A DNA stretch of 64,000 nt from Anaeromyxobacteraceae bacterium (GTDB lineage Bacteria; Myxococcota; Myxococcia; Myxococcales; Anaeromyxobacteraceae): the NCBI GenBank assembly GCA_035499295.1, contig DATJZG010000150.1, positions 8,675 through 72,674 on the forward strand. Reading direction: 5' to 3'. The notes under the pieces were generated by a model that was given only the letters and a program-made list of their open reading frames with translations, did no database searches and was not told the DNA's origin. The position numbers were made by a program, and so were the translations under genes. Below, one piece after another: positions 1-64,000 of this stretch. Within the stretch, counting starts at the first letter, position 1. Each line of letters begins with the position of its first letter.

Positions 1-408
1 GACCCCGTAGAGCAGGTTCCGGTTGACCTTGATGTTCGAGATGGCCGGCTGGGTCATGGTCGAGGCGCTGGTGTCGGACGTCGAGGACACCGTCGCCGGG
101 TTGTTGCCGGCGGCGTAGTTGCCCTGGTTGAACGCCACACAGGCGGCCTCGCAGCGGCGGCAGCCGACGCAGAGGGTGTTGTCGGCGACGACGAGGCCCT
201 GCGCGTTCGCGACGTACACCTGCCTCGGGGTGGCGGTGTTGTTCGAGGAGGCGCAGCCATACTGGAAGGCGACCGCGCCCAGGCCGGCGATGCCGAGGCT
301 CTTGTTGAAGGAGCGACGGCTGATGGTCTTGTGGATGAACTCGCGCACCTGCTCGAGCGTCGTGAGCTCCTCGGGGATTGCTACGACTGGAAGTTCATTG
401 CCTGCCAT
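1..408 (-). CDS. Tat-exported 4Fe-4S ferredoxin-type subunit (DmsB/HybA-like); 3' end lies outside the window
   Basis: My own minus-strand translation from the ATG at 408, with RBS AGGAGAGGG at 412-420, gives MAGNELPVVAIPEELTTLEQVREFIHKTISRRSFNKSLGIAGLGA... This has a twin-arginine signal (SRRSF) followed by CVGCRRCEAAC, a CxxCxxCxxxC cluster motif. It is absent from the ORF track because there is no stop in the window. Confidence 0.8.
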   Translation of the reverse strand, partial: MAGNELPVVAIPEELTTLEQVREFIHKTISRRSFNKSLGIAGLGAVAFQYGCASSNNTATPRQVYVANAQGLVVADNTLCVGCRRCEAACVAFNQGNYAAGNNPATVSSTSDTSASTMTQPAISNIKVNRNLLYGV

Positions 409-571
409 TTGCCCTCTCCTTGGTGGCCTTCAGCGGTTCCGTTGCGATTCGTGGTGTCGCAATCTCCGAGCTGCGTTCGCTTCCGGTGGCCGGCGAGCCC
501 TCGCGCCATAGCAGGACGGCGCTGGCATCCCTCCCGGATCCGAGGTCTCCCGGCCTTTCTCCCCGAGGGCC

Positions 572-587
572 TGCACCCGACGTGCCA
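572..587 (-). promoter_or_regulatory. sigma54 (-24/-12) promoter candidate for the Tat-ferredoxin operon
   Basis: The minus strand reads TGGCACGTCGGGTGCA, against the consensus TGGCACG-N4-TTGCA. The GG-N10-GC spacing is correct and there is one mismatch in the -12 box. It lies about 165 nt upstream of the ATG at 408. An NtrC-type activator is encoded at 4178-5575. Confidence 0.55.
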
Positions 588-736
588 CGCCTCCCGCGCG
601 CGAATGCCGGGAAAGTCCGATGGCTTGCGAGCGAGTGCGTGCCCGGGAAGGCAGGCTCATGGGCTTATGGCCAACCAGTTGGGGATTTCGCCATGTGCGA
701 ATCCGACGCTTCCGGATCGGCTCCGGCGACGGCGAC

Positions 737-760
737 GGAGGCGAGGAGGCGAGGAGGCGA
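737..760. repeat. Perfect tandem repeat (GGAGGCGA)x3, preceded by (GGCGAC)x2 at 725-736
   Basis: Read directly from the sequence. It lies in the roughly 620-nt non-coding stretch upstream of the sigma54 promoter candidate. Confidence 0.9.
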
Positions 761-1027
761 TCCCAACGAGCTTCGCCGCCGAGAGGGGTTCCCAGTTTCC
801 CCGAGCCTTCCCCGAGCTCGAAAGGGGACCCTTCGCGACCGACGACCCCGCGGCCGCGCCGGCCTCAGCGAGCGCAGGGTCCGGGGCCGTCCCGCGCGGC
901 GAGAGCCGCCACGACCTCCGGGCATCCCGGGTCTCACCGGACGCGGTCGCGGTGGCGCGCCGACGGCGAGACGCTCGGGCGTGCGGGAACGGCTACGGCC
1001 TCGGCGTGCGCGACGCGCGGCCGCGGT

Positions 1028-1891
1028 TCACCCGGCGCGCCTCTTCTCCCAGGAGAGGACCGCCCAGCGGACCGTCCGCGGGGAGGCGAGCTCGAAGCCT
1101 CCCGCCACCGACACGAGTTCCCGCTCGAGCCAGGCCCGCAGCCGCCCCACCTCGGCAGGAGAAGGGTCGGAGATCATCCACAGCACCCGCTCCAGCGCGT
1201 CCTCGAGGGTCGCGAACCGCCTCCCCTCCGCAACGGGGATGAATTCCAGCCGGGGCTCGATCCCGAGCTGGCGGAGGAGGTTCAAGGGAAAGACGTAGTC
1301 GGGCCCCGGGACGCGGTGGCGGCCGGCGGCCTCGAACACCCGCCCGTCGATCGGACCCTCTCCCACGGGCGCGGTGACGAACACCTTGTGGCGGGCGGCC
1401 CGGTCGAGCTTGAGGAGGGCCTCGCGGAGGTCGTTCACCGAGAGCGAGCGCGACGCGAGCGCCACGTCGCAGCGGCCGATCCCGAGCCGGGCCCAGTCGT
1501 CCTCCCAGGAGCCGAGGACGGGCACGACGTTGGTGAGCCCCTCGGCGCCGCAGCGCTCGCCGAGAAGCTCGAGCATCCGCGGCGAGAAGTCGAGAGCGGT
1601 CACCGAGCGCACCCGGCGGGCGAGCGGGACGGCGAGCGTCCCCGACCCGCAGCCCACGTCGAGCACCGACCAGGAGGGGTCGGGGCTCATGAGCTCCAGC
1701 ATCCGCTCGACGTATCCGCTCTTGGAGGCGTTCCGAGCGAAGGACGGTGCGCGCCGGTTCCAGGCCTCCGAGTCTCCGCGCCGGCCGGCGAGCTCCCTCG
1801 CGACCTGCCACGCGCGGTTCCAGTCGGTCTCGCCACCCGGGTCCGCCGGGGCCACGACGTCCTCGGTCCCGCCGGCGACCGGGCTCCTCAC
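1028..1891 (-). CDS. Class I SAM-dependent methyltransferase
   Basis: 287-aa ORF with the motif-I sequence VLDVGCGSGTLAVPLA followed by ALDFSPRML. Probable GTG start. Confidence 0.8.
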   Translation of the reverse strand: MRSPVAGGTEDVVAPADPGGETDWNRAWQVARELAGRRGDSEAWNRRAPSFARNASKSGYVERMLELMSPDPSWSVLDVGCGSGTLAVPLARRVRSVTALDFSPRMLELLGERCGAEGLTNVVPVLGSWEDDWARLGIGRCDVALASRSLSVNDLREALLKLDRAARHKVFVTAPVGEGPIDGRVFEAAGRHRVPGPDYVFPLNLLRQLGIEPRLEFIPVAEGRRFATLEDALERVLWMISDPSPAEVGRLRAWLERELVSVAGGFELASPRTVRWAVLSWEKRRAG

Positions 1892-1952
1892 GTCCGCAGC
1901 TCTCCCGCGCCCGGGCGCGACCGGCGGGGCGCCGGGCCCTTTCGCCGGGATC

Positions 1953-2429
1953 TCACGCCGCCCTGGGCCCGGACTTGCCTGCCGGCCGGATGGTCCGGGC
2001 CGGGAACGTGAAGTGGCGCCAGCTCGACGTCATGTGCGAGCCCACCGAGGCCACCACGGTGGCGGCCAGGTAGCACTGGAGGCGGGCCCCCTCGAAGACG
2101 TTGCCGAGGCCGAGGAGCCCGAGCTTGAGGAGCAGGGCCCAGCCGGCGCCCTGCGTGAGGTTGAAGCACCCCCAGCGCATGCAGGCCGCGAGGAGCAGGA
2201 GGCCGCTCGCCAGCGTCGCGACGATGGGGACTCGGAGAGTCTCGAAGGTGCCACCCATGGGAATCCCGCCCAGGACGAGCGCCATGGAGGCGATGTGGAT
2301 GGAACGGAGGCCCACTTCGATCGGGCGTGCGTACGGCGGCTTCTGCGGCTTCGCCTGCCCGACTACGGGCAGGCTCGGGTTTCCGCGCGGGATCGACTGC
2401 GGCGTCGGGCTCGAGGTGGTGCGGTCCAT
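1953..2429 (-). CDS. Small integral membrane protein (hypothetical)
   Basis: I chose the internal ATG at 2429 (MDRTTSS...), preceded by GGAGGGA. The protein has hydrophobic helices (IHIASMALVLGGIPMGG, IVATLASGLLLLAACM, WALLLKLGLLGLG). The longer N-terminal extension in the track is Arg/Pro-rich and looks non-coding. Confidence 0.55.
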   Translation of the reverse strand: MDRTTSSPTPQSIPRGNPSLPVVGQAKPQKPPYARPIEVGLRSIHIASMALVLGGIPMGGTFETLRVPIVATLASGLLLLAACMRWGCFNLTQGAGWALLLKLGLLGLGNVFEGARLQCYLAATVVASVGSHMTSSWRHFTFPARTIRPAGKSGPRAA

Positions 2430-2753
2430 CGGTTCCCTCCCGGACGGCGCGAAGGTGCCCGTGCGAGTTTCCCGGGGGCTGCCCGGGGAACGGGGCGGTG
2501 AGTCACCCCCGGCCCGAGAAAACAGTATAGCAGCCCGCCCGAAGAGCCCGGCCTGGCGAGCCGCGCACAGTTTGCACTGCAAGGTTATCGCGACCTCGCC
2601 GGCGGGGTCGGCGAGCATCCACTAGGCCTCCGCCCCGCCCGGGCCTATAGTTTTCTTGGGCCAGCGGGCGCCTTTGACGGAGATCAGGCGCACGTCTTCG
2701 AGCGCGGGCCGGACGGCTTCAGGGGATCGTCAACGCCTTCAGACTACAAGTGA

Positions 2754-4181
2754 ATGAAGCGAAAGATCGTCATCGGGCTGGGCGTCTTCGTGGTCGTCTT
2801 CCTGCTCGGCGGGCTCTACATCGCCCGCACCATCAGCGCGGGAACGGCGGATCTCGATCGGCTCATCACCCTGCACCAGGTCGAGATCCTGAGGGAGCAG
2901 TTCCTCCTGCAGCTGAAGAAGGTGCAGCTCGACCTGGCGCTCAAGGGGACCGACTCCTCCCGGAGCCCCGACGTGGTGGTGGCGGACGTGAAGAACATGG
3001 AGAAGCGCGTCGACACCTGCTTCCAGTGCCACCACGCCCAGCGCGTCACCGACGAGCTCCAAGCGCTCAAGGGGCAGACGGCGCGCTACGAGGAGGCGGT
3101 GCGGCGCGCCCTGAGCTCGGCCGCGGATCCGTCCGCAGTCGGCTCGCGCGAGGAGCCGGCGATCCGCATCGGCGAGGAGCTCATCGTCCAGGTGCGGGAG
3201 ATGATCGACGTCACCACCGCGCGCCTCGGCGTCCACACGGTGAAGACGCTCGACGCCATCGCCCACACGAGGTACGTCATCTACGCGACGGTGGCGCTCG
3301 GCCCGGTGTTGGCGGCCATCCTCGGGTTCGTCTTCATCTCCGGGCTGACCCGTCCGGTGAACGTGCTCCTCGAGTCCACCCGGAGGCTGAAGGGCGGGGA
3401 CCTCGATCACCGCGTGGCGGACCTCTCGGACGAGTTCCGCGAGCTGGCCCTGGCCTTCAACGACATGGCGGGCTCCCTGAAGGAGCAGATGCAGAGGGCG
3501 CAGCGGACGGAGCAGATGGTGGTGGTGGGCCAGCTGGCGGCCGGCCTGGCCCACGAGATCAAGAACCCGCTCGGCGGGATCAAGGTGGCGATGCAGGTCC
3601 TCTACGAGGAGGCCAACCTGTCGAAGGACGACCGCGACGTGGTGAAGCGGGTCTCCCGCGAGGTCGGGCGCCTCGAGGCGCTGATGAAGAACTTCCTCAA
3701 CTTCGCCAAGCCGGCGAAGCCCCAGCTCACCGAGCTGAACGTCAACGACCTCGTCAACACCATCCTCGTCTCGAGTTGGCACGGCCGCCCCGCCTCGGTG
3801 GCCCTCACCAAGGACCTGCAGCCCCTCCCGGAGACGATGGCCGACCCGGCACAGCTCCACCAGATCCTCCTCAACCTCCTCCTCAACGCGGTGGACTCCA
3901 TGCCCAACGGCGGCACGCTCGGCGTCCGCACCTTCTTCGACCAGGGCGCCATCAGCATCGAGATCGCCGACACCGGGCGCGGGGTCAGCCCCGAGCACGT
4001 CGACAAGATCTTCACGCCGTTCTTCACGACCAAGCCCAAGGGGACGGGACTGGGGCTCGCCATCTCCAAGCAGCTGGTGGAGCAGCACGGCGGATCGATC
4101 ACCGTCGCCACCCGGCCGACGGGAGGGTCCGTCTTCCGGGTCCAGCTCCCCTGGCAGAGACCCCATCCGGTGGCGGCATGA
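2754..4181 (+). CDS. Sensor histidine kinase (TM - periplasmic helical domain with CXXCH - TM - HAMP - HisKA - HATPase)
   Basis: TM1 is IVIGLGVFVVVFLLGGLYI and TM2 is VIYATVALGPVLAAILGFVFISGL. A HAMP-like segment follows. H-box is AAGLAHEIKNPLGG, N-box is LLNLLLNAVDSM, and the G-boxes are DTGRGV and GTGLGLAISK. CFQCH lies at aa 89-93 in the periplasmic part. Confidence 0.9.
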   Translation: MKRKIVIGLGVFVVVFLLGGLYIARTISAGTADLDRLITLHQVEILREQFLLQLKKVQLDLALKGTDSSRSPDVVVADVKNMEKRVDTCFQCHHAQRVTDELQALKGQTARYEEAVRRALSSAADPSAVGSREEPAIRIGEELIVQVREMIDVTTARLGVHTVKTLDAIAHTRYVIYATVALGPVLAAILGFVFISGLTRPVNVLLESTRRLKGGDLDHRVADLSDEFRELALAFNDMAGSLKEQMQRAQRTEQMVVVGQLAAGLAHEIKNPLGGIKVAMQVLYEEANLSKDDRDVVKRVSREVGRLEALMKNFLNFAKPAKPQLTELNVNDLVNTILVSSWHGRPASVALTKDLQPLPETMADPAQLHQILLNLLLNAVDSMPNGGTLGVRTFFDQGAISIEIADTGRGVSPEHVDKIFTPFFTTKPKGTGLGLAISKQLVEQHGGSITVATRPTGGSVFRVQLPWQRPHPVAA

Positions 4182-5575
4182 AGATCAAGGGTCGAATCCT
4201 CCTGCTCGACGACGACGATCTCATCGTCTCGATGCTGGCGCGGTCGCTGAAGCGCGAGGGATACGAGGTGCAGGCGGAGACCGACCCGGAGGGGATCCTC
4301 GCCAAGATCCGCTCGTTCGCGCCGCACGTCGTGCTCCTCGACCTCAAGCTCCCGGGCGCGAGCGGCATGGACATCCTCCGCGAGATCGTCGACGAGGGCG
4401 TCGACGCCCAGGTGGTGATGCTCACCTCGGACGACAGCGCCGAGAGCGCGGTGAAGGCCATGAAGGTGGGGGCGAAGGACTACCTGACGAAGCCCTTCGA
4501 CCTCGAGGAGGTGAAGCTCGTCGTCGCCTCGCTCCTGGAGCAAGGGAGCCTGAAGCAGGAGGTCGGGTACCTCCGGAAGATCAGCTCCGACCTCAACCAC
4601 CGGGATCTCATCGGGACCTCGGAGGCCGTCCGCAGGGTGAAGGAGAGCGCCGAGAAGCTGGCGAAGGCGGGAGTCCTCTCCGTCCTCATCACCGGGGAGA
4701 ACGGCACCGGCAAGGAGATGGTGGCGCGATACGTCCACGACCTCATGCACCGGGGGGACGGGGGAAGCTGCGCGCCCTTCATCGGCATCAACTGCGCCGC
4801 CCTGCCGGAGGAGCTCATCGAGAGCGAGCTCTTCGGGCACGAGAAGGGAGCGTTCACCGACGCCAAGGTGGAGAAGAAGGGGATCTTCGAGCTGGCGGCG
4901 GGGGGCACCGTCCTCCTCGACGAGATCGGGGAGATGAAGTGGAACCTCCAGGCGAAGCTCCTGCGGGCCCTGGAGGAGTGGAAGGTCCGGCGCGTGGGGG
5001 GCAGGCACGACATCCCCATCGAGGCGACCGTCTTCGCCACCACCAACCGCAACCTCGAGGAGGCGGTGAAGAACGGGGAGTTCCGGATCGATCTCTACTA
5101 CCGGCTCGCCACCTTCTGCCTCGCCGTCCCGCCGCTCCGGGAGCGCCGCGAGGACATCATCCCCATCGCCCAGCACTTCCTCTCCTTCTTCGCGGCGAAG
5201 TACGGCCGGGCCGGGCCGTCCGGCTTCTCGCAGGAGGCGAGGGAGTTCCTGCTCGCCTACGACTGGCCGGGGAACGTCCGCGAGCTCCGGAACACGGTGG
5301 AGCGGTTCGTGGTCCTGGAGAGCGGGCCCACGGTTCTCCCCGACCACCTGCCGAAGGAGATCCTCCAACGCAAGGAGCCTCTCGCCCCGGCCGCGCCCGC
5401 AGCCGGGGCGGGCTTCACCCTGCCCGAGGGCGGCCTCTCGCTCGAGGACCTCGAGTCGACCCTCATCCTCCAGGCCCTGGCCAAGACCGGTCGGAACAAG
5501 GCGCAGGCGGCGAAGCTGCTCGGGATCACCTATGACTCCTTCCGGTACCAGGTGAAGAAGCTCGGGCTGGACTAG
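4178..5575 (+). CDS. sigma54-dependent response regulator (NtrC family: REC - AAA+ - HTH)
   Basis: The ATG at 4178 overlaps the kinase stop (ATGA). The receiver is ILLLDDDD...VLLDLKLPG. Walker A is GENGTGKE. The GAFTGA-type loop reads GAFTDA. Also present are an ESELFGHE-like segment and a C-terminal Fis-type HTH (NKAQAAKLLGITYDSFRYQVKKLG). Confidence 0.9.
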   Translation: MKIKGRILLLDDDDLIVSMLARSLKREGYEVQAETDPEGILAKIRSFAPHVVLLDLKLPGASGMDILREIVDEGVDAQVVMLTSDDSAESAVKAMKVGAKDYLTKPFDLEEVKLVVASLLEQGSLKQEVGYLRKISSDLNHRDLIGTSEAVRRVKESAEKLAKAGVLSVLITGENGTGKEMVARYVHDLMHRGDGGSCAPFIGINCAALPEELIESELFGHEKGAFTDAKVEKKGIFELAAGGTVLLDEIGEMKWNLQAKLLRALEEWKVRRVGGRHDIPIEATVFATTNRNLEEAVKNGEFRIDLYYRLATFCLAVPPLRERREDIIPIAQHFLSFFAAKYGRAGPSGFSQEAREFLLAYDWPGNVRELRNTVERFVVLESGPTVLPDHLPKEILQRKEPLAPAAPAAGAGFTLPEGGLSLEDLESTLILQALAKTGRNKAQAAKLLGITYDSFRYQVKKLGLD

Positions 5576-5581
5576 GCGCGG

Positions 5582-6331
5582 ATGAGCGGCATTCTCTCGA
5601 AGAAGAGTGCCCTGGTGCTCGGGGCCGGCGGGCTCGGCAGCCCCGCCTTGATGGTGCTGGCGAGTTCCGGGGTGGGGCGCATCGCCGTGGTGGACGGGAG
5701 CGCCCTCGAGACCTCGGACCTGAACCGCCAACCCCTCTTCACCGAGGCCGACCTGGGCGAGCGCCGAGGCGCGGCGGCCGCGCGCAGGCTGACCCGCCTC
5801 TTCCCTGCGGTGAACGTCGAGGTCGTTGACGGGTGCTTCGACGAGGCGAGCGCCGCCGGCCTGGCGCGGTCCGCGGACGTGCTCGTCGACGGCGCGGACG
5901 ACGCCCCCACCAAGTTCTTGGCGAGCGACGCCGCGCTCCTCGCCGGGAGGCCGCTCGTGCACGGGGGCGTGCTGCGCTACACAGCGCATCTCCTCACCGT
6001 GATTCCCGGGGTGACGGGGTGCCTGCGCTGCCTCTTCGAGACGCCGCCGCCGCCCGGCTCGGTGCCGGGCGTCGCCGAGGCGGGCGTGCTCGGGCCGCTG
6101 GCGGGCCTGGCAGGCGCCCTCATGGGAGCGGAGGCAGTGCGCCTCCTACTCGGCGAGCGGGGCGCCTACGCCGGTCGGCTCCTCGTCTACGAGGCCAGGC
6201 GGGCCCGCTCGCGCGCGGTGCCCGTTCGCATCCGCGACGGATGCCCGGCCTGCCGGGCCCAGCGGGAGGCGGTGGCCTCGGCAGGCGCCGCCGCACCCGG
6301 ACCCGGAACCCCGACCGCCGCAGGAGGCTAG
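5582..6331 (+). CDS. ThiF/MoeB/HesA-family E1-like adenylyltransferase
   Basis: VLGAGGLGSPALMVLASSGVGRIAVVD is a Rossmann GxGxxG motif. DLNRQ and DGADDAPTKF are present, as are two CxxC pairs (CLRC and CPAC). Confidence 0.8.
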   Translation: MSGILSKKSALVLGAGGLGSPALMVLASSGVGRIAVVDGSALETSDLNRQPLFTEADLGERRGAAAARRLTRLFPAVNVEVVDGCFDEASAAGLARSADVLVDGADDAPTKFLASDAALLAGRPLVHGGVLRYTAHLLTVIPGVTGCLRCLFETPPPPGSVPGVAEAGVLGPLAGLAGALMGAEAVRLLLGERGAYAGRLLVYEARRARSRAVPVRIRDGCPACRAQREAVASAGAAAPGPGTPTAAGG

Positions 6332-6333
6332 GC

Positions 6334-7032
6334 GTGGCCCTCTCCGAAGCCGAGGCGGCGCGCTACGCGCGCCAGCTCACCCTCCCCGGGTTCGTGCCGG
6401 CGACGCAGGAGTTCCTGCGCTCGGCCCGGGTCCACGTGGTGGGCGCCGGGGAGGTGGCGGGCCCGGCCCTCCTCTACCTGGCCGCCTCCGGGGTGGGCAC
6501 GCTGCTCCTCGACGACGCTCTCGACCTCGCCTCCGAGGACGCGGCTTCCTGGCTCTACGGCGCCGGCCAGGTGGGCGAACCCCGCATCTACGCGGCCATC
6601 GCGGCGGTGCGCGGGGCCACCTCCCTCTCCAAGCCGCGCCCCTACGCCACCGGCAGCGATCCGAGCGCGGCCCTCGTGTGCGCCTCGTCGCCCGGGACGG
6701 CGCGCGAGGCGGCCGAGCGGGCGAGGGTCGCCGGCCTGCCGCACGTGGTGGCGCTCGCCGACGGGGAGAGCGGCGAGGTGGTGACCGTCCCGCGCGGCGC
6801 CCCCTGCTACCAGTGCGCCTCGCGGCTGGCGAGCGGTGCACCGGCGAGGCCCGGCGCCGTGGCGGCGGCCCTGGGGGCGCTCGCCGCGCTCGAGCTCGTC
6901 CAGATCCTGGCGGGGGTGGTCGACCTGCCGCCGGGAGCGGGCCGGCGGGTGGACGTCGCGGGCGGCGAGCCGCAGACGCACCGCACCACGAGGGTGGCGG
7001 GCTGCGCCTGCGGGCGCCCGCGCCTGCCGTAG
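6334..7032 (+). CDS. Second, divergent ThiF-like E1 paralog
   Basis: GTG at 6334 with CAGGAGG at 6321-6327, 3 nt after the upstream stop. It has ARYARQLTLPGF, VVGAGEVAGPALLYLAASGVG and the cysteine pairs CYQC and CAC. It lacks the NLxRQ arginine-finger motif. Confidence 0.6.
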   Translation: MALSEAEAARYARQLTLPGFVPATQEFLRSARVHVVGAGEVAGPALLYLAASGVGTLLLDDALDLASEDAASWLYGAGQVGEPRIYAAIAAVRGATSLSKPRPYATGSDPSAALVCASSPGTAREAAERARVAGLPHVVALADGESGEVVTVPRGAPCYQCASRLASGAPARPGAVAAALGALAALELVQILAGVVDLPPGAGRRVDVAGGEPQTHRTTRVAGCACGRPRLP

Positions 7033-7160
7033 GCGCGGTGGTGGTTCGGGCCGCACGCAGCGGGAAGTGCTCGCCTCTCGGGCGCGGTGTTCCTCGCCGA
7101 ACTCCCGTTGACAAAACAGCGGTCCGGAGCGACGGTGCTGCGCTCGAGGCGGAGCGTCGC

Positions 7161-7952
7161 ATGGACGGGCTCAAAGTGATGCTGGCGGTGCACGTCTACG
7201 GCGACGTCTGCGGCGAGACCGTGCAGTGCCTCGTGTCGGAGCTGCGGCGCGAGGAGCGCGACCTGCGCTGGGACGTCGTCTTCCCGGCGAGCGACGCCCT
7301 GGTCTCGCGCCTGCGCTCCGAGATCGTCACCCGCGCCATCCAGGGTGGGCACGACGTCCTCGTCTGGCTCGACCACGACATGGTCTGGGCCCCCGGCGAC
7401 CTGGCCGGGCTGGTGAAGCGGTGCGCCGAGGTGAAGGGCGTGGTCGGAGGCCTCATCCCCTTCCGCGCGGAGTGGATGTTCGGGCGCGGCTTTCCCTGGC
7501 GGCCGGCGCCCGGGACCCGGGTGGCCGACGTCCAGCTCGGCCAGGACCGGCTGGTGCCGGCCGAGAAGGTCGGCGGCGGCTTCGTCGCCTTCTGGGTGCC
7601 GGCGCTGGCGCGCATGGTGGAGGCGCTCGAGAAGAGCCCGGATCCCGCCCTCAAGGTGAGCCGGTGCCGGTCGGCGGTGGAAGGGTTCTTCTGGGACGTG
7701 TGCCGCCCGGTGGCCGTCCCGTACGGCCCGGGCGAGGAGTGGCAGAACTACCTCTCGGAGGACTGGGCGCTCCTCATGCGCCTCGCGGCCTGCGAGGTGA
7801 AGGTGTTCGCCTGGACGAAGCCGCTCATCCGCCACGTCGGCCGCAAGGCCTACAGCGTGGCCGACGCGCTCGGGATCGTCGGCCCGGCGGACGACATCGA
7901 GGCCCATGTCCGCAGCACCCCCGGCGTCGTCGGGCCCTGGACGCCGGGCTAG
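7161..7952 (+). CDS. GT-A-fold glycosyltransferase-like protein (hypothetical)
   Basis: Internal ATG of the 6678-7952 frame. WLDHDM is DxD-like, and SEDWALLMRLAACEVKVFAWTKPLIRHVG resembles the ED..F..R....G.......HxG tail of GT2-like enzymes. Confidence 0.45.
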   Translation: MDGLKVMLAVHVYGDVCGETVQCLVSELRREERDLRWDVVFPASDALVSRLRSEIVTRAIQGGHDVLVWLDHDMVWAPGDLAGLVKRCAEVKGVVGGLIPFRAEWMFGRGFPWRPAPGTRVADVQLGQDRLVPAEKVGGGFVAFWVPALARMVEALEKSPDPALKVSRCRSAVEGFFWDVCRPVAVPYGPGEEWQNYLSEDWALLMRLAACEVKVFAWTKPLIRHVGRKAYSVADALGIVGPADDIEAHVRSTPGVVGPWTPG

Positions 7953-7970
7953 GTCAAGGGAGACGGATCG

Positions 7971-8498
7971 ATGGCGAAGGCGAAGCGAGGAGACACGGTG
8001 AAGCTGCACTACACCGGCAGGCTGACCGATGGAACGGTCTTCGACTCGACCGAGGACGCGGGAGCGCGGGTGTGGGACGGCTTCCGGGGCAAGGGAGTGT
8101 CCTTCGGGCCGGCGCAGCTCGTCATCGGGGCGGGCGAGATGCCCCCGGACTTCGAGGAGGCGCTCGTCGGCCTCGAGCCCGGAGAACAGGTCACCGTCCA
8201 CATCCCGGCCGAGCGGGCCTTCGGCGGGCGGGACGAGTCGCGCGTCACGGTCATCCCCATCGACGACTTCACCCCGCGGGAGCCGGGGCTCGAACGCTTC
8301 CGGGTCGCGGAAGGAAGGCATCGGCCCAACAACTTCGATCCCAAGGTCGGGGACGTCTGGGACGTGACGGCTCCGGACGGCTCCGCCTTTCGCGCGCGCG
8401 TGATCGCGAAGACGAAGGAATCCATCACCCTCGACGCCAACCACCCGCTGGCGGGGCAGGACGTCGTCTTCGACATCCGGCTGGTCGAGGTCGCGTAG
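7971..8498 (+). CDS. slyD: FKBP-type peptidyl-prolyl cis-trans isomerase (SlyD/SlpA-like)
   Basis: GDTVKLHYTGRLTDGTVFDST...GPAQLVIGAGEMPPDFEEALVGLEPGE..., then NHPLAGQDVVFDIRLVEV. Confidence 0.85.
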   Translation: MAKAKRGDTVKLHYTGRLTDGTVFDSTEDAGARVWDGFRGKGVSFGPAQLVIGAGEMPPDFEEALVGLEPGEQVTVHIPAERAFGGRDESRVTVIPIDDFTPREPGLERFRVAEGRHRPNNFDPKVGDVWDVTAPDGSAFRARVIAKTKESITLDANHPLAGQDVVFDIRLVEVA

Positions 8499-8613
8499 CG
8501 GGCGGCGCGAGCCGCCCTCCCGCGCCGCGCGCCGTCGGGCCGGAAGAGGAGACCCCCGTCGCCGTTGTCGCTCGCCGGCGCGGTGGGATGCGTCTCGACG
8601 AGAGTGCGAAGAG

Positions 8614-9096
8614 GTGCGCGTGCTGACGGGGACGGTGAGGTGGTTCGACGAGGAGAGGGGATTCGGCTTCCTCGCCCCCGACGACGGGGGCGAGGTCGTC
8701 TTCTGCCACTTCAGCGTGATCCAGGCGGACAGCGCCTACCGAAGCCTCGTCGAGGGGCAGCGGGTGGAATTCGTGGTCTTCGATCTGCCCGAGGGCCGGG
8801 TGGCCGGAAACGTGCGTAGGCTGGTCGACTCGAACGGCTCGTTCGTGACCGCGCCGCAAGCCGACGAGGTGCGCCTGTGGGCGATGCCCTACCGTCGGCC
8901 CGACCTCGCCGCCACAGCCGAGCGGCTTCGCCCGTTCGGAGAGGTGCGAGCCACCGACTTCTGGGTGCGCTTGCGCGCGCCGCCCCACGAGCTCGTCCTC
9001 TTCGACGACGGCCGGGCCATCGTGACGGGCACGGTCGACGAGGCGCTCGCGAGGAGCTTCGCCGCCAGGTGGCTCGGGGTGCGGATCCCGGAGTGA
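8614..9096 (+). CDS. Cold-shock domain protein with a roughly 90-aa C-terminal extension
   Basis: GTVRWFDEERGFGFLAPDDGGEVVFCHFS contains the RNP1/RNP2-like CSD motifs. The C-terminal domain is unassigned (see findings). Confidence 0.8.
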   Translation: MRVLTGTVRWFDEERGFGFLAPDDGGEVVFCHFSVIQADSAYRSLVEGQRVEFVVFDLPEGRVAGNVRRLVDSNGSFVTAPQADEVRLWAMPYRRPDLAATAERLRPFGEVRATDFWVRLRAPPHELVLFDDGRAIVTGTVDEALARSFAARWLGVRIPE

Positions 9097-9151
9097 TTCG
9101 GGATGCCCGCCCCGGGGCGGGCCGGGCCCCGGAGAGTCGACGGCGCGGCCC

Positions 9152-9595
9152 CTACTTGAGGATCAGCTCGCGAATGACCTGCTCGCCGAGGATGGTGCGC
9201 ATCTTGCCCCGCGCGGCGAACTCCGCGTTCGCCTTCTGCGAGGGGCCGACGAGCTTTTCCATGATGGGATCGAGCTTGGCGTCCAGGCCGTCGAAGGCGG
9301 CGAAGTTCTTGTAGGCGACCACGAGGTAGAGGTCCGGCTCTCCCGGGTGCCGGGGGGTGGCGCTGAACACCCGGTAGTCGACCACCACGCCCGCCTTCTT
9401 CTCCGCCTCCATCAGCTGCTTCCAGGGGCCCGCGAGCCACGCCATGTAGTCGTCCGTCATCCCGTCGAGGGTCCTCACGGAGGTGACGACGGAGACCGGT
9501 CCCTCGGTGAAGGGCCGATCCATCGCGGCGGCGCGGAAGCCAAAGCTCGCCAGGGCGAGCGAAGCGACGATCCAGAGCCGGCGGTTCGTTCCCAT
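9152..9595 (-). CDS. Secreted hypothetical protein
   Basis: ATG at 9595 preceded by GGAGAG. Signal peptide is MGTNRRLWIVASLALASFGFRAAA. The longer ORF-track extension is Arg/Pro-rich. Confidence 0.55.
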   Translation of the reverse strand: MGTNRRLWIVASLALASFGFRAAAMDRPFTEGPVSVVTSVRTLDGMTDDYMAWLAGPWKQLMEAEKKAGVVVDYRVFSATPRHPGEPDLYLVVAYKNFAAFDGLDAKLDPIMEKLVGPSQKANAEFAARGKMRTILGEQVIRELILK

Positions 9596-9864
9596 GTCTC
9601 TCCTGCCTTTCGTGAGGTCGCGCGGGGTCGCCCCGCTCGGGCGGCGCTCGGCCACCTGTAGTCCCCCTGTCGCGCGGCCGCACGCCCAAGACGGGTCGCA
9701 CTGCCGGCGAAGCCCCCGAACGGGCGACGCGCGTCCCTGGGCCGCAGCGCTGATGTCGGGGGGTCGCGGCCGGTCCGCGGCGGAGGGTGGGAGAGCGGAG
9801 CCCGGCGCAGTGGCGAGCATCGCGGCTGCGCCCGGGCGGGACGCTGGGGTACACTCGCCCCCCC

Positions 9865-11070
9865 ATGACGAGCTTCCTCGAGGCACGCGATGCCGTGCTC
9901 TCCCGCGTCTCCCCTCTGCCGCCCGAGGAGGTGCCGATTCTCGAGGCCGTCGGGCGCGTGCTCGCCGCCGACGTGGCGGCGTCACTCGACTTCCCCCCCT
10001 TCGACAACTCCGCCATGGACGGCTGGGCGGTGCTTGCCGCCGACGTGACCGGGCCCGTCTGCCTGCCGGTCACGGCCTTCGTCCCCGCCGGCGCCGCCTT
10101 GCCGGCCCCGCTCGCGCCCGGGACGGCGGCGCGGATCATGACCGGTGGCCCGATCCCTCCCGGGGCCGACACGGTGGTCCCCCTCGAAGAGGCCGCCGAG
10201 AGGGGGGGCGCGGTAGAGCTCTCCCGGCGGCTCGAGCGCGGGGCGCACGTCCGGCGGCGCGGCGGCGACATCGCCGCGGGCGACGTCGGGGTGCGGGCGG
10301 GCGCGGTCGTCGGCGCGGCCGAGGTGTCCTTCCTCGCCTCGGCCGCCCGGACCACGGTGCCGGTGTTCCGGCGGCCGCGCGTGGCCATCGTCTCCACCGG
10401 CGACGAGCTCGTGGAGCCCGGGGCGCCGCTCGGCCCTGGCCAGATCCACGACTCGAACGGGATCGCGGTGGCGGCCGCCGTGGTGGAGGCGGGCGGGGTG
10501 CCGGTGCCCCTGGGCATCGCGCGCGACGATGCCGGGGAGCTGCGGGAGCGCCTCGCGGAAGGGCTCAGGGCGGACGTGCTCGTCACCACCGCCGGGGTGT
10601 CCATGGGCGATCGCGACCTGGTCCGGGAGGTGCTCGCCGAGCTCGGCGTCGCCCCGGTGTTCTTCACCGTCGAGGTGAAACCCGGGCACCCCACCGCCTT
10701 CGGGACCCGCGCTGGCACCGCGGTGCTCTCCCTGCCCGGGAACCCCGTCTCCACCCTCATGATGTTCGAGCAGCTGGTGCGCCCGGCGCTCCTCAAGATG
10801 CAGGGACACCGGCACGTGCTCCGCCCGCTCGTGCAGGCGGTGCTCGACGAGCGGCTCGCGCATCGGGCCGGGCGGGTCACCTTCGCGCGGGTCCGGCTCG
10901 ACTCGAGGGACGGCGCGCTCCGCGCCCGGAGCGCGGGGAAGCAGGAGACGTTCTTCCTGCGCACCCTGCTCGACGCCGACGGGGTGGCGCTCCTGCCGCC
11001 GGAGCGCGCCGACGCGCCGCCGGGGATCTCGGTGCCCGTCCAGGTGCTGCGCCCGGCCCACGCCCGCTAG
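9865..11070 (+). CDS. moeA: Molybdopterin molybdenumtransferase MoeA
   Basis: The sequence from MTSFLEARDAVL includes PPFDNSAMDGWAV, TGDEL, IHDSNG, TTAGVSMGDRD, KPGHPT and LPGNPVS. Confidence 0.9.
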   Translation: MTSFLEARDAVLSRVSPLPPEEVPILEAVGRVLAADVAASLDFPPFDNSAMDGWAVLAADVTGPVCLPVTAFVPAGAALPAPLAPGTAARIMTGGPIPPGADTVVPLEEAAERGGAVELSRRLERGAHVRRRGGDIAAGDVGVRAGAVVGAAEVSFLASAARTTVPVFRRPRVAIVSTGDELVEPGAPLGPGQIHDSNGIAVAAAVVEAGGVPVPLGIARDDAGELRERLAEGLRADVLVTTAGVSMGDRDLVREVLAELGVAPVFFTVEVKPGHPTAFGTRAGTAVLSLPGNPVSTLMMFEQLVRPALLKMQGHRHVLRPLVQAVLDERLAHRAGRVTFARVRLDSRDGALRARSAGKQETFFLRTLLDADGVALLPPERADAPPGISVPVQVLRPAHAR

Positions 11071-11200
11071 GGCCTGGCGCTGCTTACCGGCCCTGGCGAC
11101 GAGCCGCGGCGCGGGACGGAGGGCGCGCGGCGCGCCGTCGAGGTAGCATCGCCGGGCGGGAGACCCAGGGGCGCCTCGGCGCCGAGAGGGCGGGAGGAAG

Positions 11201-11863
11201 ATGGCCTTCGACAGAAATCGCGCCGCAGGGGCGCTCGTCGAGATCGTCGACGCGCTGAACGGAGACCCGGTCGTCGGGATGGGGTTCCGGCTCGTGGACG
11301 ACGTCGTCGTCACCTCCTGCCGCTGCCTGCAGCGGCAGAGGGGAAAGGTGAACCTCCCCGACCCGGACGCCCCGGCTATCCTGGTGCTCACGCGCCTGCG
11401 CCGCCCCGGGACCCGGAAGGCGGCCTTCGGCATCGTCACCTTCGCCGACCCCTACTCGAACCTGGCCCTCCTCCGGACCCGGACCGCCTCGGGGCTGGAG
11501 GTGCCGGACGAACTCAACCCGGTCATCTCCAACCGGGAGCTCGTGGCCGGTCTCGAGGTGGCGCCTCCCGAGCTTTCGCCGGCCGCGGACGCCCCGGTCT
11601 CGGTCTGCGCGCCCGGGATGCGATGGGTCGAGGGGATGGCGCGGGGGCCGACCCTGTCCGCGGCGAGCCCGGCGGAGCGGTTCCCGGGCGCGATCCTCGG
11701 CGCCCCGGTCTTCAGCGGGGAGGGGTGCGTCCGCGGGGTCGTGACGGCGGTGGCCGAGGGCGGCCTGGCGGCGCAGATGACCCTCCTCGCCGAGCACCTC
11801 CCCGGCTGGGCGCTCCGGGAGGCGCGCGCCACTCGGGGCGGCGCCGCCGCGCCGGCGCCGTGA
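11201..11863 (+). CDS. Trypsin-fold-like protein with all three catalytic positions substituted (hypothetical)
   Basis: GMGFRLVDDVVVTSCRCL stands where TAAHC-type motifs occur, SNLALL where D[IL]ALL occurs, and GAILGAPVFSGEGCVRGVV where GDSGGPV occurs. Confidence 0.4.
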   Translation: MAFDRNRAAGALVEIVDALNGDPVVGMGFRLVDDVVVTSCRCLQRQRGKVNLPDPDAPAILVLTRLRRPGTRKAAFGIVTFADPYSNLALLRTRTASGLEVPDELNPVISNRELVAGLEVAPPELSPAADAPVSVCAPGMRWVEGMARGPTLSAASPAERFPGAILGAPVFSGEGCVRGVVTAVAEGGLAAQMTLLAEHLPGWALREARATRGGAAAPAP

Positions 11864-11952
11864 GAGGCCCGCTCCCCGCCTCCCGGAACGAGGCCCCCGC
11901 GAGGAGAGCGCGCGATCTTGCCGAGCCCTTCCCCTCACGAAGGCGGTGAACC

Positions 11953-13773
11953 TTGACGTACCTCGCGACCGCAGTGCTCCTCGGCTCCCTTCTCGCCACG
12001 CCCCCGGGGCCGGGGGTGGCGGGGAGCGGGGAGGGGACGTCGGCGGCGGGGGCGAAGAGCTTCCTCGACGACCTCGAGCCCGAGCTCCGCCGCCTCTCCC
12101 TGCGCGCCAACACCGCCGACTGGGTGAGCAAGACCTTCATCACCTACGACACCGAGCGGCTCAACGCCTGGGCGGAGGAGGACCTGATGGCGCTCCTCTC
12201 CCGCGCCGCCCGTCGGTCCCTGTCCTACCGGGGGGCGACCCTCGAACCCTCCACCCGGCGACAGCTCGACCTGCTGCGGCTCGTCACCGAGCCGCCGCCG
12301 GCCCCGAGCGACCCGGGGGAGCGCGCCGAGCTCGCCGGGTCGGTCGCGAAGCTCACCGCCCTCTACGGCGCGGGGAAGTGGTGCGGGGCCGACGGGCGGG
12401 GGCCCTGTCGCTCGCTCGGCGACCTCGAGGACGTGATGGCGACGAGCCGCAGCTGGGACGAACTCCTCGACGCCTGGGCGGGCTGGCGCACCGTCGCCCC
12501 GCCCATGAAGCCGCTCTACCGGCGGATGGTGGAGCTCACGAACCGCGGCGCGCGGGAGATCGGCTTCGCGGACGTGGGGGAGCAATGGCGCTCCGGCTAC
12601 GACATGCCCCCCGAGGCGTTCCGGGCCGAGCTCGACCGGCTCTGGGGACAGCTCCGCCCGCTCTACCAGGCCCTCCACTGCTACGTGCGCAGCCGGCTGC
12701 AGGCCGCGTACGGGAAGGACCGCGTCCGGGCCGGGGCGCCCATCCCCGCCCACCTCCTCGGCAACATGTGGGCGCAGACCTGGGAGAACACCTACCCGCT
12801 CGTGGAGCCCTACCCGGGCGTCGCGCGGATGGACGTGGACCAGGCGCTCCGGGCGCAGGGGTGGGATCCGATGCGGATGGTGAGGACCGGCGAGGCCTTC
12901 TTCACCTCGCTCGGCCTCCCGCCGCTACCCGCGACCTTCTTCACCCGCTCGATGTTCACGAAGCCGCGCGACCGCGAGGTGGTGTGCCACGCGAGCGCCT
13001 GGGACATCGACAACCACTCCGACCTGCGCATCAAGATGTGCATCAAGGTGAACGAGGAGAGCCTCCTCACCATCCACCACGAGCTCGGGCACAACTACTA
13101 CCAGCGCGCCTACGAGCACCTCCCCTTCCTCCTGCAGCAGGGCGCGAACGACGCCTTTCACGAGGCCATCGGGGACGCGCTCGTGCTCTCCATGACGCCC
13201 GAGTACCTGAAGCGGCTGGGGCTCGTCTCCGAGGTTACCTCCGACGAGAGAGGCGTGGTGAACCACCAGCTGCGGCGGGCGCTCGAGGACGTGGCTTTCC
13301 TCCCCTTCGCCCTGACGGTGGATCGCTGGCGCTGGGGCGTCTTCTCCGGGGAGGTGACCCCGGAGCGCTACCAGTCCGCCTGGTGGGACCTCGTCGCCCG
13401 CTACCAGGGGCTCGCGCCTCCGGTGGCGCGGAGCGAGGCCGACTTCGACCCGGGAGCGAAGTACCACGTGGCCGCGAACGTGCCCTACGCGCGCTACTTC
13501 CTGGCACGCGTCCTCCTCTTCCAGTTCCACCGCGGGATGTGCCGGGCGGCGGGAGTCGGTGGCCCGCTCCACGCCTGCTCCGTCTACGGCAACGCCGAGG
13601 CGGGGAAGCGGCTCGGCGCCATGCTCGCCCTGGGAGCCTCGCGCCCCTGGCCCGACGCCCTCCAGGCGCTCACCGGCGAGCGGCAGGTCGACGCCTCGGC
13701 GATGCTCGACTACTTCGAGCCGCTCCGCCGTTTCCTCGCCGAGGCGAACCGCGGGGAGCGCTGCGGCTGGTGA
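11953..13773 (+). CDS. M2-family peptidyl-dipeptidase (angiotensin-converting-enzyme-like)
   Basis: TIHHELGHNYYQRAY is the HExxH motif, and HEAIGDAL supplies the third zinc ligand. There is an N-terminal signal-like segment. Probable TTG start. Confidence 0.8.
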   Translation: MTYLATAVLLGSLLATPPGPGVAGSGEGTSAAGAKSFLDDLEPELRRLSLRANTADWVSKTFITYDTERLNAWAEEDLMALLSRAARRSLSYRGATLEPSTRRQLDLLRLVTEPPPAPSDPGERAELAGSVAKLTALYGAGKWCGADGRGPCRSLGDLEDVMATSRSWDELLDAWAGWRTVAPPMKPLYRRMVELTNRGAREIGFADVGEQWRSGYDMPPEAFRAELDRLWGQLRPLYQALHCYVRSRLQAAYGKDRVRAGAPIPAHLLGNMWAQTWENTYPLVEPYPGVARMDVDQALRAQGWDPMRMVRTGEAFFTSLGLPPLPATFFTRSMFTKPRDREVVCHASAWDIDNHSDLRIKMCIKVNEESLLTIHHELGHNYYQRAYEHLPFLLQQGANDAFHEAIGDALVLSMTPEYLKRLGLVSEVTSDERGVVNHQLRRALEDVAFLPFALTVDRWRWGVFSGEVTPERYQSAWWDLVARYQGLAPPVARSEADFDPGAKYHVAANVPYARYFLARVLLFQFHRGMCRAAGVGGPLHACSVYGNAEAGKRLGAMLALGASRPWPDALQALTGERQVDASAMLDYFEPLRRFLAEANRGERCGW

Positions 13774-13780
13774 CCTGGCG

Positions 13781-15565
13781 CTACCCGCCCGCCGGGACGG
13801 CCCCGGCGCCAGGCTCATCGGGGCGCGGCAGGAAGGTGAAGTGGGAGCGCTCGCACTCCCGCGCCACCTCGCCGGGCTCCTCCGGCGGCTCGCGCAGCCA
13901 GAACGCCATCTCGTCGGGCTCCCAGGCGTAGGGCTCGCCGTTGAGCGCCACCCGTCCCTCGTCGAGGGCCTGCGTCGCCTCGATGAGGCTCATGCCCTCG
14001 GGCAGGTCGCGCACCAGCGCCTCGAAGCGCCCCTGTCGCTCCGGGTCGACGAAGCTGAAGTGGTGGCGGCCCGGGTAGGCGGTGTGGAAGTGGGCCGGGC
14101 GGTACGCCACGCCGGCGAGGCCGAGGCGAAGCGCCATCAGGGCGAGCATCTCGCCCGCCTCGCGGGCGAGGCCCAGTCCGGGGACGTCCTGGCCCGGGAG
14201 CCGGGGCCTGCGATCGCTGAAGCGGGCCCGCGGGTTCCGCAGGGAGAGCCAGTGGATGTAGAGGACCGGGTGTCCCGCCACCCGGCGCCGCTCCAGGATG
14301 GTCTCGATGAGGAGGTGCTCCCTCCCGTCCGCCTCGCCGAAGACGCGCAGGCGCTCGCCCGGCCCGGCCCGGTCGAACTCCACGCGGAAGGAGGAGTAGC
14401 CCAGCCGGGAGAGTTGCTCGAGGACCCCGAAGCGCTCGAGCGCGTACTCCATCCCGGCGGCGCTGTAGAAGCCGAGCAGGAGCCGCCGCCCCGAGCGCCT
14501 CATCCCGAGCGCCTCGGCGAGGTCCGCCTCGGTGAGCTCCCCGTCGTCGGAGAGGACGTCGTTCGGGAGCCCGCGGGCGATCCCCGCGAACCGGGCGGAG
14601 AGCGGGTCGTAGTCGTCGGGGATGGGCTGCGTCCAGCCGGTGGAGAGCGCCAGGCCGGCGCCGGCGAGCGCCTTCCAGGACTGGGCGCTGTAGCCGCCGC
14701 CCGGCAGCCACACCGAGGGAACTCCCTCCAGGTGGGCGGCCACCGTCACATTGCGCCAGCGCACCCCGGTGAGGGAGAGGCCGAGCCGGCCGAGCTTGTC
14801 GCCGGCGAGCACGTCGCCTCCGGCGATGACGAAGACGAGGTCGGCCCTGGGCATGCGCGCGAGCAGGGCCTTCAGGGCGTCCATGTAGCCGAGGTCCCCC
14901 GTCCCCTCGGGCAGGAGGGTCTCGTCGACCCCGTGCAGCACCCCCCAGTCCGACCCCGAGATGGAGCCGACCCAGTAGTCCGGGTCGGAGGCGAGGCAGA
15001 GCGCCACGCCGTCGGGCGGGTGGGCGTCGAGGTCGAGCACCGCCACCTTGCCCGAGAAGCCCTCGGCGCGGACGGCCGCCACCGCCACCGCGATGTCGTT
15101 CACCGGGCAGTTTCCGCCGGCCGAGCCCGGCCCGGCGTGGTGGAAGCCGCCGAGGAGGTTCAGGGCCGGCTTGCGGGTGCGCAGGGTCTCTCTCGCGCCC
15201 TCGATGGTGGCTCCGGTGGCGAGCCGCACCGTGCGCATCACCTCGTCGACCGGGACGTCGGTCGGGTCGACGCCGAAGATGCCGGCGAGGGTCTCCGGGC
15301 GGGAGAGCGAGTCGAGGATCTCGGGGGTGTGGACGCGCGAGAGGTCGGCGTAGGAGACCCGCCGCGGCTTCCGCCACCAGGAGGGCGCGATCGCCTTGCT
15401 CTCCCGCAGCCACCAGGCGGCGAAGTCGGCGCGCCGCGGGTCGACGCCGGTGAACTCCAGGCCCGAGAGGGGAAGGCGGTAGGCAGCGTCGTGCCAGACG
15501 TTCGTCTCCCGGCGATGCCAGAGGCACCCCAGGCGGTAGAGGAGCGCGCGGGGCCCGACGCCCAT
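13781..15565 (-). CDS. Histone-deacetylase/acetoin-utilisation superfamily protein with a roughly 250-aa uncharacterised C-terminal domain
   Basis: GGFHHAGPGSAGGNCPVND, VLDLDAHPPDG and GGDVLAGDKLGRLGLS match the class of HDAC motifs. The C-terminal half has no motif I recognise. Confidence 0.75.
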   Translation of the reverse strand: MGVGPRALLYRLGCLWHRRETNVWHDAAYRLPLSGLEFTGVDPRRADFAAWWLRESKAIAPSWWRKPRRVSYADLSRVHTPEILDSLSRPETLAGIFGVDPTDVPVDEVMRTVRLATGATIEGARETLRTRKPALNLLGGFHHAGPGSAGGNCPVNDIAVAVAAVRAEGFSGKVAVLDLDAHPPDGVALCLASDPDYWVGSISGSDWGVLHGVDETLLPEGTGDLGYMDALKALLARMPRADLVFVIAGGDVLAGDKLGRLGLSLTGVRWRNVTVAAHLEGVPSVWLPGGGYSAQSWKALAGAGLALSTGWTQPIPDDYDPLSARFAGIARGLPNDVLSDDGELTEADLAEALGMRRSGRRLLLGFYSAAGMEYALERFGVLEQLSRLGYSSFRVEFDRAGPGERLRVFGEADGREHLLIETILERRRVAGHPVLYIHWLSLRNPRARFSDRRPRLPGQDVPGLGLAREAGEMLALMALRLGLAGVAYRPAHFHTAYPGRHHFSFVDPERQGRFEALVRDLPEGMSLIEATQALDEGRVALNGEPYAWEPDEMAFWLREPPEEPGEVARECERSHFTFLPRPDEPGAGAVPAGG

Positions 15566-15575
15566 GAGGCCCGGG

Positions 15576-15860
15576 CTACTTCTCCGCCGCCCCCGATGGC
15601 GTCCGCCCGCCCGCCTGGGCCCGGCGCCCGCGCCTCCACAGGGCGATGCCGAGGTAGGCGTCGAGGCCGATGTAGGCCACGGCCGCGCACGCGACCACGA
15701 TGAGGGGGGCCATCACCTTGCGGATCTCGGTGCGGGAAAGGATGGCCTGGGTGTCCACGTTGGCGACGAGGAGCGGCAGGTAGCTCCAGGGCATGGCGAA
15801 GAGAAGGAACACGAGCAGCGCCAGGAACACGACGACTCTTGCGACGGTGAGGGTCTTCAC
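15576..15860 (-). CDS. Small two-TM membrane protein (hypothetical)
   Basis: GTG at 15860 preceded by GGAGGA. It has two hydrophobic helices (VVVFLALLVFLLFAMPW and MAPLIVVACAAVAYIGL). Confidence 0.5.
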   Translation of the reverse strand: MKTLTVARVVVFLALLVFLLFAMPWSYLPLLVANVDTQAILSRTEIRKVMAPLIVVACAAVAYIGLDAYLGIALWRRGRRAQAGGRTPSGAAEK

Positions 15861-15957
15861 GGATTCCTCCCCGGGGAAACTTAGCACGGGCTGCGAGGAC
15901 GGGGTTCTCCCGGTATCCTAAGGGGGCGCGGTGGTCGATTGGCGAGGCGGAGGCCGG

Positions 15958-16758
15958 GTGAGCGAGATCGGCGATCTGATGGAGGCGGTGGAGGAGGCGG
16001 CGCGGCGCGGGGGCGCGGTCCTGCGCGACCGCTTCGACAAGCCCCGCACCATCGACTACAAGGGGGGGATCGACCTCGTCACCGACGCCGATCGGGCGAG
16101 CGAGGAGGCCCTCCTCCGGTTCATCTCCGAGCGCTTCCCGGGGAGCGCCGTCCTGGCGGAGGAGTCGGGCTCGACCGGGGGCGAGGGGGGGCTCCGCTGG
16201 TACGTCGACCCCCTCGACGGCACCACCAACTACGCCCACGGCGTGCCCCACTTCGCGGTGAACGTGGCGCTCGCCGACGGGTCGGGCCTCGCCGCCGGCG
16301 CGACCCTCGACCCCCTGCGGAACGAGCTCTACCTCGCCGGTCGCGGGCAGGGGGCCTTCCTCTCCGGGAAGCCCATTCGCGTCTCCGAGGCGGCGGAGCT
16401 CCGCCACGCCCTCCTCTGCACCGGCTTCCCCTACGACATCCACCAGGACCCGGAGCCGGTGCTGAGCCTCTTTCGCGCCTACCTGGGCCGGGCGCGCGCC
16501 GTGCGCCGCTTCGGGGCCGCCGCCCTCGACCTCGCCTACGTCGCCGCCGGCCGCTTCGACGGCTTCTGGGAGGCGAAGCTCAAGCCCTGGGACGTCGCCC
16601 CCGGGATCCTGCTCGTCACCGAGGCGGGCGGCCGCGTGGCCGACTTCGCCGGCGGGGCCGAGATGCTCTTCGGCGGCACCATCTGCGCCGCGAACCCGCT
16701 CCTGCAGCCCCTCCTCCTGCAGGTGCTCGCCGAGGTCAGGGCGAGCCGCGGGCGCTGA
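15958..16758 (+). CDS. suhB: Inositol monophosphatase family protein (SuhB-like)
   Basis: AEESG, WYVDPLDGTTNYAHG and WDVAPGILLVTEAGG are present. I chose the GTG at 15958 because it follows GGAGG. The GTG at 15931 is also possible. Confidence 0.85.
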   Translation: MSEIGDLMEAVEEAARRGGAVLRDRFDKPRTIDYKGGIDLVTDADRASEEALLRFISERFPGSAVLAEESGSTGGEGGLRWYVDPLDGTTNYAHGVPHFAVNVALADGSGLAAGATLDPLRNELYLAGRGQGAFLSGKPIRVSEAAELRHALLCTGFPYDIHQDPEPVLSLFRAYLGRARAVRRFGAAALDLAYVAAGRFDGFWEAKLKPWDVAPGILLVTEAGGRVADFAGGAEMLFGGTICAANPLLQPLLLQVLAEVRASRGR

Positions 16759-17635
16759 AGCGCAGGCGGTAGACCGACTCCGGGTCCACGTAGAGCCCTC
16801 CCACCTTGGTCCCGAAGTGCAGGTGCGGGCCGGTGACGCGCCCGGTCCGCCCCACCCGGCCGAGGAGTTGCCCGCGCCGCACCCGGTCCCCGGCGTGGGC
16901 GTCGAAGCGGGAGAGGTGGAAGTAGACGGTGAAGAGGCCGGCCCCGTGCGACACCACGACCGTGTTGCCGGAGGCGTAGCAGTCGCGGGCGAGGACCACG
17001 AGCCCGTCGTTCGCCGCCGCGACCGGCGCCCCCACCTCGCCGGCGAAGTCGGTGCCGAAGTGCTGGGACTGCTTCTTCCCGTTGAAGAGGCGCCTCTCCC
17101 CGAAGGCGGCGGTCACCTCCGAGTCGCGCGGGCGGGAGAAGGGCTCCTCGAAGAGCGGCGGCCCGAAGGGCTGCTCGTAGGCGGCGTTGAAGGCGGCCTG
17201 GTCGAGCTCCATCCGCCTCTTCTGCGCGGGGGAGGGGTTCAGGTAGCGGGGCGCCACCTTGAGGCGGCTCTCGGGGAAGCGGGGCTCCACCACCTCGGCC
17301 TGGGCGCGCAGCGGGGCGGAGCTGCCCGCGAGCGAGACCTCGACCGTGAGCGTGCCCGGCTCGAGCTCGACCGGCAGGGCCGCCAACGCCTGGTACCCGC
17401 CCGCCACCGGGAAGAAGCGCAGCTCGCGGCCGGCCACCGCGGCGGAGGGCGGGGAAGGGCTCCCCTGCACGGTGACGAGGAGCGCGTCCCCCGGCCGGAG
17501 GCGATCCGGGTCCACCCGCACGGTGGGGGCGGCGGCGACGGGGAGGGCGGGCTCGTCCGCCGCGGGCGCGGCGCGCGAGGGCGGCGCCACCACCGTGGCG
17601 ACGATCGCGAGGGCGAGGTATTCATGTCGCGCCAT
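16736..17635 (-). CDS. M23-family metallopeptidase (secreted)
   Basis: HFGTDFAG, NTVVVSHGAGLFTVYFHLS and GRVTGPHLHFG are present. Signal peptide is MARHEYLALAIVATVVAPP. The start could instead be the ATG at 17647. Confidence 0.8.
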   Translation of the reverse strand: MARHEYLALAIVATVVAPPSRAAPAADEPALPVAAAPTVRVDPDRLRPGDALLVTVQGSPSPPSAAVAGRELRFFPVAGGYQALAALPVELEPGTLTVEVSLAGSSAPLRAQAEVVEPRFPESRLKVAPRYLNPSPAQKRRMELDQAAFNAAYEQPFGPPLFEEPFSRPRDSEVTAAFGERRLFNGKKQSQHFGTDFAGEVGAPVAAANDGLVVLARDCYASGNTVVVSHGAGLFTVYFHLSRFDAHAGDRVRRGQLLGRVGRTGRVTGPHLHFGTKVGGLYVDPESVYRLRFSARGSP

Positions 17636-18677
17636 GGAAGCCTTCAAGCCGCACCTGTCGGGACTCTCCGCCTACCCCTACAAGAAGGTGGAAGCGCCCA
17701 TCAAGCTCGACCAGAACGAGAGCCCCTGGGACCTCCCCGCCGACCTGAAGGAGCGGGCCCTCTCGCGGATGCGGGAGACCCCGTGGAACCGATACCCCGA
17801 CATGCACGCGGAAGCCGTGCGCGCCCTCGTCGCCCGCCACCAGGACTGGCCCGAGGAAGGAGTGGTGGTGGCCCCGGGGTCGAACTTCCTCGTGCTCGCC
17901 CTGGCTCTCGCCGCGAACCGCGTCCTCGACACCGTTCCCTCCTTCGCCTTCTACGAGGGGGCGGCCCGCCTCGCCGGGACGCCCTTCGAGGCGGTCCCGC
18001 TCAGCGAGGGGTTCGGGCTGCCGGCGGAGGCGCTCCTCGCGCGGATGGGCGCGCCCGCGGGCGTCCTCTTCCTCGCCGTGCCGCACGCTCCCACCGGCGC
18101 GCTCTTCCCCGAGGCGGAGGTTCGGCGGCTCGCCGAGCGGGCCCGGGAGAAGGGCTGGCTCTTCGCCGTCGACGAGGCCTACTTCCAGTTCTCCGGCACC
18201 GACCACCGCGGGCTCGCGCGAGAGAATCCCTCGGTCGTGCTCCTGCGCACCTTCTCCAAGGCCTTCGGGCTCGGCGGGGTGCGCGCGGGCTACCTGCTCG
18301 CCCGGCCGGAGGTGGCGGGGAAGCTCCAGGCCATGCTCCCCCCCTTCGACGTCCCCGCCCACACCGCCGCGGTTCTCGCCACGGTTCTCGAGGCGCCGGA
18401 GCGGGCCCGGGAGGCGGCAGCGCGCCTCGTCGCCGAGCGGGACCGCATGATCGCCGCGCTCGGGCGCCACCCGAGCTGGGTCGCGCACCCGAGCCGGGCG
18501 AACTTCTTCCTGGTGCGCACACCCGATGCCGAGGCGGCGTGGAAGGGGCTCCTCGAGGCTGGCGTGCTGGTGCGGCGCCAGGATCACCTCCCGGGCCTCA
18601 AAGGATGCCTGCGCGTTTCGGTGGGCACGCCCGCCGAGAACGACGCCTTCCTCAAGGCCGCGGCGGCGCTCCGGTAG
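17634..18677 (+). CDS. hisC: Histidinol-phosphate aminotransferase
   Basis: MEAFKPHLSGLSAYPYKK..IKLDQNESPWDLP and TFSKAFGLGGVRAGY (PLP lysine) are present. This is the internal ATG of the 17259-18677 frame. Confidence 0.85.
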   Translation: MEAFKPHLSGLSAYPYKKVEAPIKLDQNESPWDLPADLKERALSRMRETPWNRYPDMHAEAVRALVARHQDWPEEGVVVAPGSNFLVLALALAANRVLDTVPSFAFYEGAARLAGTPFEAVPLSEGFGLPAEALLARMGAPAGVLFLAVPHAPTGALFPEAEVRRLAERAREKGWLFAVDEAYFQFSGTDHRGLARENPSVVLLRTFSKAFGLGGVRAGYLLARPEVAGKLQAMLPPFDVPAHTAAVLATVLEAPERAREAAARLVAERDRMIAALGRHPSWVAHPSRANFFLVRTPDAEAAWKGLLEAGVLVRRQDHLPGLKGCLRVSVGTPAENDAFLKAAAALR

Positions 18678-19053
18678 GCGCTGGCAGGACGGCTCGGTCT
18701 CCTCGCGAGCGTTGGTCGGTCGGCTGTCGAAAGATCGAGGGCGGACCAGGTCCACGAGTCGCCTTGGCATTGCACTGCGCCTTCCGCCCCAACGGGGTGC
18801 CTTAGCGCGTGTCTTGGGGGTGAAGCACGCTGCGTGAATAGCCCCAGTCAGGACTAGGCCCCTGAGTGATTTCACGCACTTTCGGGTGATATGCGCTGCA
18901 AGATGCTCGCAACAAATTCAAATAGTTAAGACCTTATCCCATCGCTCCGAGTCAAGGTGCGCTCCGTGCATGCGCGAACCCACACCTTTGATACTTGGTC
19001 ATCTTGTCCCATACGGGGCGCTCGGGTGGGGCCACCGAGCCGGGGGAGATTAC

Positions 19054-21930
19054 ATGCGCCGCGCCGTCGTCCTGTCCTGCGTTGTTGCAATTCTTGCCGC
19101 CTGTAGCAGCAAGGGGAAACCCACGGTCTCCGCGGACCAACTCCGAAACAAGATGCTCGCGAATCTGGGGACCCAGCCGGCCGGCACCACGGTCCTCTTC
19201 CTCAACATCTCCGGGGTGAGCCTGGGGTCGGTGAGCACGAACCCTCCCCTGTCGTGGACCTGTGACAGCGCGGGCGATTCCTGCGGCGTCTACGCGACTC
19301 CAGGCATCGCGGTCACGTTCACCGCGAGCCCCAACAGCAACGCGGTCTTCACGAGCTGGGGCGGCCAGTGCAGCGGCAACGGAGCCTGCGCGATCACGAC
19401 GAGCGGGGTGCAGTCGGTGCTCGCCGTCTTCCAGCCGCACACGGTGACCGCCGTCCTCTCCGGCCTCGGAAGCGGGTCGGTGACCTCCAGCTACGGGACG
19501 CCGGCGTGCGGCGGCGGCCAGTGCGTCCTCACCCTCCCGAGCTCCGGCGCTCCCGCGAACGTGACGCTCACGGCCGCGCCGGCGTCGAACTCGTACTTCG
19601 CCGGGTGGTACGGCGCCAACTGCGGCGGGACGGGCACCTGCACGGTCCCGACGGGCCAGGCTCAGATGGTGAACGCCGTCTTCCAGACGAACCAGACCGC
19701 CATCACGGTCTGGGTCCCGGGCACGCCCGTCCTCGGGGACGGGGGCGGCGGGACCATCAATGCGACCGGCACCCTCGAGTCAAGCTGTTCCTTCGTAGGG
19801 GCCACCACCTGCACCTTCCACGTGAACACGAACCAGCTGCCGGTGAGCGTGACGCTCTCCGCGACGCCGAACAACTACTCGGCGTTCACCGGTTGGGGCG
19901 GCGAGTGCTCGGGCACCGCTCCGTGCACGCTCAACATCACGCAGCCCACGAACGTCACTGCGGTGTTCCTGGCCTACGAGCTCGGCGTGAACGTGTACGG
20001 CTACGGATCGGTGAGCTCGAGCCCCGGTCTCGTCAGCTGCTCCGACAAGACCACGCCCTGCACGATCGACTTCGCGACGGGCTCCCCGCCCACGCTCACC
20101 CTCACGGCGACGCCGGCGCCGAACTACACCTTCCTCGGGTGGTCGGGCGCGTGCACCGGGACCGGAACCTGCCAGATTTCGACCACCACCCCTTCGAACT
20201 CCGTTTCCGCCTTCTTCCAGATAGCGATACCCGCGAACGGGTCGGCGCCCATCATCCAGTTCTTCGCGGCGAACCCGAGCTCCATCCCGAACGGCGGGGT
20301 GACGACCCTCAGCTGGATCGTGGCGGGGGCGACGACGCTCAACCTCGCCTACGGCAGCATCAGCACCCCCGTCTACGCCTCGCCCATGACGGTCAAGCCC
20401 ACGTTCCTGTCGAGCTCGGTCACGTTCACCCTCACCGCGACGAACGCGAACGGCACGAGCACGAAGCAGGCCATCGTCACCCTGGCGCTTCCCCCGACGG
20501 CGCAGACCTACAACCATCAACCGCCATGGACGTGGGTCGACCCGACGCTCACCCAGCAGTGCCAGAACATGGTCCAAGTCGGCGGGAACCACGCCTGCGG
20601 CGGCGACATGTCGTTCTACATGCCCCTCAACTGCACCCAGTGCCACGGCAACGGGAGCGACTTCACGCCGGACGGCGGCCCCTCCAGCGTCTCCTGCGCG
20701 GCCTGCCACCTGAACGCCTTCGCGAGCACCACCTGCGGCGGCTTCGGCGTGGCGAGCCCTTGCTCCTGCGACCTCTGCCACACGCCCGCGCAGATCACGA
20801 ACAAGATGGGGACGACCACCTCCCAGAGCTCCTGCACCCTCTGTCACGGGGACGCGACCATTTCGAACACCGCCATCAACGCCGCGCCCGGCCGGGACAC
20901 CCTCGGCAACACGTCCACGAGCGCCCCGTTCGTGGGCGCCCACGCGGCGCACCTGAATGCGGGTGTCCTGAGCCAGGCCATCGCCTGCACCGAGTGCCAT
21001 ACGGTGCCCCCGAGTGGCGACACGACCCACTTCAGCACCTTCCCGTCGCCGGTCGCCTTCAACTGGGGCCCCCTCGCTTCCTCCGCCGGTGTGACCCCGA
21101 GCTGGAACGGCGTTGCCTACACCTGCACGAACTACTGCCACGGCGCGACGCTCAGCGGCGGCACCCTCACCAAGCCGACCTGGACGGTGGTGAACGGGAC
21201 CCAGGCTGCCTGCGGCACCTGCCACGGAGCCCCGCCGCCGTCTCCGCACCCTGCGGCGACGCTCGCGCAGTGCCACGGGTGCCACTCCGGCACCGTCAAC
21301 TCCGACGGCACCATCAACGTCGCCGGCGGCCTGCACGTCGACGGGGTCGTCGAGATCACCGGCGGGACCTGCACGAGCTGCCACGGCAACTCGAACATCT
21401 CGCAGTTCCCCCTCGACGCGGCGCCGCCCTACGACACCCTCGGCAACTCGGCCACGTCGGCTCCTGGCGTCGGGGCCCACCAGATCCATCTCGTGAACAC
21501 CGACCTGCGATCGAGCCCGATCGCCTGCACCGAGTGCCACGTCGTGCCGGGCGACACCACGCACTCGACCGAGCCGCTCAACCTGACCTGGGGGCTTCTC
21601 GCGTCCGCGTGCATCACGACGAACTGCACGCCCGGGCCTTCCTTCAACACGGCAACGCTGCAGTGCACGAACTACTGCCACGGTTCGAACCTCGGTGCCG
21701 GAGGCTCGAACACGAATCCGCAGTGGAACAAGGTGGATGGCACCCAGGCCGCCTGCGGCACCTGCCACGGCCTCCCGCCGCCCCCGAGCACGGGCCACGT
21801 CCAGCTGAACGGGTGCGGATTCTGCCACTGCGGGTACACGACGGGCGCCTACGCCGGCATGCCCATCAACTCGACCACGGTGAATCTCCAGCAGCACATG
21901 GACGCCAACGTCGAGGTGGAGTGCGAGTGA
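19054..21930 (+). CDS. Multiheme c-type cytochrome lipoprotein with four N-terminal B-repeat-like modules and an Ig-like module
   Basis: ATG at 19054. Lipobox is VVAILAAC|SS. There are four modules of about 85 aa ending VLAVFQP, VNAVFQT, VTAVFLA and VSAFFQI, each with F[TA]GW.G.C.G...C. The C-terminal 420 aa carries 11 CXXCH motifs (CTQCH, CAACH, CDLCH, CTLCH, CTECH x2, CGTCH x2, CHGCH, CTSCH, CGFCH) and 2 CTNYCH motifs. Confidence 0.85.
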   Translation: MRRAVVLSCVVAILAACSSKGKPTVSADQLRNKMLANLGTQPAGTTVLFLNISGVSLGSVSTNPPLSWTCDSAGDSCGVYATPGIAVTFTASPNSNAVFTSWGGQCSGNGACAITTSGVQSVLAVFQPHTVTAVLSGLGSGSVTSSYGTPACGGGQCVLTLPSSGAPANVTLTAAPASNSYFAGWYGANCGGTGTCTVPTGQAQMVNAVFQTNQTAITVWVPGTPVLGDGGGGTINATGTLESSCSFVGATTCTFHVNTNQLPVSVTLSATPNNYSAFTGWGGECSGTAPCTLNITQPTNVTAVFLAYELGVNVYGYGSVSSSPGLVSCSDKTTPCTIDFATGSPPTLTLTATPAPNYTFLGWSGACTGTGTCQISTTTPSNSVSAFFQIAIPANGSAPIIQFFAANPSSIPNGGVTTLSWIVAGATTLNLAYGSISTPVYASPMTVKPTFLSSSVTFTLTATNANGTSTKQAIVTLALPPTAQTYNHQPPWTWVDPTLTQQCQNMVQVGGNHACGGDMSFYMPLNCTQCHGNGSDFTPDGGPSSVSCAACHLNAFASTTCGGFGVASPCSCDLCHTPAQITNKMGTTTSQSSCTLCHGDATISNTAINAAPGRDTLGNTSTSAPFVGAHAAHLNAGVLSQAIACTECHTVPPSGDTTHFSTFPSPVAFNWGPLASSAGVTPSWNGVAYTCTNYCHGATLSGGTLTKPTWTVVNGTQAACGTCHGAPPPSPHPAATLAQCHGCHSGTVNSDGTINVAGGLHVDGVVEITGGTCTSCHGNSNISQFPLDAAPPYDTLGNSATSAPGVGAHQIHLVNTDLRSSPIACTECHVVPGDTTHSTEPLNLTWGLLASACITTNCTPGPSFNTATLQCTNYCHGSNLGAGGSNTNPQWNKVDGTQAACGTCHGLPPPPSTGHVQLNGCGFCHCGYTTGAYAGMPINSTTVNLQQHMDANVEVECE

Positions 21931-22162
21931 CGGCGCGCCCGTCCCGCCACCGCCCCGCCTTGAGCCAGCTCGAAGGGGGGCTGTGGGCGATCTCCCGAGC
22001 CGGCTCGCATGAGGGGTAGCCTGGGGCACGTCGAGCACCGCTGCCGGCGGAGCTCCACGCGCCGGCCCCCGAGGCGGGCGGGCATCCTCTGCGCCGGAGC
22101 CGGGTCCGTCGACCCGGGGGCGCGTCTGTCCTAAGATGGGGATGGGGCAGGAGGGGCAACGG

Positions 22163-22591
22163 ATGGCCATCCCGTGGACTCCGGCGCTGGCGATCGGCGT
22201 CCCGGAGATCGACCAGCAGCACCAGGAGCTCTTCGCCCGCATCGAGCGGCTCGTGGCCGGCGTGGTGCGGGGGGATCGGGCGCAGGTCGAGCAGCTCCTC
22301 GACTTCCTCGGCCACTACGTCGAGAAGCACTTCGGAGCCGAGGAGCGCTGGATGATCCGCAGCGCCTACCCGAGCTACATGCGCCACAAGGCGGAGCACG
22401 AGCGGTTCATCCGCGACTACGAGCGCATGCGGCTCGAGTACCAGGACAAGGGCCCGAGCGCGCTCGTGGGGATGCGGATGAACAACTGGATCGGGGAGTG
22501 GCTGCGGGGCCACATCAGCCACTCCGACATGGAGTTCGGCCGCTTCCTCGCGACCAAGCTCTCGGCGGACGAGCTCGCCGGAGGGGAGTAG
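22163..22591 (+). CDS. Bacteriohemerythrin-like protein
   Basis: MAIPWTPALAIGVPEIDQQHQELF, HFGAEERWM, HKAEHERF and WLRGHISHSDMEF supply the His/Glu/Asp di-iron ligand pattern. AGGAGG lies upstream. Confidence 0.85.
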   Translation: MAIPWTPALAIGVPEIDQQHQELFARIERLVAGVVRGDRAQVEQLLDFLGHYVEKHFGAEERWMIRSAYPSYMRHKAEHERFIRDYERMRLEYQDKGPSALVGMRMNNWIGEWLRGHISHSDMEFGRFLATKLSADELAGGE

Positions 22592-22823
22592 GGAGCTCGC
22601 CCCCCGGGGGGGGCCGCGGGCGGCGCGCCGAGGCGGAGACCGCCCGCTCCCGCTCGGGCTGCGCCGGGCCGGAGGGCCGAGGCGGCAGAGACCCGGGCTG
22701 TGGCGGGGAGCCGCGGACGCGCGCCCCCGGTTCCCGAGGCGGAAGGGCCCGCGCTCTGCGAGCGGGGGTCTTCGCACGGGGCGGCGCGCTCCGACCACTG
22801 TCCCCCGTTGGCGGGAGCCGGTC

Positions 22824-23027
22824 CTAGTGCTCGACCTTGAAGCCGATGCGGACGGTCACCTGGAACTCCGACACCTTCCCGCTCTTGATGGCGCCTCGGA
22901 CCTCGGCCACCTCGAACCAGCTCATGTTGCGGACGGTCTTCCCGGCCTCGGCCACGGCCGCCCGGATGGCTTCCGCGACGCTCTCCGAAGACGTTCCGAC
23001 GACCTCGATCTTCTTGTAGGCGGCCAT
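22824..23027 (-). CDS. Dodecin-family flavin-binding protein
   Basis: The 67-aa sequence is MAAYKKIEVVGTSSESVAEAIRAAVAEAGKTVRNMSWFEVAEVRGAIKSGKVSEFQVTVRIGFKVEH. It matches the dodecin pattern (YK.IE.vG.S..S.edAi..A...a.kT.rn..WFEV.e.RG.i..g.v..yqV.l.vgF.le). AGGAG RBS. Confidence 0.85.
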   Translation of the reverse strand: MAAYKKIEVVGTSSESVAEAIRAAVAEAGKTVRNMSWFEVAEVRGAIKSGKVSEFQVTVRIGFKVEH

Positions 23028-23146
23028 GGTGTCGAAGCTCCTTTCGATGAGGGACGGGTTGTAAACGCGAGGTGGGTAGATGTAAACACGAAGTCACGCC
23101 GCGCGTCGACGAGCGCGCGCCGCCGCGCCGCGACGCGGCGCGCTAC

Positions 23147-23176
23147 TTGACTCTCGGGGCCCCAAATCGGTAGTTA
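23147..23176 (+). promoter_or_regulatory. sigma70-like promoter candidate TTGACT-N18-TAGTTA upstream of the spt-like gene
   Basis: Hexamers read directly at 23147-23152 and 23171-23176, 43 nt upstream of the ATG at 23219. Confidence 0.35.
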
Positions 23177-23218
23177 AGGCCCGTCCGGAGGACTGTCGGA
23201 GCCGGGACGCGAGGGAAG

Positions 23219-24757
23219 ATGGCCGATCTATTCGATAAATGTGCCGGATGGAAGGACGCCCAGGTCCTCAAGCTGGCGGGCCACTACCCCTACTACCGGA
23301 TCATCGGGGAGACCAACGGAACCGAGGTCGTGGTCGACGGCAAACGTCTCATCATGGCCTGTTCCAACAACTACCTGGGCCTCGCGAACGACCCCCGGGT
23401 GAAGGAGGCGGCCGCGGAGGCCGCCCGGACCTGGGGGGCGTCCACCTGCGGCTCCCGGCTCCTGAACGGCACCCTCACGCTCCACGACGAGCTCGACCAC
23501 CGCCTGGCCAGCTACCTCGGCAAGGAGGCGGCGGTCGTCTTCTCCACCGGCTTCCAGACGAACGTGGGGACCATCGGCTCGCTCGTCCTGCGCCACGACC
23601 TCATCTTCGCCGACCGGATGGTCCACGCCTCCCTGGTGGAGGGCATGCACGCCGCCTACGGGGAGACGAAGCGCTTTCGCCACAACAACATGGAGGACCT
23701 GGAGCGGCTGCTCGCCAACTCCGATCCCGACGCCGGGAAGCTCATCGTCGTCGACGGCGTCTATTCCATGGAGGGGGACCTCGCCAACCTGCCGAGAATC
23801 GTGGAGCTGAAGAAGAAGTACGGCGCCCGGCTCATGGTGGACGAGGCCCACGGCTTCGGCGTCATGGGGCCGGGCGGGCGCGGGACGGGAGAGCACTTCG
23901 GGGTCCACGGGGACGTGGACCTCATCATGACCACCTTCTCGAAGTCGCTCGCCTCCATCGGAGGGGTGATCGCCGGGCGGGCGGACGTGGTGAACTGGAT
24001 CCGCCACAAGGCCCGGGCGCTCGTCTTCAGCGCCTCCATGACCCCCCCGGCGGCGGCCGCGGCCCTGAAGGCGCTCGAGATCATCGAGAAGGAGCCCGAG
24101 CGGCGCGAGAGGCTCTGGAACATCTCCGAGCGCGTCCACCGGGAGCTGCGCGGGCTCGGGTTCGACACCACCCCCTCGGTCTCCCCCGTCGTCCCGGTGG
24201 TGATCGGCGACCAGGCCCTGTGCTTCAAGTTCTGGCGCCGCCTCACGGACCTCGGCCTGTTCGCGAGCCCGGTGGTGCGCCCGGCGGTCGAGAAGGAACT
24301 CGTCCGGACCGTCTTCATGGCCACCCACACCGACGAGCACATCGACCGGGCGCTGGAGATGTTCCAGGCGGCCGGCCGCGACCTCGGCATCATCCCCTAC
24401 GAGCGCCCCCACACCCGCGTCGAGGTGAAGATGGCCCGCCCGGGGGTCACCGGCTTCTTCTCCTCCCACGACGCCGACACGACCGCGCCGGGCATCCAGG
24501 ACGGCGGGGGCCGGCTCGAGATCGCCGACGTCCTCTTCGAGGAGGGGGCCCCCTGGGCACAGCGGCTCTCCAACGCAGCCGAGATGATCACCTGGAAGGC
24601 CGTCAACGCCGGCCCCGAGGACCTGAAGCAGCTGAAGGAGCTGCCGGTGCGCCTGTGGGAGAAGCGGCGCCAGATCCCGACGCTCCTCCTCTCCGCCGGC
24701 ATGAACCTCATGTCGCGGCGCCGCGACAACGGCGCCTCCTCCGAGCGCGACGCCTAA
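23219..24757 (+). CDS. PLP-dependent alpha-oxoamine synthase (serine palmitoyltransferase / KBL / BioF family) with a roughly 120-aa C-terminal extension
   Basis: NNYLGL, SGFQTN-like STGFQTN, VDEAHGFGV and TFSKSLASIGG (PLP lysine) are present. Confidence 0.85.
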   Translation: MADLFDKCAGWKDAQVLKLAGHYPYYRIIGETNGTEVVVDGKRLIMACSNNYLGLANDPRVKEAAAEAARTWGASTCGSRLLNGTLTLHDELDHRLASYLGKEAAVVFSTGFQTNVGTIGSLVLRHDLIFADRMVHASLVEGMHAAYGETKRFRHNNMEDLERLLANSDPDAGKLIVVDGVYSMEGDLANLPRIVELKKKYGARLMVDEAHGFGVMGPGGRGTGEHFGVHGDVDLIMTTFSKSLASIGGVIAGRADVVNWIRHKARALVFSASMTPPAAAAALKALEIIEKEPERRERLWNISERVHRELRGLGFDTTPSVSPVVPVVIGDQALCFKFWRRLTDLGLFASPVVRPAVEKELVRTVFMATHTDEHIDRALEMFQAAGRDLGIIPYERPHTRVEVKMARPGVTGFFSSHDADTTAPGIQDGGGRLEIADVLFEEGAPWAQRLSNAAEMITWKAVNAGPEDLKQLKELPVRLWEKRRQIPTLLLSAGMNLMSRRRDNGASSERDA

Positions 24758-24784
24758 CCCGCCGCCCACCCCAGGACGCCCACC

Positions 24785-25966
24785 ATGACCAGGCCTGTCG
24801 CCGTCCCCCGGATCGCCGAGGTCGCCCAGCCCGCCAAGGACGTGGAGGTGTCGCTGGTCGCCACGGGCCTCGAGAAGGACCGCTTCATCCGCTTTCAGTG
24901 GGAGATGTACGGGAACGACCCGTTCTGGGTACCGCCGCTCCTCATGGAGCGCCACGAGTTCCTCGACGCCCGGAAGAACCCCTTCTACCGCCACGCCGAG
25001 GTGGCGCTCTTCCTCGCCACCCGCGACGGGAAGGTGGTGGGGCGCATCGCCGCCGTCGAGGACCGGAACTACAACGCCTTCCACGGCTCCAAGGTCGCCT
25101 ACTTCGGACTCTTCGAGTGCATCGACGACGTGGGGGTGGCGGCCGCCCTGCTCGCCGCCGCCCGCAACTGGGCCCGCTGGCGGGGGCTGCGCCAGCTCAT
25201 CGGCCCGATGAGCCTCTCCACCAACTACGACTGCGGCCTCCTCGTGGAGGGGTTCGACTCGTCGCCCTACGTGATGACGGGCTACAACCCGCCCTACTAC
25301 CGGGAGCTCCTCGAGGCCTGCGGGCTCAAGAAGGCGAAGGACCTCTACGCCTTCGAGCGCTCCGCCAAGATCCCCCCGCCGGAGCGCTACGTCCGCGTCG
25401 CCGACAAGATCCGGTCGCACGAGGGCATCACGGTGCGCGCGCTCGACCTCGAGGACTTCGACAACGAGGTGGGGCGCATCAAGGCCGTCTACAACTCGGC
25501 CTGGGAGAAGAACTGGGGCTTCGTGCCCATGACCGACGCCGAGTTCGACAAGCTGGCGAAGGACCTGCGCCCGCTCGTGGTGCCGGACCTGGCGCTCATC
25601 GCCGAGAGCCACGGCGAGCCCATCGCCTTCTCCCTCACCATCCCGGACATCAACCAGGCCTTCAAGAAGGTGGGCGGGCGGCTCACCAGCTACGGCCTCC
25701 CCATCGGGCTCGCGAAGCTCCTCTGGTACCAGAAGCGCATCACCAAGGTTCGGCTCATGGCGCTCGGCATCAAGGAGGGCTGGCGGCGCCGCGGGATCGA
25801 CGCGGTGCTCATCGTCGAGACCATCCGGCGCGCCGACCAGCTCGGCTACGAGGGCGGAGAGGTGAGCTGGACGCTCGAGGACAACGACCTCGTCAACCGG
25901 GCCATCGAGGCCGCCGGGAGCCGGCGCTCCAAGGTCTACCGGATCTACGAGACCGCCGTCGAGTAA
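24785..25966 (+). CDS. GNAT-like N-acyltransferase (candidate bacterial ceramide synthase)
   Basis: 393 aa. The C-terminal acyl-CoA N-acyltransferase-like core is LMALGIKEGWRRRGIDAVLIVE. It sits 27 nt after the spt-like gene and 2 nt before the reductase-like gene. Confidence 0.6.
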   Translation: MTRPVAVPRIAEVAQPAKDVEVSLVATGLEKDRFIRFQWEMYGNDPFWVPPLLMERHEFLDARKNPFYRHAEVALFLATRDGKVVGRIAAVEDRNYNAFHGSKVAYFGLFECIDDVGVAAALLAAARNWARWRGLRQLIGPMSLSTNYDCGLLVEGFDSSPYVMTGYNPPYYRELLEACGLKKAKDLYAFERSAKIPPPERYVRVADKIRSHEGITVRALDLEDFDNEVGRIKAVYNSAWEKNWGFVPMTDAEFDKLAKDLRPLVVPDLALIAESHGEPIAFSLTIPDINQAFKKVGGRLTSYGLPIGLAKLLWYQKRITKVRLMALGIKEGWRRRGIDAVLIVETIRRADQLGYEGGEVSWTLEDNDLVNRAIEAAGSRRSKVYRIYETAVE

Positions 25967-25968
25967 CC

Positions 25969-26961
25969 GTGCGCTGGCTCGTCACCGGGGCGACGGGGTT
26001 CATCGGCCTGAACCTCGCCGAGCGGCTCGTCCGCCGCGGCAACGAGGTCCGGGCGCTGGTGCGCGACCCCGCCCGCCCCGGCGAGCTCGGGGACCTCGGC
26101 GCCGAGCTCTTCCAGGGAGACGTCTCCCGCCCCGGTAGCCTGCAGAGGGCCGTCGAGGGCGTCGACGCGGTCGTCCACCTCGCCGGCCTGGTGAAGGCGG
26201 TCAGCCGCGAGGAGCTCTTCCGGGTGAACGTGGAGGGCACGCGCGAGCTGGCGCGGGCGGCGGCCGCGGCGGGGCGCCTTCCCTTCGTCCTCGTCTCGTC
26301 GCTCGCCGCCGCCGGCCCGTCGCGGCCCGGCCACCCGCGGGTGGAGGAGGATCCCCCCGCCCCGGTGAGCCAGTACGGGGAGAGCAAGCTCGCGGCCGAG
26401 GAGGCGATGCGATCCGTCGCGGGCGAGCTCGAGGCGACGGTGGTGCGCCCGCCGCTCGTCTACGGCCCCCGCGACAAGGAGATGCTGCCCGCGCTCTTCC
26501 GCATGGCGCGCGCCCGGGTAGTGGTGAAGGCCGGCTTCGGCGAGAAGCGCTACAGCGCCATCCACGTCGACGACCTGTGCGAGCTCATCGAGCTCGCCGC
26601 GCTCCGCGGCCGCCGCCTCTCGGCCTCGGGGAGCGAGGGCGTCTACTTCGCCGACGACGGGGTGGAGTACACCTGGGAGGACCTGGGCCGATCGGCGCTC
26701 GAGGCGCTCGGCCGCCGCGGGGTGGTGCTGCCCTTGCCGGAGGCGGCGAGCTGGCTCGCCGCCGGGATCTCCTCGGCGGCGGCCCGCGTCACCGGCCGGG
26801 CGGCCATCCTCTCGCTCGACAAGATGCTCGAGATCCGCGAGGCAGCCTGGACCTCCTCGAGCGCCCGGGCGCGGCGGGAGCTGGGCTGGGCGCCCCGCCT
26901 CGGCCTCGAGGAGGGGATGCGCCGCTCGGTGGGGTGGTTCCGGGCGCGCGGGCTCGTCTGA
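25969..26961 (+). CDS. NAD(P)-dependent epimerase/dehydratase-family (SDR) reductase
   Basis: GTG at 25969. VTGATGFIGLNL is the glycine-rich loop and YGESK is the YxxxK motif. This is the last part of the artefactual 23239-26961 frame. Confidence 0.8.
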   Translation: MRWLVTGATGFIGLNLAERLVRRGNEVRALVRDPARPGELGDLGAELFQGDVSRPGSLQRAVEGVDAVVHLAGLVKAVSREELFRVNVEGTRELARAAAAAGRLPFVLVSSLAAAGPSRPGHPRVEEDPPAPVSQYGESKLAAEEAMRSVAGELEATVVRPPLVYGPRDKEMLPALFRMARARVVVKAGFGEKRYSAIHVDDLCELIELAALRGRRLSASGSEGVYFADDGVEYTWEDLGRSALEALGRRGVVLPLPEAASWLAAGISSAAARVTGRAAILSLDKMLEIREAAWTSSSARARRELGWAPRLGLEEGMRRSVGWFRARGLV

Positions 26962-26973
26962 AAGCGGGGAGCG

Positions 26974-27642
26974 TCAGCGCGCCGTCGCGGGCGCCTTCTC
27001 CTCCCGCGGCATGGTCCCGAAGACGTAGTCCCACAGCGGCGTCGACACCCCGAAGCGGGCCTCGGGGGACTTGAAGTGGTGCAGGTAGTGGTGGCGGCGC
27101 AGCCTCGCCCCGAGCTCGGTCCGCGGCTTCACGTGGTGGACCACGTAGTGGGTCATGTCGTACCAGAGGTAGCCGACGACGAGCCCGGCGAAGAAGGGGC
27201 GGAAGAGGTGCGGGCCGAGGGCGAGGTGGAGCGGCACCCCGAGGACGACGGCGAGCACGATGGACAGCACCGGCGGCATCACCAGGCGGTCCGGGTCGTG
27301 CGGCCAGTCGTGGTGCACGCCGTGGATGAGGAAGTGGACGTCCCGGGCGAGCTCGGACTTCTCGCTGGGGGTGAAGTGGAACACCCAGCGGTGGAGCACG
27401 TACTCGAGGAGCGTCCAGGAGGCGAGCCCGAGGGCGAGCGCGGCGGCGAAGGCGCCCGTGGAGAGCCCCGGGTCGAGAAGCCCGCGCCCCATCCAGTAGA
27501 GCGACGCCGGCACCCAGACCACCAGGACGTGCCAGGGCTTCACCCGGGACAGGTTCTTCTCGATCCAGTCGACGCGGAACATCCGCGGGCTCCCGTTCTG
27601 CGGGGCATGGGGCCCAGGCGTACGCGGCTCGAGCCAGAACAT
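26974..27642 (-). CDS. Fatty acid hydroxylase / sterol desaturase superfamily membrane protein
   Basis: ATG at 27642 preceded by GGAGAGGAGAGG. The histidine boxes are HRWVFH, HGVHH and HHYLHH. Confidence 0.8.
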   Translation of the reverse strand: MFWLEPRTPGPHAPQNGSPRMFRVDWIEKNLSRVKPWHVLVVWVPASLYWMGRGLLDPGLSTGAFAAALALGLASWTLLEYVLHRWVFHFTPSEKSELARDVHFLIHGVHHDWPHDPDRLVMPPVLSIVLAVVLGVPLHLALGPHLFRPFFAGLVVGYLWYDMTHYVVHHVKPRTELGARLRRHHYLHHFKSPEARFGVSTPLWDYVFGTMPREEKAPATAR

Positions 27643-27796
27643 GCGACCTCTCCTCTCCGTTGTGCTGCGGGACGTGAGTATTAGCAGGCCCGGCGCCGCT
27701 TCGCATCCACCGGATGGGGACGGAAGCGGGAGCGGGAACGGCCTTCCCGTCAAGCCCTTGCGGGCTCGCCCCGGGCGTGGGAAGAGGCACGCCCCG

Positions 27797-29842
27797 ATGC
27801 TCGACCTCTCGACCCTCAACCCGCCCCAGCGAGAGGCGGTGACGGCTCCCGAGGGGCCGCTCCTCGTCCTAGCGGGAGCCGGCTCCGGGAAGACCCGGGT
27901 CATCGCCCACCGCGTCGCCTGGCTCCTGGAGGAGGGGGCGGCGCCGGAGTCGATCCTCGCCGTCACCTTCACCAACAAGGCGGCGGCCGAGATGAAGGAG
28001 CGCATCCGGGCGCTCGCCGGGGCGGCGGGAGCGCGGGTTCGCATCTCGACCTTCCACGGCTTCGGGCTGTGGCTCCTCGAGCAGGAGCACGTCGCGGCCG
28101 GGCTGCCGCGCCGCTTCACCGTCTGCGACGCCGGCGACCAGGCGACTCTCCTCAAGAACTGCATGCGGGAGGTGAAGGTGGAGGACCGGGGCTTCGACCT
28201 GCGCCGGCTCCTCGCCATCGTCTCGCGCGCCAAGGCCGCGCTCCTGGAGGAGATCCCGGTGCGCCCGGAGGGGCAGGGGGACGACTACGACCTCGCCGCC
28301 GCCCACCTGTTCCCGCGCTACCGCGACGCCCTGCGAGCGCGGCGGGCGGTGGACTTCGACGACCTCATCGCCCGGCCGCTCGCGCTCCTCGCCCGGGAGG
28401 TCACCATTCGCGAGAAGTACCGCGGCCGCTTCCGCCACGTGCTCGTCGACGAGTACCAGGACACGAACGACGCCCAGCGGAGGATCCTGGAGCTCCTCTG
28501 CGGCGCCGAGGGAGGTCGCAAGGCGAGGGCGCCCTGGAGGGGCCGGAGCCTGTGCGCGGTGGGCGACGACGACCAGGCCATCTACGGCTGGCGCGGGGCG
28601 GAGGTGAAGAACATCCTCCGCTTCGAGCGGCACTTCCCCGGGGCGCGCCTGGTGCGCCTGGAGCAGAACTACCGCTCCACCGGCTCGATCCTGGAGTGCG
28701 CGAACGGCGTCATCGCCCGCTCGGCCGTGCGCCACGGGAAGCGGCTGTGGACGAGGGCCGCGAGCGGCGACCCGGTCCGGGTGGTGGCCCTCGCCGACGA
28801 GGAGGAGGAGGCCCGCTTCGTGGCCTCCGAGATCTGCCGGGCGCGCGCGGAGGGGAGGAGCCTCTCGGACTTCGCCGTCCTCTACCGGCTGAACGCCCAG
28901 AGCCGGCCCGTCGAGGAGGCCCTGCGCGAGGCCGGGATCCCGCATGCGGTCCGGGGAGGGCCGGCGTTCTTCGACCGCTCCGAGGTCCGGGACGTGCTCG
29001 CCTGGCTCAAGGTGTGCGCCGCTCCGCACGACGACGTCTCGCTCGCCCGGGTGGTGAACGTCCCCCCGCGCGGGATCGGAGACGTCTCGCTCGGGCGCCT
29101 GGCGGAGTGGGCCTCCGCGGAGGCGGTCCCCATCTGGAAGGCCCTCTCTCTCGCGTCCTCGGTCCCCGGTCTCCCGCGCGGGGCCGCCGAGAAGGCGGGG
29201 GACCTCGTCGCGCAGGTCGAGCGCTTCCGGGCCCGCTTCGGCGCCCTCCCGCTCGCCCAGGCGGCCCGGGCCATGGTGGAGGACCTCGGCCTCGCCGCCT
29301 GGCTGCGGTCGGGGGTGCAGTCGCGGGAGGCGGGGGAGCGCAGGGTGGCGGGCGTCGAGGGGGTGATCCGCTCGCTCGAGTCCTACGGGGAGAGGGAGCG
29401 CCACCCCTCGCTGGAAGGGTTCCTGAAGCGGCTCGCGCTCGACTCGCGCGACGAGGAGCCCGAGGACGCGGAGGGGGTGACGCTGCTCACCCTGCACGGC
29501 GCCAAGGGGCTCGAGTTCAAGGTGGTGTTCCTCGTCGGCTGCGAGGAGGACCTCCTCCCGGTGGCCGGCATCCAGGGGGACGCGCGCGACCTGGAGGAGG
29601 AGCGCCGCCTCGCCTACGTCGGCATCACGCGGGCGCGCGAGCGCCTGTGGATGACGTGGGCAAAGGTGCGCTTGAAGCGCGGGAGGATCGACCCGCGCAC
29701 CCCGAGCCGCTTTCTCTCCGACCTCCCGGCCGCGGCCCACCTCGAGCATGACCCCGCGGGGGGGGACGCCGCGGAGGACGCCGCGAGCCGCTCGGCGGAG
29801 GTGATGGCCGCGCTCCGCGCTCGCATGAACGTGGGACGCTAG
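27797..29842 (+). CDS. UvrD/Rep/PcrA-family ATP-dependent DNA helicase
   Basis: LNPPQREAV, AGAGSGKT, TFTNKAA, VLVDEYQDTN, VGDDDQAIYGWRGA, LEQNYRS, TLHGAKGLEF and RRLAYVGITRA are present. Confidence 0.9.
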   Translation: MLDLSTLNPPQREAVTAPEGPLLVLAGAGSGKTRVIAHRVAWLLEEGAAPESILAVTFTNKAAAEMKERIRALAGAAGARVRISTFHGFGLWLLEQEHVAAGLPRRFTVCDAGDQATLLKNCMREVKVEDRGFDLRRLLAIVSRAKAALLEEIPVRPEGQGDDYDLAAAHLFPRYRDALRARRAVDFDDLIARPLALLAREVTIREKYRGRFRHVLVDEYQDTNDAQRRILELLCGAEGGRKARAPWRGRSLCAVGDDDQAIYGWRGAEVKNILRFERHFPGARLVRLEQNYRSTGSILECANGVIARSAVRHGKRLWTRAASGDPVRVVALADEEEEARFVASEICRARAEGRSLSDFAVLYRLNAQSRPVEEALREAGIPHAVRGGPAFFDRSEVRDVLAWLKVCAAPHDDVSLARVVNVPPRGIGDVSLGRLAEWASAEAVPIWKALSLASSVPGLPRGAAEKAGDLVAQVERFRARFGALPLAQAARAMVEDLGLAAWLRSGVQSREAGERRVAGVEGVIRSLESYGERERHPSLEGFLKRLALDSRDEEPEDAEGVTLLTLHGAKGLEFKVVFLVGCEEDLLPVAGIQGDARDLEEERRLAYVGITRARERLWMTWAKVRLKRGRIDPRTPSRFLSDLPAAAHLEHDPAGGDAAEDAASRSAEVMAALRARMNVGR

Positions 29843-29998
29843 GCGAGAGGGGCCCCACGAGGGGGCTTCCGCAGTTCACGTTGGGGCATATGGTCGGTGG
29901 CCGCGCGGGGCCTTTGCCTTGACAACACCGCCACCTCGCACAAAAGGAACTCAACCGGGCGCGCGGGAAGCGACCGAGACACGGAGGGAGATCTCCAA

Positions 29999-30739
29999 AT
30001 GAAGCGATCGATCGGGACGTGGTTGGCCGTCGCCGTAGCCGCGCTGCCGCTCGCGGCGCAAGCTCAGTCGAAGGGCACGGGCGACTTCAGCGTCGTCGGT
30101 GCGGAGGTCAACACCGGGAAGCCGGTCGAGACCTTCAAGGTCGGGTTCCCCGGCGCGGACTTCGGCTACGACATCAGCCTCTCGAAGACCATCGACATCA
30201 CGCCGACGTTCAGCCTGCTGTGGTCGTACGGGGGCATGACGGTCTACACCCCGTTCGGCCTGGGGCTCTCGGCGCCCATCCGCTTCGAGCTCGGGAAGGT
30301 GGGGGACGGAAACCTGCTCTTCCACGTCGACCCCGGGATCGCCATCTACTTCGGCCCCAGCATCTGCTCGGGCCTGAGCGGACTCGCGCTCGCGCTCTGC
30401 CAGGAGGCGGGGAGCAACATCCAGGTGGGGGTCTTGAACGGCACGCAGTTCGCCATCGCCTTCCCGGTCGGCGTCGTCCTCGGTTTCCCCATCAAGGACG
30501 TGCCCGGGCTGGAGATCGGCGGCGGGCTCGACGTCCAACTCGCCGCGGTGGTGACGAGCCCCTTCAACTTCTACATCGGCCCGTGGGCGGGCCCGTACGT
30601 CGAGTACCACTTCGCGAAGCCAGCCGGGCTCGCCATCGGTCTCGACACCCGGTTCGGCGCCGGCATCAACACCGCGAGCGGCTACGGCACCTGGTTCGCC
30701 TTCCGGGTCCAGGGGTTCGTGGGCTACCGGCTCTTCTGA
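29999..30739 (+). CDS. Small beta-barrel outer-membrane protein (paralog 1)
   Basis: Signal peptide is MKRSIGTWLAVAVAALPLAAQA. The sequence has alternating-hydrophobic strands and ends in FVGYRLF. RBS is GGAGGGAG. Confidence 0.7.
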   Translation: MKRSIGTWLAVAVAALPLAAQAQSKGTGDFSVVGAEVNTGKPVETFKVGFPGADFGYDISLSKTIDITPTFSLLWSYGGMTVYTPFGLGLSAPIRFELGKVGDGNLLFHVDPGIAIYFGPSICSGLSGLALALCQEAGSNIQVGVLNGTQFAIAFPVGVVLGFPIKDVPGLEIGGGLDVQLAAVVTSPFNFYIGPWAGPYVEYHFAKPAGLAIGLDTRFGAGINTASGYGTWFAFRVQGFVGYRLF

Positions 30740-30754
30740 AGCTCGTGAGGGAGC

Positions 30755-30815
30755 GAGCTCGCCCGGAGGGGCCGCGACGCGTTGGATGGCCGCGCCGCGT
30801 CCCCCGGGCGAGCTC
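30755..30815 (+). terminator. Long GC-rich hairpin downstream of the OMP gene (terminator-like, no clear U-tract)
   Basis: GAGCTCGCCCGG(A)GGGG...CCCCCGGGCGAGCTC is an inverted repeat with 12 perfect outer base pairs plus further imperfect pairing. Confidence 0.35.
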
Positions 30816-31042
30816 CGCCTTGCCTTTCGGAGACGCCCGCGGCAGGTCGCAGGCCGAGCTCGGCCGCGCTCCGCACACGGGCCGGCCGAAAGGCGGGTGA
30901 GGAACTGTAGGCCTCCCCGGGCGAGCGTCATCCCTGAGGATTCGGCTGCCGTACCCCCTCCCTACCGGGAGCTTGCACCGGAGGGAGCCGTGGCGGATGT
31001 TACGCGCCGGATTTCTCGGGATCGACCTGCCCCGGAGGGGAG

Positions 31043-31723
31043 ATGGCTCGCATCACCCGCATCGGCGTACTGGCGGCGGCCGCGCTCGCCGCGTCCCCGC
31101 TCACACGGGCCCGGGCCGACGAGGGGCCCCTCATCGGCAAGGGGCTCGGCTCCTGGAGCGTGGTCGGCGCCGAGGTGGACTCGGCCAAGCCGGTCATCGA
31201 CGTCCAGGCCGGATGGCCGAGCACCACCTTCGGGTACACCTTCGCGCTCTCGCGCACCTCGGACATCGGGATCCGCCTCGGGCTCCTCTACGGGTACGAG
31301 GGCACCACCGCGACCCAGTTCGGCCTCTCCCTCTACTTCCCGCTCCGCTTCGAGCTGCCGGGGAACCGCGACGTGCACTGGCTCTTCCACGTCGATCCCG
31401 GCCTCAAGATCTACACCGAGGAAACCGCCGCCTTCGGGTTCCAGTTCCCGATCGGGATCGTGGTGGGATTCCCCGTCCGGCACGGGCTCGAGGTCGGCCT
31501 GGGCATCGACTTCAACATGACCCTGCTCGTCACCGGAGTGGCCTCGCCGCGCTTCATCTTCGGGCCGATGGTCGGGCCCTACGTCGAGTACCACCTGCAG
31601 CCCAACCTGTCGCTCGGCCTCAACACCCGCTTCGGCGCCGCGATCCAGGCCGAGAACCAGCCCGTCGGCACGTTCACCGACTTCGCCTTCGTGACGCAGC
31701 TCTTCCTCGGCTACCGGCTGTGA
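31043..31723 (+). CDS. Small beta-barrel outer-membrane protein (paralog 2)
   Basis: It has a signal peptide. It shares blocks with 29999-30739: SVVGAEV...KPV, FGY...LS.T.DI, LFHVDPG..IY, FP.G.V.GFP, GP..GPYVEYH and the ending GYRL. Confidence 0.7.
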   Translation: MARITRIGVLAAAALAASPLTRARADEGPLIGKGLGSWSVVGAEVDSAKPVIDVQAGWPSTTFGYTFALSRTSDIGIRLGLLYGYEGTTATQFGLSLYFPLRFELPGNRDVHWLFHVDPGLKIYTEETAAFGFQFPIGIVVGFPVRHGLEVGLGIDFNMTLLVTGVASPRFIFGPMVGPYVEYHLQPNLSLGLNTRFGAAIQAENQPVGTFTDFAFVTQLFLGYRL

Positions 31724-31802
31724 GCTGCGGGCGCGGGCCCGGTGGGGCGGAAATCTACGACTGCTCATGCAGCGGACATCTCTCGTGCCGGCGGCGTAGT
31801 CC

Positions 31803-31831
31803 TTGACAAAAGTGGGGCCATCCGCTAGGTA
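31803..31831 (+). promoter_or_regulatory. sigma70-like promoter TTGACA-N17-TAGGTA upstream of rplM-rpsI
   Basis: Hexamers at 31803-31808 and 31826-31831, 37 nt upstream of the rplM ATG. Confidence 0.5.
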
Positions 31832-31867
31832 CGCCGCTTCCGAATCACTCGAAACACCAGGTTTTTC

Positions 31868-32314
31868 ATGAACAACGGCACTCACAGCACCACCCAGAGC
31901 GAGGCGCTCCGGGGGCGGAAGTGGTGGATCGTCGACGCCGACGGGCTGACCGTCGGCCGGGCCGCATCCCGCATCGCCACCCTCCTGAAGGGCAAGCACA
32001 AGCCCTCCTACACGCCGTCGCTCGACACCGGGGACTTCGTGGTGGTGGTGAACGCGGGCAAGGTCCGGTTCACCGGCAAGAAGGAGAAGGAGAAGCTCTA
32101 CTTCTCCCACACCATGCACCCCGGCGGCGCGAAGCTCACGCCCGCGGAAAAGGTCCGCGCCCGCCACCCGGAGGACATCCTGGCGGAGGCGGTGAAGCGC
32201 ATGCTTCCCCGCAACTCGCTCGGCCGCGCCATGCTGAAGAAGCTCAAGGTCTACCCGGCCGACCAGCACCCGCACGCGGCGCAGAAGCCCGAGCCGCTGA
32301 AGCTCTTCGCCTAG
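31868..32314 (+). CDS. rplM: 50S ribosomal protein L13
   Basis: [44 protein letters not shown] and MLPRN.LGR are present. Confidence 0.95.
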
Positions 32315-32325
32315 AGGGAAACGAG

Positions 32326-32718
32326 ATGGCATCTCTGCTTCGCATCAACACCGGTCGGCGCAAGGAGTCGGTGGCGCGCGTGCGCATCACCCCGGGCAGC
32401 GGCACCATCACGGTGAACGGCCGGCCCCTCGACGAGTACTTCGGGCGCGAGACCTCCAAGATGATCCTGGTCGAGCCGCTCAAGCTCATCGACCAGGTGG
32501 GCAAGCTCGACATCCTGGTGAACACGCACGGCGGCGGGCACTCCGGCCAGGCCGGTGCCATCCGCCACGGCATCTCTCGCGCGCTCGTCGCCTTCAACCC
32601 CGAGTGGCGCCCAGTCCTGAAGAAGGCGGGCTTCCTCACGCGCGACGCCCGCGCGGTCGAGCGCAAGAAGTACGGCCGCCCCGGAGCCCGCAAGCGCTTC
32701 CAGTTCTCCAAGCGCTAG
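32326..32718 (+). CDS. rpsI: 30S ribosomal protein S9
   Basis: [29 protein letters not shown] and the C-terminal [25 protein letters not shown] are present. Confidence 0.95.
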
Positions 32719-32882
32719 CGAGAGCCCGTCACTCCCGTCGCGCTCGCGGCCGGCTCCCTCGGGACGCCGGCCGCGCCGCTTCCGGGGCTTTCCGCTGTGG
32801 GTTCTCCTCCGACAGCGCCCCCGCGCCGGCGCCGGGACGCGGCGTGGCGAGGGGCCCCCCCAAGTGGTACGCTTCGCTGGGC

Positions 32883-34148
32883 ATGGAGCTGAACGAGATC
32901 CTGCAGATCGCGCTCCGATCGGGCGCGAGCGACATTCACCTGAAGGCTGGGCTGCCGCCGATGTTCCGCATCGACGGCTCGCTCGTGCCGCTGAAGGACG
33001 CTCGCCGCCTTCCGCCCGAGGAGATCGCTCGGATGGCCCTCGGCATCATGAGCGACTACCAGAAGGAGAAGTACAAGCAGACGAACGAGGTGGACCTCGC
33101 CTACGGCGTCCCCGGCCTGGGCCGCTTCCGCGTGAACGTCTTCCAGCAGCGCGGCACCCTCGGGGTGGTGCTCCGCGTCATCCCCTTCAAGATCCAGACG
33201 ATCGAGCAGCTGATGCTCCCGAAGGTGCTGGAGAAGATCGCCTCCGAGCAGCGCGGACTCATCCTCGTCACCGGCACCACCGGATCCGGCAAGTCGACCA
33301 CGCTCGCGGCGATGATCGACTACGTCAACGCCAACGAGACCTGCCACATCATGACGATCGAGGACCCGATCGAGTTCCTGGTCCGCGACAAGCGCTCGAT
33401 CGTGAACCAGCGCGAGGTGGGCGTCGACACCATGAGCTTCGGGCAGGCGCTGAAGAGCGCGCTCCGCCAGGACCCCGACGTCATCCTGGTGGGCGAGATG
33501 CGCGACCTCGAGACCATCGAGACCGCGCTCACCGCCGCCGAGACCGGCCACCTGGTGATGTCCACGCTCCACACCCTCGACGCCACCGAGACCGTGAACC
33601 GGATCATCTCCGCCTTCCCGCCCTACCAGCAGAAGCAGGTGCGGCTCCAGCTCGGCTCGGTGCTGAAGGCGGTCATCAGCCAGCGCCTCGTGCCGCGGGC
33701 GGACGGGCGCGGCCGCGTCCCGGCCATCGAGGTGCTTCTCGCCACCGGCCGGGTCCGGGAGCTCATCGAGGACAAGGACCGCACCAAGGAGATCCCCGAC
33801 GCCATCGCGCAGGGCAACGTCTCCTACGGGATGCAGACCTTCGACCAGAGCCTGATGTGGCTCCTCAAGTCGGGCGTCATCAGCTACGAGGAGGCCCTGC
33901 GCCAGGCCACCAACCCCGACGACTTCGCCCTGCGCGTCTCGGGCATCTCCGGCACGAGCGACTCGAAGTGGGACGCCTTCGAGAAGTCTCCGGAGGGGGC
34001 AGGAGCGGCGGGGGCGCCCGCCGCGGGCCGCCCCGCGCAGGCGGCGGCCCTCGGCCGGGTCACCCCGGTGAGGGGCGCGCCGCGCCCGGCGGAGCCGGCT
34101 GCCAAGGGGCCGCACGCCGAGGACGACTTTCAGATCGAGCGCTTCTAG
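32883..34148 (+). CDS. pilT: Type IV pilus twitching-motility ATPase (PilT family) with a low-complexity C-terminal tail
   Basis: ASDIHL, GLILVTGTTGSGKSTT (Walker A), IMTIEDPIEF, DPDVILVGEMRD (Walker B) and TGHLVMSTLHT are present. Confidence 0.9.
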   Translation: MELNEILQIALRSGASDIHLKAGLPPMFRIDGSLVPLKDARRLPPEEIARMALGIMSDYQKEKYKQTNEVDLAYGVPGLGRFRVNVFQQRGTLGVVLRVIPFKIQTIEQLMLPKVLEKIASEQRGLILVTGTTGSGKSTTLAAMIDYVNANETCHIMTIEDPIEFLVRDKRSIVNQREVGVDTMSFGQALKSALRQDPDVILVGEMRDLETIETALTAAETGHLVMSTLHTLDATETVNRIISAFPPYQQKQVRLQLGSVLKAVISQRLVPRADGRGRVPAIEVLLATGRVRELIEDKDRTKEIPDAIAQGNVSYGMQTFDQSLMWLLKSGVISYEEALRQATNPDDFALRVSGISGTSDSKWDAFEKSPEGAGAAGAPAAGRPAQAAALGRVTPVRGAPRPAEPAAKGPHAEDDFQIERF

Positions 34149-34187
34149 CGATCGCCCGGGCTGCCCGCCCGGTTACACTGCTCTACC

Positions 34188-34682
34188 TTGGACGAGTCTC
34201 CCCTCGCGCGGGCGCGGGCGAAGGCCCTGCGCCTCCTCGCCGCCCGGCCGCGGACGGCGGCCGAGATCCGCGCCCGCCTGGAGCGCGCCGGCCACCAGGC
34301 GGAGGCGGGGGAGGTCCTCTCGTGGCTCGAGGGGCTCGGCTACCTCGACGACGAGGCCTACGCCAGGGCGCGGGCGGAGAGCCTGCTCGCCCCGGGACGG
34401 CTCGGGCCCCGCATGGCCGAGAGGCGCCTCGCCAGCGCCGGCATCCCGCCCGAGATGGCGCGGCGGGCGATCGCCGGAGCGCTCGGGGCGGGGGAGGGGG
34501 CCCGGGGCGTCGAGGCGGCGCGCTGCCGGGCCCTGGCGGCCCGGCGGGCGCCCGGGCCCCTCGGCGAGCTCGACGAGAAGGAGCGGGCGCGCCTCGCCCG
34601 CTTCCTCCTCGGGCGCGGCTTCTCGGGCGCGGCGGTCTCGGCGACACTCGGGGTGCACGTGGACGACGACTTCGGTCGCTGA
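34188..34682 (+). CDS. recX: RecX-family regulatory protein
   Basis: A..LLA.RPRTAAEIRARL, YLDDEAYA and the repeated three-helix pattern fit RecX. TTG start. Confidence 0.7.
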   Translation: MDESPLARARAKALRLLAARPRTAAEIRARLERAGHQAEAGEVLSWLEGLGYLDDEAYARARAESLLAPGRLGPRMAERRLASAGIPPEMARRAIAGALGAGEGARGVEAARCRALAARRAPGPLGELDEKERARLARFLLGRGFSGAAVSATLGVHVDDDFGR

Positions 34683-34683
34683 T

Positions 34684-35508
34684 ATGTTTCGCGCCCCGAT
34701 GCGCCGGAAATCGACCGCGCCGCTGGCGGCGGCCCTCCTCGCCCTCTTCCTCTCCGCCTGCGCCAGGAAGGCCCCGGCGGTGAAGTACGAGAGCCCGGCC
34801 GAGGAGGACTACGCGGCCGCCACCCGGCTCCTCGACAGCCACGACTTCGTCGACGCGCAGAAGATGTTCGAGCGGGTGCGCACCAAGTACCCCTACTCGA
34901 AGTACTCGGCGCTCTCGGACCTCCGGCTCGCCGACCTCAAGTTCGCCCAGCAGAAGTACGTGGAGGCGGCCGACGCCTACACCACCTTCGTGAAGCTCCA
35001 TCCCAACAACCCCGAGGTGGACTACGCCGCGTATCGCTCGGCGGTGTCGCGCTGGCAAGAGGCCCCGAGCGACTTCTTCTTCTTCCCCCCGGTCTACGAG
35101 CGGGACCTCACCCAGGTGATCCAGGCGGAGGCCGCCATCTCCGACTTCCTGAAGAAGTACCCGGACTCGAAGTACCTGGCGGAGGCGAAGGCGCTCCAGG
35201 CGAAGATCCAGGGCATCATGATGGCGCGCGACTGGTACGCCTTCGAGTTCTACCAGAAGCGGGAGAAGTGGCAGGGCTGCGCCTACCGGCTGGAGCGCAT
35301 CCTCAAGGACTTCCCGGGCAACCCGCGCGAGCCCGAGGCGCTCTACGAGCTCGCGGGCGCGTACGCGAAGCTCCAGGAGCGCTACCGCGCCCAGCAGGCG
35401 CTGCAGCAGCTCATCGTGCGCTACCCCGCGAGCTCCTACAAGCCGCGGGCGGAGAAGCTCCTTGCGGACCTCCGGTCGCAGCCCGAGCCGGCGAAGCCCA
35501 ACCAGTGA
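34684..35508 (+). CDS. bamD: Outer-membrane protein assembly factor BamD (lipoprotein, TPR-like)
   Basis: Lipobox is LFLSAC. Also present are KYPYSKYSALSDLRLADLKF, FLKKYPDSKYLAEA and MARDWYAFEFYQKREKW. Confidence 0.85.
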   Translation: MFRAPMRRKSTAPLAAALLALFLSACARKAPAVKYESPAEEDYAAATRLLDSHDFVDAQKMFERVRTKYPYSKYSALSDLRLADLKFAQQKYVEAADAYTTFVKLHPNNPEVDYAAYRSAVSRWQEAPSDFFFFPPVYERDLTQVIQAEAAISDFLKKYPDSKYLAEAKALQAKIQGIMMARDWYAFEFYQKREKWQGCAYRLERILKDFPGNPREPEALYELAGAYAKLQERYRAQQALQQLIVRYPASSYKPRAEKLLADLRSQPEPAKPNQ

Positions 35509-36274
35509 CCTGGGGCTGGGAAGCCGCCGCTTCCGCCCGAGCTTCCGCCACGGCGCCCCCTACCTCGTGCCGCTGCTGCTCGCGGGCGGCGCCGCCGCGG
35601 CCCTGTGGATCTGGCGCGGAGAGATCGCCACCGCCGGCAGCTCGCTGACGCTCGAGAGCCCCGAGACCCAGGTGAGGAGGGCGCTCGAGCACCAGAACCG
35701 GGCCCACCTCGAGGACGTCTACGGCTTCCAGTCCGGCGGCACCCTGGAGCTCGTGCCGGTGCGCTACTCGGAGGTGGTGCCGCAGGTGGAGGGGAACCGC
35801 GCCACGGTGGTGGCGCTGCTCGACGCCGAGGGCCGGGCCGCCTGGCGCGATCGCAAGGCCGAGGTCTCCTACATCGGGCGCGAGCAGTTCCACATGAAGC
35901 CCTGCACCATCGCGCTCTGGTGCGCGGAGGGGGACCAGTTCTCGCGGCTGCGCGGCGTGCTGCGCACCCTCTTTCGCCGTCTCGACGCCGAGGAGGGGCG
36001 CGACCCCGCCGCCTACGCGGCCCTCGTGTCGGCCGGCTACCGGGACGGCACCGCCGACCGGGCCGCGCTCCTCGCCCGGCTCCGGGCCGAGCTCTCGCGC
36101 CCGCCGCCGGGCGCGGTGCGCCTGGTGGCATGGCAGGTGCGGGTCGATCGCGACGGGGCCGAGGTGGGAGAGGACCGGGAGGTCACCGCCCCGGGCGGCG
36201 AAACCCGGCGAGGCCGCTCGCGATATCGCCTGGTGCGCGAGGGCGAGCGCTGGCTGTTCGCGTCGGGCCTGTGA
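35462..36274 (+). CDS. Membrane-anchored hypothetical protein (start uncertain)
   Basis: A single TM segment (YLVPLLLAGGAAAALWIW) is followed by a soluble domain. The TTG at 35462 overlaps bamD by 47 nt, and no better start is visible. Confidence 0.45.
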   Translation: MRTSGRSPSRRSPTSDLGLGSRRFRPSFRHGAPYLVPLLLAGGAAAALWIWRGEIATAGSSLTLESPETQVRRALEHQNRAHLEDVYGFQSGGTLELVPVRYSEVVPQVEGNRATVVALLDAEGRAAWRDRKAEVSYIGREQFHMKPCTIALWCAEGDQFSRLRGVLRTLFRRLDAEEGRDPAAYAALVSAGYRDGTADRAALLARLRAELSRPPPGAVRLVAWQVRVDRDGAEVGEDREVTAPGGETRRGRSRYRLVREGERWLFASGL

Positions 36275-36318
36275 GGCGGGAGCCCAGGTGGTAGACTTCG
36301 CCCTTCCGGGAGAATGCG

Positions 36319-37050
36319 ATGGACGACCTCCTCAAGGAAAAACTGGCGCTGGGGCGCTTCCATTACACTCGCAAGGAGTTCGCCCGCGCCGAGCAGTACC
36401 TGACCCAGGTGGTGGAGGAGAACCAGTCGTTCGCCGACGTCTACAACATGCTCGGCGTCTGCTACCACGACCAGGGGCAGTACCAGAAGGCGCAGCGCGC
36501 CTTCGAGGCGGCCCTGCGCATCAACCCCGGCTACACCGACGCCGCGCTCAACCTGGCCATCACCTACAACGACACCGGCAAGTACCGGGAGGCCCAGGAG
36601 GCGTACCAGCAGGCGCTCATGCGCTCCGGCGCCGCCCCCGGCCGGCTCGACCACTTCGTGCGCGGCAAGCTCGCCAACATGTACGCCGAGGTCGGGGACG
36701 TCTACCTCTCCTCCGGCCTCTACGCCGAGGCCATCGCCGAGTACCAGCGGGCGCTCAGCCTCTGCCCCACCTTCGTGGACATCCGGGCGCAGCTCGCCGG
36801 CGCCTACCGCGACTGGGGGCGCCGCGACGAGGCCATCGCCGAGTACTCGGAGATCGTGCGCCAGAACCCGAACTTCATCCCTGCTCGGCTCAACCTGGGG
36901 CTGTGCCTGTACGCCGCCGGGCAGAGGCAGCTCGCGGCCGAGCAGTGGGACACGGTGCTGCGCGTCTCCCCCGGCAACCGGAGCGCCGAGATGTACCTCA
37001 AGTTCGCGGGCACGAACGGCGCCGATGCGTCGCCGGCCGCCTCCACCTAG
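36319..37050 (+). CDS. Tetratricopeptide-repeat protein
   Basis: There are several 34-aa TPR units ([55 protein letters not shown], and others). Confidence 0.8.
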
Positions 37051-37062
37051 AATAGACCCCCT

Positions 37063-38112
37063 ATGGAGACCGGAAGGGTGAGGCTCACCACCCTGTCGCA
37101 CGGGGCGGGTTGAGCCTGCAAGATCCGCCCCGCGGACTTGGCGCAGGTCCTGCGCCGGCTGCCGAAGGTGGAGGATGCGCGCGCGCTCGTCGGGCACGAG
37201 ACGCGCGACGACGCCGCCGTGTACCGCCTCTCCGCCACCGAGGCGGTGGTGGAGACGGCGGACTTCTTCACCCCGGTGGTCGACGACCCCTACTGGTTCG
37301 GGCGCATCGCCGCCGCCAACGCCTTCTCCGACATCTGGGCCATGGGCGCCCGGCCGCTCTTCGCCCTCAACCTCGTCTGTTTCCCGGCGAGGCAGCTGCC
37401 GCTCGAGGTGCTCGGCGAGATCCTGCGCGGCGGCTCGGAGGCCGCCGCCTTGGCCGGCGCCCCGGTCCTCGGCGGGCACAGCATCGACGACCCCGAGCCC
37501 AAGTACGGCATGGCGGTGACGGGCATCGTCCACCCCGACCGCATCCTGCGAAACGTGGGCGCCCGCCCGGGCGACCAGCTCCTCCTGACGAAGCCGCTCG
37601 GCTCGGGCATCCTCACCACCGCCATCAAGCGCGGCACCGCCAGCGCCGCGGAGGTGGAGCTCGTCACCGGAGTGATGGCCGAGCTCAACCGGGCCGCGGG
37701 CGAGGTCCTGGCGGCGAGCGGCGCCGTCTCGGCCCTCACCGACGTCACCGGCTTCGGGCTCCTCGGCCACGCCTGGGAGATGGCGGAGGGCTCGCGCGCT
37801 CGGCTCCGCATCGAGGCGGCGCGGGTGCCGGTCCTGCCGGGGGTCCGGGAGCTGGCGGAGAGAGACGTGGTGCCCGGCGGGAGCAAGGCCAACCTGGAGT
37901 GGGTCCGGCCCCACGTGCGCTTCGGGAAGGGGATCGACCGGACCACCGAGCTCGTGCTCGCCGACGCCCAGACGAACGGCGGGCTGCTCGCCGCGGTGCG
38001 CGCGGAGAAGCTTCCCGGTCTCCTGCAGGAGCTCGCCGGGCGGGGCGTCCGGGCCGAGCGCGTGGGCGAGGTGCGGGACGCGCCCGAGGAGGCGGTGCTC
38101 GAGGTGGCCTAG
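37063..38112 (+). CDS. selD: Selenide, water dikinase SelD with in-frame UGA (Sec) at codon 17
   Basis: From the ATG at 37063 the frame reads METGRVRLTTLSHGAG-TGA(37111-37113)-ACKIRPADLAQVL, in frame with the ORF-track protein that starts at 37138. The GAG[C/U]xCK active-site loop is the known Cys/Sec position of SelD. The rest of the protein (DDAAVY, DFFTPVVDDPY.FG.IAA.NA.SDI.AMG, GGHSIDD, TD.TGFGLLGH) is canonical. Confidence 0.85.
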
Positions 38113-38141
38113 GGTGCCGTCCGGCCGTAGAATTCCTGGCG

Positions 38142-38903
38142 ATGCTCTGGGCACTCGCGGCCGCGCTGGCCCTCGCCGCGCCGAAGCCGAAGGCCCCGCC
38201 GCCGACCCCGGTCTTGGTGGCGATCGATCCCGGCCACGGCGGGGAGAGGGAGGGTGCGGTCTCCGCCGACGGGGCGGCGGAGAAGGACCTCACCCTCCAG
38301 ATCGCCCGGCGGCTGAAGGCGAGGCTCGAGCGGCTCGGGGCCCGGGTCCTGCTGACGAGGAGCGGCGACGACTCGGTGCCGCTCGCCCAGCGGGCCGCGC
38401 TCGCCAACGCCGAGAGGGCCGACGTCTTCGTCTCCATCCACCTGAACGCCATGCCCGGGGCCGCCCGCAAGCGGGCCCGCGGCTTCGAGACCTACTTCCT
38501 CTCGGCCGACGCGAGCGACGCCTCGGCGACCGCGGTGGCGGCGCGCGAGAACGCCGACCGCCTCTCGGGCGAGCCCGAGGTGGACTCCTCCGACGCCGTG
38601 GCCGGGATCCTCGCCGACCTGGAGGACACCGCCAACCTCTCCGAGAGCTCGCGTCTCGCCTACACCCTGCACGAGTCCCTGCTCCGGGGCACCGGCGGCG
38701 AGGACCGCGGGGTGAAGCAGGCCCCCTTCTACGTGCTCGCCGGGGCGAGGATGCCGGCGGTGCTCCTCGAGCTCGGGTTCCTCTCCCACCCGGCCGAGGC
38801 TCGGCTGCTCCGGAGCGCCTCGTACCAGGACGCGCTGGCTCGGGCCATCGCCGACGGGATCCTCGCCTGGCGCCTCCGCGGAAGGCGCGCGGCGCTGCCG
38901 TAG
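38142..38903 (+). CDS. N-acetylmuramoyl-L-alanine amidase (Amidase_3 family)
   Basis: It has a signal peptide. [25 protein letters not shown] and [13 protein letters not shown] are present. This is the internal ATG of the 37110-38903 frame. Confidence 0.85.
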
Positions 38904-38934
38904 GCGGACGCTGCCCTCCCGGCGCGCGCGGGTT

Positions 38935-39663
38935 ATGATGCCCGGCCCTATGCGCGCCCAAGGCCGACGTCCGGAAGATCTCCGCCCCGTCTCGCTCGAG
39001 GTGAACGTGTCGAAGCACGCCGAGGGCTCCTGCCTGGCGCGCTTCGGCGACACCCAGGTGCTCTGCACCGCCTCCATCGAGGGACGGGTGCCCCCCCATG
39101 TCCTCGGCACCGGTGCCGGCTGGGTCACCGCCGAGTACGGCATGCTGCCGCGCTCCACCCACGAGCGCATGCAGCGCGAGGCCTCGCGCGGCAAGCAGGG
39201 CGGGCGAACGCTCGAGATCCAGCGGCTGGTGGGGCGGGCGCTCCGCGCCTCCGTTGACCTGCGCGACCTCGGCCAGCGGACCATCACCATCGACTGCGAC
39301 GTCATCCAGGCGGACGGCGGCACGCGCACCGCCGCCATCACCGGCGGCTTCGTGGCCCTCGCCCTTGCCACCCGGCGGCTGCGCCGGGACGCGGTGGTGG
39401 CGCGGGACCCGGTGCGGCGCCAGGTGGCGGCGGTGAGCGTGGGCATCGTCGACGGCGAGGTCCGCCTCGACCTCGACTACGAGGAGGACTCGACCGCCGA
39501 GGTGGACATGAACGTGGTGGCCACCGGCGAGCTCGAGCTCGTCGAGGTCCAGGGCACGGCCGAGGGGAAGGCCTTCGGGCGCCCGCTGCTCGACCGCATG
39601 CTCGACGCGGCACTGCGGGGGATCGCCGAGCTCAAGGCCGCGCAGCAGCGAGCGCTCCAGTAG
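38935..39663 (+). CDS. rph: Ribonuclease PH
   Basis: [40 protein letters not shown] and [18 protein letters not shown] are present. The start could be 38950. Confidence 0.9.
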
Positions 39664-39674
39664 GCCGGGACCCG

Positions 39675-40304
39675 ATGGACCTCCTCTTCGGAACGCGGAA
39701 CCCGGGGAAACTGAGGGAGCTGCGACGCCTGGTCGCCGGCCTTCCCATCCGAGTCCTCTCGCTCGACGACCTTCCAGCGGAGGTGGGGGAGGTGGTCGAG
39801 GACGGGAGCACCTTCGCGGAGAACGCCCGCAAGAAGGCGTCCGCCTACGCGCGCGCCTCCGGCCTCCACGCCGTGGCCGACGACTCGGGCCTGTGCGTCG
39901 ACGCGCTCTGGGGCAAACCCGGGATCCACTCGGCGCGCTACTCGGAGGAGCAGGCCCCCGGCCTCTCCGGTCGCGAGCGGGACCGGGCGAACAACGAGAA
40001 GCTGCTCTTCGTGCTGCGGGGCGTCTTCCCCGAGCACCGGGGAGGGGAGTACCGCGCCGTGGTGGCGCTCGCGGCCCCCGACGGGACCGTCGTCGCCGCC
40101 GAGGAGGGCTCGTGCCGGGGGGTGATCGGGGAAGATCCGCGCGGGGAGGAGGGATTCGGCTACGACCCCGTCTTCTCGCCGGAGGCCGCCCCGGGCCGGA
40201 CCATGGCGGAGCTCACCGCCGCGGAAAAGGACGCCCTCTCCCACCGGGGCGAGGCCATGCGCAAGCTCATCCCCAAGCTGCGCGAGGTCGCGGCGACCCT
40301 TTGA
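39675..40304 (+). CDS. rdgB: Non-canonical purine NTP pyrophosphatase (RdgB/HAM1)
   Basis: TRNPGKLRE, EDGSTF.ENA..KA, ADDSGLCVDAL.G.PG..SAR, GFGYDP.F and SHRG.A are present. Confidence 0.9.
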   Translation: MDLLFGTRNPGKLRELRRLVAGLPIRVLSLDDLPAEVGEVVEDGSTFAENARKKASAYARASGLHAVADDSGLCVDALWGKPGIHSARYSEEQAPGLSGRERDRANNEKLLFVLRGVFPEHRGGEYRAVVALAAPDGTVVAAEEGSCRGVIGEDPRGEEGFGYDPVFSPEAAPGRTMAELTAAEKDALSHRGEAMRKLIPKLREVAATL

Positions 40305-40329
40305 CAAAACCGGGGCGGGGCGCTAGACA
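40301..40329 (+). promoter_or_regulatory. sigma70-like promoter TTGACA-N17-TAGACA upstream of the tRNA cluster
   Basis: Hexamers at 40301-40306 (overlapping the rdgB stop) and 40324-40329, about 50 nt before tRNA-Pro. Confidence 0.45.
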
Positions 40330-40379
40330 CGGCCCTCTCGGAACGGGGCCGGAGGGTACGCGTCTCCCCGAGTGGTTTC

Positions 40380-40453
40380 CGGGGCGTAGCGCAGCCTGGT
40401 AGCGCGCCTGCCTTGGGCGCAGGAGGTCGCGGGTCCAAATCCCGCCGCCCCGA
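40380..40453 (+). tRNA. tRNA-Pro (anticodon TGG)
   Basis: Hand-folded cloverleaf. Acceptor is CGGGGCG/CGCCCCG, D arm GCGC/GCGC, anticodon stem CCTGC/GCAGG with loop CTTGGGC, and T arm GCGGG-TCCAAAT-CCCGC. No encoded CCA. Confidence 0.9.
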
Positions 40454-40526
40454 CTCTTTGACATGTGGATCGGATGGACGGGGCGGACGAGGGCCCCGGG
40501 GCAAGTGGTACAACGACATCGGCTCT

Positions 40527-40600
40527 GCGCCCGTAGCTCAGCTGGATAGAGCAGCGGCCTTCTAAGCCGCGGGTCGGGGGTTCGACTCCCTCCGGGCGCG
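40527..40600 (+). tRNA. tRNA-Arg (anticodon TCT)
   Basis: Acceptor is GCGCCCG/CGGGCGC, anticodon stem GCGGC/GCCGC with loop CTTCTAA, and T arm GGGGG-TTCGACT-CCCTC. Confidence 0.9.
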
Positions 40601-40629
40601 CTCCCTAGGAGGGGCCTCGAAAGAAATGT

Positions 40630-40703
40630 GGTGAGTGTAGCTCAATCGGTAGAGCACTGGACTGTGGATCCGGGGGTTAAGGGTTCGAGCCCCTTCACTC
40701 ACC
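40630..40703 (+). tRNA. tRNA-His (anticodon GTG) with encoded G-1
   Basis: An extra 5' G precedes the acceptor GTGAGTG/CACTCAC and can pair with discriminator C. The anticodon loop is CTGTGGA and the T arm is AAGGG-TTCGAGC-CCCTT. Confidence 0.9.
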
Positions 40704-40740
40704 CACCTCATTCACGAACCGAGAAAGAGAGACGACGTTC

Positions 40741-40814
40741 GCGCCCGTAGCTCAGTTGGATAGAGCGTCGGCCTTCGAAGCCGCAGGTCGGGGGTTCGAT
40801 TCCCTCCGGGCGCG
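40741..40814 (+). tRNA. tRNA-Arg (anticodon TCG)
   Basis: The acceptor and T-stem arms match the Arg-TCT gene. The anticodon loop is CTTCGAA. Confidence 0.9.
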
Positions 40815-40852
40815 CTCCACCCTCGAAGGAGGAAAAAGGCGAGGAACGGCCG

Positions 40853-40881
40853 TTGACAAGGCGCGCTTCGCGCTGTTAGAT
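40853..40881 (+). promoter_or_regulatory. sigma70-like promoter TTGACA-N17-TTAGAT upstream of tRNA-Lys
   Basis: Hexamers at 40853-40858 and 40876-40881, 26 nt before the tRNA-Lys 5' end. Confidence 0.4.
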
Positions 40882-40906
40882 CCGCCGCCTTTCGGCCATC
40901 CCATCC

Positions 40907-40982
40907 GGGCGCATAGCTCAACTGGCAGAGCAATGGACTCTTAATCCATAGGTTGAAGGTTCGATTCCTTCTGCGCTCACCA
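40907..40982 (+). tRNA. tRNA-Lys (anticodon CTT), CCA encoded
   Basis: Acceptor is GGGCGCA/TGCGCTC (one G-U pair), anticodon stem ATGGA/TCCAT with loop CTCTTAA, and T arm GAAGG-TTCGATT-CCTTC. It ends in ACCA. Confidence 0.9.
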
Positions 40983-41011
40983 AAATCCACTCCGACCGAA
41001 GTGGTTACTCG

Positions 41012-41046
41012 GCCCCCTGCGGAGTTCCCAGGGGGCTTCGTATTTT
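41012..41046 (+). terminator. Rho-independent terminator after the tRNA cluster
   Basis: The 8-bp stem is GCCCCCTG/CAGGGGGC with a 9-nt loop, followed by TTCGTATTTT. Confidence 0.65.
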
Positions 41047-41548
41047 CCGGGCGGCCAAGCGAGCGCGGGGCGTACCCTGCGCGGAGCCGGAGGCCCGCCG
41101 AGCCGCGGGCGGGCGACGGTTCCGCTCTCTCCGTGCGCGCCCGCGCCCGGTGGGCTCGAGTGCTGGCAGCGCCGCCGGAGGTGGTCTCACCGCCGCGAGG
41201 GCCATCGAGAATGGCGAAGGAGATCGCCGTCGAACGGTGAGGGTCGGCCTCTGGCAGGGCGCGCTCGCGGCCGGGCCGTCCCTCCCGCTGTGCCTGGTCC
41301 TGGCGGCCCGGGCCTCGACCCTGGGACGATCTTCCCCTTTTTCGCGGCCCTGACGACCTCCGCGGCCGCGTGCCGGGTCGCGGCCGCCCCGCGCCGCGGG
41401 TCCGGTCCTTGGCACGGAAGGGGCGCGTCGCTCCTGCGTTGACGGGCATCAAGCCGGGTGCGCCGCGCCCCGTGATACGCGTTGAGTGAACTGGGTTCCG
41501 GTCCGTCGGGTCACCCCCTGCGCTGAGCCCGGGTCGGGAGGAGCGCCC

Positions 41549-43924
41549 ATGTTCCCCTTGCGTGCCCGGCGGGGTGCGGTTCTCGCCGCTCTTCGGAGCT
41601 CCGGCGATCGTTTGCGGGGGGCGGCGGCGCCCCTTGCGATCCTGGCGGCGGCAGGGCTCCTGGGCGCCTGTGGCGGGTCGGCGGCGCCGAGCATGTCGCT
41701 CTCTCCCCACCAGGTCGAGGTGACCGCGAGCCTGTCGGACCCCGCGCCCACGGCGACGGTGACCATCACCGTCAAGAACATGCCGAAGTCGAACCTCTAC
41801 ATCGGCGACGAGAACACCAGCAACGGCATCGCCAGCGTGACCGAGGGAGGCACCTCGGGGAACACCGCCACGGTGGTCATCACCTTCAAGCCGCCGGCCT
41901 CCCTCGGCGTCGGCACCTACGACGACAGCGTGGCGCTGGCGGTCTGCAACGACTCGCAATGCACGAGCCAGATCGCGAGCAGCCCGCAGACGGTGGCGGT
42001 CACCTACGTGGTGACCGGGGGGGCCGGCGGGACTGGGCCGTCGATCACCTCGCTCTCGCCGAGCAGCGCGACGGTCGGCACCCCGGCGTTCGTGCTCTCC
42101 GTCTTCGGGAACGGGTTCGGTGCCTCGTCGGTGGTGGAGTGGAACGGGAGCCCTCTCTCGACGACCTTCGTGTCCACGACGGAGCTCACCGCGCAGGTCC
42201 CGGCGAGCGACGTGGCCACCACCGGGACCGCCTCGGTGACGGTCTCGAACGGCGCCTCGGGAACGTCCGACCCGGCGACCTTCTTCGTGCAGTCGGGGGT
42301 GCCCCTCATGCTCGCCTCGGTCTCCCCGAGCACCGTCCAGGCGGGCGGAGCAGGGTTCGTGCTCACCGCGACCGGCACGGGCTTCGACCCCTCCTGCAGC
42401 GTGGAGTGGAACGGCACCAGCCGCCCCACGACCTACGTGTCCTCCACTCAGCTGACCGCCCAGATCGGGGCCGCCGACATCGCCGGTGCCGGCAATGGAA
42501 ACGTCGCCGTGGCGAGCCCCTCGGGCGGCGCCTCGAACTCCGTCGTCCTCACCATCGAGCCGCCGGTGCCGCTCGCCCTCACCCGCATCCGGCCGTCCTC
42601 GGTGACGGCCGGGGGCCCGGCCTTCACCCTCGCGGCCATCGGCGCCGGCTTCCCCGTCGGGGCCACGGTCGAGGTGAACGGCTCCCCCCGGCCCACCACC
42701 TACGTCTCCCCCACCGAGCTCACCGCGCAGCTCTCGGCCTCCGACATCGCGACCGCCGGGACGGCTTCGATCGCGGTGCAAGGACAGGGAACGACGTCCG
42801 CGGACCTCACCTTGACCATCGGCCCGGCCAGCGCGGATGCGGTCGCCCTGCAGATCACGCCGGGACACGGCGGGGCCATCAACCTTCAGTCGGTGGCATT
42901 CCCGGCGACGACCACCTGGACCGTCGACCTGGGCGGGCCCCCCTCGTACGCCCTCATCGCAGACGGCCTGGTGTACGTGACGGTGTACCTTTCCGGAAAC
43001 AGCCAGCTCGTGGCGCTCGACCAGGGGACGGGAGCCGTCGCCTGGGGGCCCATCCCCATCGCCGGCGCGGCCAACGCCGCCTACGACGCGGGCACCGTGT
43101 TCGTCGTGTCCGGGAGCATGACCCTCTCCGGGTTCATGCAGGCCTTCGACGGCGCCACGGGGGCGTCGATCTGGAGCGCGATCCTGCCCGGCCAGTGGTC
43201 CTTCTCCTCCGGGCCCACCGCGCTGAACGGGCTCGTCTACACCGGTGGCGCCGGGGAGGGCGGGACGCTCTACGCCCTCGAGGAGGCCACCGGCGCCCTC
43301 GCCTGGACCCAGCCGGTCGCGAACGGCGATTCGAGCACGCCGGCCGTCACCGCCGACGGGGTCTACGTCGCCTATCCGTACCAGACCTACGACTTCAACC
43401 CGGCGACGGGCACTCCGGTCTGGCACAACAACGGGGGCGGCGACGGGGGCGGAGGCGGAACGCCGGTCGTCGCCAACGGCCTCCTCTACGCGCCGAACGG
43501 ATTCGGGAGCTACAGCGGCACCGTCTTCGACGCGGAGAAGGGCACGGTTCTCCAGACCTACGTGGCCGACAACCTTCCGGCGATCGGCGCCCAGCTGGGC
43601 TACTTCCTCCAGAGCGGGACCCTGCGCGGGGTGAAGCTCGCGACCAGCACGGTCGTCTGGAGCTTCGCGGGCGACGGGACGCTCGTCACCTCGCCCATCG
43701 CGGTGAACCAGTACGTGCTCGTCGGCTCCTCGTCGGGCAACCTCTACGCGCTCGACGGGACCTCGGGGAGCGTGGTCTGGTCCGCGAACCTGGGCGCCGC
43801 CCTGCCGGCCGGCGCCGGCTGGGGCGCGCGCATGCCGCTCTCCGGCCTCGCGGCCGGCGACGGCCTCCTCGTCGTTCCTGCGGGAACGAGGCTCACGGCC
43901 TTCAAGCTCTCCACGAGCCCCTGA
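41549..43924 (+). CDS. Lipoprotein: Ig-like domain + three IPT/TIG-like repeats + PQQ/BamB-like beta-propeller
   Basis: ATG at 41549 after GGGAGGAG. Lipobox is LLGAC|GG. There are three repeats of about 88 aa (..SP S.V.AG.P.F.L...G.GF....VEWNG....TT.VS.T.LTAQ....DIA..G...V.V). Recurring propeller blades are L(V/Y)ALD..TG.V.W. Confidence 0.8.
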   Translation: MFPLRARRGAVLAALRSSGDRLRGAAAPLAILAAAGLLGACGGSAAPSMSLSPHQVEVTASLSDPAPTATVTITVKNMPKSNLYIGDENTSNGIASVTEGGTSGNTATVVITFKPPASLGVGTYDDSVALAVCNDSQCTSQIASSPQTVAVTYVVTGGAGGTGPSITSLSPSSATVGTPAFVLSVFGNGFGASSVVEWNGSPLSTTFVSTTELTAQVPASDVATTGTASVTVSNGASGTSDPATFFVQSGVPLMLASVSPSTVQAGGAGFVLTATGTGFDPSCSVEWNGTSRPTTYVSSTQLTAQIGAADIAGAGNGNVAVASPSGGASNSVVLTIEPPVPLALTRIRPSSVTAGGPAFTLAAIGAGFPVGATVEVNGSPRPTTYVSPTELTAQLSASDIATAGTASIAVQGQGTTSADLTLTIGPASADAVALQITPGHGGAINLQSVAFPATTTWTVDLGGPPSYALIADGLVYVTVYLSGNSQLVALDQGTGAVAWGPIPIAGAANAAYDAGTVFVVSGSMTLSGFMQAFDGATGASIWSAILPGQWSFSSGPTALNGLVYTGGAGEGGTLYALEEATGALAWTQPVANGDSSTPAVTADGVYVAYPYQTYDFNPATGTPVWHNNGGGDGGGGGTPVVANGLLYAPNGFGSYSGTVFDAEKGTVLQTYVADNLPAIGAQLGYFLQSGTLRGVKLATSTVVWSFAGDGTLVTSPIAVNQYVLVGSSSGNLYALDGTSGSVVWSANLGAALPAGAGWGARMPLSGLAAGDGLLVVPAGTRLTAFKLSTSP

Positions 43925-44345
43925 GCTCGTCCGAGGAGGACGCCCGGGGGGTAAGGCGGGATCTCGAGGGCGCGTGCGGGCGGCCTGGGGCAGACCTCCT
44001 CGGCTGCCTTCCCGCCCTGGGCGCGAGGCGCGGCGAAAGCGGCCCCGCTGAGACGGCCCGGGAGCGCGCCGGTGCGTCGGTGCGCGCGACCATGAGACCT
44101 CCTCCCGGGGGTTACCAATCGTTTTCTCGGCGCCGGAAGGGGGCCGCTGTCCCACGACCGTGGGCGCCCGAGGTGGGGCTCCCTTGCGTTCGCGCCCCGG
44201 CGAGCCGTGGCTCTCGCCTGCCGGGTCGGCGATCGCGCGGCGCGTCGACCTCGACCGCGACCCCACAGGGCGGCCGCGCATCGGTTGCAATGGCGGGCCG
44301 CCGAAGTTAGCCGAACCTTCTGTTCACCAGCAGAGAGGGCGCCCT

Positions 44346-46355
44346 ATGCGAAAGCTGACCTTGCTCGTGGCGGTGCTCGGCGCCGCCTGCAACTCGGGTA
44401 GCACCAGCGGCGGTGGCGGCGGGGAGAACCAGACCGCGGAGCCGACCTTCAGTCCGCCGGCGGGCACGTACACCACGGCACAGTCGGTGACGATCTCGGC
44501 TGCGGCCGGGGCGACCATCTACTACACCACCAACGGCTCGACGCCGACCACGTCGTCGGCCGTGTACTCGGCCCCGATCTCGGTCACCGCCACCGAGACT
44601 CTCATGGCCATCGCCACGGCGCCCGGCGAGACCGCGAGCAACGTCGCCTCCGCCACCTACACCATCAATCCCAACGCCACCCCGACGGCGACGCCCACCT
44701 TCTCTCCCGCCGCCGGAACCTTCACCTCGGCCCAGTCGGTGACCCTCTCCTGCGCCACGGCCGGTGCCACCATCTACTACACCACCGACGGGACGACGCC
44801 GACCCAGTCGTCCAAGGCCTACTCCGGCGCCATCTCGGTCGGGTCGACCGAGACCTTGAAGGCCGTCGCCACCGCTCCCGGGTTCACCATCAGCGCGGTG
44901 GCCTCCGCCACCTACACCATCAACGTGGCCGCCCAGCCCACCTTCAGCCCGCCGGCCGGGACCTACACCACCGCGCAGTCGGTGACGATCTCGTCGGCGA
45001 CGAGCGGTGCCGCCATCTACTACACGAACGACGGCACCACCCCGACGACCTCCTCGACGCTCTACTCGAGCCCGGTCCTCGTCTCCGCTTCCGAGACCCT
45101 GAACGCCATCGCCACCAAGGCGGGCTACGGCAACAGCCCGGTGGGCACCGCGGCCTACGTCATCAACTCCACCGCCACCCAGGCGGCGACGCCGACGTTC
45201 AGCCCCGCCGCGGGGACCTACACCTCGGCCCAGATGGTCTCGATCTCCTGCAGCACCCCCGGCGCCACCATCTACTTCACCGAGGACGGAACGACCCCGA
45301 CTCCCACCCACGGGGCGGTCTACTCGGGCGCCTTCCAGGTGAGCACCACCACCACCGTCATGGCCATCGCCACCGCCACCGGCTACACCACGAGCAACGT
45401 GGGGAGCGCCACCTACACCATCAACTCCGGGACCACCACCTTCGCGAGCTTCTGCTCGAGCATCTACGGCTCGGCCATCAACATCCTCACCGGCTGCCTG
45501 CACGCCAACCCGTCCGTCTTCACGGGCAGCAACCCCATCCTCAACGACGTCTGCGCGGTGGAGGGCAACGAGGTGACCGCCGGGCGCGCCACCTTCAACG
45601 CCGCCAACGCCGCCGCCTGCGAGTCGGCGGTGACGGGGGAGACCTGCGCCGAGCTCGAGAGCGGGAACATCCCCTCGGTCTGCACGGGCGTGATCGCCGG
45701 GGCGGTCGCGAACGGCGGCTCCTGCTACGTCTCCTTCGACTGCGCGAGCGGGACCTGCAACTCGACCACCAGCACCTGCCCCGGCACGTGCGTCGCCTAT
45801 GCCACCCAGGGCCAGAGCTGCGCCTCGGCCGACTGTGCCCCGGGTCTCGTCTGCAGCTCCACCCTCACCTGCGTGACGCCCTCGGGCGCCGGGGGCGCGT
45901 GTCCGTGCGCGGAGGGGTTCTGGTGCAACTCCGCCGACAAGAGCGGCGGGTCGACCGGGACCTGCACCGCCCAGCAGACGAGCGGCGCCTGCGCAGTCTC
46001 GAACGACCAGTGCGCCCTGGGGTACGTGTGCGCGTCGGCCACCCTCACCTGCCTGCCCTTCGTCGGAAGCGGCGGGAGCTGCACGGCGTCCTCGGACGTC
46101 TGCGGCTACGGGTACCTGTGCGTGAGCGGAACCTGCCAGTCCTGGCCGGGGGCGGGGTCGCCCTGCAGCATCAGCGCGCCCTACTGCCTGGACAGCTTCT
46201 GCAACGTGTTCGCCACCTCGCCCACCTGCACCGCCTATCTCGCGAACGGCGCTTCCTGCAACCCGCTCCTGGGCGGGCTCCAGTGCCAGTCGGGGAACTG
46301 CGTCGGCACCGGGACGACCGGCACCTGCCAGGCGCCTTCGGCCTGCACGCTGTAG
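44346..46355 (+). CDS. Lipoprotein: four chitobiase/hexosaminidase-C-like (Fn3-associated) repeats + roughly 300-aa cysteine-rich C-terminal region
   Basis: Lipobox is VLGAAC|NS. There are four repeats of about 80 aa (PTFSP.AGTYT.AQSVTIS....GATIYYT.DGTTPT.SS..YS..I.V...ETL.AIA...G......ASATYTIN). About 40 Cys follow, in repeated G.SC....C..G..C...TC units. Confidence 0.8.
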   Translation: MRKLTLLVAVLGAACNSGSTSGGGGGENQTAEPTFSPPAGTYTTAQSVTISAAAGATIYYTTNGSTPTTSSAVYSAPISVTATETLMAIATAPGETASNVASATYTINPNATPTATPTFSPAAGTFTSAQSVTLSCATAGATIYYTTDGTTPTQSSKAYSGAISVGSTETLKAVATAPGFTISAVASATYTINVAAQPTFSPPAGTYTTAQSVTISSATSGAAIYYTNDGTTPTTSSTLYSSPVLVSASETLNAIATKAGYGNSPVGTAAYVINSTATQAATPTFSPAAGTYTSAQMVSISCSTPGATIYFTEDGTTPTPTHGAVYSGAFQVSTTTTVMAIATATGYTTSNVGSATYTINSGTTTFASFCSSIYGSAINILTGCLHANPSVFTGSNPILNDVCAVEGNEVTAGRATFNAANAAACESAVTGETCAELESGNIPSVCTGVIAGAVANGGSCYVSFDCASGTCNSTTSTCPGTCVAYATQGQSCASADCAPGLVCSSTLTCVTPSGAGGACPCAEGFWCNSADKSGGSTGTCTAQQTSGACAVSNDQCALGYVCASATLTCLPFVGSGGSCTASSDVCGYGYLCVSGTCQSWPGAGSPCSISAPYCLDSFCNVFATSPTCTAYLANGASCNPLLGGLQCQSGNCVGTGTTGTCQAPSACTL

Positions 46356-46559
46356 AGGGATGAGCGCCCGCCGGCCCCGGCGCGCTGCCGGGGCCCGGGC
46401 GGGCGGCGAGGTCGGAGAGCGGCGGCGGGGCGCCGCTCCCGCCCGAGCTGTGGGGAACGGTCGGCGCCCCGCATACGGCCCTCGAAGGGGCTTCGACTTC
46501 GCGTGCGCGAGGTGGTTCGCTTCGCGATCGAGGAGCCACCCGAGAGCCCCGGAGGAACC

Positions 46560-47723
46560 ATGACCCCCGCCCGCGCCGCCCTGGCGGCCCTCTCCGCCCT
46601 CCTCGCCGGGAACGCGCCCAGCGGCGGCGCCGACATCGTGGTGGGCGCCGACCCCGCGAGCTGTCCCGGCGCGACCTACTCGACCGTGCAGGCGGCCGTC
46701 GACGCGGCGCCGCCGGGCGCGTGCATCCGCGTCTGCGCCGGGGTGTACCGGGAGCAGGTATCGATCGGCAAGGCGCTCCGGCTGCAGGGCGACAACGGCG
46801 CGGTCCTCATGCCGGAGGGCATGGTCGCGAACACCACGAGCCTCTTCAACGGGAGCGCCATCGCCGCGGCCGTCCTGGTGGCAGGCGCGGGGCCGGTCAC
46901 CCTCGCGGGGCTCACCGTCGACGGCGCCCAGAACGGGGTCGCCGCCTGCGCGCCGGTGCTCGTGGGGGTGATGTACCGCAACGCCTCCGGGCGGCTCGAC
47001 GAGGTCGTCGTGCGCAACTTCCGCCTCGGCGCCGGTCTCGAGGGCTGCCAGAGCGGCAACGGCGTCCTGGTGCAGAGCGGCGCGGGCGGCTCTTCGTGGG
47101 TGGAGGTGGCCGAGTCGAGCGTGCACGACTACCAGAAGAACGGGATCACCGGGAACGAGGCGGGGACGGAGCTGGCCGTCCGCCGCAGCGTGGTGACCGG
47201 CATCGGCCCCACCTCCGGGGCGGCACAGAACGGGATCCAGATCGGGCCGGGGGCCCGCGGCGAGGTCGAGGGGTGCGCGGTGGCGAACCACCTCTACTCG
47301 GGCTGCGCCTCCACCAGCGCCTGCGCCTTCGTCGCGACCGACATCCTCGTCTCGGGGGCGGCCCTGGCGAAGGTCGCCCGCAACCACGCCGGGGCGAGCC
47401 AGGGGGGCATCTACCTCGCCGCCAGCGGCGCGGCGGTGATCGAGAACGAGGTCTTCGACACCTCCGTCTTCGACGGCATCGTGGTCGACGGCGACGGCAA
47501 CCAGGTCGCCGGGAACACGGTCACCCACAGCGACGACGCCGGGATCTTCGTCGAAGGCGACGGTAATCTCGTCTCGGGCAACCGGATCCGCGAGGCTCCG
47601 GTGGGCATCTGGAAGTTCGCGGGCTCCACGGGAAACGTCCTCGCGAACAACCGTTTCTCGAACACCGCGACGCCGGTCCTCGACCCGCCGGGGGTGCCGC
47701 TCGCGGCCTCTCCCTTCCGCTGA
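46560..47723 (+). CDS. Secreted right-handed parallel beta-helix repeat protein (pectin-lyase-fold/NosD-like)
   Basis: ATG at 46560 after GGAGGAA, with a signal peptide. Repeated units are of the type NGI.I..G....V.GN.V....D.GI.V.G..N.V.GN.I. Confidence 0.7.
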   Translation: MTPARAALAALSALLAGNAPSGGADIVVGADPASCPGATYSTVQAAVDAAPPGACIRVCAGVYREQVSIGKALRLQGDNGAVLMPEGMVANTTSLFNGSAIAAAVLVAGAGPVTLAGLTVDGAQNGVAACAPVLVGVMYRNASGRLDEVVVRNFRLGAGLEGCQSGNGVLVQSGAGGSSWVEVAESSVHDYQKNGITGNEAGTELAVRRSVVTGIGPTSGAAQNGIQIGPGARGEVEGCAVANHLYSGCASTSACAFVATDILVSGAALAKVARNHAGASQGGIYLAASGAAVIENEVFDTSVFDGIVVDGDGNQVAGNTVTHSDDAGIFVEGDGNLVSGNRIREAPVGIWKFAGSTGNVLANNRFSNTATPVLDPPGVPLAASPFR

Positions 47724-47885
47724 CGGCCCCGGAGGGGGGCGGGCGCGCCCGCTCCGCCCCGGCGCGACCCTGCGTGAAGCTCGCGGCCGCCGCGGCCGGG
47801 AGCCGTCCGGAAGGGGGCTCCCCACCGGGTGCGCTTCCGGCCCGGCCGCCCGCGCCTTATGTCGTCGGCGAGAAGGTGGTTCTCC

Positions 47886-49160
47886 ATGGATCCGGTCAGG
47901 ATCGCCGCCGCGCTCTTCGAGAGCCCCTCGCGCGCGTTCGCCGTCTCCCTCTGGGACGGGACGCTCCTCCCGGCTCCGCGAGAGGAGGGGGTCGCCGGTC
48001 GGGTGGTGCTTAGACACCCCCGGGTGCTGGCGGCGTTCCTGCCGCCCTCCGAGCTCCGCCTCTCCGAGTCTTTCCTCGACGGAGACCTCGAGATCGAGGG
48101 GGACGCCATCGGGGTCCTCGAAGCCGCGGGAAGGTGGCAGGGGCCCTCGGGCCGCGCCCGGCTCCTGCCGGCGGCGATCGCCCACCTCGCCAGCAGGGCC
48201 CGGGCCCGGGCCGGGCAGGGCGGCTTCGCGAGGGTTCCCGGCCGCCTGCACTCGCTCTTCCGGGACCGGGCGGCGGTCCAGCACCACTACGACGTCTCCG
48301 ACGAGTTCTACCGGCTCTTCCTCGACGCGGGGATGGTCTACTCCTGCGCCTTCTTCTCCCGGGAGGGGGCGACGCTCGAGGAGGCGCAGCGGGCCAAGCT
48401 CGAGCTCGTGTGCCGGAAGCTCTCCCTCGCTCCCGGGGAAAGGCTCCTCGACGTGGGCTGCGGCTGGGGGGCGCTCGTCGAGCACGCCGCCGCCCGCCAC
48501 GGGGCGCGCGCGACCGGGATCACCCTGTCGGAGCACCAGGCCGAGGCGGCCCGCGCCCGCCTCGAGGCCCTGCCCGCCGAGAAGCGCCCGACCGTGCTCC
48601 TCGCCGACTACCGCGCCCTCGCGCCGGAGGCGCCCTTCGAGAAGGTGGCGAGCGTCGGCATGATGGAGCACGTCGGCCGCGAGCGGCTCGACGACTACTT
48701 CGCCGCCGTCCACCGCCTCCTCGCCCCGGGCGGCCTCTTCCTGAACCACGCCATCGCCGACGGCGGGGGAGTCCACACCCTCCCCTGGGCCCGGCGCAGC
48801 GGCGGAGGCTTCATCGACCGCTACATCTTCCCGGACAGCGACCTCGTCCCGGTGCCGCTCGTGGTGGCGGCGGCGGCGCGGGCGGGCTTCGAGGTGCGGG
48901 ACCTCGAGTCGCTCCGCGAGCACTACGCCTCGACCCTCCACTCCTGGCTCGCCCGGCTGGAGGCGCGCTTCGAGGAGGCGGCGGCGCTGGTGGGGCGGCG
49001 CCGCGCCCGCGCCTACCGGCTCTACCTCGCCTCCTCGGCGGCCGCCTTCCGGCTCGGCCGCATCACCGTGTTCCAGCTGCTCCTCGCGAAGCGTCCGCCG
49101 AGCGGCCGGCTCGAGGGCCTGCCCCGGAACCGCGGCGCCTGGTACCCGGCGGCGAGCTAG
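47886..49160 (+). CDS. cfa: Cyclopropane-fatty-acyl-phospholipid synthase family methyltransferase
   Basis: HYDVSDEFYRLFLD..M.YSCAFF, EEAQ.AKLEL.C.KL.L.PGERLLDVGCGWG and SVGM.EHVG are present. The start could be 47859. Confidence 0.85.
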   Translation: MDPVRIAAALFESPSRAFAVSLWDGTLLPAPREEGVAGRVVLRHPRVLAAFLPPSELRLSESFLDGDLEIEGDAIGVLEAAGRWQGPSGRARLLPAAIAHLASRARARAGQGGFARVPGRLHSLFRDRAAVQHHYDVSDEFYRLFLDAGMVYSCAFFSREGATLEEAQRAKLELVCRKLSLAPGERLLDVGCGWGALVEHAAARHGARATGITLSEHQAEAARARLEALPAEKRPTVLLADYRALAPEAPFEKVASVGMMEHVGRERLDDYFAAVHRLLAPGGLFLNHAIADGGGVHTLPWARRSGGGFIDRYIFPDSDLVPVPLVVAAAARAGFEVRDLESLREHYASTLHSWLARLEARFEEAAALVGRRRARAYRLYLASSAAAFRLGRITVFQLLLAKRPPSGRLEGLPRNRGAWYPAAS

Positions 49161-49453
49161 GGTCGGGAGGGAACCCGGCCGGGCGTCGGTGGGCGCACCG
49201 GGAGTGACGGAGGAGGCCCCGGCGGGCCGCCGGGACGCCCCGCGCCGGTCTTCCGTGGCAGGGGTGTCGCCGTCCTTCGCCACCGGTGAAGGGGGCGGCG
49301 CCCCGAGCCCCCCGTCGGAGCTTAAGCAAAGTTTGACTTACGCCGGCAGGGGACCCATCGGGACGGGGGAGCGCTCCTTGAAGCGCGCGGAATCCCTCGT
49401 TAGCGAAGCCCGAGGGAGGGCGGACGCGGAGAAGCATCACCGCAGGTGAAATC

Positions 49454-50536
49454 GTGAAGCAGTGGAAGGAGACCGCCGCCGTCCTCGGCAGGGTCGCCCG
49501 GCTCGCGGACGCCGGCCGGGAGGCGGCGGTCGCGACGGTGGTCCGGATCGTCGGCTCCGCGTACCGGCGCCCGGGGGCGAAGCTCCTCGTCGAGCCCGCG
49601 GGGGAGACGAGCGGCGGCGTGAGCGGCGGGTGCCTGGAGGCCGACGTCCGGGAGGTGGCGCGCGCGGTGGTGCGCGGCGCCAGGCCCAGGCTCCTTCACT
49701 ACGAGACCGCTTCGGCGGACGAGAACCCGTTCGGGCTGGGACTGGGCTGCGGCGGCTCGGTGGACGTCTTCGTGCAGCCCGCCACCACGCCGGAGGCGCT
49801 CGAGTCCGTGCGCCGGGTGCTCGAGCTCCTGCGCGGCGAGAAGCCCTTCGCCGTCTCCACCGTCCTCGAGGGAGAGCGCGCCGGGCGCTCGGTCGTCTTC
49901 GCGGGCGGAGCCATCGAGGGCAGCACCGGGTCAAAGGCCCTCGACTCCGCCCTCCGGGGGGAGGGCGAGGAGAGGCTCCGGGAGCGGCGCTCGGCGCTCC
50001 GACCCATGGAGGGGGTGGAGGTGTTCACCGACGTGTTCGACCCGCCGCCGCGGCTCGCCGTCTTCGGCGCCGGCGACGACGCCGTCCCCCTCGTCGGGTA
50101 CGCCGCCGACGTGGGGTTCCGCGTGACGGTGGTGGACCAAAGGCCCGCGCTCCTCACCGCCGAGAGGTTCCCGGGGGCGACGTCGCTCGCCCTGCGGCGC
50201 CCGGAGGAGGGGCTGGGCTCGCTGCCGCTCGGTCCGCGCGGCTTCGCGGTGGTGAAGAGCCACTCCCTGGCGGCGGACCGGGAGTGGCTCGCCGCCCTCG
50301 TCCGCTGCGATCTCCGCTACATCGGGCTCCTCGGCCCGCGCGAGCGGGTGGAGCGGGTGCTGCGCGAGTCGGGCGCGGCCGGCGACCCACGCATCTACGG
50401 CCCGGTGGGGCTCGACCTCGCCGCCGACGGGGCCGAGCAGGTGGCGGTGAGCGTGGTGGCGGAGCTCCTGGCGGTGCGCGCCGGGCGCGATCAGAGGCAC
50501 CTGCGCGCGCGGGAGGGGCCGATCCATGCCTCCTGA
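49454..50536 (+). CDS. XdhC/CoxF-family molybdoenzyme maturation protein
   Basis: ATVVRIVGSAYRRPGAKLLV...GGVSGGCLE, then the Rossmann-like LAVFGAGDDAVPL. GTG start. Confidence 0.8.
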   Translation: MKQWKETAAVLGRVARLADAGREAAVATVVRIVGSAYRRPGAKLLVEPAGETSGGVSGGCLEADVREVARAVVRGARPRLLHYETASADENPFGLGLGCGGSVDVFVQPATTPEALESVRRVLELLRGEKPFAVSTVLEGERAGRSVVFAGGAIEGSTGSKALDSALRGEGEERLRERRSALRPMEGVEVFTDVFDPPPRLAVFGAGDDAVPLVGYAADVGFRVTVVDQRPALLTAERFPGATSLALRRPEEGLGSLPLGPRGFAVVKSHSLAADREWLAALVRCDLRYIGLLGPRERVERVLRESGAAGDPRIYGPVGLDLAADGAEQVAVSVVAELLAVRAGRDQRHLRAREGPIHAS

Positions 50537-51137
50537 GCGGAAGGGACCGGTCGCCGCCGTGGTGCTCGCCGCGGGCTCCTCCGCCCGCATGGGGGAGAAC
50601 AAGATGCTGCTCTCGCTCGGGGGGGAGAGCGTCCTGCGGCGCGCCGTGCGCCGGGCCGGCGCCGCCGGCCTCGCGCCGGTAGTGGTGGTGCTCGGCCACG
50701 AGGCGGACCGGGCCCGGAGCGACCTCGGCGGGCTCCCGTGCCGACCCGTCGTGAACCCCCGCCACGAGCGGGGCATGAACGGCTCGATCGGGATCGGCTT
50801 CGCCGCCGTCCCCCCCGAGTCCGCGGCCGCGGTGATGCTGCTCGCGGACATGCCGCTCGTCACCCCCTCCATGATCGAGGCGGTGGTCGATCGCTACCGG
50901 AGCGGTACCGCTCCCGTCGTGGTCTCCCTGTTCGGCGAGGTGGTGGCGCCCCCCATGCTCTACGACCGCTCGCTCTTCCCCGAGCTCGCGCTCCTCGAGG
51001 GGGACGGCTGCGGGAAGCGGGTCTACAAGCGCCACCGCGACGAGGCCCTGACGGTGGCGCAACCGGCGAGCGCGCTCTGGGACCTCGACCGGCCGGAGGA
51101 CTACCGGCGCCTGCGGGCGCTCATCGAGGCGGGGTGA
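50526..51137 (+). CDS. mocA: MobA-like NTP transferase (molybdenum cofactor cytidylyltransferase MocA-like)
   Basis: AAVVLAAGSSARMG.NK.LL and LLADMPLV are present. It overlaps the upstream gene by 11 nt. Confidence 0.8.
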   Translation: MPPERKGPVAAVVLAAGSSARMGENKMLLSLGGESVLRRAVRRAGAAGLAPVVVVLGHEADRARSDLGGLPCRPVVNPRHERGMNGSIGIGFAAVPPESAAAVMLLADMPLVTPSMIEAVVDRYRSGTAPVVVSLFGEVVAPPMLYDRSLFPELALLEGDGCGKRVYKRHRDEALTVAQPASALWDLDRPEDYRRLRALIEAG

Positions 51138-51141
51138 CGAG

Positions 51142-52131
51142 ATGGACCGGACCGAGCTCCTCCAGATCGCAGCCGACCTCGCCGCCCGGGGAGAGCCGTT
51201 CGTGCGGGCGGTGGTGGTGCGGCGCGAGTCCTCGAGCTCGGCCCTGCCGGGCGACGCGGCGCTCGTCACCGCCGAGGGCGAGTTCCACGGCTGGCTGGGC
51301 GGCAGCTGCACCCGGCCCACCGTGATCCGGGAGGCGCGGGAGGTGCTCGCGGACGGGAAGCCCCGGCTCCTCTCCCTCACCCCCGACCCGGACGCGGAGG
51401 CGCGCCCCGGCGTCCTCGCCCGGCCCATGGCCTGCCACAGCGGGGGGACGGTCGACATCTTCCTCGAGCCGGTGCTGCCGGCGCCGCGCCTGGTGGTGTT
51501 CGGGCAGGCGCCGGTGTCGAAGGCGCTCTGCCGGCTGGGGAAGGCCATGGCCTACGCGGTGGACGTGGTCGAGCCCGGCGCCGACCCGGCCGCCTTCCCG
51601 GGGGCCGACCGGATCGTCCCCGCGCTTCCTCCCCCGGAGCCGGGCCGCCGGCGCCCCCGGGAGATCCTCGCGGTGGTGGCCACCATGGGGGAGCGCGACG
51701 AGGAGGCGCTCGCCGAGGCGCTCCCGCACGCGCCCGTATACCTGGGGGTGATCGCGAGCCGGAAGCGCTTCGCCCAGATGAGGGAGGCGCTCGCCGCCCG
51801 CGGGCACCCGGCCGCGGCGCTCGCCCAGGTGAAGAACCCGGCCGGGCTGGAGATCGGGGCGCGCACGCCCGAGGAGATCGCGCTCAGCGTGCTCGCGGAG
51901 ATCGTGAAGGTGCGCCGCGCCGCCAAGGTCGCCGCCGGCGCCGCCGAGCGGCGCGCCGAGGAGTCGGCCATCGACCCGGTGTGCGGCATGACGGTGCCGG
52001 TGGCCGGGGCGAGGCACCGGGCCGAGCACCTGGGCCGGAGCTACTTCTTCTGCCGCGCCGGGTGCCGGGAGCGCTTCCTCGCCGACCCGGAGAGGTACCT
52101 GGCCGGCGCCCACGCGGGGGCGGTCTCGTGA
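51142..52131 (+). CDS. XdhC/CoxF-like protein fused to a C-terminal YHS/TRASH metal-binding domain
   Basis: The XdhC N-domain has VRAVVVRRESSS..PGD.ALV...G...GWLGGSC, followed by the Rossmann part LVVFGQAPVS. The C-terminus, DPVCGMTV.......H.....SYFFC...C..RF..DP, is a YHS-type motif. Confidence 0.8.
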   Translation: MDRTELLQIAADLAARGEPFVRAVVVRRESSSSALPGDAALVTAEGEFHGWLGGSCTRPTVIREAREVLADGKPRLLSLTPDPDAEARPGVLARPMACHSGGTVDIFLEPVLPAPRLVVFGQAPVSKALCRLGKAMAYAVDVVEPGADPAAFPGADRIVPALPPPEPGRRRPREILAVVATMGERDEEALAEALPHAPVYLGVIASRKRFAQMREALAARGHPAAALAQVKNPAGLEIGARTPEEIALSVLAEIVKVRRAAKVAAGAAERRAEESAIDPVCGMTVPVAGARHRAEHLGRSYFFCRAGCRERFLADPERYLAGAHAGAVS

Positions 52132-53012
52132 GCCCGGAGATCCGCGCGCTGGCGGAGTCGCTCGAGGGCGCCGGGTACGTGACCGACGCGCCCGTCGCCA
52201 CGGCGCTCTTCCTCGCCACCGCCCTCGCCAAGCCGCTCCTCATCGAGGGCGAGGCGGGCGTCGGCAAGACCGAGACCGCCAAGGCGCTCGCGCGCGTGCT
52301 CTCGACCGAGCTCATCCGCCTGCAGTGCTACGAGGGGCTCGACGCCGCCACCGCCCTCTACGAGTGGAACTACCCGCGCCAGCTCCTGCACGCGCGCATC
52401 TTCGAGGGGCGTGGCGAGGACCCGGCCGCCACCGAGGCGGCCATCTTCGGCCGGGAGTACCTCCTCGAGCGGCCGCTCCTGCGGGCCATCACCCGGGAGG
52501 ACCGCTCCCCGGTGCTGCTCGTGGACGAGATCGACCGCGCGGACGACGGCTTCGAGGCCTTCCTCCTCGAGCTCCTCTCCGACTTCCAGGTGACCATCCC
52601 GGAGCTCGGCACCATCCGGGCGCGCCACCTGCCCTTCGTGGTGCTCACCTCGAACCGCACCCGCGAGATCGGCGACGCCCTGCGGCGCCGCTGCCTCTAC
52701 CTGTACCTCGAGCACCCGGACCTGGAGAAGGAGGTCCGGATCATCCGGCGGCAGGTGCCGGAGGCGAGCGCCGAGCTCGCCTCCGAGATCGGCGCCTTCA
52801 TGCAGGCGGCCCGGCGGCGGCGCCTCTCGAAGCTGCCGGGGGTGGCGGAGACCATCGACTGGGCCCGGGCGCTGGTGCGGCTCGGGGTGGCCCACCTCGA
52901 CCTCGACACGGCCCAAGCCACCCTGGGCGCCATCCTCAAGGACCCGCGCGATCTGAAGGAGCTCGCCCGGGGCGAGCTCGCGGCGATGCTCCCGGGCGAG
53001 GCCCTCCAGTGA
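52128..53012 (+). CDS. coxD: MoxR-type AAA+ ATPase (CoxD-like)
   Basis: The GTG at 52128 overlaps the upstream stop (GTGA). Walker A is IEGEAGVGKTE, Walker B is LLVDEIDRA, and TSNRTRE is present. Confidence 0.85.
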   Translation: MSPEIRALAESLEGAGYVTDAPVATALFLATALAKPLLIEGEAGVGKTETAKALARVLSTELIRLQCYEGLDAATALYEWNYPRQLLHARIFEGRGEDPAATEAAIFGREYLLERPLLRAITREDRSPVLLVDEIDRADDGFEAFLLELLSDFQVTIPELGTIRARHLPFVVLTSNRTREIGDALRRRCLYLYLEHPDLEKEVRIIRRQVPEASAELASEIGAFMQAARRRRLSKLPGVAETIDWARALVRLGVAHLDLDTAQATLGAILKDPRDLKELARGELAAMLPGEALQ

Positions 53013-54115
53013 GGCCCGACCTCTCCCTCCGGGTGGCGCGCCTGGGGCGGTTCCTCCGCCGGGAGGGGCTGCCGGTGGCGCTCTCCGACGAGATCGACGC
53101 CGGCCGCGCGCTCGCGCTCCTGCCGGGCTCCGACCGGGAGGAGCTCCGCCTCGTGCTGCGGAGCGCGCTCCGCATCCGCCGCGAGGACTGGGAGAGGTTC
53201 GACGCGCTCCTGGAGGCCTTCCTCTCCGAGCGGGCGCGCCGGAGGCGGCGCGTGGCCCGCCCGGCCGGCCGCGGCGCCGCGCTCGGCCGGGGGCGGGCGG
53301 ACACCGCTCCCGAGGGCGCGGGCGGGGCCGATCGCCCCGCCAGCGGTGCGCCCGCCTACAGCCCGGTCGCCCTCCTCGTGAAGGGCGCCCCGAGGGACTG
53401 CTCGGAGCGCGAGCTCGGCGAGATGGAGCGCGTCCTCTCCCGGCTCGCAAGGCGCCTGGCGCGTCGCCGCAGCCGCAGGCTCGTCCCCACCCGCGGCCCG
53501 GGGAGGCCCGACCCGAGGCGGAGCCTAAGGCACGCCCTCGCGAGCGGCGGCGAGCTCGTCGCCTTCGCGCGCCGGACCCGGGCGAGGGACGAACCCCGCC
53601 TCGTCTTCCTCTGCGACACGAGCGGCTCCATGGACGCCCACGCCCGCTTCCTCCTCGCCTTCGCCGTCGCCCTGCGCAGGGTGGCGAGGGCCACCGAGGT
53701 GTTCGCCTTCAACACCTCGCTCGTGCGCATCACCCCCTCGCTCGGCCGCGCTCCCCTCGCCGCCACGCTGGAGCGCGTCCGGGAGGCGGTGCCCGGCTGG
53801 TCGGGGGGGACCCGCATCGGGGCCTCGCTTTCGGAGTTCGTCGCCGGCCACCTCCAGGGCCGGGTGGGCGCCCGCACGGTGGTGGTGATCCTGAGCGACG
53901 GCCTCGATCGCGGCGATCCCCGGGCGCTCGCCTCGGCCATGTCCGCCATCCGCGAGCGCGCCGGCAAGGTGGTGTGGCTGAACCCGCTCCTCTCCGACCC
54001 CCGCTACCAGCCGACGGCGCGCGGGATGGCGGCGGCCCTCCCCTACGTCCACGACTTCCTCCCCGCCCACGACCTCGCCTCCCTCGAGAGGCTCCTGCCG
54101 AGGCTCGCCGCCTAG
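53009..54115 (+). CDS. coxE: VWA-domain protein (CoxE-like)
   Basis: The GTG at 53009 overlaps the coxD stop (GTGA). The MIDAS motif is LCDTSGSMD. Also present are GGTRIG, VVVILSDG and WLNPL. Confidence 0.8.
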   Translation: MRPDLSLRVARLGRFLRREGLPVALSDEIDAGRALALLPGSDREELRLVLRSALRIRREDWERFDALLEAFLSERARRRRRVARPAGRGAALGRGRADTAPEGAGGADRPASGAPAYSPVALLVKGAPRDCSERELGEMERVLSRLARRLARRRSRRLVPTRGPGRPDPRRSLRHALASGGELVAFARRTRARDEPRLVFLCDTSGSMDAHARFLLAFAVALRRVARATEVFAFNTSLVRITPSLGRAPLAATLERVREAVPGWSGGTRIGASLSEFVAGHLQGRVGARTVVVILSDGLDRGDPRALASAMSAIRERAGKVVWLNPLLSDPRYQPTARGMAAALPYVHDFLPAHDLASLERLLPRLAA

Positions 54116-54122
54116 GAAGACC

Positions 54123-54773
54123 ATGTCCCTCCGGATCGACAAGCGCTTCGTCGTCAAGGCTCCCGCCCCCGCGGTGTGGGCATTCCTCATCGACCCCTAC
54201 CGGGTGGCGCGGGCGCTCCCGGGGGCGGCGGTGACCGGGAAGGTGGACGAGCAGACCTACGAGGGCACCGAGGTGGTGAAGGTCGGCCCGGTCACCGCCA
54301 GCTACCGGGGGACGATGAAGTTCGAGCGGCTCGACCCGGCCAGCCGTTCCGCCCAGATCGTCGCCACCGGCCAGGACGTGAAGGGCAAGGGGGGCGCGAG
54401 CATGCGGCTCGAGAGCCGCGTGGTCGAGGTCGGGCCGGGGGAGACCGAGGTGGTGGCCTCCGCCGAGGTGAACGTGACGGGGGCGCTGGCGCAGTTCGGC
54501 CGCGGCCTCATCCAGGACGTCGGCGAGCAGATCTTCGAGAAGTTCACCCAGTCGGTCCGCGCCGAGCTCGAGGGAGCGGCGCGCCAGGACGGCGCCCGGG
54601 ACGCCGCGGCTCCGGCCGCCCCCGCGGCCCCCGTCCCGGTGGACGTGGTGGCGCTCGGGGCGGGCGCGGCGGCGCGCGCCGCCGGCCGGGCGGTGCGGCG
54701 CCCCGGCTTCTGGGCGGCCGTGGCGGTGGTGGTGCTGGTGGCGCTCTGGCTCTTGCTGCGGGCGCGACCGTGA
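54123..54773 (+). CDS. coxG: SRPBCC-fold CO dehydrogenase subunit G (CoxG-like) with a C-terminal membrane anchor
   Basis: It has a ..F.V.AP...VW.FL.DP..VA.C.PGA-type N-terminus, ASYRGTMKFE and VTGALAQFG.GLI. The hydrophobic tail is FWAAVAVVVLVALWLLL. Confidence 0.75.
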   Translation: MSLRIDKRFVVKAPAPAVWAFLIDPYRVARALPGAAVTGKVDEQTYEGTEVVKVGPVTASYRGTMKFERLDPASRSAQIVATGQDVKGKGGASMRLESRVVEVGPGETEVVASAEVNVTGALAQFGRGLIQDVGEQIFEKFTQSVRAELEGAARQDGARDAAAPAAPAAPVPVDVVALGAGAAARAAGRAVRRPGFWAAVAVVVLVALWLLLRARP

Positions 54774-54798
54774 CAGCGAGAAAGGGAAGGTGAACCCC

Positions 54799-55671
54799 AT
54801 GATCCCCGCTTCCTTCGACTACCAGGCGCCTTCGACCCTGGCCGACGCGCTCCGGCTCCTCGACCAGAACCGCGAGGGGGCGAAGGTGCTCTCCGGGGGG
54901 CAGAGCCTGCTCCCGCTCCTCAAGCTCCGGCTCGGCCAGGTGGAGATGCTCGTCGACATCGGGAAGGTCCCCGGCCTCGACTACATCCGCGAGGAGGGGG
55001 GCACGCTCCGGATCGGGGGGCGCACCCGCGAGGTCGAGCTGGAGCGCTCGGAGCTCTTGCGCTCGCGCTACCCGGCCCTCTCCGACACCGCCAGCGTGAT
55101 CGCCGACCCGCTGGTGAGGAACCTCGCCACCATCGGCGGGAACCTCGCCCACGGCGACCCGGCCAACGACCACCCGGCCACCATGATGGCGCTCGGGGCC
55201 CGGGTCGTCGCCACCGGCCCGAAGGGGCAGCGGGAGATCGCCATCGACGAATTCTTCCGGGGGCTCTTCTCGACCGCCCTCGAGCCCAGCGAGATCCTGA
55301 CCGAGATCCGGATCCCGGCACCGCCCCCCCGGAGCGGCGGAGCCTACGTGAAGCTCGAGCGCAAGGTGGGCGACTTCGCCACCGCCGCGGCCGCGGTGCA
55401 GCTCACCCTGGGCGCCGGGGGAGCGGTGGAGCGGGCCGGCATCGCCCTCACCAACGCCGGCCCCACCCCGGTGCGGGCGCGCGAGGCGGAGAAGTACCTC
55501 GTCGGGAAGAAGCTCGACGAGAAGACCCTCGCCGAGGCCGCGCGGCTCGCGGCCTCGGCGGCGAGGCCGAGCGCCGATCGCCGGGGCTCTGTCGAGTACA
55601 AGCGCGAGATGGCCCGGGTCCTCGCGGCCCGCGCCCTCGAGAAGGCCGCCCGCCGGGCGGAGGGACGGTAG
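54799..55671 (+). CDS. coxM: CO dehydrogenase / xanthine dehydrogenase-family FAD-binding medium subunit
   Basis: [16 protein letters not shown]......K.L.GGQSL.P.LK.R and [17 protein letters not shown] are present. The GTG at 54790 is an alternative start. Confidence 0.85.
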
Positions 55672-55673
55672 CC

Positions 55674-56144
55674 ATGGCCCAGCACCAGATCCGCGTCACC
55701 GTGAACGGCTCCCCGCACGAGGCCCGGGTGGAGAGCCGCCTGCTGCTCGTCCACCTCTTGCGCGAGGTCCTCCGCCTCACCGGCACCCACATCGGCTGCG
55801 ACACCACCCACTGCGGCGCCTGCACCGTGCTGCTCGACGGCGAGCCGGTGAAGAGCTGCACCGTCCTGGCGGTGCAGGCCGACGGGCGGGAGGTCACGAC
55901 CGTCGAGGGCCTGGAGAAGGACGGGAAGCTCCACCCCGTGCAGGAGGGCTTCTGGCAGATGCACGGCCTGCAGTGCGGCTACTGCACGCCGGGGATGATG
56001 ATGACGAGCTACGCGCTGCTTCAGCGGAACCGCAACCCGACCGAGGAGCAGATCCGCGAGGCCATCTCCGGGAACCTGTGCCGCTGCACCGGCTACGTGA
56101 ACATCGTGAAGTCCGTGCAGTACGCGGCCGAGAAGCTGCGCTAG
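55674..56144 (+). CDS. coxS: CO dehydrogenase-family [2Fe-2S] small subunit
   Basis: [15 protein letters not shown] and QCGYCTPGM...C.....GNLCRCTGY are present. Confidence 0.9.
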
Positions 56145-56153
56145 GAGGCGACC

Positions 56154-58520
<2,367 letters not shown>

Positions 58521-58529
58521 CCTCCGGGG

Positions 58530-58952
58530 CTACCCCTTCTTCCCGCCCTGGATGACGCCGAAGCGCGGCCGCTTGCGCTCCGGCGGGCGGAGCTCGCCCG
58601 CCACCACCGACGGCCAGGGGAAGGCGCAGTCGACCCGCGTGCCGCGGAAGGTGAGGTTGCAGCGGATGCCCCACTCGTCGAGCGAGAGGTGCGGCGTGTC
58701 GCGCCCGGCGACGAGGTTGAGCCGGACGAGCTCCTCCCCGCGCAGGAACTCGGGGAGCTCCACCCCCGGCACGGCCGGCGCGACCAGCACCCACTCGACG
58801 GCGGAGGCCTTGCGGCAGGCGTCGAGCATCTCCGGGTGGCGCCCCTCGAGCGCGAGCGCGTGGAGGGCCTCGCCGCCCCAGCGCGGGCACTCGGGGGTGC
58901 AGGCCTCCTCGGGGGGATGGGCGTGGGGGGCGTCCACGGCCGCCTTGTACAA
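58530..58952 (-). CDS. SspB-like (ClpXP adaptor family) protein
   Basis: VELPEFLRGEELVRLNLVAGRDTPHLSLDEWGIRCNLTFRGTRVDCAFPWPSVVA parallels the E. coli SspB core (VQVP.EY..DG.IVLNIS..AV..L.L....V.F.ARF.G....V.VP..AV.A). The basic C-terminal tail RPRFGVIQGGKKG resembles a ClpX-binding tail. It starts 48 nt after the TIR gene stop. Confidence 0.5.
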   Translation of the reverse strand: MYKAAVDAPHAHPPEEACTPECPRWGGEALHALALEGRHPEMLDACRKASAVEWVLVAPAVPGVELPEFLRGEELVRLNLVAGRDTPHLSLDEWGIRCNLTFRGTRVDCAFPWPSVVAGELRPPERKRPRFGVIQGGKKG

Positions 58953-58999
58953 CGAAAGCGCCTCCCCGGGCAGCGGGGGAGGGCGGCGGCCGAGGGCGG

Positions 59000-60355
59000 T
59001 TACTCGGGGGCGAGGACGAGCTGGGTCTGCGCCTTGAAGGTGGGCTCGTGCTTAGAGTTGTCCGACCCGCCGGCGCGCCCGAACTCGAGGTCGAGGGTGA
59101 CGCTCGGCGGCGGCTTCGAGAGCGCCAGGGTGCCGGAGATGCGGACGTAGGCCATGCCGTCCCCGGCCTGGGCGCTGCGCACCCCCTCGAAGAAGACCTG
59201 GTCGGCGTCGCGCACGGCGCGCACCGTCATGGGGAAGAAGCCGGGGGCCTGGTTCGCCGGGGCGAAGGTGAGGTGCGCGCCGTCGAGGACCCAGCGGGCG
59301 CTTCCCACGAGCTCGCGCCCCTTCTCCTTGGCGTCGGGGTTGCCGAGGTACTGCTGGAAGGAGACGACGCTCCGGGTGGCAAAGCTGGCGCGCTCGGGGC
59401 CCGCCTTCTGGGCCGGCTCGGGGGCGACCGCCCCCGAGGCCGCGACGGCGCTCGCGGACGGCGAGTCCCGGGCGGTCGACGGGGGCGCCGCCGGGGAGGG
59501 CCGCTCGGCCCTCCGGGCGGGGCTCTTCGCGACCGCGACCGCGGCCGGGGGAGGGGCGGGAGGGGCGGCCGAGAGCGCCTTCTGCGGGGGCGCCGCGGGC
59601 GCCGGGCCGGCGCGCGGGGGAGGGGAGGCCGGCGGCGCCGCCGGCGGCGGTCGCTCCGGGGGCGCCGCCGCGGCGGCCCCGGCCTCGCCGCCCGCGTGCG
59701 AGGCCGGATGGCCCTCGCCGCTGCGCGTCGCGCTCGGGCGCCGCAGGAGGGCGAAGGTCGCCCCAGCGACGGCGAGGAGGAGCGCCGCGAGGAGGATCCC
59801 GCGGAGCCCCACCCGGCGCGCCGCCCCTCCCGGCAGGCGGCGCCGGAGCGTGTCGACGAGGAGCGAGACGTTGTAGTCCCAGTCCTGCTCGGTGAGCTGG
59901 AGGCACTGGCGGTGGAGGAGGCCCAGGAGCGCCGGCGGGAGGTCTTCCTCGGAGGGCAGGGTGGCCCCGCCCACCAGGACCGGGACGACGAGCACGTCCT
60001 GGCGCTTGAGCGCGGTCGCGATCTCGAGCGAGACCACGTCGCGAGGGTCCTTCAAGCGTCGGCGCCCGGAGGCGTCGGCGATGGTGGCCCAGTTCCTCCC
60101 GATGAGGACGAGCACCACCCGGCAGCTCCCCACCGTGCGCTCGATCTCCTCCATGTAGTTCACGCCCGGCTCGAGCCCCTTCACGTCCATGAAGACCTGG
60201 CGGGGAAAGGCCTGCTCGAGCGCGTAGAGGAGCGCCCGGGCCTGCCCGCCGCTGTCCTCGCGCCGGTAGTTGATGAAGACGGCGCGCCCGGAGCGCGAGC
60301 GGGCGCGCGAGGGCGCCGCCGCCGGCCGCGCCGCCTCCCCGGTGGGAGCGCTCAT
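59000..60355 (-). CDS. TIR-domain membrane protein: N-terminal TIR - single TM - Pro/Ala-rich linker - roughly 130-aa extracytoplasmic domain
   Basis: The ATG at 60355 overlaps the upstream stop (ATGA). The TIR_2-type pattern is RAVFINYRREDSGGQARALLYALE..FPRQVFMDV..LEPGVNYMEEIERTVGSCRVVLVLIG.NW...........DVVSLEIATAL....VLVVPVLV. The TM segment is GILLAALLLAVAGATFALL. A PA-rich tract follows (PPERPPPAAPPASPPP...) and then a beta-rich C-terminal domain. Confidence 0.8.
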   Translation of the reverse strand: MSAPTGEAARPAAAPSRARSRSGRAVFINYRREDSGGQARALLYALEQAFPRQVFMDVKGLEPGVNYMEEIERTVGSCRVVLVLIGRNWATIADASGRRRLKDPRDVVSLEIATALKRQDVLVVPVLVGGATLPSEEDLPPALLGLLHRQCLQLTEQDWDYNVSLLVDTLRRRLPGGAARRVGLRGILLAALLLAVAGATFALLRRPSATRSGEGHPASHAGGEAGAAAAAPPERPPPAAPPASPPPRAGPAPAAPPQKALSAAPPAPPPAAVAVAKSPARRAERPSPAAPPSTARDSPSASAVAASGAVAPEPAQKAGPERASFATRSVVSFQQYLGNPDAKEKGRELVGSARWVLDGAHLTFAPANQAPGFFPMTVRAVRDADQVFFEGVRSAQAGDGMAYVRISGTLALSKPPPSVTLDLEFGRAGGSDNSKHEPTFKAQTQLVLAPE

Positions 60356-60666
60356 CGCTCTCCGTCCTCCCCACCCGGACCGAGGATGCGGAACCCGAGC
60401 GCGCACAGGGCCTTCAGGCTCTCGAGGACGGTGGCCCGGTCGTACGCCTTCTCCTCCTCCGGGAGCTCTTCGTAGGGGACGAGGCTCGGGTGCAGCTTGC
60501 GCTCCTCGTCGCGGCGCGGGCCGAGGCGCCACCCCTCGGCGAGCCGGCCCCGGGCCCAGACCTCGTGGGCGTTGCGGGCGAGCTTCTCGCCCACCCGCGC
60601 CACCTCTTCCGGGAGCTTCACGGCCTTCGTGTCGATGGGGTTCGGGCGGTAAGGGGCGGCCGGCAT
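60352..60666 (-). CDS. Stand-alone ryanodine-receptor (RyR) repeat domain protein, 104 aa
   Basis: ATG at 60666 after AGGGAG. YRPNPIDTKAVKLPEEVARVGEKLARNAHEVWARGRLAEGWRLGPRRDEERKLHPSLVPYEELPEEEKAYDRATVLESLKALCALGFRI matches the RyR repeat pattern as I remember it (..P.P.D.s.v.Lp.....l...LAEN.HnvWA..R...GW.YG...D...k.hP.LVPy..L.e.EK.y.r......lk.L.alGy.i). Confidence 0.8.
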   Translation of the reverse strand: MPAAPYRPNPIDTKAVKLPEEVARVGEKLARNAHEVWARGRLAEGWRLGPRRDEERKLHPSLVPYEELPEEEKAYDRATVLESLKALCALGFRILGPGGEDGER

Positions 60667-60780
60667 GGATCGCTCCCTATTCTGATAGCGGGCGGCCCGC
60701 CGCCGGCAAGACCCGAGGCGCGGGACGCCCGGGCCCTGGCACTGCGCGGCAAGGGGAACCCATCTGGGCGCGCGCCGGCG

Positions 60781-60807
60781 TTGACGGATACACCCAGCGG
60801 ATATAAG
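60781..60807 (+). promoter_or_regulatory. sigma70-like promoter TTGACG-N15-TATAAG upstream of the OMP/SLATT pair
   Basis: Hexamers at 60781-60786 and 60802-60807. The spacer is short (15 nt, or 16 if the -35 is read as GTTGAC). The ATG at 60833 is preceded by GGGAGGGA. Confidence 0.35.
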
Positions 60808-60832
60808 GCAGACCTCTAACCCGGGAGGGACC

Positions 60833-61555
60833 ATGAGAAGGGTCGTCGCAGCGGTCGCGTTTCTCGGTGCGCTCGCCCCGGCCGTGCCCGCCGGGGCGCA
60901 GGAGGGCGTCCAGCCGTTCCTCACCCCGGCTCCGCCCGGGCCGCCCGAGAGCGGGGTCTCGATCGGGGTGAGCGTCGGCTACAGCGTGCCCATGGGGTCG
61001 GCCGTCGGGGCGCCCACCGGCGGCCTCGCCGCCACCTCGTTCACCGACATCTACAGCGGCGCGGTCCCCCTGCAGCTCGACCTGGGCTGGCGCTTCGGCC
61101 CCAGCCTCTACCTCGGGGCCTACTTCGAGTACGCGTTCGCGTTCGTCGCCGCCGCGCAGAACTGCAACAACGGCACGACCTGCTCGGGCGGCGACATGCA
61201 CTTCGGCATCGACTTCGTCTACACCTTCATCCCCCGGGCGGTGTTCGCGCCCTACGTGGGCTTCGGGGTGGGGTACGAGATCGCCACCCTGAGCGCGAGC
61301 AACTCGGGCCAGTCCATCAGCGCGACCTACGACGGCTTCGAGTTCGCCCGCTTCATCGTCGGGGGGGACTTCCGCGTCGGCAGCGCCTTCCGGGTGGGCC
61401 CCTTCCTCAACTTCTCGCTCGGCCAGTTCACCAACATGAGCACGCCCTTCAACTCGAACGGCGCGCTCGCCGGCACCAACCAGTCGGTCAGCATCGCCAA
61501 CAAGGCCTTGCACGAATGGCTGCAGTTCGGGATCAAGGGGACGGTCGACCTCTGA
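60833..61555 (+). CDS. Small beta-barrel outer-membrane protein
   Basis: Signal peptide is MRRVVAAVAFLGALAPAVPAGAQ. The sequence has alternating-hydrophobic strands (LQLDLGWRF, LYLGAYFEYAF, HFGIDFVYTF, APYVGFGVGYE, WLQFGIKGTVDL). Confidence 0.65.
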   Translation: MRRVVAAVAFLGALAPAVPAGAQEGVQPFLTPAPPGPPESGVSIGVSVGYSVPMGSAVGAPTGGLAATSFTDIYSGAVPLQLDLGWRFGPSLYLGAYFEYAFAFVAAAQNCNNGTTCSGGDMHFGIDFVYTFIPRAVFAPYVGFGVGYEIATLSASNSGQSISATYDGFEFARFIVGGDFRVGSAFRVGPFLNFSLGQFTNMSTPFNSNGALAGTNQSVSIANKALHEWLQFGIKGTVDL

Positions 61556-62472
61556 TCGAGGGGGAGCGCTCCCGGCCCGCTTCGTTCGTCGACTACCCCG
61601 GCGTCTACCGGGCCGCGGACGCCGCCGCCGTCGCCGTCCGCCGGCAGCACTTCGCCGCCGAGGCGGTGCAGCTGCTCCTCAACCCGGTGGCCGCCGGGCT
61701 GGTGCTCCTCTCGGCCACCGCGCTCCTGCGCCTCTCCTACGCGGTCCTCACCGCGGTCTCCACCACCATGCTCGTCATCGTGCTCTGGTTCGTGCGCGCG
61801 GCGCGCTGGCAGAAGCTCTGGTACGAGTGCCGCAGCGCCGCCGAGGACGTGAAGCGGCTCACCTGGCGCTACATGATGGCGCTCGAGCCCTTCCCCCCGG
61901 GCATGCTCACCCCCGACGCTCCCTTCGTGAAGGCCCTCGACGCGGTCCTGCGCGCCCACCCCGAGATCCGGGAGATGCTGGGCCAGCGCGCCGACTCGCT
62001 CACGCCGCCGGTGACCGCCGGGATGCGGCGGGTGCGAAAGGGCTCCTTCGAGGAGCGGGCCGACTTCTACCTCGAGGCGCGGGTGGAGCCGGAGCTCGCC
62101 TGGTACGCCGCCAAGGCCCGCCGCCACGCCGCCCTCGACCGGCGCTGGTTCGCCGGCCTGGTCACGGTGCAGGTGGCGGCGGTGCTCTCGGCCATCTGGC
62201 TGGCGGTGCGGATCGGGGCGAACCCGGGGCCCGCCACCGCCGCCGAGAGCGCCGTGCCGCTCCTCGCCGCGCTCGGCTCGGCGGTGATGGGCTGGCAGCG
62301 CTCCAAGCGCTTCGCCGACCTGTCGGGGGCCTACGCCGGCACGGCGCACGCGCTCGCCGGGCTCGTGTCCGCCCGCCCTCCGGTCTCCGACGAGGAGGCG
62401 CAGCGGGAGTGGATCGAGGCGGTGGAGGCGGCGCTCGCGAGCGAGCACGAGGCCTGGCGCCTCATGATGTGA
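61516..62472 (+). CDS. Two-module SLATT/DUF4231-like membrane protein
   Basis: The only ATG in frame is at 61516 and overlaps the OMP gene by 40 nt. Module 1 is A.R.QHFAAEAVQLLLN - 2 TM - RWQKLWYECRSAAEDVKRLTWRYMM. Module 2 is FYLEARVEPELAWYAAKARRHAALDRRW - 2 TM - SKRFADLSGAYAGTAHALAGL. Both match my recollection of the DUF4231/SLATT pattern (Y....i..Q..WY..ka......). Confidence 0.55.
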   Translation: MAAVRDQGDGRPLIEGERSRPASFVDYPGVYRAADAAAVAVRRQHFAAEAVQLLLNPVAAGLVLLSATALLRLSYAVLTAVSTTMLVIVLWFVRAARWQKLWYECRSAAEDVKRLTWRYMMALEPFPPGMLTPDAPFVKALDAVLRAHPEIREMLGQRADSLTPPVTAGMRRVRKGSFEERADFYLEARVEPELAWYAAKARRHAALDRRWFAGLVTVQVAAVLSAIWLAVRIGANPGPATAAESAVPLLAALGSAVMGWQRSKRFADLSGAYAGTAHALAGLVSARPPVSDEEAQREWIEAVEAALASEHEAWRLMM

Positions 62473-62538
62473 GGCCCCCCTCCCCCCGGCCGAGCTGTGG
62501 TAAACGGACGGCGTCCGCGGGCGGACGCGAGGGACTGG

Positions 62539-64000
62539 ATGAGGGCTCAAAGGCGCGCGGGTCTGACGCTCTTCGCGGCCTGCGCCGCCCTCGCGGCCTG
62601 CGGGGGGTCGGGCTCCTCGGCGGCCGAGAAGGTCTACCGCGACCCCTCCCAGCCCCTGGAGAGCCGGGTGGAGGCACTCCTCTCGGTGATGTCGCTCGAG
62701 GAGAAGGTGGAGCAGATGTACGGCACGCCGCCGAACGACGGCTCCGGCCTCTCCGCCACCGCGCCGAACGCGCGCCTCGGCATCCCCGGCTTCCGCATGG
62801 TGGACGGCATGCGCGGGGTGGGCGCCGCCACCGGGAACGCCACCACCTTCCCGGTGGGCTCGGCCCGCGGGGCCACCTTCGACCCGGCGCTCGAGGGGCA
62901 GGTGGCCGCGGCCATCGGGGCCGAGGCCCGCTCCCGGGGCGCGAACGTGCTCCTCGCCCCCACCATCAACCTCCTGCGCCACCCCCGCTGGGGCAGGGCG
63001 CAGGAGACCTACGGGGAGGACACCTTCCACGTGGGCGCCATGGCGGCGGCCTTCGTCGCCGGCGCCCAAGAGCAGGTGATCACGGCCACCAAGCACTTCG
63101 CCCTCTACAGCATCGAGGACACCCGGCTCACGGTCAACGTGCAGGCGGACGACCGGACCGTGCGCGAGGTCTACCTCCCTCACTTCGAGCGGGCCGTCCG
63201 GGCCGGGACCGGCGCCGTCATGTCGGCCTACAACCGGGTGAACGGCGCCTACTGCTCCGAGAACCGGCCGCTCCTCGGGGAGATCCTGGACGGCGACTGG
63301 GGGTTCGACGGGTTCGTGGTGAGCGACTGGACCTTCGGGACGAGGAGCACGGTGCCGGCCGCCGAGGCCGGACTAGACGTGGAGATGCCGGCGGCCCACT
63401 ACTACGGCCTGCCGCTCCTCCAGGCGGTGGTGGGGGGCGCGCTGCCGCTCTCCGACGTGGACGACGCGGTGCGGCGCGTGCTGCGCGCCAAGCTCCGCTT
63501 CGGGATCTTCGACGGCAGGCCGGCGCTCGACCCGGCTTTGGAGATCGAGAGCGCCGCGCACACCGCGCTCGCGCGGCAGGTGGAGAGGGAGGCCATCGTG
63601 CTCCTCCAAAACGAGGGAGCGGCGCTCCCCATCGACCGGGCGGCGACGCGGCAGATCGCGGTGGTGGGCGCGCTCGCCGCCACCGCCAACACCGGCGACA
63701 CCGGGAGCAGCTCCACCCGCTCCTCCTACGTGGTGACCCCGCTCGCCGGCATCCAGGCGCTGGCGGGCCCGTCCACCACCGTCGTCGACCTCTCCCGCGA
63801 CGTCCTCGCCCCGGCCGACGAGGCCGCGGTGGCGGCCTCCGACGTGGCGGTGGTGGTGGTGGGGCTCACCTCCGCCGACGAGGGCGAGGCCGGGCTCGGC
63901 GCCGGGGACCGCAAGAGCCTCGACCTCTCGCCCGCGCACCTGGCGCTCGTCGCCGACGTGGCGAGCCACAACCCCCGGACGGTGGTGGTGCTGGAGGGGA
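62539..64000 (+). CDS. Glycoside hydrolase family 3 (beta-glucosidase-like) lipoprotein; 3' end lies outside the window
   Basis: My own translation gives the lipobox LAAC|GG, then LSVMSLEEKVEQM, FP...A.GATFD, LAPTINLLRHPRWGR.QETYGED, KHFA and GFVVSDW (nucleophile Asp motif). There is no stop in the window, so it is absent from the ORF track. Confidence 0.85.
   Translation, partial: MRAQRRAGLTLFAACAALAACGGSGSSAAEKVYRDPSQPLESRVEALLSVMSLEEKVEQMYGTPPNDGSGLSATAPNARLGIPGFRMVDGMRGVGAATGNATTFPVGSARGATFDPALEGQVAAAIGAEARSRGANVLLAPTINLLRHPRWGRAQETYGEDTFHVGAMAAAFVAGAQEQVITATKHFALYSIEDTRLTVNVQADDRTVREVYLPHFERAVRAGTGAVMSAYNRVNGAYCSENRPLLGEILDGDWGFDGFVVSDWTFGTRSTVPAAEAGLDVEMPAAHYYGLPLLQAVVGGALPLSDVDDAVRRVLRAKLRFGIFDGRPALDPALEIESAAHTALARQVEREAIVLLQNEGAALPIDRAATRQIAVVGALAATANTGDTGSSSTRSSYVVTPLAGIQALAGPSTTVVDLSRDVLAPADEAAVAASDVAVVVVGLTSADEGEAGLGAGDRKSLDLSPAHLALVADVASHNPRTVVVLEG

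Follow-up and report, generated by a model that had tools for sequence, protein, structure and literature searches.

A conserved RyR-TIR-OMP-SLATT gene unit in a soil myxobacterium as a candidate receptor-type, Thoeris-VII-like signalling system

We found that a soil myxobacterium locus within the window (the whole 64,000-nt stretch of DNA analysed) holds a four-gene unit encoding an RyR-domain protein, a TIR protein, an OMP and a double-SLATT protein (Table 1), to which we give an even chance of being a nucleotide-signalling system of receptor type, similar to Thoeris VII and including its own RyR-domain signal binder. The same four genes occur in the same divergent layout with different flanks in loci L003, L004 and L009, supporting the view that they behave as one unit and that the two divergent halves, proposed in the original prediction to form one circuit, are co-inherited. 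Upon checking the sequence, we found every feature named in that prediction in place, including the overlap of the RyR stop with the TIR start (ATGA on the coding strand at 60352-60355, TCAT on the + strand), the 166-bp divergent spacing and the 40-nt OMP/SLATT overlap. The RyR/TIR overlap of 4 nt is identical in L003, L004, L005 and L009. The divergent region presumably contains control elements common to both units; a motif scan called no sigma-70 consensus in it. By eye only, a TTGACG-15 nt-TATAAG motif is seen ~25 nt ahead of the OMP start codon (ATG).

Table 1. Coordinates of genes, domains and sites of the locus within the window
Feature	Position	Strand	Details
SspB-like gene	58530-58952	-	140 aa, TTG start; 47 nt past TIR stop
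Terminator-like hairpin, T-rich tail	58961-58982	-	between TIR stop and SspB-like start
TIR gene	59000-60355	-	451 aa; TIR_2 E 2.6e-10, exceeds Pfam cutoff
C-terminal extracytoplasmic sensor domain (predicted), aa 323-451	59003-59389	-	AF2 pLDDT 91.9
Ala/Pro-rich linker, 118 aa	59390-59743	-	31% Ala, 25% Pro by composition
Single predicted TM helix, aa 184-204	59744-59806	-	hydropathy analysis; Arg-rich stretch before helix
TIR domain, aa 24-170	59846-60286	-	catalytic Glu E111 (by alignment) encoded at 60023-60025
RyR gene	60352-60666	-	104 aa; whole protein a single PF02026 repeat, Pfam E 2.1e-33
RyR ligand-site residues	H34 60565-60567; W37 60556-60558; H59 60490-60492; D76 60439-60441	-	conserved; also R52
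Divergent intergenic region	60667-60832		166 nt, between RyR-TIR unit and OMP-SLATT unit
OMP gene	60833-61555	+	240 aa; signal peptide ends ...PAGA/QE
SLATT gene	61516-62472	+	318 aa; 40-nt overlap with OMP gene
SLATT_3 of SLATT gene, aa 28-181	61597-62058	+	Pfam E 1.5e-25; NCBIfam 2.9e-33
SLATT_1 of SLATT gene, aa 185-314	62068-62457	+	Pfam E 3.7e-16; NCBIfam 2.8e-25

The RyR, TIR and double-SLATT assignments of the original prediction all reached HMM significance. Upon profile comparison, the RyR protein matches the RyR2 repeat 860-950 (3.6e-20) and B. thetaiotaomicron 3NRT (5e-29). Its ligand-site residues H34, W37, R52, H59 and D76 are invariant or near-invariant in alignment A1 and line up with those of Nepra gp73, a phage RyR Tad orthologue, and the spacing of H34/W37/H59/D76 (+3, +25, +42) equals that of RyDEP H75/W78/H100/D117 (PMC13232231). 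In phages, proteins with this domain form dimers that bind 2'cADPR, 3'cADPR and cADPR or act on them as glycosidases (PMC13232231; 10.64898/2026.06.04.730250), with H, W, H and D as key residues; in the RyDEP pocket, one His and the Asp are catalytic, the Trp stacks on adenine and a His contacts phosphate (PMC13232231). Judged by this likeness, a small PF02026 protein with pocket residues at identical spacing, the window RyR would be expected to bind cADPR-type nucleotides. Unlike the phage RyDEP and RyR Tad, it lies on a host chromosome and is translationally coupled to its presumed TIR target, and it is much closer to animal RyR repeats than to the phage proteins, with which it shares ~30-55% identity over the core.

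The closest PDB relatives of the TIR domain are SARM1 TIR domains (E ~2e-4). Its 'SLEIATAL' aligns with SARM1 'HKEIVTAL', the Glu of which we take to be the catalytic E642; by this alignment the window TIR keeps the catalytic Glu as E111, and a Glu is invariant across all 31 RyR-linked TIR ORFs of the census described below. The same hydropathy scan placed a TM helix at the same position in the window-type relative L009 and found the TIR-then-TM layout in 12 of the 13 loci that combine RyR, TIR and SLATT. AF2 predicts the C-terminal domain to be a small beta-barrel of eight strands plus a single helix, and fold comparison with the PDB and with viral proteins gave nothing significant (top match avidin family, E 0.02, TM 0.44). 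Its family is very narrow; the domain also forms the C-terminus of two Ser/Thr kinases, following a TM helix and Pro/Ala linker, and in terms of domain architecture it behaves as a swappable extracytoplasmic sensor common to the TIR protein and receptor kinases. By architectural analogy, animal Toll-like receptors and bacterial PknB-type receptor kinases likewise join an extracytoplasmic sensor, a single TM and a cytoplasmic signalling head; the sensor cassette found here occurs with TIR and with Ser/Thr kinase heads alike. Relative to TLRs, however, the orientation is reversed, the window TIR being N-terminal and a predicted enzyme rather than an adaptor scaffold, and the sensor fold is unrelated to LRR or PASTA domains.

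On the divergent side, Pfam OMP_b-brl is weak on the window OMP (E 0.014), and many of its homologues carry PF13505. AF2 folds it as an outer-membrane barrel of eight strands (pLDDT 84), which Foldseek matches to OmpA-TM, NspA, OmpW and Ail (E 4e-6 to 1e-4), confirming the beta-barrel call, and the gene is kept beside SLATT in L001-L004, L008 and L009. Hydropathy places three TM helices of the double SLATT near aa 53-71, 75-93 and 213-231 and indicates a fourth, weaker one. The protein is homologous over its full length to a ~370-aa protein whose gene directly follows RyR in other phyla (hhalign probability 98%, E 1.7e-13, 288 columns).

The SspB-like gene had been counted as a fifth member, 48 nt beyond TIR; its strand and position hold, with a gap one nucleotide shorter. 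Its match to Pfam SspB is sub-threshold (E 0.054, 14 bits, cutoff 27), and its PDB profile matches are SspB only (E 0.15). The gene is present only in the window and L001/L002, and is absent from L004 and L009; in L003 a secreted protein unrelated to it takes its place. It is probably a neighbour rather than part of the module, and the sensor, TIR, RyR, SLATT and OMP grouping stands as four genes without it. The hairpin in front of it is suggestive only as a terminator, with one site found against 0.8 expected by chance.

The census covered 80 RyR loci in species-representative genomes of many phyla, with partners sought within 6 kb. A Pfam-confirmed TIR gene was found in 27 of the 80 loci, mostly adjacent to RyR; all 31 TIR ORFs there are Pfam-confirmed TIR_2, 27 share the strand of RyR and 22 lie within 1.3 kb of it (p = 6e-9 under a uniform distribution across 6 kb). 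Full-length homologues of the double SLATT occur in 24/80 loci, usually overlapping the RyR stop, commonly by 4 nt. All three partners occur together in 13/80 loci, spread over Myxococcota, Acidobacteriota and Gemmatimonadota and including gene orders other than that of the window. In Xylanibacter (L088) a TIR-Sel1 gene starts within the RyR gene, sharing 1 nt with it, and a Ruminococcaceae MAG (L043) encodes a single RyR-TIR fusion protein. RyR-TIR adjacency beyond close relatives and TIR/SLATT proximity to RyR in unrelated genomes are thus both borne out. Additionally, RyR-TIR pairs without SLATT exist, as do ~11 RyR-SLATT pairs with no TIR within 6 kb, at least four of them with full flanks, and one RyR-SLATT pair adjoins an IS200-type transposase. 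No TIR, SLATT or TPR-S was found nearby in 35/80 loci, indicating that RyR-family proteins are not confined to systems of this kind. At other loci RyR is paired with, or fused to, TPR-S/MAP3K_TRAF_bd, patatin, cyclases or TrkA_N channel regulators, often with an adjoining TIR gene, and multidomain forms include TrkA_N-RyR, AAA-RyR and RyR-TPR-S-cyclase.

The chromosomal context is housekeeping and not a defence island, in agreement with the original prediction: one flank is clpX-clpP-tig-GH3 and the other the cox cluster, with no mobile-element genes among the neighbours and no prophage genes near the module in the window. In related genomes the module is kept vertically at the same tig-GH3 site. 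PADLOC called no known system at the locus, only weak ThsB-like TIR matches. The locus resembles Thoeris type VII, a two-gene operon of a ThsB TIR and a ThsH SLATT effector with canonical cADPR as signal (bioRxiv 10.64898/2025.12.03.692087; this source and those on RyDEP and RyR Tad are 2025-26 preprints), in that a TIR with the catalytic Glu stands beside a SLATT-family membrane effector and a TIR-made ADPR-type nucleotide would be expected to activate a membrane-breaching SLATT. In contrast to type VII, the window has divergent units with two additional conserved genes (RyR and OMP), a membrane-anchored TIR with an extracytoplasmic sensor domain and a SLATT_3+SLATT_1 double module as effector, a comparison made by description with ThsB/ThsH, which are published there as IMG identifiers only.

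In the reading that we favour, the TIR protein would sit in the inner membrane with its NAD+-cleaving domain towards the cytoplasm, and the small beta-barrel sensor would be held in the periplasm by the long Ala/Pro linker. The sensor may detect an envelope event, with phage attachment or injection and other envelope damage as candidate triggers, possibly via the co-conserved 8-stranded outer-membrane barrel; the OMP-sensor contact is pure conjecture. Sensing would switch on the TIR, which would turn NAD+ into what we infer to be a cyclic ADP-ribose-type signal, and the 4-TM double SLATT would answer by permeabilising the inner membrane, leading to abortive infection or cell death; an anti-phage function and a sensing role for the OMP are likewise what we infer. 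The RyR protein, whose ratio to TIR the ATGA overlap would fix, would be the host counterpart of phage RyDEP and RyR Tad, with the TIR product bound in the same pocket. Most likely it would buffer or destroy basal signal, such that SLATT fires only at high TIR output and the system can be reset afterwards; a role as sensor subunit of the SLATT pore is less likely. Type III CRISPR ring nucleases, of host and viral kinds (Crn1-3 and AcrIII-1), are a functional analogy to such a RyR and not a homology. Viruses use that family to defeat second-messenger immunity, and hosts use it to limit or reset their own system, the host copy being, as for RyR, encoded beside or fused to the signalling system. 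Fold and chemistry are nevertheless unrelated, with cyclic oligoadenylate there and ADPR-derived signals here, and that the host RyR regulates signalling is put forward as a proposal.

Buffering has findings against it: RyR-SLATT pairs without TIR fit RyR as an effector partner equally well or better, and RyR in multidomain proteins looks less like a scavenger than like a ligand-binding domain with a regulatory role. Furthermore, RyDEP splits ribose-ribose O-glycosidic bonds (PMC13232231), so hydrolysis is not assured if the TIR makes canonical N1-cADPR, as type VII does. RyR might instead be a positive sensor: with the nucleotide made by TIR bound, its dimer would dock on the double SLATT, or let go of it, and the SLATT would open. 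RyR would then act as the ligand-binding subunit of a membrane channel, by analogy with Repeat12 on animal ryanodine receptors. We hold this role to be possible but doubtful. It counts RyR-SLATT as the commonest pairing, found also without nearby TIR and often with the RyR stop 4 nt into the SLATT start, and it draws on the terminal position of RyR on TrkA_N (channel-regulatory), AAA and cyclase proteins, where RyR would naturally serve as a sensor, and on the binding of cADPR by RyR Tad at <1 uM (10.64898/2026.06.04.730250). Type VII Thoeris, however, works with just TIR and SLATT, with a SLATT modelled to bind cADPR itself; all characterised stand-alone RyR-domain proteins inhibit signalling; and the window RyR is coupled to TIR, not to SLATT, while RyR-TIR pairs and the fusion occur without SLATT.

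The same chemistry of receptor TIR, nucleotide signal and SLATT could instead serve the physiology of this social soil bacterium rather than antiviral defence, in a circuit that senses the envelope or decides cell fate (for example in envelope stress, in recognising kin or contact, or in developmental lysis); we consider this unlikely. The housekeeping neighbours, free of mobile elements and known defence genes, and the vertical retention at tig-GH3 would suit such a circuit, as would a sensor cassette common to Ser/Thr receptor kinases, typical of myxobacterial signalling, and a periplasmic sensor with an OMP, suggesting an extracellular or envelope cue; yet every experimentally tested TIR+SLATT system is anti-phage, TIR signalling is the specific target of the RyR-domain proteins that phages carry, and the different contexts in L003 and L004, together with the transposase beside one RyR-SLATT pair, point to mobility. 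That RyR-TIR and OMP-SLATT are unrelated adjacent units, with RyR possibly a leftover phage anti-defence gene, is very improbable and already disfavoured: the divergent transcription would fit, as would distant OMP homologues without SLATT linkage and a distant TIR homologue (P0019) with neither RyR nor SLATT nearby, but the layout persists despite changed flanks, RyR, TIR and SLATT co-occur in three phyla in other orders, a RyR-TIR fusion is known, the RyR/TIR coupling is conserved and the neighbourhood is without prophage genes.

The partners at other RyR loci (TPR-S, patatin, cyclase and TrkA_N) are effector or sensor classes of Thoeris VIII and X and of Aravind-type TPR-S systems, the TPR-S partners resembling the ThsI TPR of type VIII (CMP hydrolase-TPR) and the TrkA_N/channel partners type X (ion channel). 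The window, in contrast, has none of these partners, and they indicate the breadth of RyR association rather than the identity of the window locus. The module had been put forward as a candidate undescribed one, which holds in part: its TIR+SLATT core is already known as Thoeris type VII (10.64898/2025.12.03.692087), and RyR-domain proteins are known in phages, whereas the searchable literature gave no description of an RyR partner encoded by the host, of a TIR of this receptor type or of the OMP in such a system.

We found that all five genes of the original prediction are present in the window in the geometry it described, within a region of ~75% G+C from an Anaeromyxobacteraceae MAG. The TGA of the RyR gene overlaps the ATG of the TIR gene (TCAT on the plus strand at 60352-60355), and the SspB-like ORF lies downstream of the TIR gene on the same strand, at a spacing of 47 nt as against the 48 nt predicted. 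The neighbours are of the housekeeping type, as had been proposed, with clpX-clpP-tig-GH3 flanking the module on one side and the cox cluster on the other. No sigma-70 consensus was found in a promoter scan, and a terminator scan returned one hairpin, followed by a T-rich tail, in the gap separating the TIR and SspB-like ORFs, one such site being the chance expectation. A cluster of five tRNA genes (Pro-TGG, Arg-TCT, His-GTG, Arg-TCG, Lys-CTT; 40380-40982, plus strand) lies ~17 kb away, without evident connection to the module.

Genes of the TIR-centred region and its SspB-like neighbour
Feature	Position	Strand	Description
RyR gene	60352-60666	-	104 aa; single RyR domain over entire length (PF02026, E 2.1e-33)
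TIR gene	59000-60355	-	451 aa; N-terminal TIR_2 (Pfam E 2.6e-10)
SspB-like ORF	58530-58952	-	140 aa; starts 47 nt after TIR ORF
OMP gene	60833-61555	+	240 aa; starts 166 nt upstream of RyR gene, opposite strand
SLATT gene	61516-62472	+	318 aa; 40-nt overlap with OMP gene

The extent of the inherited unit was examined on contigs encoding TIR homologues. In two of these loci, L003 (TIR 54% identical) and L004 (55%), we observe the order SLATT(-) OMP(-) | RyR(+) TIR(+) among wholly different flanking genes, with the RyR and TIR genes overlapping by 4 nt in both, and the same layout recurs in an Anaeromyxobacter MAG recovered by the RyR scan (L009). The four conserved genes form two divergent units, RyR-TIR and OMP-SLATT, whose predicted co-inheritance is upheld by these three loci; the TIR-SLATT association is kept in all three and in 12 further RyR-TIR-SLATT triads. 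The SspB-like gene behaves differently, following TIR only in the window and its nearest relative (L001/L002), while its position is occupied by an unrelated secreted 147-aa protein in L003 and by no equivalent gene in L004 and L009 when the neighbourhoods are compared. Of the predicted domain labels, RyR, TIR_2 and SLATT are significant in Pfam, whereas SspB is statistically weak (PF04386, E 0.054, 14 bits against a cutoff of 27), and although the ORF profile retrieved four PDB matches that were all SspB, these were non-significant (E 0.15-0.33). Because the SspB-like gene is kept only in the window and L001/L002, we conclude that the module consists of four genes and that this ORF is a neighbour, not the fifth member it had been taken for.

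Further from the window, a Terriglobia MAG (L006:129-2702) encodes a TIR homologue (33% identity, 76% coverage) of the same TIR-TM layout, convergent with two separate single-SLATT_1/DUF4231 genes in place of one double-SLATT gene, with 128 nt of upstream sequence available; the TIR-SLATT link therefore reaches another phylum. Neither RyR nor SLATT was found near a distant TIR homologue (P0019) or near distant OMP homologues (P0183, P0188); the linkage thus holds within the close family and the RyR-centred census only. The locus of another homologue (L008, protein P0017) was set aside as evidence, as it looks degraded or frameshifted, probably from long-read assembly.

Upon examining the RyR protein, we found that its PDB matches are RyR repeats and 3NRT, and that it is nearer to the animal RyR2 repeat 860-950 (E 3.6e-20) than to phage proteins, with which identity is ~30-55% and confined to the core. 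Two 2026 preprints have given the RyR domain a biochemical function in phage anti-Thoeris proteins (PMC13232231; 10.64898/2026.06.04.730250). In RyDEP, H75 and D117 form a catalytic dyad, W78 stacks on the adenine and H100 contacts the phosphates, and other phages have homologues that are nanomolar sponges (PMC13232231). RyR Tad, from a Pectobacterium phage, binds 3'cADPR at 43 nM and 2'cADPR and cADPR at <1 uM through H129/W132, K147/H154 and K170/D171 (10.64898/2026.06.04.730250). The window protein carries H34, W37, H59 and D76, invariant or near-invariant among 22 homologues, with a His, Trp (+3), His (+25), Asp (+42) spacing identical to that of RyDEP (H75/W78/H100/D117) and RyR Tad (H129/W132/H154/D171). 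These residues align with the RyR Tad orthologue Nepra gp73, with R52 replacing K147. The window protein thus shares PF02026, the fold and the pocket residues with the RyDEP/RyR Tad family but is host-encoded; a phage-encoded anti-defence protein was rejected as its identity, since the gene is chromosomal, flanked by housekeeping genes and translationally coupled to the TIR gene.

In the closest relative of the window (L001/L002; TIR 71% identical, same tig-GH3 flank), TIR, OMP and SLATT are intact and an intact RyR ORF is missing because its 5' coding part (aa 8-32, at L001:5703-5785 and the same coordinates in L002, corresponding to 60569-60646 of the window) is inverted and abuts the intact 3' part (aa 33-100). 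A genuine disruption, a phase-type inversion or an artefact of metagenome assembly could each account for this, and the two records probably share the same underlying data.

The closest solved relatives of the window TIR domain are the TIR domains of SARM1 (E about 2e-4). Its 'SLEIATAL' aligns with the SARM1 motif 'HKEIVTAL', placing E111 opposite the Glu that we take to be the catalytic E642, and one Glu is likewise invariant across the 31 RyR-linked TIR ORFs of the census described below, so that the Glu on which the proposed catalytic activity depends is retained. The TIR domain is followed by an Arg-rich stretch, a single TM helix (aa 184-204; TM predictions throughout are by simple hydropathy), a linker of 118 aa that is 56% Ala plus Pro, and ~130 C-terminal aa predicted to form a small 8-stranded barrel with one helix (pLDDT 91.9). 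Since TIR requires cytoplasmic NAD+, this barrel should be periplasmic. It has no significant structural relative in the PDB, and BFVD gave nothing; the best PDB fold matches are avidin/calycin-like barrels (E 0.02, TM 0.44), and function is therefore not transferable from relatives. The sequence family is tiny, with 11 representatives at E <= 1e-10 among 1.84 billion proteins, two of which are Ser/Thr protein kinases (P0194, 816 aa; P0197, 718 aa) in the order kinase, Pro/Ala linker, TM helix, Pro/Ala linker, barrel. A cassette swapped between kinase and TIR heads is the signature of a receptor input domain, and the rare barrel appears to amount to a sensor cassette common to both kinds of signalling head.

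On the other strand, the SLATT gene encodes SLATT_3 and SLATT_1 (Pfam 1.5e-25 and 3.7e-16; NCBIfam 2.9e-33 and 2.8e-25) with two TM-helix pairs by hydropathy. In Thoeris type VII, the effector role falls to a SLATT protein, ThsH, whose trigger is canonical cADPR, and cells carrying the system die on cADPR addition (10.64898/2025.12.03.692087). The 240-aa OMP has a weak OMP_b-brl match on its own sequence, with PF13505 found in its homologues. Its AF2 model, built with database homologues, is of a signal-peptide protein with 8 long strands forming an outer-membrane barrel (pLDDT 84) and matches OmpA-TM, NspA, OmpW and Ail (Foldseek, E 4e-6 to 1e-4, TMt up to 0.73), features of the small 8-stranded outer-membrane barrels (OmpA-TM/OmpW/Opa-like, PF13505), to which the modelled protein would belong. 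The 40-nt overlap between the two genes (61516-61555) is due to a 12-aa N-terminal SLATT extension that the window shares with L002 alone. The SLATT genes of L003 and L004 begin 4 nt before the OMP stop, and the equivalent window position is a CTG at 61552; the true start and the overlap length are therefore uncertain.

We used a RyR protein alignment to search GTDB genomes, one per species, and retained the best 80 loci (L009-L088) of at least 565 confirmed matches, a best-scoring subset whose percentages are therefore not those of the whole family; gene calls in these loci are our own and heuristic. The loci span Acidobacteriota, Planctomycetota, Bacteroidota, Bacillota, Chloroflexota, Cyanobacteriota and others, and most matches are stand-alone genes of ~95 aa. 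The commonest downstream or fused partner is a ~370-aa DUF4231/SLATT protein (19 loci), often with a 4-nt overlap with the RyR stop. The profile of this class matches the window-type SLATT, in a profile-profile comparison over 288 of 318 columns (98% probability, E 1.7e-13), and the two therefore belong to the same effector family along their full length. With a local TIR profile, 27 of the 80 loci were seen to contain TIR ORFs, 31 in total, all Pfam-confirmed as TIR_2. When their enrichment near RyR was assessed by a positional test, 22 lay within 1.3 kb of RyR (binomial p = 6e-9 relative to even placement across 6 kb); 27 were on the RyR strand. Coupling can be tighter still: in a Ruminococcaceae locus (L043) RyR (5-93) and TIR_2 (105-224, E 3.2e-20) are parts of one 512-aa protein, and in Xylanibacter ruminicola (L088) the RyR gene overlaps the start of a 1342-aa TIR-Sel1 gene by 1 nt. 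Triads of RyR, TIR and SLATT occur in 13 of the 80 loci, from Myxococcota, Acidobacteriota and Gemmatimonadota, in orders including TIR-RyR-SLATT, RyR-SLATT-TIR and divergent TIR | RyR-SLATT, and in 12 of the 13 a TM helix is predicted after the TIR domain, as in the window. The RyR-TIR and TIR/SLATT pairings that the original prediction proposed to look for thus recur together in three phyla. In a neighbour-joining tree of the RyR domains the contexts cluster, a result that we do not rely on because a 90-aa domain resolves weakly.

The remaining contexts are varied. RyR-SLATT pairs with no TIR within 6 kb were found in 11 loci, at least four with complete flanks, and no alternative signal generator was found among their neighbour genes. 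In one (L010) an IS200/Y1-type transposase gene (7765-8265) directly follows the pair, which hints that it can be mobile. RyR is also partnered by TPR-S/MAP3K_TRAF_bd modules, which either are fused to it together with a guanylate-cyclase domain or lie beside a patatin, and by TrkA_N channel regulators, an MscS channel and a NUDIX protein. For example, ~760-aa ORFs starting near position 6000 fuse RyR, TPR-S/MAP3K_TRAF_bd and a guanylate/adenylate-cyclase domain (L026, L027, L034, L041, L061, L069); this group, with L055 and L033, also includes a RyR-TPR-S protein and a TPR-S-patatin protein beside RyR, some members having TIR genes nearby, and TPR-S may be equivalent to the TPR for which the Thoeris type VIII preprint suggests a part in cADPR perception. 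In L016 and L028, RyR (about 5990-6290) lies between upstream TIR genes and a downstream TrkA_N (RCK) protein, which in L028 has a second RyR domain at its C-terminus, an arrangement resembling the TIR plus ion-channel layout of Thoeris type X. Tight coupling to RyR is also seen for the genes of a NUDIX-domain protein (L035:6285-7616), a BON-MscS mechanosensitive channel (L051:6285-7550) and a MoxR-like AAA protein that carries RyR at its C-terminus (L071:4914-7664). Two to four RyR domains or genes stand in tandem in L019, L025, L062, L071 and L087, echoing the paired repeats of animal RyRs. TIR, SLATT and TPR-S are all missing within 6 kb in 35 of the 80 loci, mostly from gut or rumen Bacteroidales and Clostridia, so the RyR family either extends beyond TIR systems or has partners encoded elsewhere; there (e.g. 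L045, L052, L056, L063, L075, L077, L085, L086) a RyR gene of ~96 aa is usually surrounded by ordinary metabolic genes.

Among known systems, the module compares best with Thoeris type VII, likeness being judged by domain and layout since the validated ThsB and ThsH are published as IMG gene identifiers (Table S2). Both have a TIR with a Glu at the putative catalytic position (E111 here) and a SLATT effector, which adjoins the TIR in type VII but is two genes away and divergent in the window; furthermore, type VII is a two-gene TIR-effector operon, whereas we find four conserved genes in two divergent units. A PADLOC scan of all five proteins (2023 release, which predates type VII) gave weak ThsB-like matches for TIR and none for the RyR, OMP, SLATT and SspB-like proteins. 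NCBIfam memberships in ThcB4 (28.7 bits against a cutoff of 220), GltJ and DnaX were discarded as partial-domain or low-complexity matches. The searchable literature yielded no description of host RyR-domain genes in TIR or SLATT operons and no paper combining the RyR domain with SLATT, DUF4231 or TPR-S, and the supplements of the TIR-discovery preprint have no PF02026/RyR entry. The claim of an undescribed module therefore stands, within that literature, for the RyR pairing, while the TIR-SLATT core matches the logic of type VII. Given that the logic matches, the two-gene definition fails, RyR is host-encoded and host RyR operons are undescribed in the literature searched, we class the module as a variant on type VII. 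What is new here, as far as that literature shows, would be a receptor-type TIR-SLATT system with an integral, predicted nucleotide-binding RyR partner and, in this lineage, an outer-membrane barrel.

We propose that an envelope-anchored TIR receptor would sense a periplasmic or outer-membrane cue, possibly reaching it through the co-inherited outer-membrane barrel, and would make an ADPR-derived cyclic nucleotide, to which the double SLATT would respond by breaching the inner membrane, while the RyR protein would bind the TIR-made nucleotide. What we suggest for these roles beyond domain identity draws on two or three preprints. For RyR we favour a role as buffer or terminator of the signal, because the stand-alone RyR proteins characterised to date all suppress signalling, type VII systems function with no RyR-type subunit, and the RyR-TIR coupling (overlap here, fusion in L043) fits a safety device made along with the enzyme. 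The situation would also parallel type III CRISPR, in which host and viral ring nucleases both exist. If the product is N1-linked cADPR, as in type VII, binding by RyR is more likely than cleavage, since RyDEP cleaves O-glycosidic ribose-ribose bonds.

Alternatively, RyR could be the ligand-sensing subunit of the SLATT pore, as RyR-SLATT pairs are plentiful, tightly coupled and present without a nearby TIR, and RyR is also found at the ends of channel, ATPase and cyclase proteins as a regulatory domain; against this stand the suppressive behaviour of stand-alone RyR proteins and the RyR-free type VII systems that favour a buffer or terminator. An extended version, which we consider improbable, would make RyR a cADPR-sensing gating subunit, a two-piece forerunner of the Repeat12 regulation of ryanodine-receptor channels, with a Toll-like-receptor-style TM TIR reading an outer-membrane or periplasmic event via a dedicated outer-membrane barrel; if true, this would be a trans-envelope innate-immune receptor pathway in bacteria. 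The module may also be physiological instead of anti-phage, a reading consistent with its housekeeping context and with a sensor cassette common to myxobacterial-type kinases, although the tested TIR plus SLATT systems are all defensive and phages carry RyR proteins that counter TIR signals.

No Thoeris-type system is known to us, and none emerged from our searches, in which the host encodes a factor that binds the system's own signal or removes it; RyR tied into TIR operons through gene overlap, and through fusion in one case, would supply such a host-side Thoeris regulator and would suggest an origin for the phage RyDEP and RyR Tad. The link between cADPR and the ryanodine receptor has long been debated. 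Host RyR proteins resemble animal RyR repeats far more closely than phage RyR proteins do, and this closeness, together with adjoining membrane-pore and channel partners, may make them the best bacterial model for that link. Additionally, a periplasmic cassette used by receptor kinases and a co-inherited outer-membrane barrel point to sensing at the cell envelope instead of in the cytoplasm, which for TIR immunity would be a new kind of input, and the recurring TIR-RyR-SLATT triads of Acidobacteriota, Gemmatimonadota and Myxococcota offer many systems open to experiment.

What the first reader, a model, noticed from the sequence alone, without database searches (positions are those of the whole stretch)
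60352..60666. Bacterial single RyR repeat encoded next to a TIR enzyme, a possible link to cADPR-type ligands
By eye, the protein aligns along its whole length with the repeat that occurs in pairs in eukaryotic ryanodine receptors (LARNAHEVWARGRLAEGW..G.....E.K.HPSLVPYEELPEEEKAYDR.....LKAL.ALGF). Ryanodine receptors are classically reported to be modulated by cyclic ADP-ribose. TIR domains produce cADPR isomers and related molecules. A RyR-repeat protein translationally coupled to a TIR protein therefore raises the speculative idea that the repeat binds or buffers a TIR-derived nucleotide, or regulates TIR assembly. This is a hypothesis only. Nothing in the sequence demonstrates ligand binding.
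Basis: inference. Interest (0 to 1): 0.7.

Follow-up and report, generated by a model that had tools for sequence, protein, structure and literature searches.

The report
Bacterial RyR-domain sensor in TIR–SLATT cassette
A 104-residue bacterial protein that is a single ryanodine-receptor repeat sits in a conserved cassette with a SARM1-like TIR enzyme and a SLATT membrane effector, and most likely receives the TIR-made ADP-ribose signal, which phage relatives of this protein are already known to bind.

Summary
Window 60352-60666 (-) encodes a 104-aa protein that is one full RyR repeat (Pfam PF02026, E=2e-33; about 45% identical to RyR2 repeat 1). Its stop codon overlaps (ATGA) the start of a membrane-anchored TIR protein.

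- **Cassette.** RyR→TIR lies divergent from an outer-membrane-like gene→double-SLATT gene. These four genes recur as a unit in three Anaeromyxobacteraceae assemblies, one with entirely different flanks.
- **Enrichment.** In 84 non-redundant loci of the closest RyR homologues, from many phyla, 30 carry a TIR gene and 29 a SLATT gene within 4 kb. 15 carry both and 44 carry either. Hits are far denser near the RyR gene than in the outer flanks (TIR 33 vs 4; SLATT 32 vs 0).
- **Fusions.** RyR-TIR, RyR-SLATT, RyR-patatin and RyR-TPR-S-cyclase proteins exist.
- **Precedent.** Two 2026 preprints show that phage RyR-domain proteins bind or cleave 2'/3'cADPR and bind canonical cADPR. A 2025 preprint defines TIR+SLATT as type VII Thoeris, signalling by canonical cADPR. 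None describes host RyR genes in such operons.

Best reading: a Thoeris-like system in which RyR is the nucleotide-receptor subunit for the SLATT effector. The main rival is a signal buffer or off-switch. No binding has been shown for this protein.

The parts
60352..60666 (-). Gene for the 104-aa stand-alone RyR-repeat protein, stop codon included. Predicted ligand-pocket residues: H34 (60565-60567), W37 (60556-60558), H59 (60490-60492), D76 (60439-60441).
   Evidence: Pfam RyR E=2.1e-33. PDB phmmer hits to RyR1-3 and to 3NRT. AF2 model and Foldseek. Residues are invariant in alignments A1 and A2. Codons verified.
60352..60355 (-). ATGA overlap of the RyR stop codon (TGA) and the TIR start codon (ATG), indicating translational coupling.
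   Evidence: Sequence read directly. The same 4-nt overlap was called in L001 and L003.
59000..60355 (-). Gene for a 451-aa membrane-anchored TIR protein. Cytoplasmic TIR domain aa ~26-173, with the conserved catalytic-type Glu E111 (60023-60025). One TM helix aa ~185-204 (59744-59803). A Pro/Ala-rich linker. A C-terminal ~130-aa extracytoplasmic domain of unknown fold (59003-59389).
   Evidence: Pfam TIR_2 E=2.6e-10. Weak PADLOC ThsB match. E111 and F27 are invariant in 37 TIRs from RyR loci. AF2 pLDDT 86.9, closest fold human SARM1 TIR, target-normalised TM 0.81-0.84. Hydropathy. The C-terminal domain has only 9 fragmentary homologues and no Pfam match.
58961..58982 (-). Terminator-like GC-rich hairpin plus T-rich tail just after the TIR stop codon. 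Probable end of the RyR-TIR operon.
   Evidence: Weak evidence: one site found, 0.9 expected by chance.
60667..60832 (.). 166-bp divergent intergenic region between the RyR-TIR operon and the OMP-like/SLATT operon. Presumably holds both promoters.
   Evidence: Gene coordinates. No sigma-70 consensus was found, which is uninformative in this 72% GC organism.
60833..61555 (+). Gene for a 240-aa secreted protein resembling an outer-membrane beta-barrel. It overlaps the SLATT gene start by 40 nt.
   Evidence: Signal-peptide-like N-terminus, by eye. No Pfam hit for the window copy. The L003 orthologue has a weak PF13505 OMP_b-brl hit. Found only in the three Anaeromyxobacter-type cassettes.
61516..62472 (+). 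Gene for a 318-aa double-SLATT membrane protein (SLATT_3 + SLATT_1). Predicted pore-forming effector.
   Evidence: Pfam SLATT_3 E=1.5e-25, SLATT_1 E=3.7e-16, DUF4231 E=4.6e-7. Homologues lie next to RyR genes in 29 of 84 loci.

Best explanation
The 104-aa protein is the soluble nucleotide-receptor subunit of a Thoeris-like, membrane-associated TIR signalling cassette. The proposed sequence of events is as follows.

1. The membrane-anchored, SARM1-like TIR protein converts NAD+ into an ADP-ribose-derived signal when it is triggered. The trigger may act through its extracytoplasmic C-terminal domain. The signal is a cADPR isomer, possibly canonical cADPR.
2. A homodimer of the RyR protein binds that molecule in the pocket lined by H34, W37, H59 and D76.
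3. The RyR protein thereby controls the double-SLATT inner-membrane effector encoded divergently. Opening of that effector would collapse the membrane and abort infection.

Shown here: the domain identities; the conserved four-gene cassette; strong, phylum-wide linkage of this RyR clade to TIR and SLATT genes; RyR-effector and RyR-TIR fusions; and conservation of the ligand-contact residues and of the TIR catalytic Glu.

Shown by others, on phage homologues only: RyR-domain proteins bind 2'cADPR, 3'cADPR and cADPR at nM to sub-uM affinity, or cleave 2'/3'cADPR. TIR+SLATT pairs are anti-phage systems signalling by cADPR.

Inferred: ligand binding by this protein, the identity of the ligand, the direction of control (activation of SLATT), and an anti-phage role.
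For: **Identity**
- Pfam RyR, TIR_2 and SLATT_3+SLATT_1.
- RyR fold model matches 3NRT and RyR Repeat12, including ligand complexes 9L90 and 9LS7.
- TIR fold is closest to SARM1.

**Cassette moves as a unit**
- L001 (74% identity) and L003 (67% identity, unrelated flanks) keep the order OMP-like/SLATT | RyR-TIR.

**Linkage in 84 loci from many phyla**
- 29 loci have SLATT and 30 have TIR within 4 kb of the RyR gene; 15 have both.
- 23 loci have SLATT and 20 have TIR within 300 bp.
- TIR ORFs near/far 33/4 (p=2e-5); SLATT 32/0 (p=1.5e-8).
- All 37 TIR ORFs hit Pfam TIR_2. Of the 32 SLATT-like ORFs, 15 hit SLATT_1 and 14 hit DUF4231.

**Fusions with the layout 'sensor at the N-terminus, effector at the C-terminus'**
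- RyR-SLATT: P0297, P0346.
- RyR-patatin: P0306, P0314.
- RyR-TPR-S-guanylate cyclase: L027, L062, P0284.
- RyR-kinase.
- RyR-TIR: L044.

**Residues**
- H34/W37/H59/D76 have the spacing of RyDEP H75/W78/H100/D117 and of RyR Tad H129/W132/H154/D171. They are invariant or nearly so (PMC13232231; 10.64898/2026.06.04.730250).
- TIR E111 is invariant.

**Precedent**
- Type VII Thoeris is TIR plus a SLATT effector, with canonical cADPR as signal (10.64898/2025.12.03.692087).
Against: - No biochemical data exist for this protein or for any chromosomal homologue.
- Every characterised RyR-domain relative removes the signal (sponge or glycosidase) rather than relaying it.
- Verified type VII Thoeris systems work with TIR+SLATT alone, so SLATT may sense the signal itself.
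- In the window the RyR gene is coupled to TIR, not to SLATT.
- The window TIR is not related to the verified type VII TIR clusters.
- Close homologues of this TIR-TM family occur without RyR or SLATT.
- RyR-SLATT and RyR-patatin genes often have no TIR nearby, so the natural ligand need not be TIR-made.
- Flanks are mostly housekeeping genes, with no clear defence-island signal.
- The SLATT assignment for about half of the neighbouring genes rests on my own iterated profile.
Confidence: 0.5

Rival explanations
1. Built-in signal buffer or off-switch. The RyR dimer sequesters, or as a glycosidase linearises, basal or spent TIR product. This sets the activation threshold of SLATT, prevents autoimmunity and resets the system. 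It would be a host-encoded counterpart of phage RyDEP/RyR Tad, and functionally like the ring nucleases of type III CRISPR systems.
For: - All characterised relatives are sponges or a glycosidase, and their binding and catalytic residues are conserved here (PMC13232231; 10.64898/2026.06.04.730250).
- The protein is a bare ~100-aa domain with no output domain.
- The RyR gene precedes, and is translationally coupled to, the potentially dangerous partner: TIR here, SLATT elsewhere. This is the layout of antitoxin or immunity genes.
- Verified TIR+SLATT systems need no third protein.
Against: RyR is repeatedly fused at the N-terminus of effector or output domains: SLATT, patatin, cyclase and kinase. 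That is the standard sensor-effector layout and makes little sense for a sponge. RyR-effector genes also occur without any TIR nearby.
Confidence: 0.25
2. General adenine-nucleotide or NAD-metabolite sensor, not dedicated to a TIR signal and perhaps not to immunity. The RyR module would report ATP/ADP, NAD+ or free ADPR levels, as proposed for the animal Repeat12 site. It would tune a membrane channel (SLATT) or other outputs during stress, and the TIR would be only one of several inputs.
For: - Animal Repeat12 binds ATP/ADP analogues (PDB 9L90, 9LS7; PMC12627627 abstract).
- Stand-alone RyR genes lie next to TrkA_N (NAD-binding) RyR proteins.
- Many RyR-SLATT or RyR-patatin genes have no TIR nearby and sit among housekeeping genes, for example recX-RyR-SLATT-alaS.
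- There is no defence-island signal.
Against: TIR is strongly enriched near these RyR genes, and a RyR-TIR fusion exists. Phage versions are selected specifically to defeat Thoeris. The partner domains (SLATT, patatin, TPR-S, CHAT/caspase) are typical of conflict systems.
Confidence: 0.15
3. An anti-defence gene of a prophage or mobile element (a RyDEP-type sponge) that merely happens to lie beside a TIR gene.
For: 252 phage records encode RyR-domain proteins, and the family is known as an anti-Thoeris tool.
Against: - No phage or mobility genes are nearby; the flanks are a cox operon and a GH3 gene.
- The gene overlaps the TIR gene and is co-conserved with TIR and SLATT across phyla.
- The protein is 52-80% identical to chromosomal bacterial homologues but under 60% to any phage hit, most phage hits being partial at 32-48%.
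- It lacks the extra N-terminal segment of the phage proteins.
Confidence: 0.03

Closest known systems
Phage RyDEP (mycobacteriophage DyoEdafos gp78) and RyR Tad (Pectobacterium phage CB1 gp68): anti-Thoeris RyR-domain proteins
   Same: Same Pfam domain (PF02026) and same Repeat12-like helical fold. The same four pocket residues occur with identical spacing (H..W, H, D). Both are small proteins expected to dimerise. Both are functionally tied to TIR-made ADPR signals.
   Different: The known proteins are phage-encoded and act against the host by sequestering or hydrolysing the signal. They carry an extra N-terminal segment or domain and are only about 32-38% identical to the window protein. 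The window protein is chromosomal, co-operonic with the TIR itself, co-conserved with a SLATT effector, and closer to animal RyR repeats (about 45%) than to the phage proteins.
Type VII Thoeris (ThsB TIR + ThsH SLATT effector; canonical cADPR signal)
   Same: A TIR gene with a catalytic Glu plus a SLATT-domain membrane protein in one small cassette. The expected logic is NAD+-derived signal leading to membrane disruption.
   Different: The described systems are two-gene operons with cytosolic ThsB-type TIRs. Here the TIR is a TIR_2, SARM1-like, membrane-anchored protein unrelated to the verified type VII TIR clusters. The SLATT is a double SLATT_3+SLATT_1 on the opposite strand, preceded by an OMP-like gene. 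A RyR-domain gene is added. No RyR or PF02026 is mentioned in that paper or its tables.
Bacteroides thetaiotaomicron stand-alone RyR-domain protein (PDB 3NRT, 4N05, 6UAG, 6UAM, 6UG4)
   Same: Closest solved structure: 52% identity, TM 0.93, same ~100-aa single-repeat format. The crystal entries are titled open and closed dimers, mimicking the tandem Repeat12.
   Different: No function or ligand is recorded for it in the entries seen here, and its genomic context was not examined.
Repeat12 (R12) domain of animal ryanodine receptors
   Same: About 45% sequence identity over the whole repeat. The same pocket residues in RyR3 contact adenine nucleotides and dantrolene.
   Different: In animals two repeats are fused in tandem inside a 5000-aa Ca2+ channel. 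Here there is one free repeat in a bacterial TIR/SLATT cassette. Whether cADPR binds the animal domain directly is still unproven.
Sensor-effector proteins of signalling defence systems (ThsA SLOG-SIR2, Macro-TM ThsC, SAVED/CARF/STING-effector fusions); comparison from general knowledge
   Same: An N-terminal small-molecule sensor joined or adjacent to a killing domain such as a TM pore or patatin. RyR-SLATT and RyR-patatin fusions reproduce this layout.
   Different: The sensor fold (RyR repeat) has not been reported in this role. In the window the sensor and effector are separate polypeptides on opposite strands.

Membership tests
Pfam RyR domain (PF02026) | Full-length match to the RyR repeat profile above the gathering score | tested here: met
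   114.9 bits against a cut-off of 27.4; aa 6-94 match profile positions 1-89 of 91.
Pfam RyR domain (PF02026) | Repeat12-type two-long-helix fold | tested here: met
   AF2 pLDDT 90.9. Foldseek: 3NRT at TM 0.93, and RyR1-3 R12 at query-normalised TM 0.64-0.78.
RyDEP / RyR Tad phage anti-Thoeris family | Conserved ligand or catalytic residues (RyDEP H75, W78, H100, D117; RyR Tad H129, W132, H154, D171) | tested here: met
   H34, W37, H59 and D76 have identical spacing (3, 25, 17). They are invariant or at least 90% conserved in A1, and aligned with Pectobacterium, Ruegeria and Gordonia phage homologues in A2.
RyDEP / RyR Tad phage anti-Thoeris family | Encoded by a phage, in an anti-defence or NAD-salvage locus | tested here: not met
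   Chromosomal context with cox and GH3 flanks, no phage genes, co-operonic with a TIR gene.
RyDEP / RyR Tad phage anti-Thoeris family | Binds or hydrolyses 2'cADPR, 3'cADPR or cADPR | not testable with these tools
   Requires purified protein.
Type VII Thoeris (ThsB + ThsH) | TIR-domain protein with the catalytic glutamate | tested here: met
   TIR_2 E=2.6e-10. E111 is invariant in 37 TIRs. SARM1-like fold.
Type VII Thoeris (ThsB + ThsH) | SLATT-domain effector gene associated with the TIR gene | tested here: met
   SLATT_3+SLATT_1 gene 850 bp away on the other strand. The association is conserved in L001 and L003 with different flanks.
Type VII Thoeris (ThsB + ThsH) | Two-gene operon with the TIR immediately adjacent to the effector | tested here: not met
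   Four genes in two divergent operons; the RyR gene lies between TIR and SLATT.
Type VII Thoeris (ThsB + ThsH) | TIR belongs to the clusters of experimentally verified type VII TIRs | tested here: not met
   phmmer of the six type VII TIR sequences from Table S1 against all locus ORFs gave no hit to the window TIR. The best hits elsewhere had E about 0.007.
Type VII Thoeris (ThsB + ThsH) | Signal is canonical cADPR, and the system gives phage-dependent protection | not testable with these tools
   Only indirect hints: SARM1-like TIR fold, and RyR Tad binds cADPR (10.64898/2026.06.04.730250).
Type VII Thoeris (ThsB + ThsH) | Enrichment in defence islands | tested here: inconclusive
   113 flanking ORFs of RyR/TIR/SLATT loci gave only scattered PADLOC hits. 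Pfam shows mostly housekeeping genes, plus TPR-S, CHAT and caspase. The window flanks are metabolic genes.

The most novel reading that the evidence does not exclude
The RyR repeat is an ancient, dedicated receptor for TIR-made (canonical) cyclic ADP-ribose. In bacteria, a SARM1-like TIR makes cADPR, a free RyR repeat binds it, and a membrane pore (SLATT) or lipase (patatin) fires. Under this reading the animal pathway 'SARM1/CD38 makes cADPR, which acts on the ryanodine receptor to release Ca2+' descends from a bacterial immune module. Phage RyDEP/RyR Tad sponges would then be stolen copies of the host's own receptor.
Probability: 0.2. Interest if true: 0.92.

Novelty: new variant of a known kind. 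Interest (0 to 1): 0.75.

Why it matters
- **A new receptor fold for TIR signalling.** This would add a receptor fold, the RyR repeat, to bacterial TIR/Thoeris signalling. It would define at least one undescribed system architecture: TIR + RyR + SLATT, with RyR-SLATT, RyR-patatin and RyR-TPR-S-cyclase relatives.
- **Origin of the phage sponges.** It suggests where the newly found phage anti-Thoeris sponges and glycosidases came from, namely capture of the host's receptor domain.
- **The cADPR-RyR question.** Whether cyclic ADP-ribose acts directly on the ryanodine receptor has been debated for decades. Here the RyR repeat sits in a genetically simple setting where nucleotide binding and its consequence can be tested. 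The partner TIR is structurally closest to SARM1, the animal cADPR-producing TIR.
- **Membrane-anchored TIRs.** The TIRs of these loci have extracytoplasmic domains. This hints at an envelope-sensing, inverted Toll-like-receptor topology in bacteria.

Tried and rejected
- **Custom TIR profile on longest ORFs.** From iteration 2 it was contaminated by over-extended ORFs and Pro/Ala-rich low complexity. I discarded it and rebuilt from Pfam-verified domain segments. All 37 resulting hits were then confirmed by Pfam.
- **Reverse search from the TIR side.** Close TIR-TM homologues (46-57% identity) are not next to RyR or SLATT. The pairing is therefore a property of the RyR clade, not of this TIR family.
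- **PADLOC on the four cassette proteins.** Only a weak ThsB hit for the TIR; nothing for RyR, SLATT or the OMP-like protein.
- **Verified type VII Thoeris TIRs.** No meaningful similarity, so the signal cannot be inferred from TIR homology.
- **C-terminal extracytoplasmic domain of the TIR protein.** Nine fragmentary metagenome homologues, no Pfam family, not modelled.
- **Defence-island test.** No clear enrichment.
- **Pairwise BLAST of the window SLATT against the RyR-SLATT fusion P0297.** Not significant. The link holds only at profile level.
- **RyDEP sequence.** It could not be retrieved. PDB entry 35tm appeared only as a hit line. Residue equivalence therefore rests on spacing and on alignment with other phage homologues.
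- **Promoter scan.** No sigma-70 consensus, uninformative at 72% GC.
- **Prophage or anti-defence origin, and chance adjacency.** Both rejected on context and conservation.
Full report
**1. The observation**

Window 60352-60666 (- strand) is an ATG-to-TGA ORF of 104 aa, with a GGGAG ribosome-binding motif 8 nt upstream.
- It matches Pfam RyR (PF02026) over essentially the whole profile: E=2.1e-33, 114.9 bits against a cut-off of 27.4.
- It aligns end to end with each of the four repeats of RyR1-3. The best match is RyR2 residues 860-950.
- An AlphaFold2 model built on 23 homologues has pLDDT 90.9.
- Its closest solved structure is the stand-alone RyR-domain protein of Bacteroides thetaiotaomicron (3NRT: 52% identity, TM 0.93, rmsd 0.9 A). 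Next come the Repeat12 domains of RyR1-3, including the RyR3 complexes with dantrolene or azumolene plus AMP-PCP.
- The stop codon overlaps (ATGA, 60352-60355) the start of a 451-aa ORF with an N-terminal TIR_2 domain.
- An identical protein is annotated in an Anaeromyxobacteraceae MAG.

**2. The surroundings in the window**

*The TIR protein (59000-60355, -).*
- It has a cytoplasmic TIR domain (aa ~26-173), one TM helix (aa ~185-204), a Pro/Ala-rich linker and a ~130-aa C-terminal domain that must be extracytoplasmic.
- That C-terminal domain has only nine fragmentary homologues and no Pfam family.
- The TIR model (pLDDT 86.9) is closest to the human SARM1 TIR domain (target-normalised TM 0.81-0.84, 23-24% identity). 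It is well ahead of AbTir, RUN1 or the TLR-type TIRs.
- Glu111 aligns with the catalytic glutamate and is invariant in 37 TIRs from related loci.
- A terminator-like hairpin follows the stop codon (weak evidence).

*The divergent operon.* Across a 166-bp intergenic region lie two genes:
- a 240-aa secreted protein resembling an outer-membrane barrel (60833-61555);
- overlapping it by 40 nt, a 318-aa protein with SLATT_3 (E=1.5e-25) and SLATT_1 (E=3.7e-16) domains (61516-62472).

*The flanks* are a cox/xanthine-dehydrogenase-type operon and a GH3-like gene. There are no phage or mobility genes.

**3. The cassette is a unit**

The closest RyR homologues with long contigs keep the same four genes in the same arrangement.
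- L001 (74% identity) is partly syntenic with the window.
- L003 (67% identity) has entirely different flanks: multihaem cytochromes, TPR and peptidase M16.

The OMP-like gene is restricted to these Anaeromyxobacter-type cassettes. A 140-aa ORF downstream of TIR is not conserved in L003, so I do not count it as part of the cassette.

**4. Comparative genomics of the RyR clade**

*Sample.* A scan of one genome per GTDB species with an alignment of 23 homologues found at least 565 species with a relative. The best 80 loci were fetched, at 52-68% identity. They come from Acidobacteriota, Planctomycetota, Bacteroidales, Clostridia, Gemmatimonadota, Nitrospirota, cyanobacteria and others. Together with the earlier loci and the window, this gives 84 non-redundant loci.

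*Recurrent neighbours.* Clustering all ORFs around the RyR gene gave two recurrent neighbour families.
- **Double-SLATT protein, about 350-430 aa.**
  - Found within 4 kb in 29 loci and within 300 bp in 23.
  - It almost always lies immediately downstream on the same strand, with gaps of -16 to +163 nt.
  - Of 32 such ORFs, 15 hit Pfam SLATT_1, 14 hit DUF4231 and 7 hit SLATT_3. The rest are linked only by my iterated profile.
- **TIR_2 proteins.**
  - Found within 4 kb in 30 loci and within 300 bp in 20.
  - All 37 ORFs are confirmed by Pfam.

*Counts.*
- 15 loci have both families and 44 have at least one.
- Several loci with neither are short contigs, so these are lower bounds.
- Within the same loci, hits concentrate near the RyR gene: TIR 33 ORFs in 584 kb near against 4 in 441 kb far (binomial p=2e-5); SLATT 32 against 0 (p=1.5e-8).

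*Gene orders*:
- RyR→SLATT→TIR;
- TIR→RyR→SLATT;
- TIR divergent from RyR→SLATT;
- the window type, SLATT divergent from RyR→TIR.

RyR-SLATT adjacency is therefore the constant feature, and the TIR position varies.

*Other points.*
- Many of these TIRs share the window's layout of TIR, TM helix, then an extracytoplasmic domain. Four carry an FGE-sulfatase domain. Others are TIR-NB-ARC-TPR, TIR-TPR or TIR-Sel1.
- The sample is the clade nearest to the window protein, not all RyR-domain proteins.
- From the TIR side, close homologues of the window's TIR-TM family are not next to RyR or SLATT. The linkage is a property of the RyR gene.

**5. Fusions**

- One Ruminococcaceae protein is a direct RyR-TIR_2 fusion (L044, 512 aa).
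- A full HMMER search of 1.84 billion representatives found 7256 clusters at E<=1e-3 and 1407 at E<=1e-10.
- Among the 23 closest single-repeat proteins longer than 200 aa:
  - nine are RyR-TPR-S, five of them with a C-terminal guanylate/adenylate cyclase domain;
  - two are RyR-patatin phospholipase (P0306, P0314);
  - one is RyR-kinase;
  - two are Pfam-supported RyR-SLATT fusions (P0297, P0346);
  - four more are RyR-multi-TM proteins that match my SLATT profile.
- In nearly all of these fusions, including every one with an identified partner domain, the RyR repeat is N-terminal to an effector or output domain. This is the layout of signal-activated effectors in Thoeris, CBASS and type III CRISPR systems (general knowledge).
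- The RyR-patatin and RyR-SLATT examples I looked up have no TIR nearby. Some RyR+SLATT pairs likewise sit between recX and alaS without a TIR.

**6. What is known**

Three recent preprints bear directly on this.
- **Yirmiya et al. (10.64898/2025.12.03.692087).** They define type VII Thoeris as a TIR plus a SLATT effector (ThsH) that responds to canonical cADPR. Type VIII is a TIR plus a CMP-hydrolase-TPR effector, also cADPR-dependent. RyR or PF02026 does not occur in the text or the held supplementary tables.
- **Lopez Rivera et al. (PMC13232231).**
  - Its key residues are H75, W78, H100 and D117.
  - Six of eight other phage homologues tested bind these signals without cleaving them, and two were confirmed as nM sponges.
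- **A third preprint (10.64898/2026.06.04.730250).** Pectobacterium phage gp68 'RyR Tad' is a dimeric sponge for 3'cADPR (KD 43 nM). It also binds 2'cADPR and canonical cADPR below 1 uM. Binding residues are H129/W132, K147/H154 and K170/D171.

All three concern phage proteins or RyR-less systems. I found no paper that describes chromosomal RyR genes in TIR/SLATT operons, although subscription literature was not searched.

In the window protein, H34, W37, H59 and D76 have exactly the spacing of those residues. They are invariant or nearly so among bacterial homologues and in an alignment with Pectobacterium, Ruegeria and Gordonia phage homologues.

The window protein is nevertheless closer to animal RyR repeats (about 45%) than to the phage proteins (32-38%). 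It also lacks their extra N-terminal segment.

**7. Interpretation**

The cassette has the three parts of a Thoeris-like pathway:
- a TIR with an intact catalytic Glu, the signal maker;
- a domain whose relatives bind cADPR isomers, the RyR repeat;
- a SLATT membrane effector.

I commit to the reading that the RyR protein binds the TIR product and acts as the receptor subunit for SLATT (confidence 0.5). The main reasons are the tight, usually overlapping RyR→SLATT gene pairs and the RyR-SLATT, RyR-patatin and RyR-cyclase fusions.

Rivals:
- **Signal buffer or off-switch (0.25).** It is supported by the fact that every characterised relative removes the signal, and that verified TIR+SLATT systems need no third protein.
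- **Broader adenine-nucleotide or NAD-metabolite sensor, not restricted to TIR signals or to immunity (0.15).** It would explain the TIR-less RyR-effector genes, the TrkA_N-RyR neighbours and the absence of a defence-island signal.
- **Prophage anti-defence origin, or chance adjacency.** Both are effectively excluded.

The ligand is unknown. [quoted passage not shown] That is inference only. The window TIR is unrelated to the verified type VII TIRs.

**8. Novelty and verdict**

In its general form, that an RyR repeat binds TIR-derived nucleotides, it has just been demonstrated for phage proteins, so that part is no longer new.

What appears undescribed:
- the host-side picture of a widespread bacterial RyR clade genetically wired to TIR and SLATT, and fused to effectors;
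- the four-gene, envelope-spanning Anaeromyxobacteraceae cassette with a membrane-anchored SARM1-like TIR.

I class it as a new variant of a known kind: Thoeris-like TIR signalling with a new receptor fold. Interest 0.75.

Noticed in passing
window 58530-58952 (-): A 140-aa ORF directly downstream of the TIR gene, with a basic C-terminal tail. It is conserved in L001 but absent from L003 and has no Pfam match. Probably not part of the cassette.
   Followed up: partly
window ~49380-58520 (+): An operon of the cox/xanthine-dehydrogenase type: two XdhC-family genes (one with a YHS domain), CoxG, a 2Fe-2S small subunit and a molybdopterin large subunit. Part of it is syntenic with L001.
   Followed up: partly
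window ~62600-64000 (+): A lipoprotein-like gene that looks like a GH3 beta-glucosidase by eye and runs off the window end.
   Followed up: no
L004 6001-6787; L008 6001-6808 (also L015, L016): In these loci (L015 and L016 are Acidobacteriota MAGs) the RyR gene overlaps the recX stop codon. It sits between recX and alaS, together with a small (140-154 aa) gene that in L008 hits SLATT_1/DUF4231. No TIR is nearby. This is a housekeeping-looking home for a RyR-SLATT pair.
   Followed up: partly
L005-L007 6413-8254; L017 8312-9841; L029 8297-10132; L048 8285-9193: Stand-alone RyR genes lie adjacent to TrkA_N (NAD-binding Rossmann) proteins. Those in L005-L007 and L029 carry one or two C-terminal RyR repeats of their own, which suggests heterodimerisation of RyR repeats.
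   Followed up: partly
L027 7950-10304; L062 8001-10268; L056 7977-9110; P0284, P0362: RyR fused to the TPR-S 'sensor' repeat, often with a guanylate/adenylate cyclase domain. The type VIII (cADPR-dependent) Thoeris effector also carries a TPR domain, proposed there to perceive cADPR.
   Followed up: partly
TIR ORFs of L012, L017, L018, L021, L025, L029, L040, L055, L057, L060, L061, L073, L074, L076, L083, L087 and the window: The TIRs next to RyR genes are mostly built as an N-terminal cytoplasmic TIR, then a TM helix, then a variable extracytoplasmic domain (four with FGE-sulfatase). This is an inverted Toll-like-receptor topology, unlike cytosolic ThsB proteins.
   Followed up: partly
PDB entry 35tm chain A: A 139-aa 'Ryanodine receptor Ryr domain-containing protein' matched by the Gordonia phage homologue. 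Probably the RyDEP crystal structure. Its sequence could not be retrieved here.
   Followed up: no
MT836850.1 1159-1443 (hit H1): An unannotated 8.5-kb 'Bacteriophage sp.' contig from human faeces holds the closest 'phage' RyR protein: 54.7% identity over nearly the full length, against partial matches at 32-49% for the other phage records listed. It may be a misassigned bacterial fragment or a recent capture.
   Followed up: no
Flanks of TIR/SLATT-positive RyR loci (alignment A5): CHAT (3) and caspase (2) protease genes and DUF6982 (3) recur near these loci. They are possible additional effectors of the same signalling network.
   Followed up: no

Follow-up and report, generated by a model that had tools for sequence, protein, structure and literature searches.

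To our knowledge, it is largely unexplained how bacterial TIR systems detect an infection, and those ThsB proteins that have been characterised are soluble. A gene in the window analysed here, a stretch of 64,000 nucleotides from an Anaeromyxobacteraceae bacterium, raises the question whether a TIR domain can be wired to an input outside the cytoplasm. A preliminary description, made from the sequence alone, had placed an open reading frame for a TIR domain, a transmembrane (TM) helix, a linker and an outer domain at 59000-60355, and we confirmed this gene, P0001, at exactly these positions, with its ATG at 60355-60353 and its stop codon at 59002-59000 on the minus strand (Table 1). Its architecture is common to 16 orthologues. 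Starting at the GTG at 60532 instead would carry the frame approximately 180 nt into the neighbouring RyR gene and is without orthologue support, and the ATG at 60355 was preferred. As to the interpretation given earlier, the TIR domain, the topology, a new beta-rich domain and an envelope input held up, whereas surface exposure and rarity of the arrangement did not. Moreover, P0001, the sole TIR_2 gene in a genome of 4.8 Mb, is no stand-alone oddity; it is one member of a four-gene cassette, the other three encoding an RyR protein, an outer-membrane protein (OMP) and a double-SLATT protein.

Table 1. Features of the cassette and its immediate surroundings, in coordinates of the window.
Feature	Position	Strand	Basis or remark
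TIR-TM-linker-CTD gene (P0001), 451 aa	59000..60355	-	ORF and translation, stop included
TIR_2 domain, aa 26-160	59876..60280	-	Pfam PF13676, E 2.6e-10
Single TM helix, aa 186-204 (GILLAALLLAVAGATFALL)	59744..59800	-	mean Kyte-Doolittle 2.49
Pro/Ala-rich linker, aa 205-320	59396..59743	-	61% Pro+Ala (measured over aa 215-320)
C-terminal domain (CTD), aa 321-451	59003..59395	-	conserved across 16 orthologues
Stand-alone RyR (Repeat12-type) domain gene, 104 aa	60352..60666	-	Pfam PF02026, E 2.1e-33
8-stranded outer-membrane beta-barrel protein (OMP; predicted), 240 aa, signal peptide	60833..61555	+	AF2 pLDDT 86.5
Double-SLATT (SLATT_3 + SLATT_1) 4-TM protein, 318 aa	61516..62472	+	Pfam E 1.5e-25, 3.7e-16
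Palindrome CCCAGATGGG, candidate operator	60759..60768	.	divergent intergenic region, aligned cassettes
Terminator-like hairpin directly after the TIR stop	58961..58982	-	consensus scan

A SARM1-like TIR domain

The preliminary description had assigned a TIR_2-type domain with a catalytic-type Glu in its SLEIATAL segment and had made the assignment subject to a profile search. P0001 scores 41.3 bits against PF13676 (Pfam gathering cut-off 28 bits), and the TIR domain of human SARM1 is the closest solved structure by sequence (E 1.7e-4). In this alignment Glu111, encoded at 60023-60025 and lying in the SLEIATAL segment, falls on the catalytic Glu of SARM1 'HKEIVTAL', so that the assignment was borne out on both counts. 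P0001 also has a SARM1-like 'FINYRR' box, its 'INYRR' aligning with 'ISYRR' of SARM1. The 'YRR' box is conserved in all orthologues, and Glu111 is kept in every orthologue covering that stretch of the TIR domain as well as in distant paralogues. On the other hand, P0001 differs from SARM1 in having no ARM or SAM domains, in being anchored to the membrane by a helix C-terminal to the TIR domain, and in carrying Val instead of Trp638. In SARM1 this Trp precedes the catalytic Glu by four residues and contacts ligand; the P0001 orthologue family has Val107 at the position throughout, and Trp or Phe is seen in some paralogues. It is thus not assured that the P0001 TIR domain acts as NADase or cyclase. 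PADLOC, which has models for neither the RyR nor the SLATT proteins, reported neither of them and matched P0001 to ThsB only in part (aa 21-84).

Orientation in the membrane

The segment aa 186-204 is the only one in P0001 with a mean Kyte-Doolittle value above 1.6 (the runner-up reaches 1.25), in agreement with the one TM helix described before. Six Lys and Arg residues stand on its N-terminal flank versus three on the C-terminal flank, the means over 14 orthologues being 4.8 and 2.0 with the same direction in 14/14; the earlier view that the basic residues beside the helix leave its orientation open was therefore slightly overcautious. We infer that P0001 is a single-pass inner-membrane protein with its N-terminus inside and its C-terminus outside, because it has no signal peptide and the positive-inside bias is shared by all 14 orthologues, because relatives of the CTD follow signal peptides or end Ser/Thr kinase-TM proteins, and because a gene for an OmpA/OmpW-like outer-membrane barrel consistently accompanies the CTD gene. 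All these observations agree with the cytoplasmic TIR domain and outer C-terminus first proposed. The CTD had, however, been called surface-exposed, and of this claim only the extracytoplasmic location stands: the host is a diderm and the CTD would accordingly be periplasmic, the surface component likely being the neighbouring 8-stranded outer-membrane barrel.

The Pro/Ala-rich spacer of about 110 residues seen in the first reading corresponds to the linker in Table 1, predicted to form a stalk across the periplasm. Its length and sequence vary among orthologues, in contrast to the conserved domains on either side. NCBIfam matches of aa 181-328 to 'GltJ' and 'DNA pol III tau' were discarded as compositional, arising from the Pro/Ala-rich sequence.

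The C-terminal domain

The AlphaFold2 model of the CTD is an 8-stranded beta-barrel with one helix (pLDDT 93.7, pTM 0.86). The domain belongs to no Pfam family and has no NCBIfam match, and neither a profile search nor Foldseek returned anything significant in the PDB. Among PDB structures Foldseek placed the avidin family first (E 0.011, TM 0.45, 13% identity), and the model shares with avidin and streptavidin (calycin) barrels the up-and-down course of eight strands within about 130 aa; as this weak match is not significant and the PDB profile search was empty, we did not assign the domain to the avidin/calycin fold. A beta-rich domain of about 130 aa without a known motif had been described from the sequence, with structure prediction and Foldseek suggested as checks, and the confidently modelled barrel with no significant PDB match and no Pfam entry is what these checks gave. 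The CTD, confidently predicted by AlphaFold2, would be a new fold family. Among its relatives, the small ones carry an N-terminal signal peptide in 4/4 cases, and the CTD also terminates Pkinase-TM-linker proteins.

A conserved four-gene cassette

The genes for RyR, TIR-TM-CTD, OMP and SLATT keep one layout in 6/6 genomes. On the minus strand the TGA of the RyR gene, which is preceded by an AGGGAG Shine-Dalgarno sequence, overlaps the ATG of the TIR gene as ATGA, and on the plus strand the SLATT gene begins inside the OMP gene, the two sharing 40 nt. The TIR and SLATT genes stand in divergent operons, with SLATT 1.2 kb from TIR, and they co-occur in 6/6 genomes. SLATT and RyR were found in the same six of 81 family genomes, and the CTD in those same six among 17 genomes tested; since the six belong to only two genera, the co-occurrence represents few independent events. 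The cassette occupies at least three chromosomal sites with flanking genes that differ between genomes. It is surrounded by housekeeping genes, and neither a defence island nor an integrase was seen near it.

In the divergent intergenic region a palindrome is a candidate operator. All five aligned cassettes have its core CCCA-N-ATG unchanged, whereas the complete ten-base sequence CCCAGATGGG is confined to the window and L034. The hairpin after the TIR stop is weak evidence of a terminator because one site was found versus 0.8 expected by chance. A 140-aa SspB-like gene downstream (58530-58952) was not counted as a cassette member, as it accompanies the cassettes of genus g1 only and lies beyond the hairpin.

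The RyR protein scores 114.9 bits against PF02026 (gathering cut-off 27.4 bits), and its family profile matches residues 859-951 of RyR2 with 100 bits. Residues H34, W37, H59 and D76 are invariant or nearly so in 20 homologues and have the spacing of H75, W78, H100 and D117, the ligand and catalytic residues of the phage protein RyDEP (PMC13232231), a mapping that derives from this identical spacing and the family-wide conservation stated in that study rather than from a direct alignment. Phage RyR-domain proteins were shown to bind or hydrolyse 2'/3'cADPR, and most of the tested phage homologues carrying these residues bind without cleaving (PMC13232231). The cassette RyR and RyDEP are both small, stand-alone PF02026 proteins, and their His, Trp, His and Asp positions agree in spacing. 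In contrast to RyDEP, the cassette RyR is host-encoded and translationally coupled to a presumed signal-making TIR, and is accordingly taken to be part of the system or its regulator, not an anti-defence factor.

The SLATT protein matches PF18184 and PF18181 with 90.7 and 59.7 bits in Pfam, and with 115 and 89 bits in NCBIfam, all above the cut-offs, and it is built of 2-TM units. For the OMP, the window sequence reaches 16 bits, below the Pfam cut-off of PF13505, whereas its orthologues carry this domain. The AF2 model of the OMP has eight long strands, for which Foldseek found OmpA (E 2e-6) and, at E values upwards of this, NspA and OmpW (both TM 0.6-0.7) as well as Ail, and together with the signal peptide this model points to a predicted 8-stranded outer-membrane barrel.

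The association of RyR, TIR and SLATT extends beyond the family. In other phyla, double-SLATT and TIR genes are the commonest neighbours of stand-alone RyR genes: at 77 RyR loci, a gene for an approximately 370-aa 4-TM DUF4231 protein adjoins in 20 and a TIR gene in 31, both in 9 and either in 42. These DUF4231 proteins align with the double-SLATT protein of the window (hhalign probability 96.5%, E 8e-10), and many of the TIR proteins beside RyR are of the TIR-TM-X type. Since the association is repeated there with different gene orders, adjacency of RyR and SLATT to TIR as mere shared ancestry within one family was rejected. In other proteins the RyR domain occurs in fusions with TrkA_N/RCK and kinase modules. 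Sequence databases in fact contain many TIR-TM-X proteins whose outer domains vary, and the "unusual input mode" of the preliminary description is better put as an uncharacterised architecture, not a rare one. The nearest TIR-TM-X paralogues of P0001 at other places are solitary, neither a RyR nor a SLATT gene lying within 5 kb of them.

A proposed sensor pair with two kinds of output

The CTD is found on a second type of receptor. Sister genomes encode it at the end of a Ser/Thr kinase (STK) protein (P0051, P0054, G011, G020), and in L114, G011 and G020 an OMP homologue (46% identity, E 4e-74), itself followed by an FHA-GAF-cyclase gene, lies divergently to the STK-TM-CTD gene, repeating the layout of the cassette with a different output. 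This is exactly the kinase-TM-sensor architecture of PknB-type receptor Ser/Thr kinases, from which the window differs in having TIR as output and RyR/SLATT downstream instead of FHA-GAF-cyclase. An OMP gene takes the same divergent position at 9/10 distinct CTD loci; one kinase-CTD locus (P0054) lacks an OMP neighbour. The OMP belongs to a large paralogous family present in 158/401 genomes, and a chance neighbour from such a family was therefore considered; it was dismissed because of the 9/10 CTD loci and because at control loci of other OMP paralogues a CTD, STK or TIR neighbour was found in 0/10. What is shown hereby is a swap of output modules, TIR versus kinase, on one OMP and CTD pair. 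We uphold the proposal that a cytoplasmic TIR domain receives its input from outside the cytoplasm, and the same CTD with the same OMP partner on a Ser/Thr kinase is the strongest evidence for it.

Possible function of the cassette

Because the TIR protein shares a conserved cassette with OMP, RyR and SLATT, NAD signalling of the Thoeris kind with an envelope input comes into view, and we consider it fairly probable that P0001 is an envelope-sensing receptor TIR feeding a RyR/SLATT output similar to that of type VII Thoeris. The identities of the domains, the linkage and co-occurrence of the genes, the recurrence of RyR with TIR and SLATT in other phyla and the exchange of outputs are shown by the data above, whereas the topology, contact between CTD and OMP, catalysis by the TIR domain and its product, the action of the RyR protein and the biological role are what we infer in the following steps. 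P0001 would be a type II inner-membrane receptor holding a periplasmic barrel on a Pro/Ala stalk of roughly 115 residues, and the CTD and the co-encoded 8-stranded OMP would act jointly as envelope sensor. A change in the envelope might be passed through the single helix and alter the self-association of the cytoplasmic SARM1-like TIR domains, which may then convert NAD+ to a signal of the cyclic-ADP-ribose type. The double-SLATT 4-TM protein would be the membrane effector, like ThsH in type VII Thoeris, while the RyR protein could bind the signal, either buffering or hydrolysing it and so setting a threshold, or serving as receptor for the SLATT protein. The outcome may be anti-phage abortive infection or another envelope-triggered response.

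The same wiring could also serve a role other than immunity, namely a physiological second-messenger pathway in which RyR reads a TIR-made nucleotide and gates SLATT as a regulated channel, not a suicide pore. The cue that drives nucleotide production by TIR would then be envelope-derived or environmental, perhaps a small hydrophobic ligand inside the barrel. We regard this as rather unlikely, though it accounts for several observations: the same OMP and CTD pair feeds a Ser/Thr kinase and an FHA-GAF-guanylate cyclase, an output that is regulatory rather than killing, the flanks are housekeeping genes with no defence genes nearby, and the RyR fusions to TrkA_N/RCK and kinase modules are regulatory as well. 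However, accessory or conflict systems typically show the patchy spread (6/81 family genomes) and the joint relocation seen for this cassette, all TIR and SLATT pairs tested to date are anti-phage systems, and SLATT domains have been described as cell-killing effectors.

Much less probable is that the TIR domain is the effector itself, depleting NAD+ as do SARM1 and TIR-effector defence proteins, with RyR and SLATT not its partners. SARM1, the closest solved relative, is indeed an NAD+-consuming executioner, and related TIR-TM-X proteins do occur alone, but translation of TIR is coupled at its start to the RyR gene, and RyR, TIR and SLATT recur jointly across phyla with shuffled gene orders. 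In addition, the kinase version has an FHA reader of the kinase output downstream of the OMP, which argues that SLATT, in that place, reads the output of TIR. Finally, a non-catalytic scaffold TIR, or a reversed topology with a cytoplasmic CTD, would fit the Val in place of Trp four residues before the Glu and a topology predicted from indirect evidence, but is highly improbable given the Glu and 'YRR' box in all orthologues, the lack of a signal peptide to export a 185-aa N-terminal domain, the signal peptides of CTD relatives and the positive-inside bias in 14/14 orthologues.

Relation to known systems

Returning to the reading of an envelope-sensing receptor TIR, its nearest described counterpart is type VII Thoeris, which consists of the TIR protein ThsB and the SLATT effector ThsH in two-gene operons and uses canonical cADPR as signal (bioRxiv 10.64898/2025.12.03.692087). 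The words periplasm, membrane-bound and RyR are absent from that preprint (10.64898/2025.12.03.692087). Both systems have a TIR_2-type protein with the catalytic-type Glu encoded beside a SLATT gene, and both are patchy and accessory. In contrast to type VII Thoeris, the cassette comprises four genes in two divergent operons, including RyR and outer-membrane barrel genes, its TIR protein is predicted to cross the membrane once and to expose a domain to the periplasm, and its SLATT protein is a tandem of SLATT_3 and SLATT_1 encoded in the operon divergent from TIR; the cassette is known from sequence alone.

[quoted passage not shown] It does not extend to homology beyond the TIR fold. Toll-like receptors have an N-terminal LRR ectodomain, a TM helix and a C-terminal scaffold TIR, whereas in P0001 the order is reversed (TIR N-terminal, type II), the sensor is a small predicted beta-barrel instead of LRR or Ig domains, and the TIR domain is of the enzymatic SARM1/bacterial kind. 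With its reversed order, no LRR and a SARM1-like TIR domain, P0001 is not a member of the Toll-like receptors.

Implications

A periplasmic input domain of a TIR protein, with an outer-membrane protein of its own, would place the sensing step at the envelope, and as the same sensor also drives a kinase, the system would be a tractable and modular one for studying TIR activation. More tentatively, and with some doubt, we put forward a trans-envelope receptor in which OMP and periplasmic barrel are a portable sensor pair for kinase or TIR, the TIR version running from a cADPR-type signal through an RyR Repeat12 domain to a channel or pore. If this is true, receptor-type TIR signalling and the link between cADPR and the ryanodine receptor, which has long been debated, would have a counterpart in prokaryotes in this cassette, and both may even have evolved from it; the anti-Thoeris RyDEP proteins of phages could likewise derive from it. 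The translational coupling of a host RyR gene to TIR, and its recurrent linkage to SLATT across many phyla, suggests for the Repeat12 fold a native role in reading or terminating signals derived from ADPR. Such a role bears directly on whether cADPR acts at ryanodine receptors via Repeat12 and on the origin of phage RyDEP.

Architecture of the TIR protein

The protein P0001 carries an N-terminal TIR domain, a transmembrane (TM) helix, a linker and a C-terminal domain (CTD), and its gene forms a four-gene cassette with those of a RyR protein, an outer-membrane barrel (OMP) and a double-SLATT protein. The preliminary description had placed it at window positions 59000-60355, which we accept, since the ORF lies there and 16 orthologues start near the same ATG, which forms an ATGA overlap with the TGA of the upstream RyR gene. 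A GTG start at 60532 was rejected, as it would enter the upstream gene by 180 nt in another frame. The proposed TIR_2-type domain was borne out by Pfam over aa 26-160 (E 2.6e-10; 41.3 bits against a cut-off of 28 bits), and the 4.8-Mb assembly has no TIR_2 gene other than that of P0001. PADLOC gave only a partial match to ThsB, the TIR protein of type VII Thoeris, and NCBIfam a match below threshold to ThcB4 of type III Thoeris. By sequence, the nearest solved structure is the TIR of human SARM1 (E 1.7e-4), in which 'FISYRR' stands opposite 'FINYRR' and 'DWVHKEIVTAL' opposite 'DVVSLEIATAL'; Glu111 falls on the SARM1 catalytic Glu, in line with the catalytic role previously suggested for the SLEIATAL glutamate, with the caveat that Val107, throughout the orthologue family, replaces the SARM1 Trp four residues ahead.

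The single TM helix postulated earlier corresponds to the sole hydrophobic segment, aa 186-204 (Kyte-Doolittle 2.49, against 1.25 for the runner-up). The 15 residues on either side hold six Lys+Arg before and three after the helix, with means of 4.8 and 2.0 across 14 orthologues and the same direction in all, and P0001 has no signal peptide. The 116-residue linker (61% Pro+Ala) varies in length and sequence among orthologues while the TIR and CTD on either side are conserved, as would be expected for a periplasm-spanning stalk.

Only 19 CTD relatives were found among 1.8 billion representative proteins, including, apart from orthologues, two Ser/Thr kinases (P0051 and P0054; Pkinase-TM-Pro/Ala linker-CTD) and four small proteins (P0058, P0060, P0061, and P0063) with the CTD immediately after an N-terminal signal peptide. 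The CTD is thus predicted to be extracytoplasmic wherever its context can be interpreted, which, together with the Lys+Arg bias and the missing signal peptide, supports the N-in/C-out orientation suggested before. Described initially as beta-rich without a known motif, the CTD has no family in Pfam or NCBIfam. Structure prediction and Foldseek, the route the preliminary description had proposed, gave a barrel of one long strand, one helix and seven further strands (AlphaFold2, 17-sequence alignment; pLDDT 93.7, pTM 0.86) with no PDB match at E < 0.001; the top matches were avidin-family barrels (E 0.011, TM 0.45), and a sequence profile found no match in the PDB. Hence, the model points to a new family of small beta-barrels.

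The cassette and its surroundings

Features of the cassette, its surroundings and related loci
Feature	Position	Strand or orientation	Remarks
P0001 gene	59000-60355	minus	451-aa ORF
RyR gene	60352-60666	upstream of P0001 gene	104 aa; PF02026, E 2e-33
OMP gene		divergent from RyR/TIR	240-aa exported protein
SLATT_3+SLATT_1 gene		divergent	318 aa; overlaps OMP gene by 40 nt; Pfam/NCBIfam
Palindrome CCCAGATGGG	60759-60768		between RyR and OMP genes
coxM-coxS-coxL	54790-58520		CO-dehydrogenase-type cluster
SspB-like gene	58530-58952	minus	140 aa; downstream of TIR gene
Kinase-CTD/OMP/FHA-GAF-guanylate cyclase cassette	L114:2536-7451; L115 (G011:C174) 5916-10465; L117 (G020:C612)
Pro/Ala-rich protein gene	L126:2301-3590	minus	430 aa
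RyR gene with a TrkA_N(RCK)-RyR gene after it; Pkinase-RyR fusions	L030:5001-7254; L020:5835-8639; L021; L023
RyR/SLATT pair	L029:5001-5808	convergent
Tandem TIR ORFs and RyR	L058:845-5456

The OMP was modelled by AlphaFold2 as an eight-stranded outer-membrane barrel (pLDDT 86.5) matching OmpA (E 2e-6) and NspA, OmpW, and Ail (TM 0.6-0.7) in Foldseek, and its orthologues carry PF13505. The palindrome is a candidate operator: five cassettes, each of a different genome, share its core CCCA-N-ATG without change, and two of them have the full ten bases. A terminator-like hairpin 3' of the TIR gene precedes a gene with weak similarity to SspB (E 0.054), conserved only in the cassettes of one genus (g1) and probably outside the unit.

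SLATT and RyR genes occur in exactly the same six of 81 Anaeromyxobacteraceae genomes, from two genera, and the CTD, tested for in 17 genomes, was present in exactly these six; the four-gene layout is identical in all six. The flanks differ: one genus has genes for CO dehydrogenase, GH3, and trigger factor there, and the other has either an M16 peptidase with multihaem cytochromes or a set of acetyl-CoA synthetase, FKBP, and ADH. No integrase or defence genes were seen beside the cassette. The cox cluster adjoining it in the window is a housekeeping context and not a defence island.

The sensor pair with a different output

The kinase gene of P0051 (locus L114) is divergent from a gene for a 235-aa homologue of the window OMP (46% identity, E 4e-74), with an FHA-GAF-guanylate cyclase gene next after the latter, and the same three genes recur in the same layout in two genomes (G011 and G020) of a third genus of the Anaeromyxobacteraceae. 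Thus, an output-TM-CTD gene divergent from an OMP gene and an output reader exists in two versions, kinase with FHA-cyclase and (RyR-)TIR with SLATT. The OMP comes from a large myxobacterial paralogue family (158/401 genomes), and none of ten control paralogue loci had a CTD, kinase or TIR neighbour. This swap within one layout, with the negative control loci, is the strongest evidence that CTD and OMP may act together as an input module, the gene after the OMP reading the cytoplasmic output.

The locus of the other kinase, P0054, lacks an OMP gene; a cNMP-binding protein gene and an HD-GAF gene lie nearby. At L126, another OMP paralogue has as its divergent neighbour the gene of a protein rich in Pro and Ala, which has a TM helix near its middle and matches no Pfam domain; the two may represent a further receptor and OMP pair of a different kind.

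Linkage of RyR, TIR and SLATT in other bacteria

RyR is rare in the phylum (11/401 genomes), and outside the Anaeromyxobacteraceae it occurs there as a fusion with kinase or TrkA_N modules. When species-representative genomes were searched with a profile built from stand-alone RyR proteins, 542 relatives were recovered; the best 80 loci were analysed, and after leaving out three from Anaeromyxobacteraceae, neighbouring ORFs were clustered for 77. Among these, the two commonest neighbour families (20 loci each) were a TIR_2 protein and a DUF4231 (SLATT-core) protein of about 370 aa with four TM helices, directly downstream of RyR and homologous to the window SLATT protein (283 columns, hhalign probability 96.5%, E 8e-10). 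Counting a second TIR cluster and TIR-profile matches, a TIR was present at 31/77 loci, SLATT at 20/77, both at 9/77 and either at 42/77 (29/44 for fully flanked loci); we estimate the chance of a TIR gene in a 12-kb stretch at well below 1%. Many RyR-linked TIRs are TIR-TM-X proteins of 400-590 aa with mutually unrelated C-terminal regions; in contrast, the nearest P0001 TIR paralogues whose outer domains differ occur on their own. Gene order varies: the operon in Acidobacteriota consists of RyR and SLATT, with TIR divergent, whereas the window pairs RyR with TIR.

Other arrangements were also seen. In a Bacteroidales MAG (L058), four or five tandem TIR ORFs, one a 432-aa TIR-TM protein, lie directly upstream of a stand-alone RyR. 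At L029, a stand-alone RyR gene converges on a single-SLATT (SLATT_1/DUF4231) gene encoding 154 aa, beside alanyl-tRNA synthetase and RecX-like genes, with no TIR within 5 kb. Large myxobacterial genomes supply the TrkA_N(RCK)-RyR and Pkinase-RyR examples, which suggest a general role of the RyR domain in ligand sensing. An alignment of bacterial stand-alone RyR proteins scored 100 bits against residues 859-951 of RyR2 in the PDB, the first repeat of the animal Repeat12 domain, with Asn at the Asp76 position; this is unusually close for a bacteria-animal match.

Discussion

Type VII Thoeris combines a TIR with the SLATT effector ThsH and signals through canonical cADPR, and the words RyR, periplasm, and membrane-bound are absent from its description (10.64898/2025.12.03.692087). 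The phage Repeat12-domain protein RyDEP hydrolyses or sequesters 2'/3'cADPR via His75, Trp78, His100, and Asp117, and the tested phage homologues mostly bind without cleavage; host-encoded RyR copies and SLATT are not discussed there (PMC13232231). Having identical spacing, His34, Trp37, His59, and Asp76 of the window RyR would correspond to these residues, and they are invariant or nearly so in 20 homologues.

From the observed anatomy and gene associations of the cassette we infer every biochemical step of the following scheme. An envelope event would be sensed by the OMP and by the periplasmic CTD on its stalk, and the single helix would alter self-association of the TIR, which would turn NAD+ into a cADPR-type signal. 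A RyR dimer would bind this signal, as buffer or hydrolase or as receptor, and the double-SLATT protein would act on the inner membrane. The outcome may be a regulated physiological response, for which the kinase sibling and the housekeeping genes around the cassette speak, or abortive infection; a defence role is favoured by the patchy occurrence and by what TIR and SLATT pairs are known to do. The observations of the preliminary description were correct and its interpretation mostly held, but it was incomplete in lacking the RyR, OMP, and SLATT partners. With these, P0001 appears to be the receptor-type signal generator of a Thoeris-like system, in a variant not described so far.
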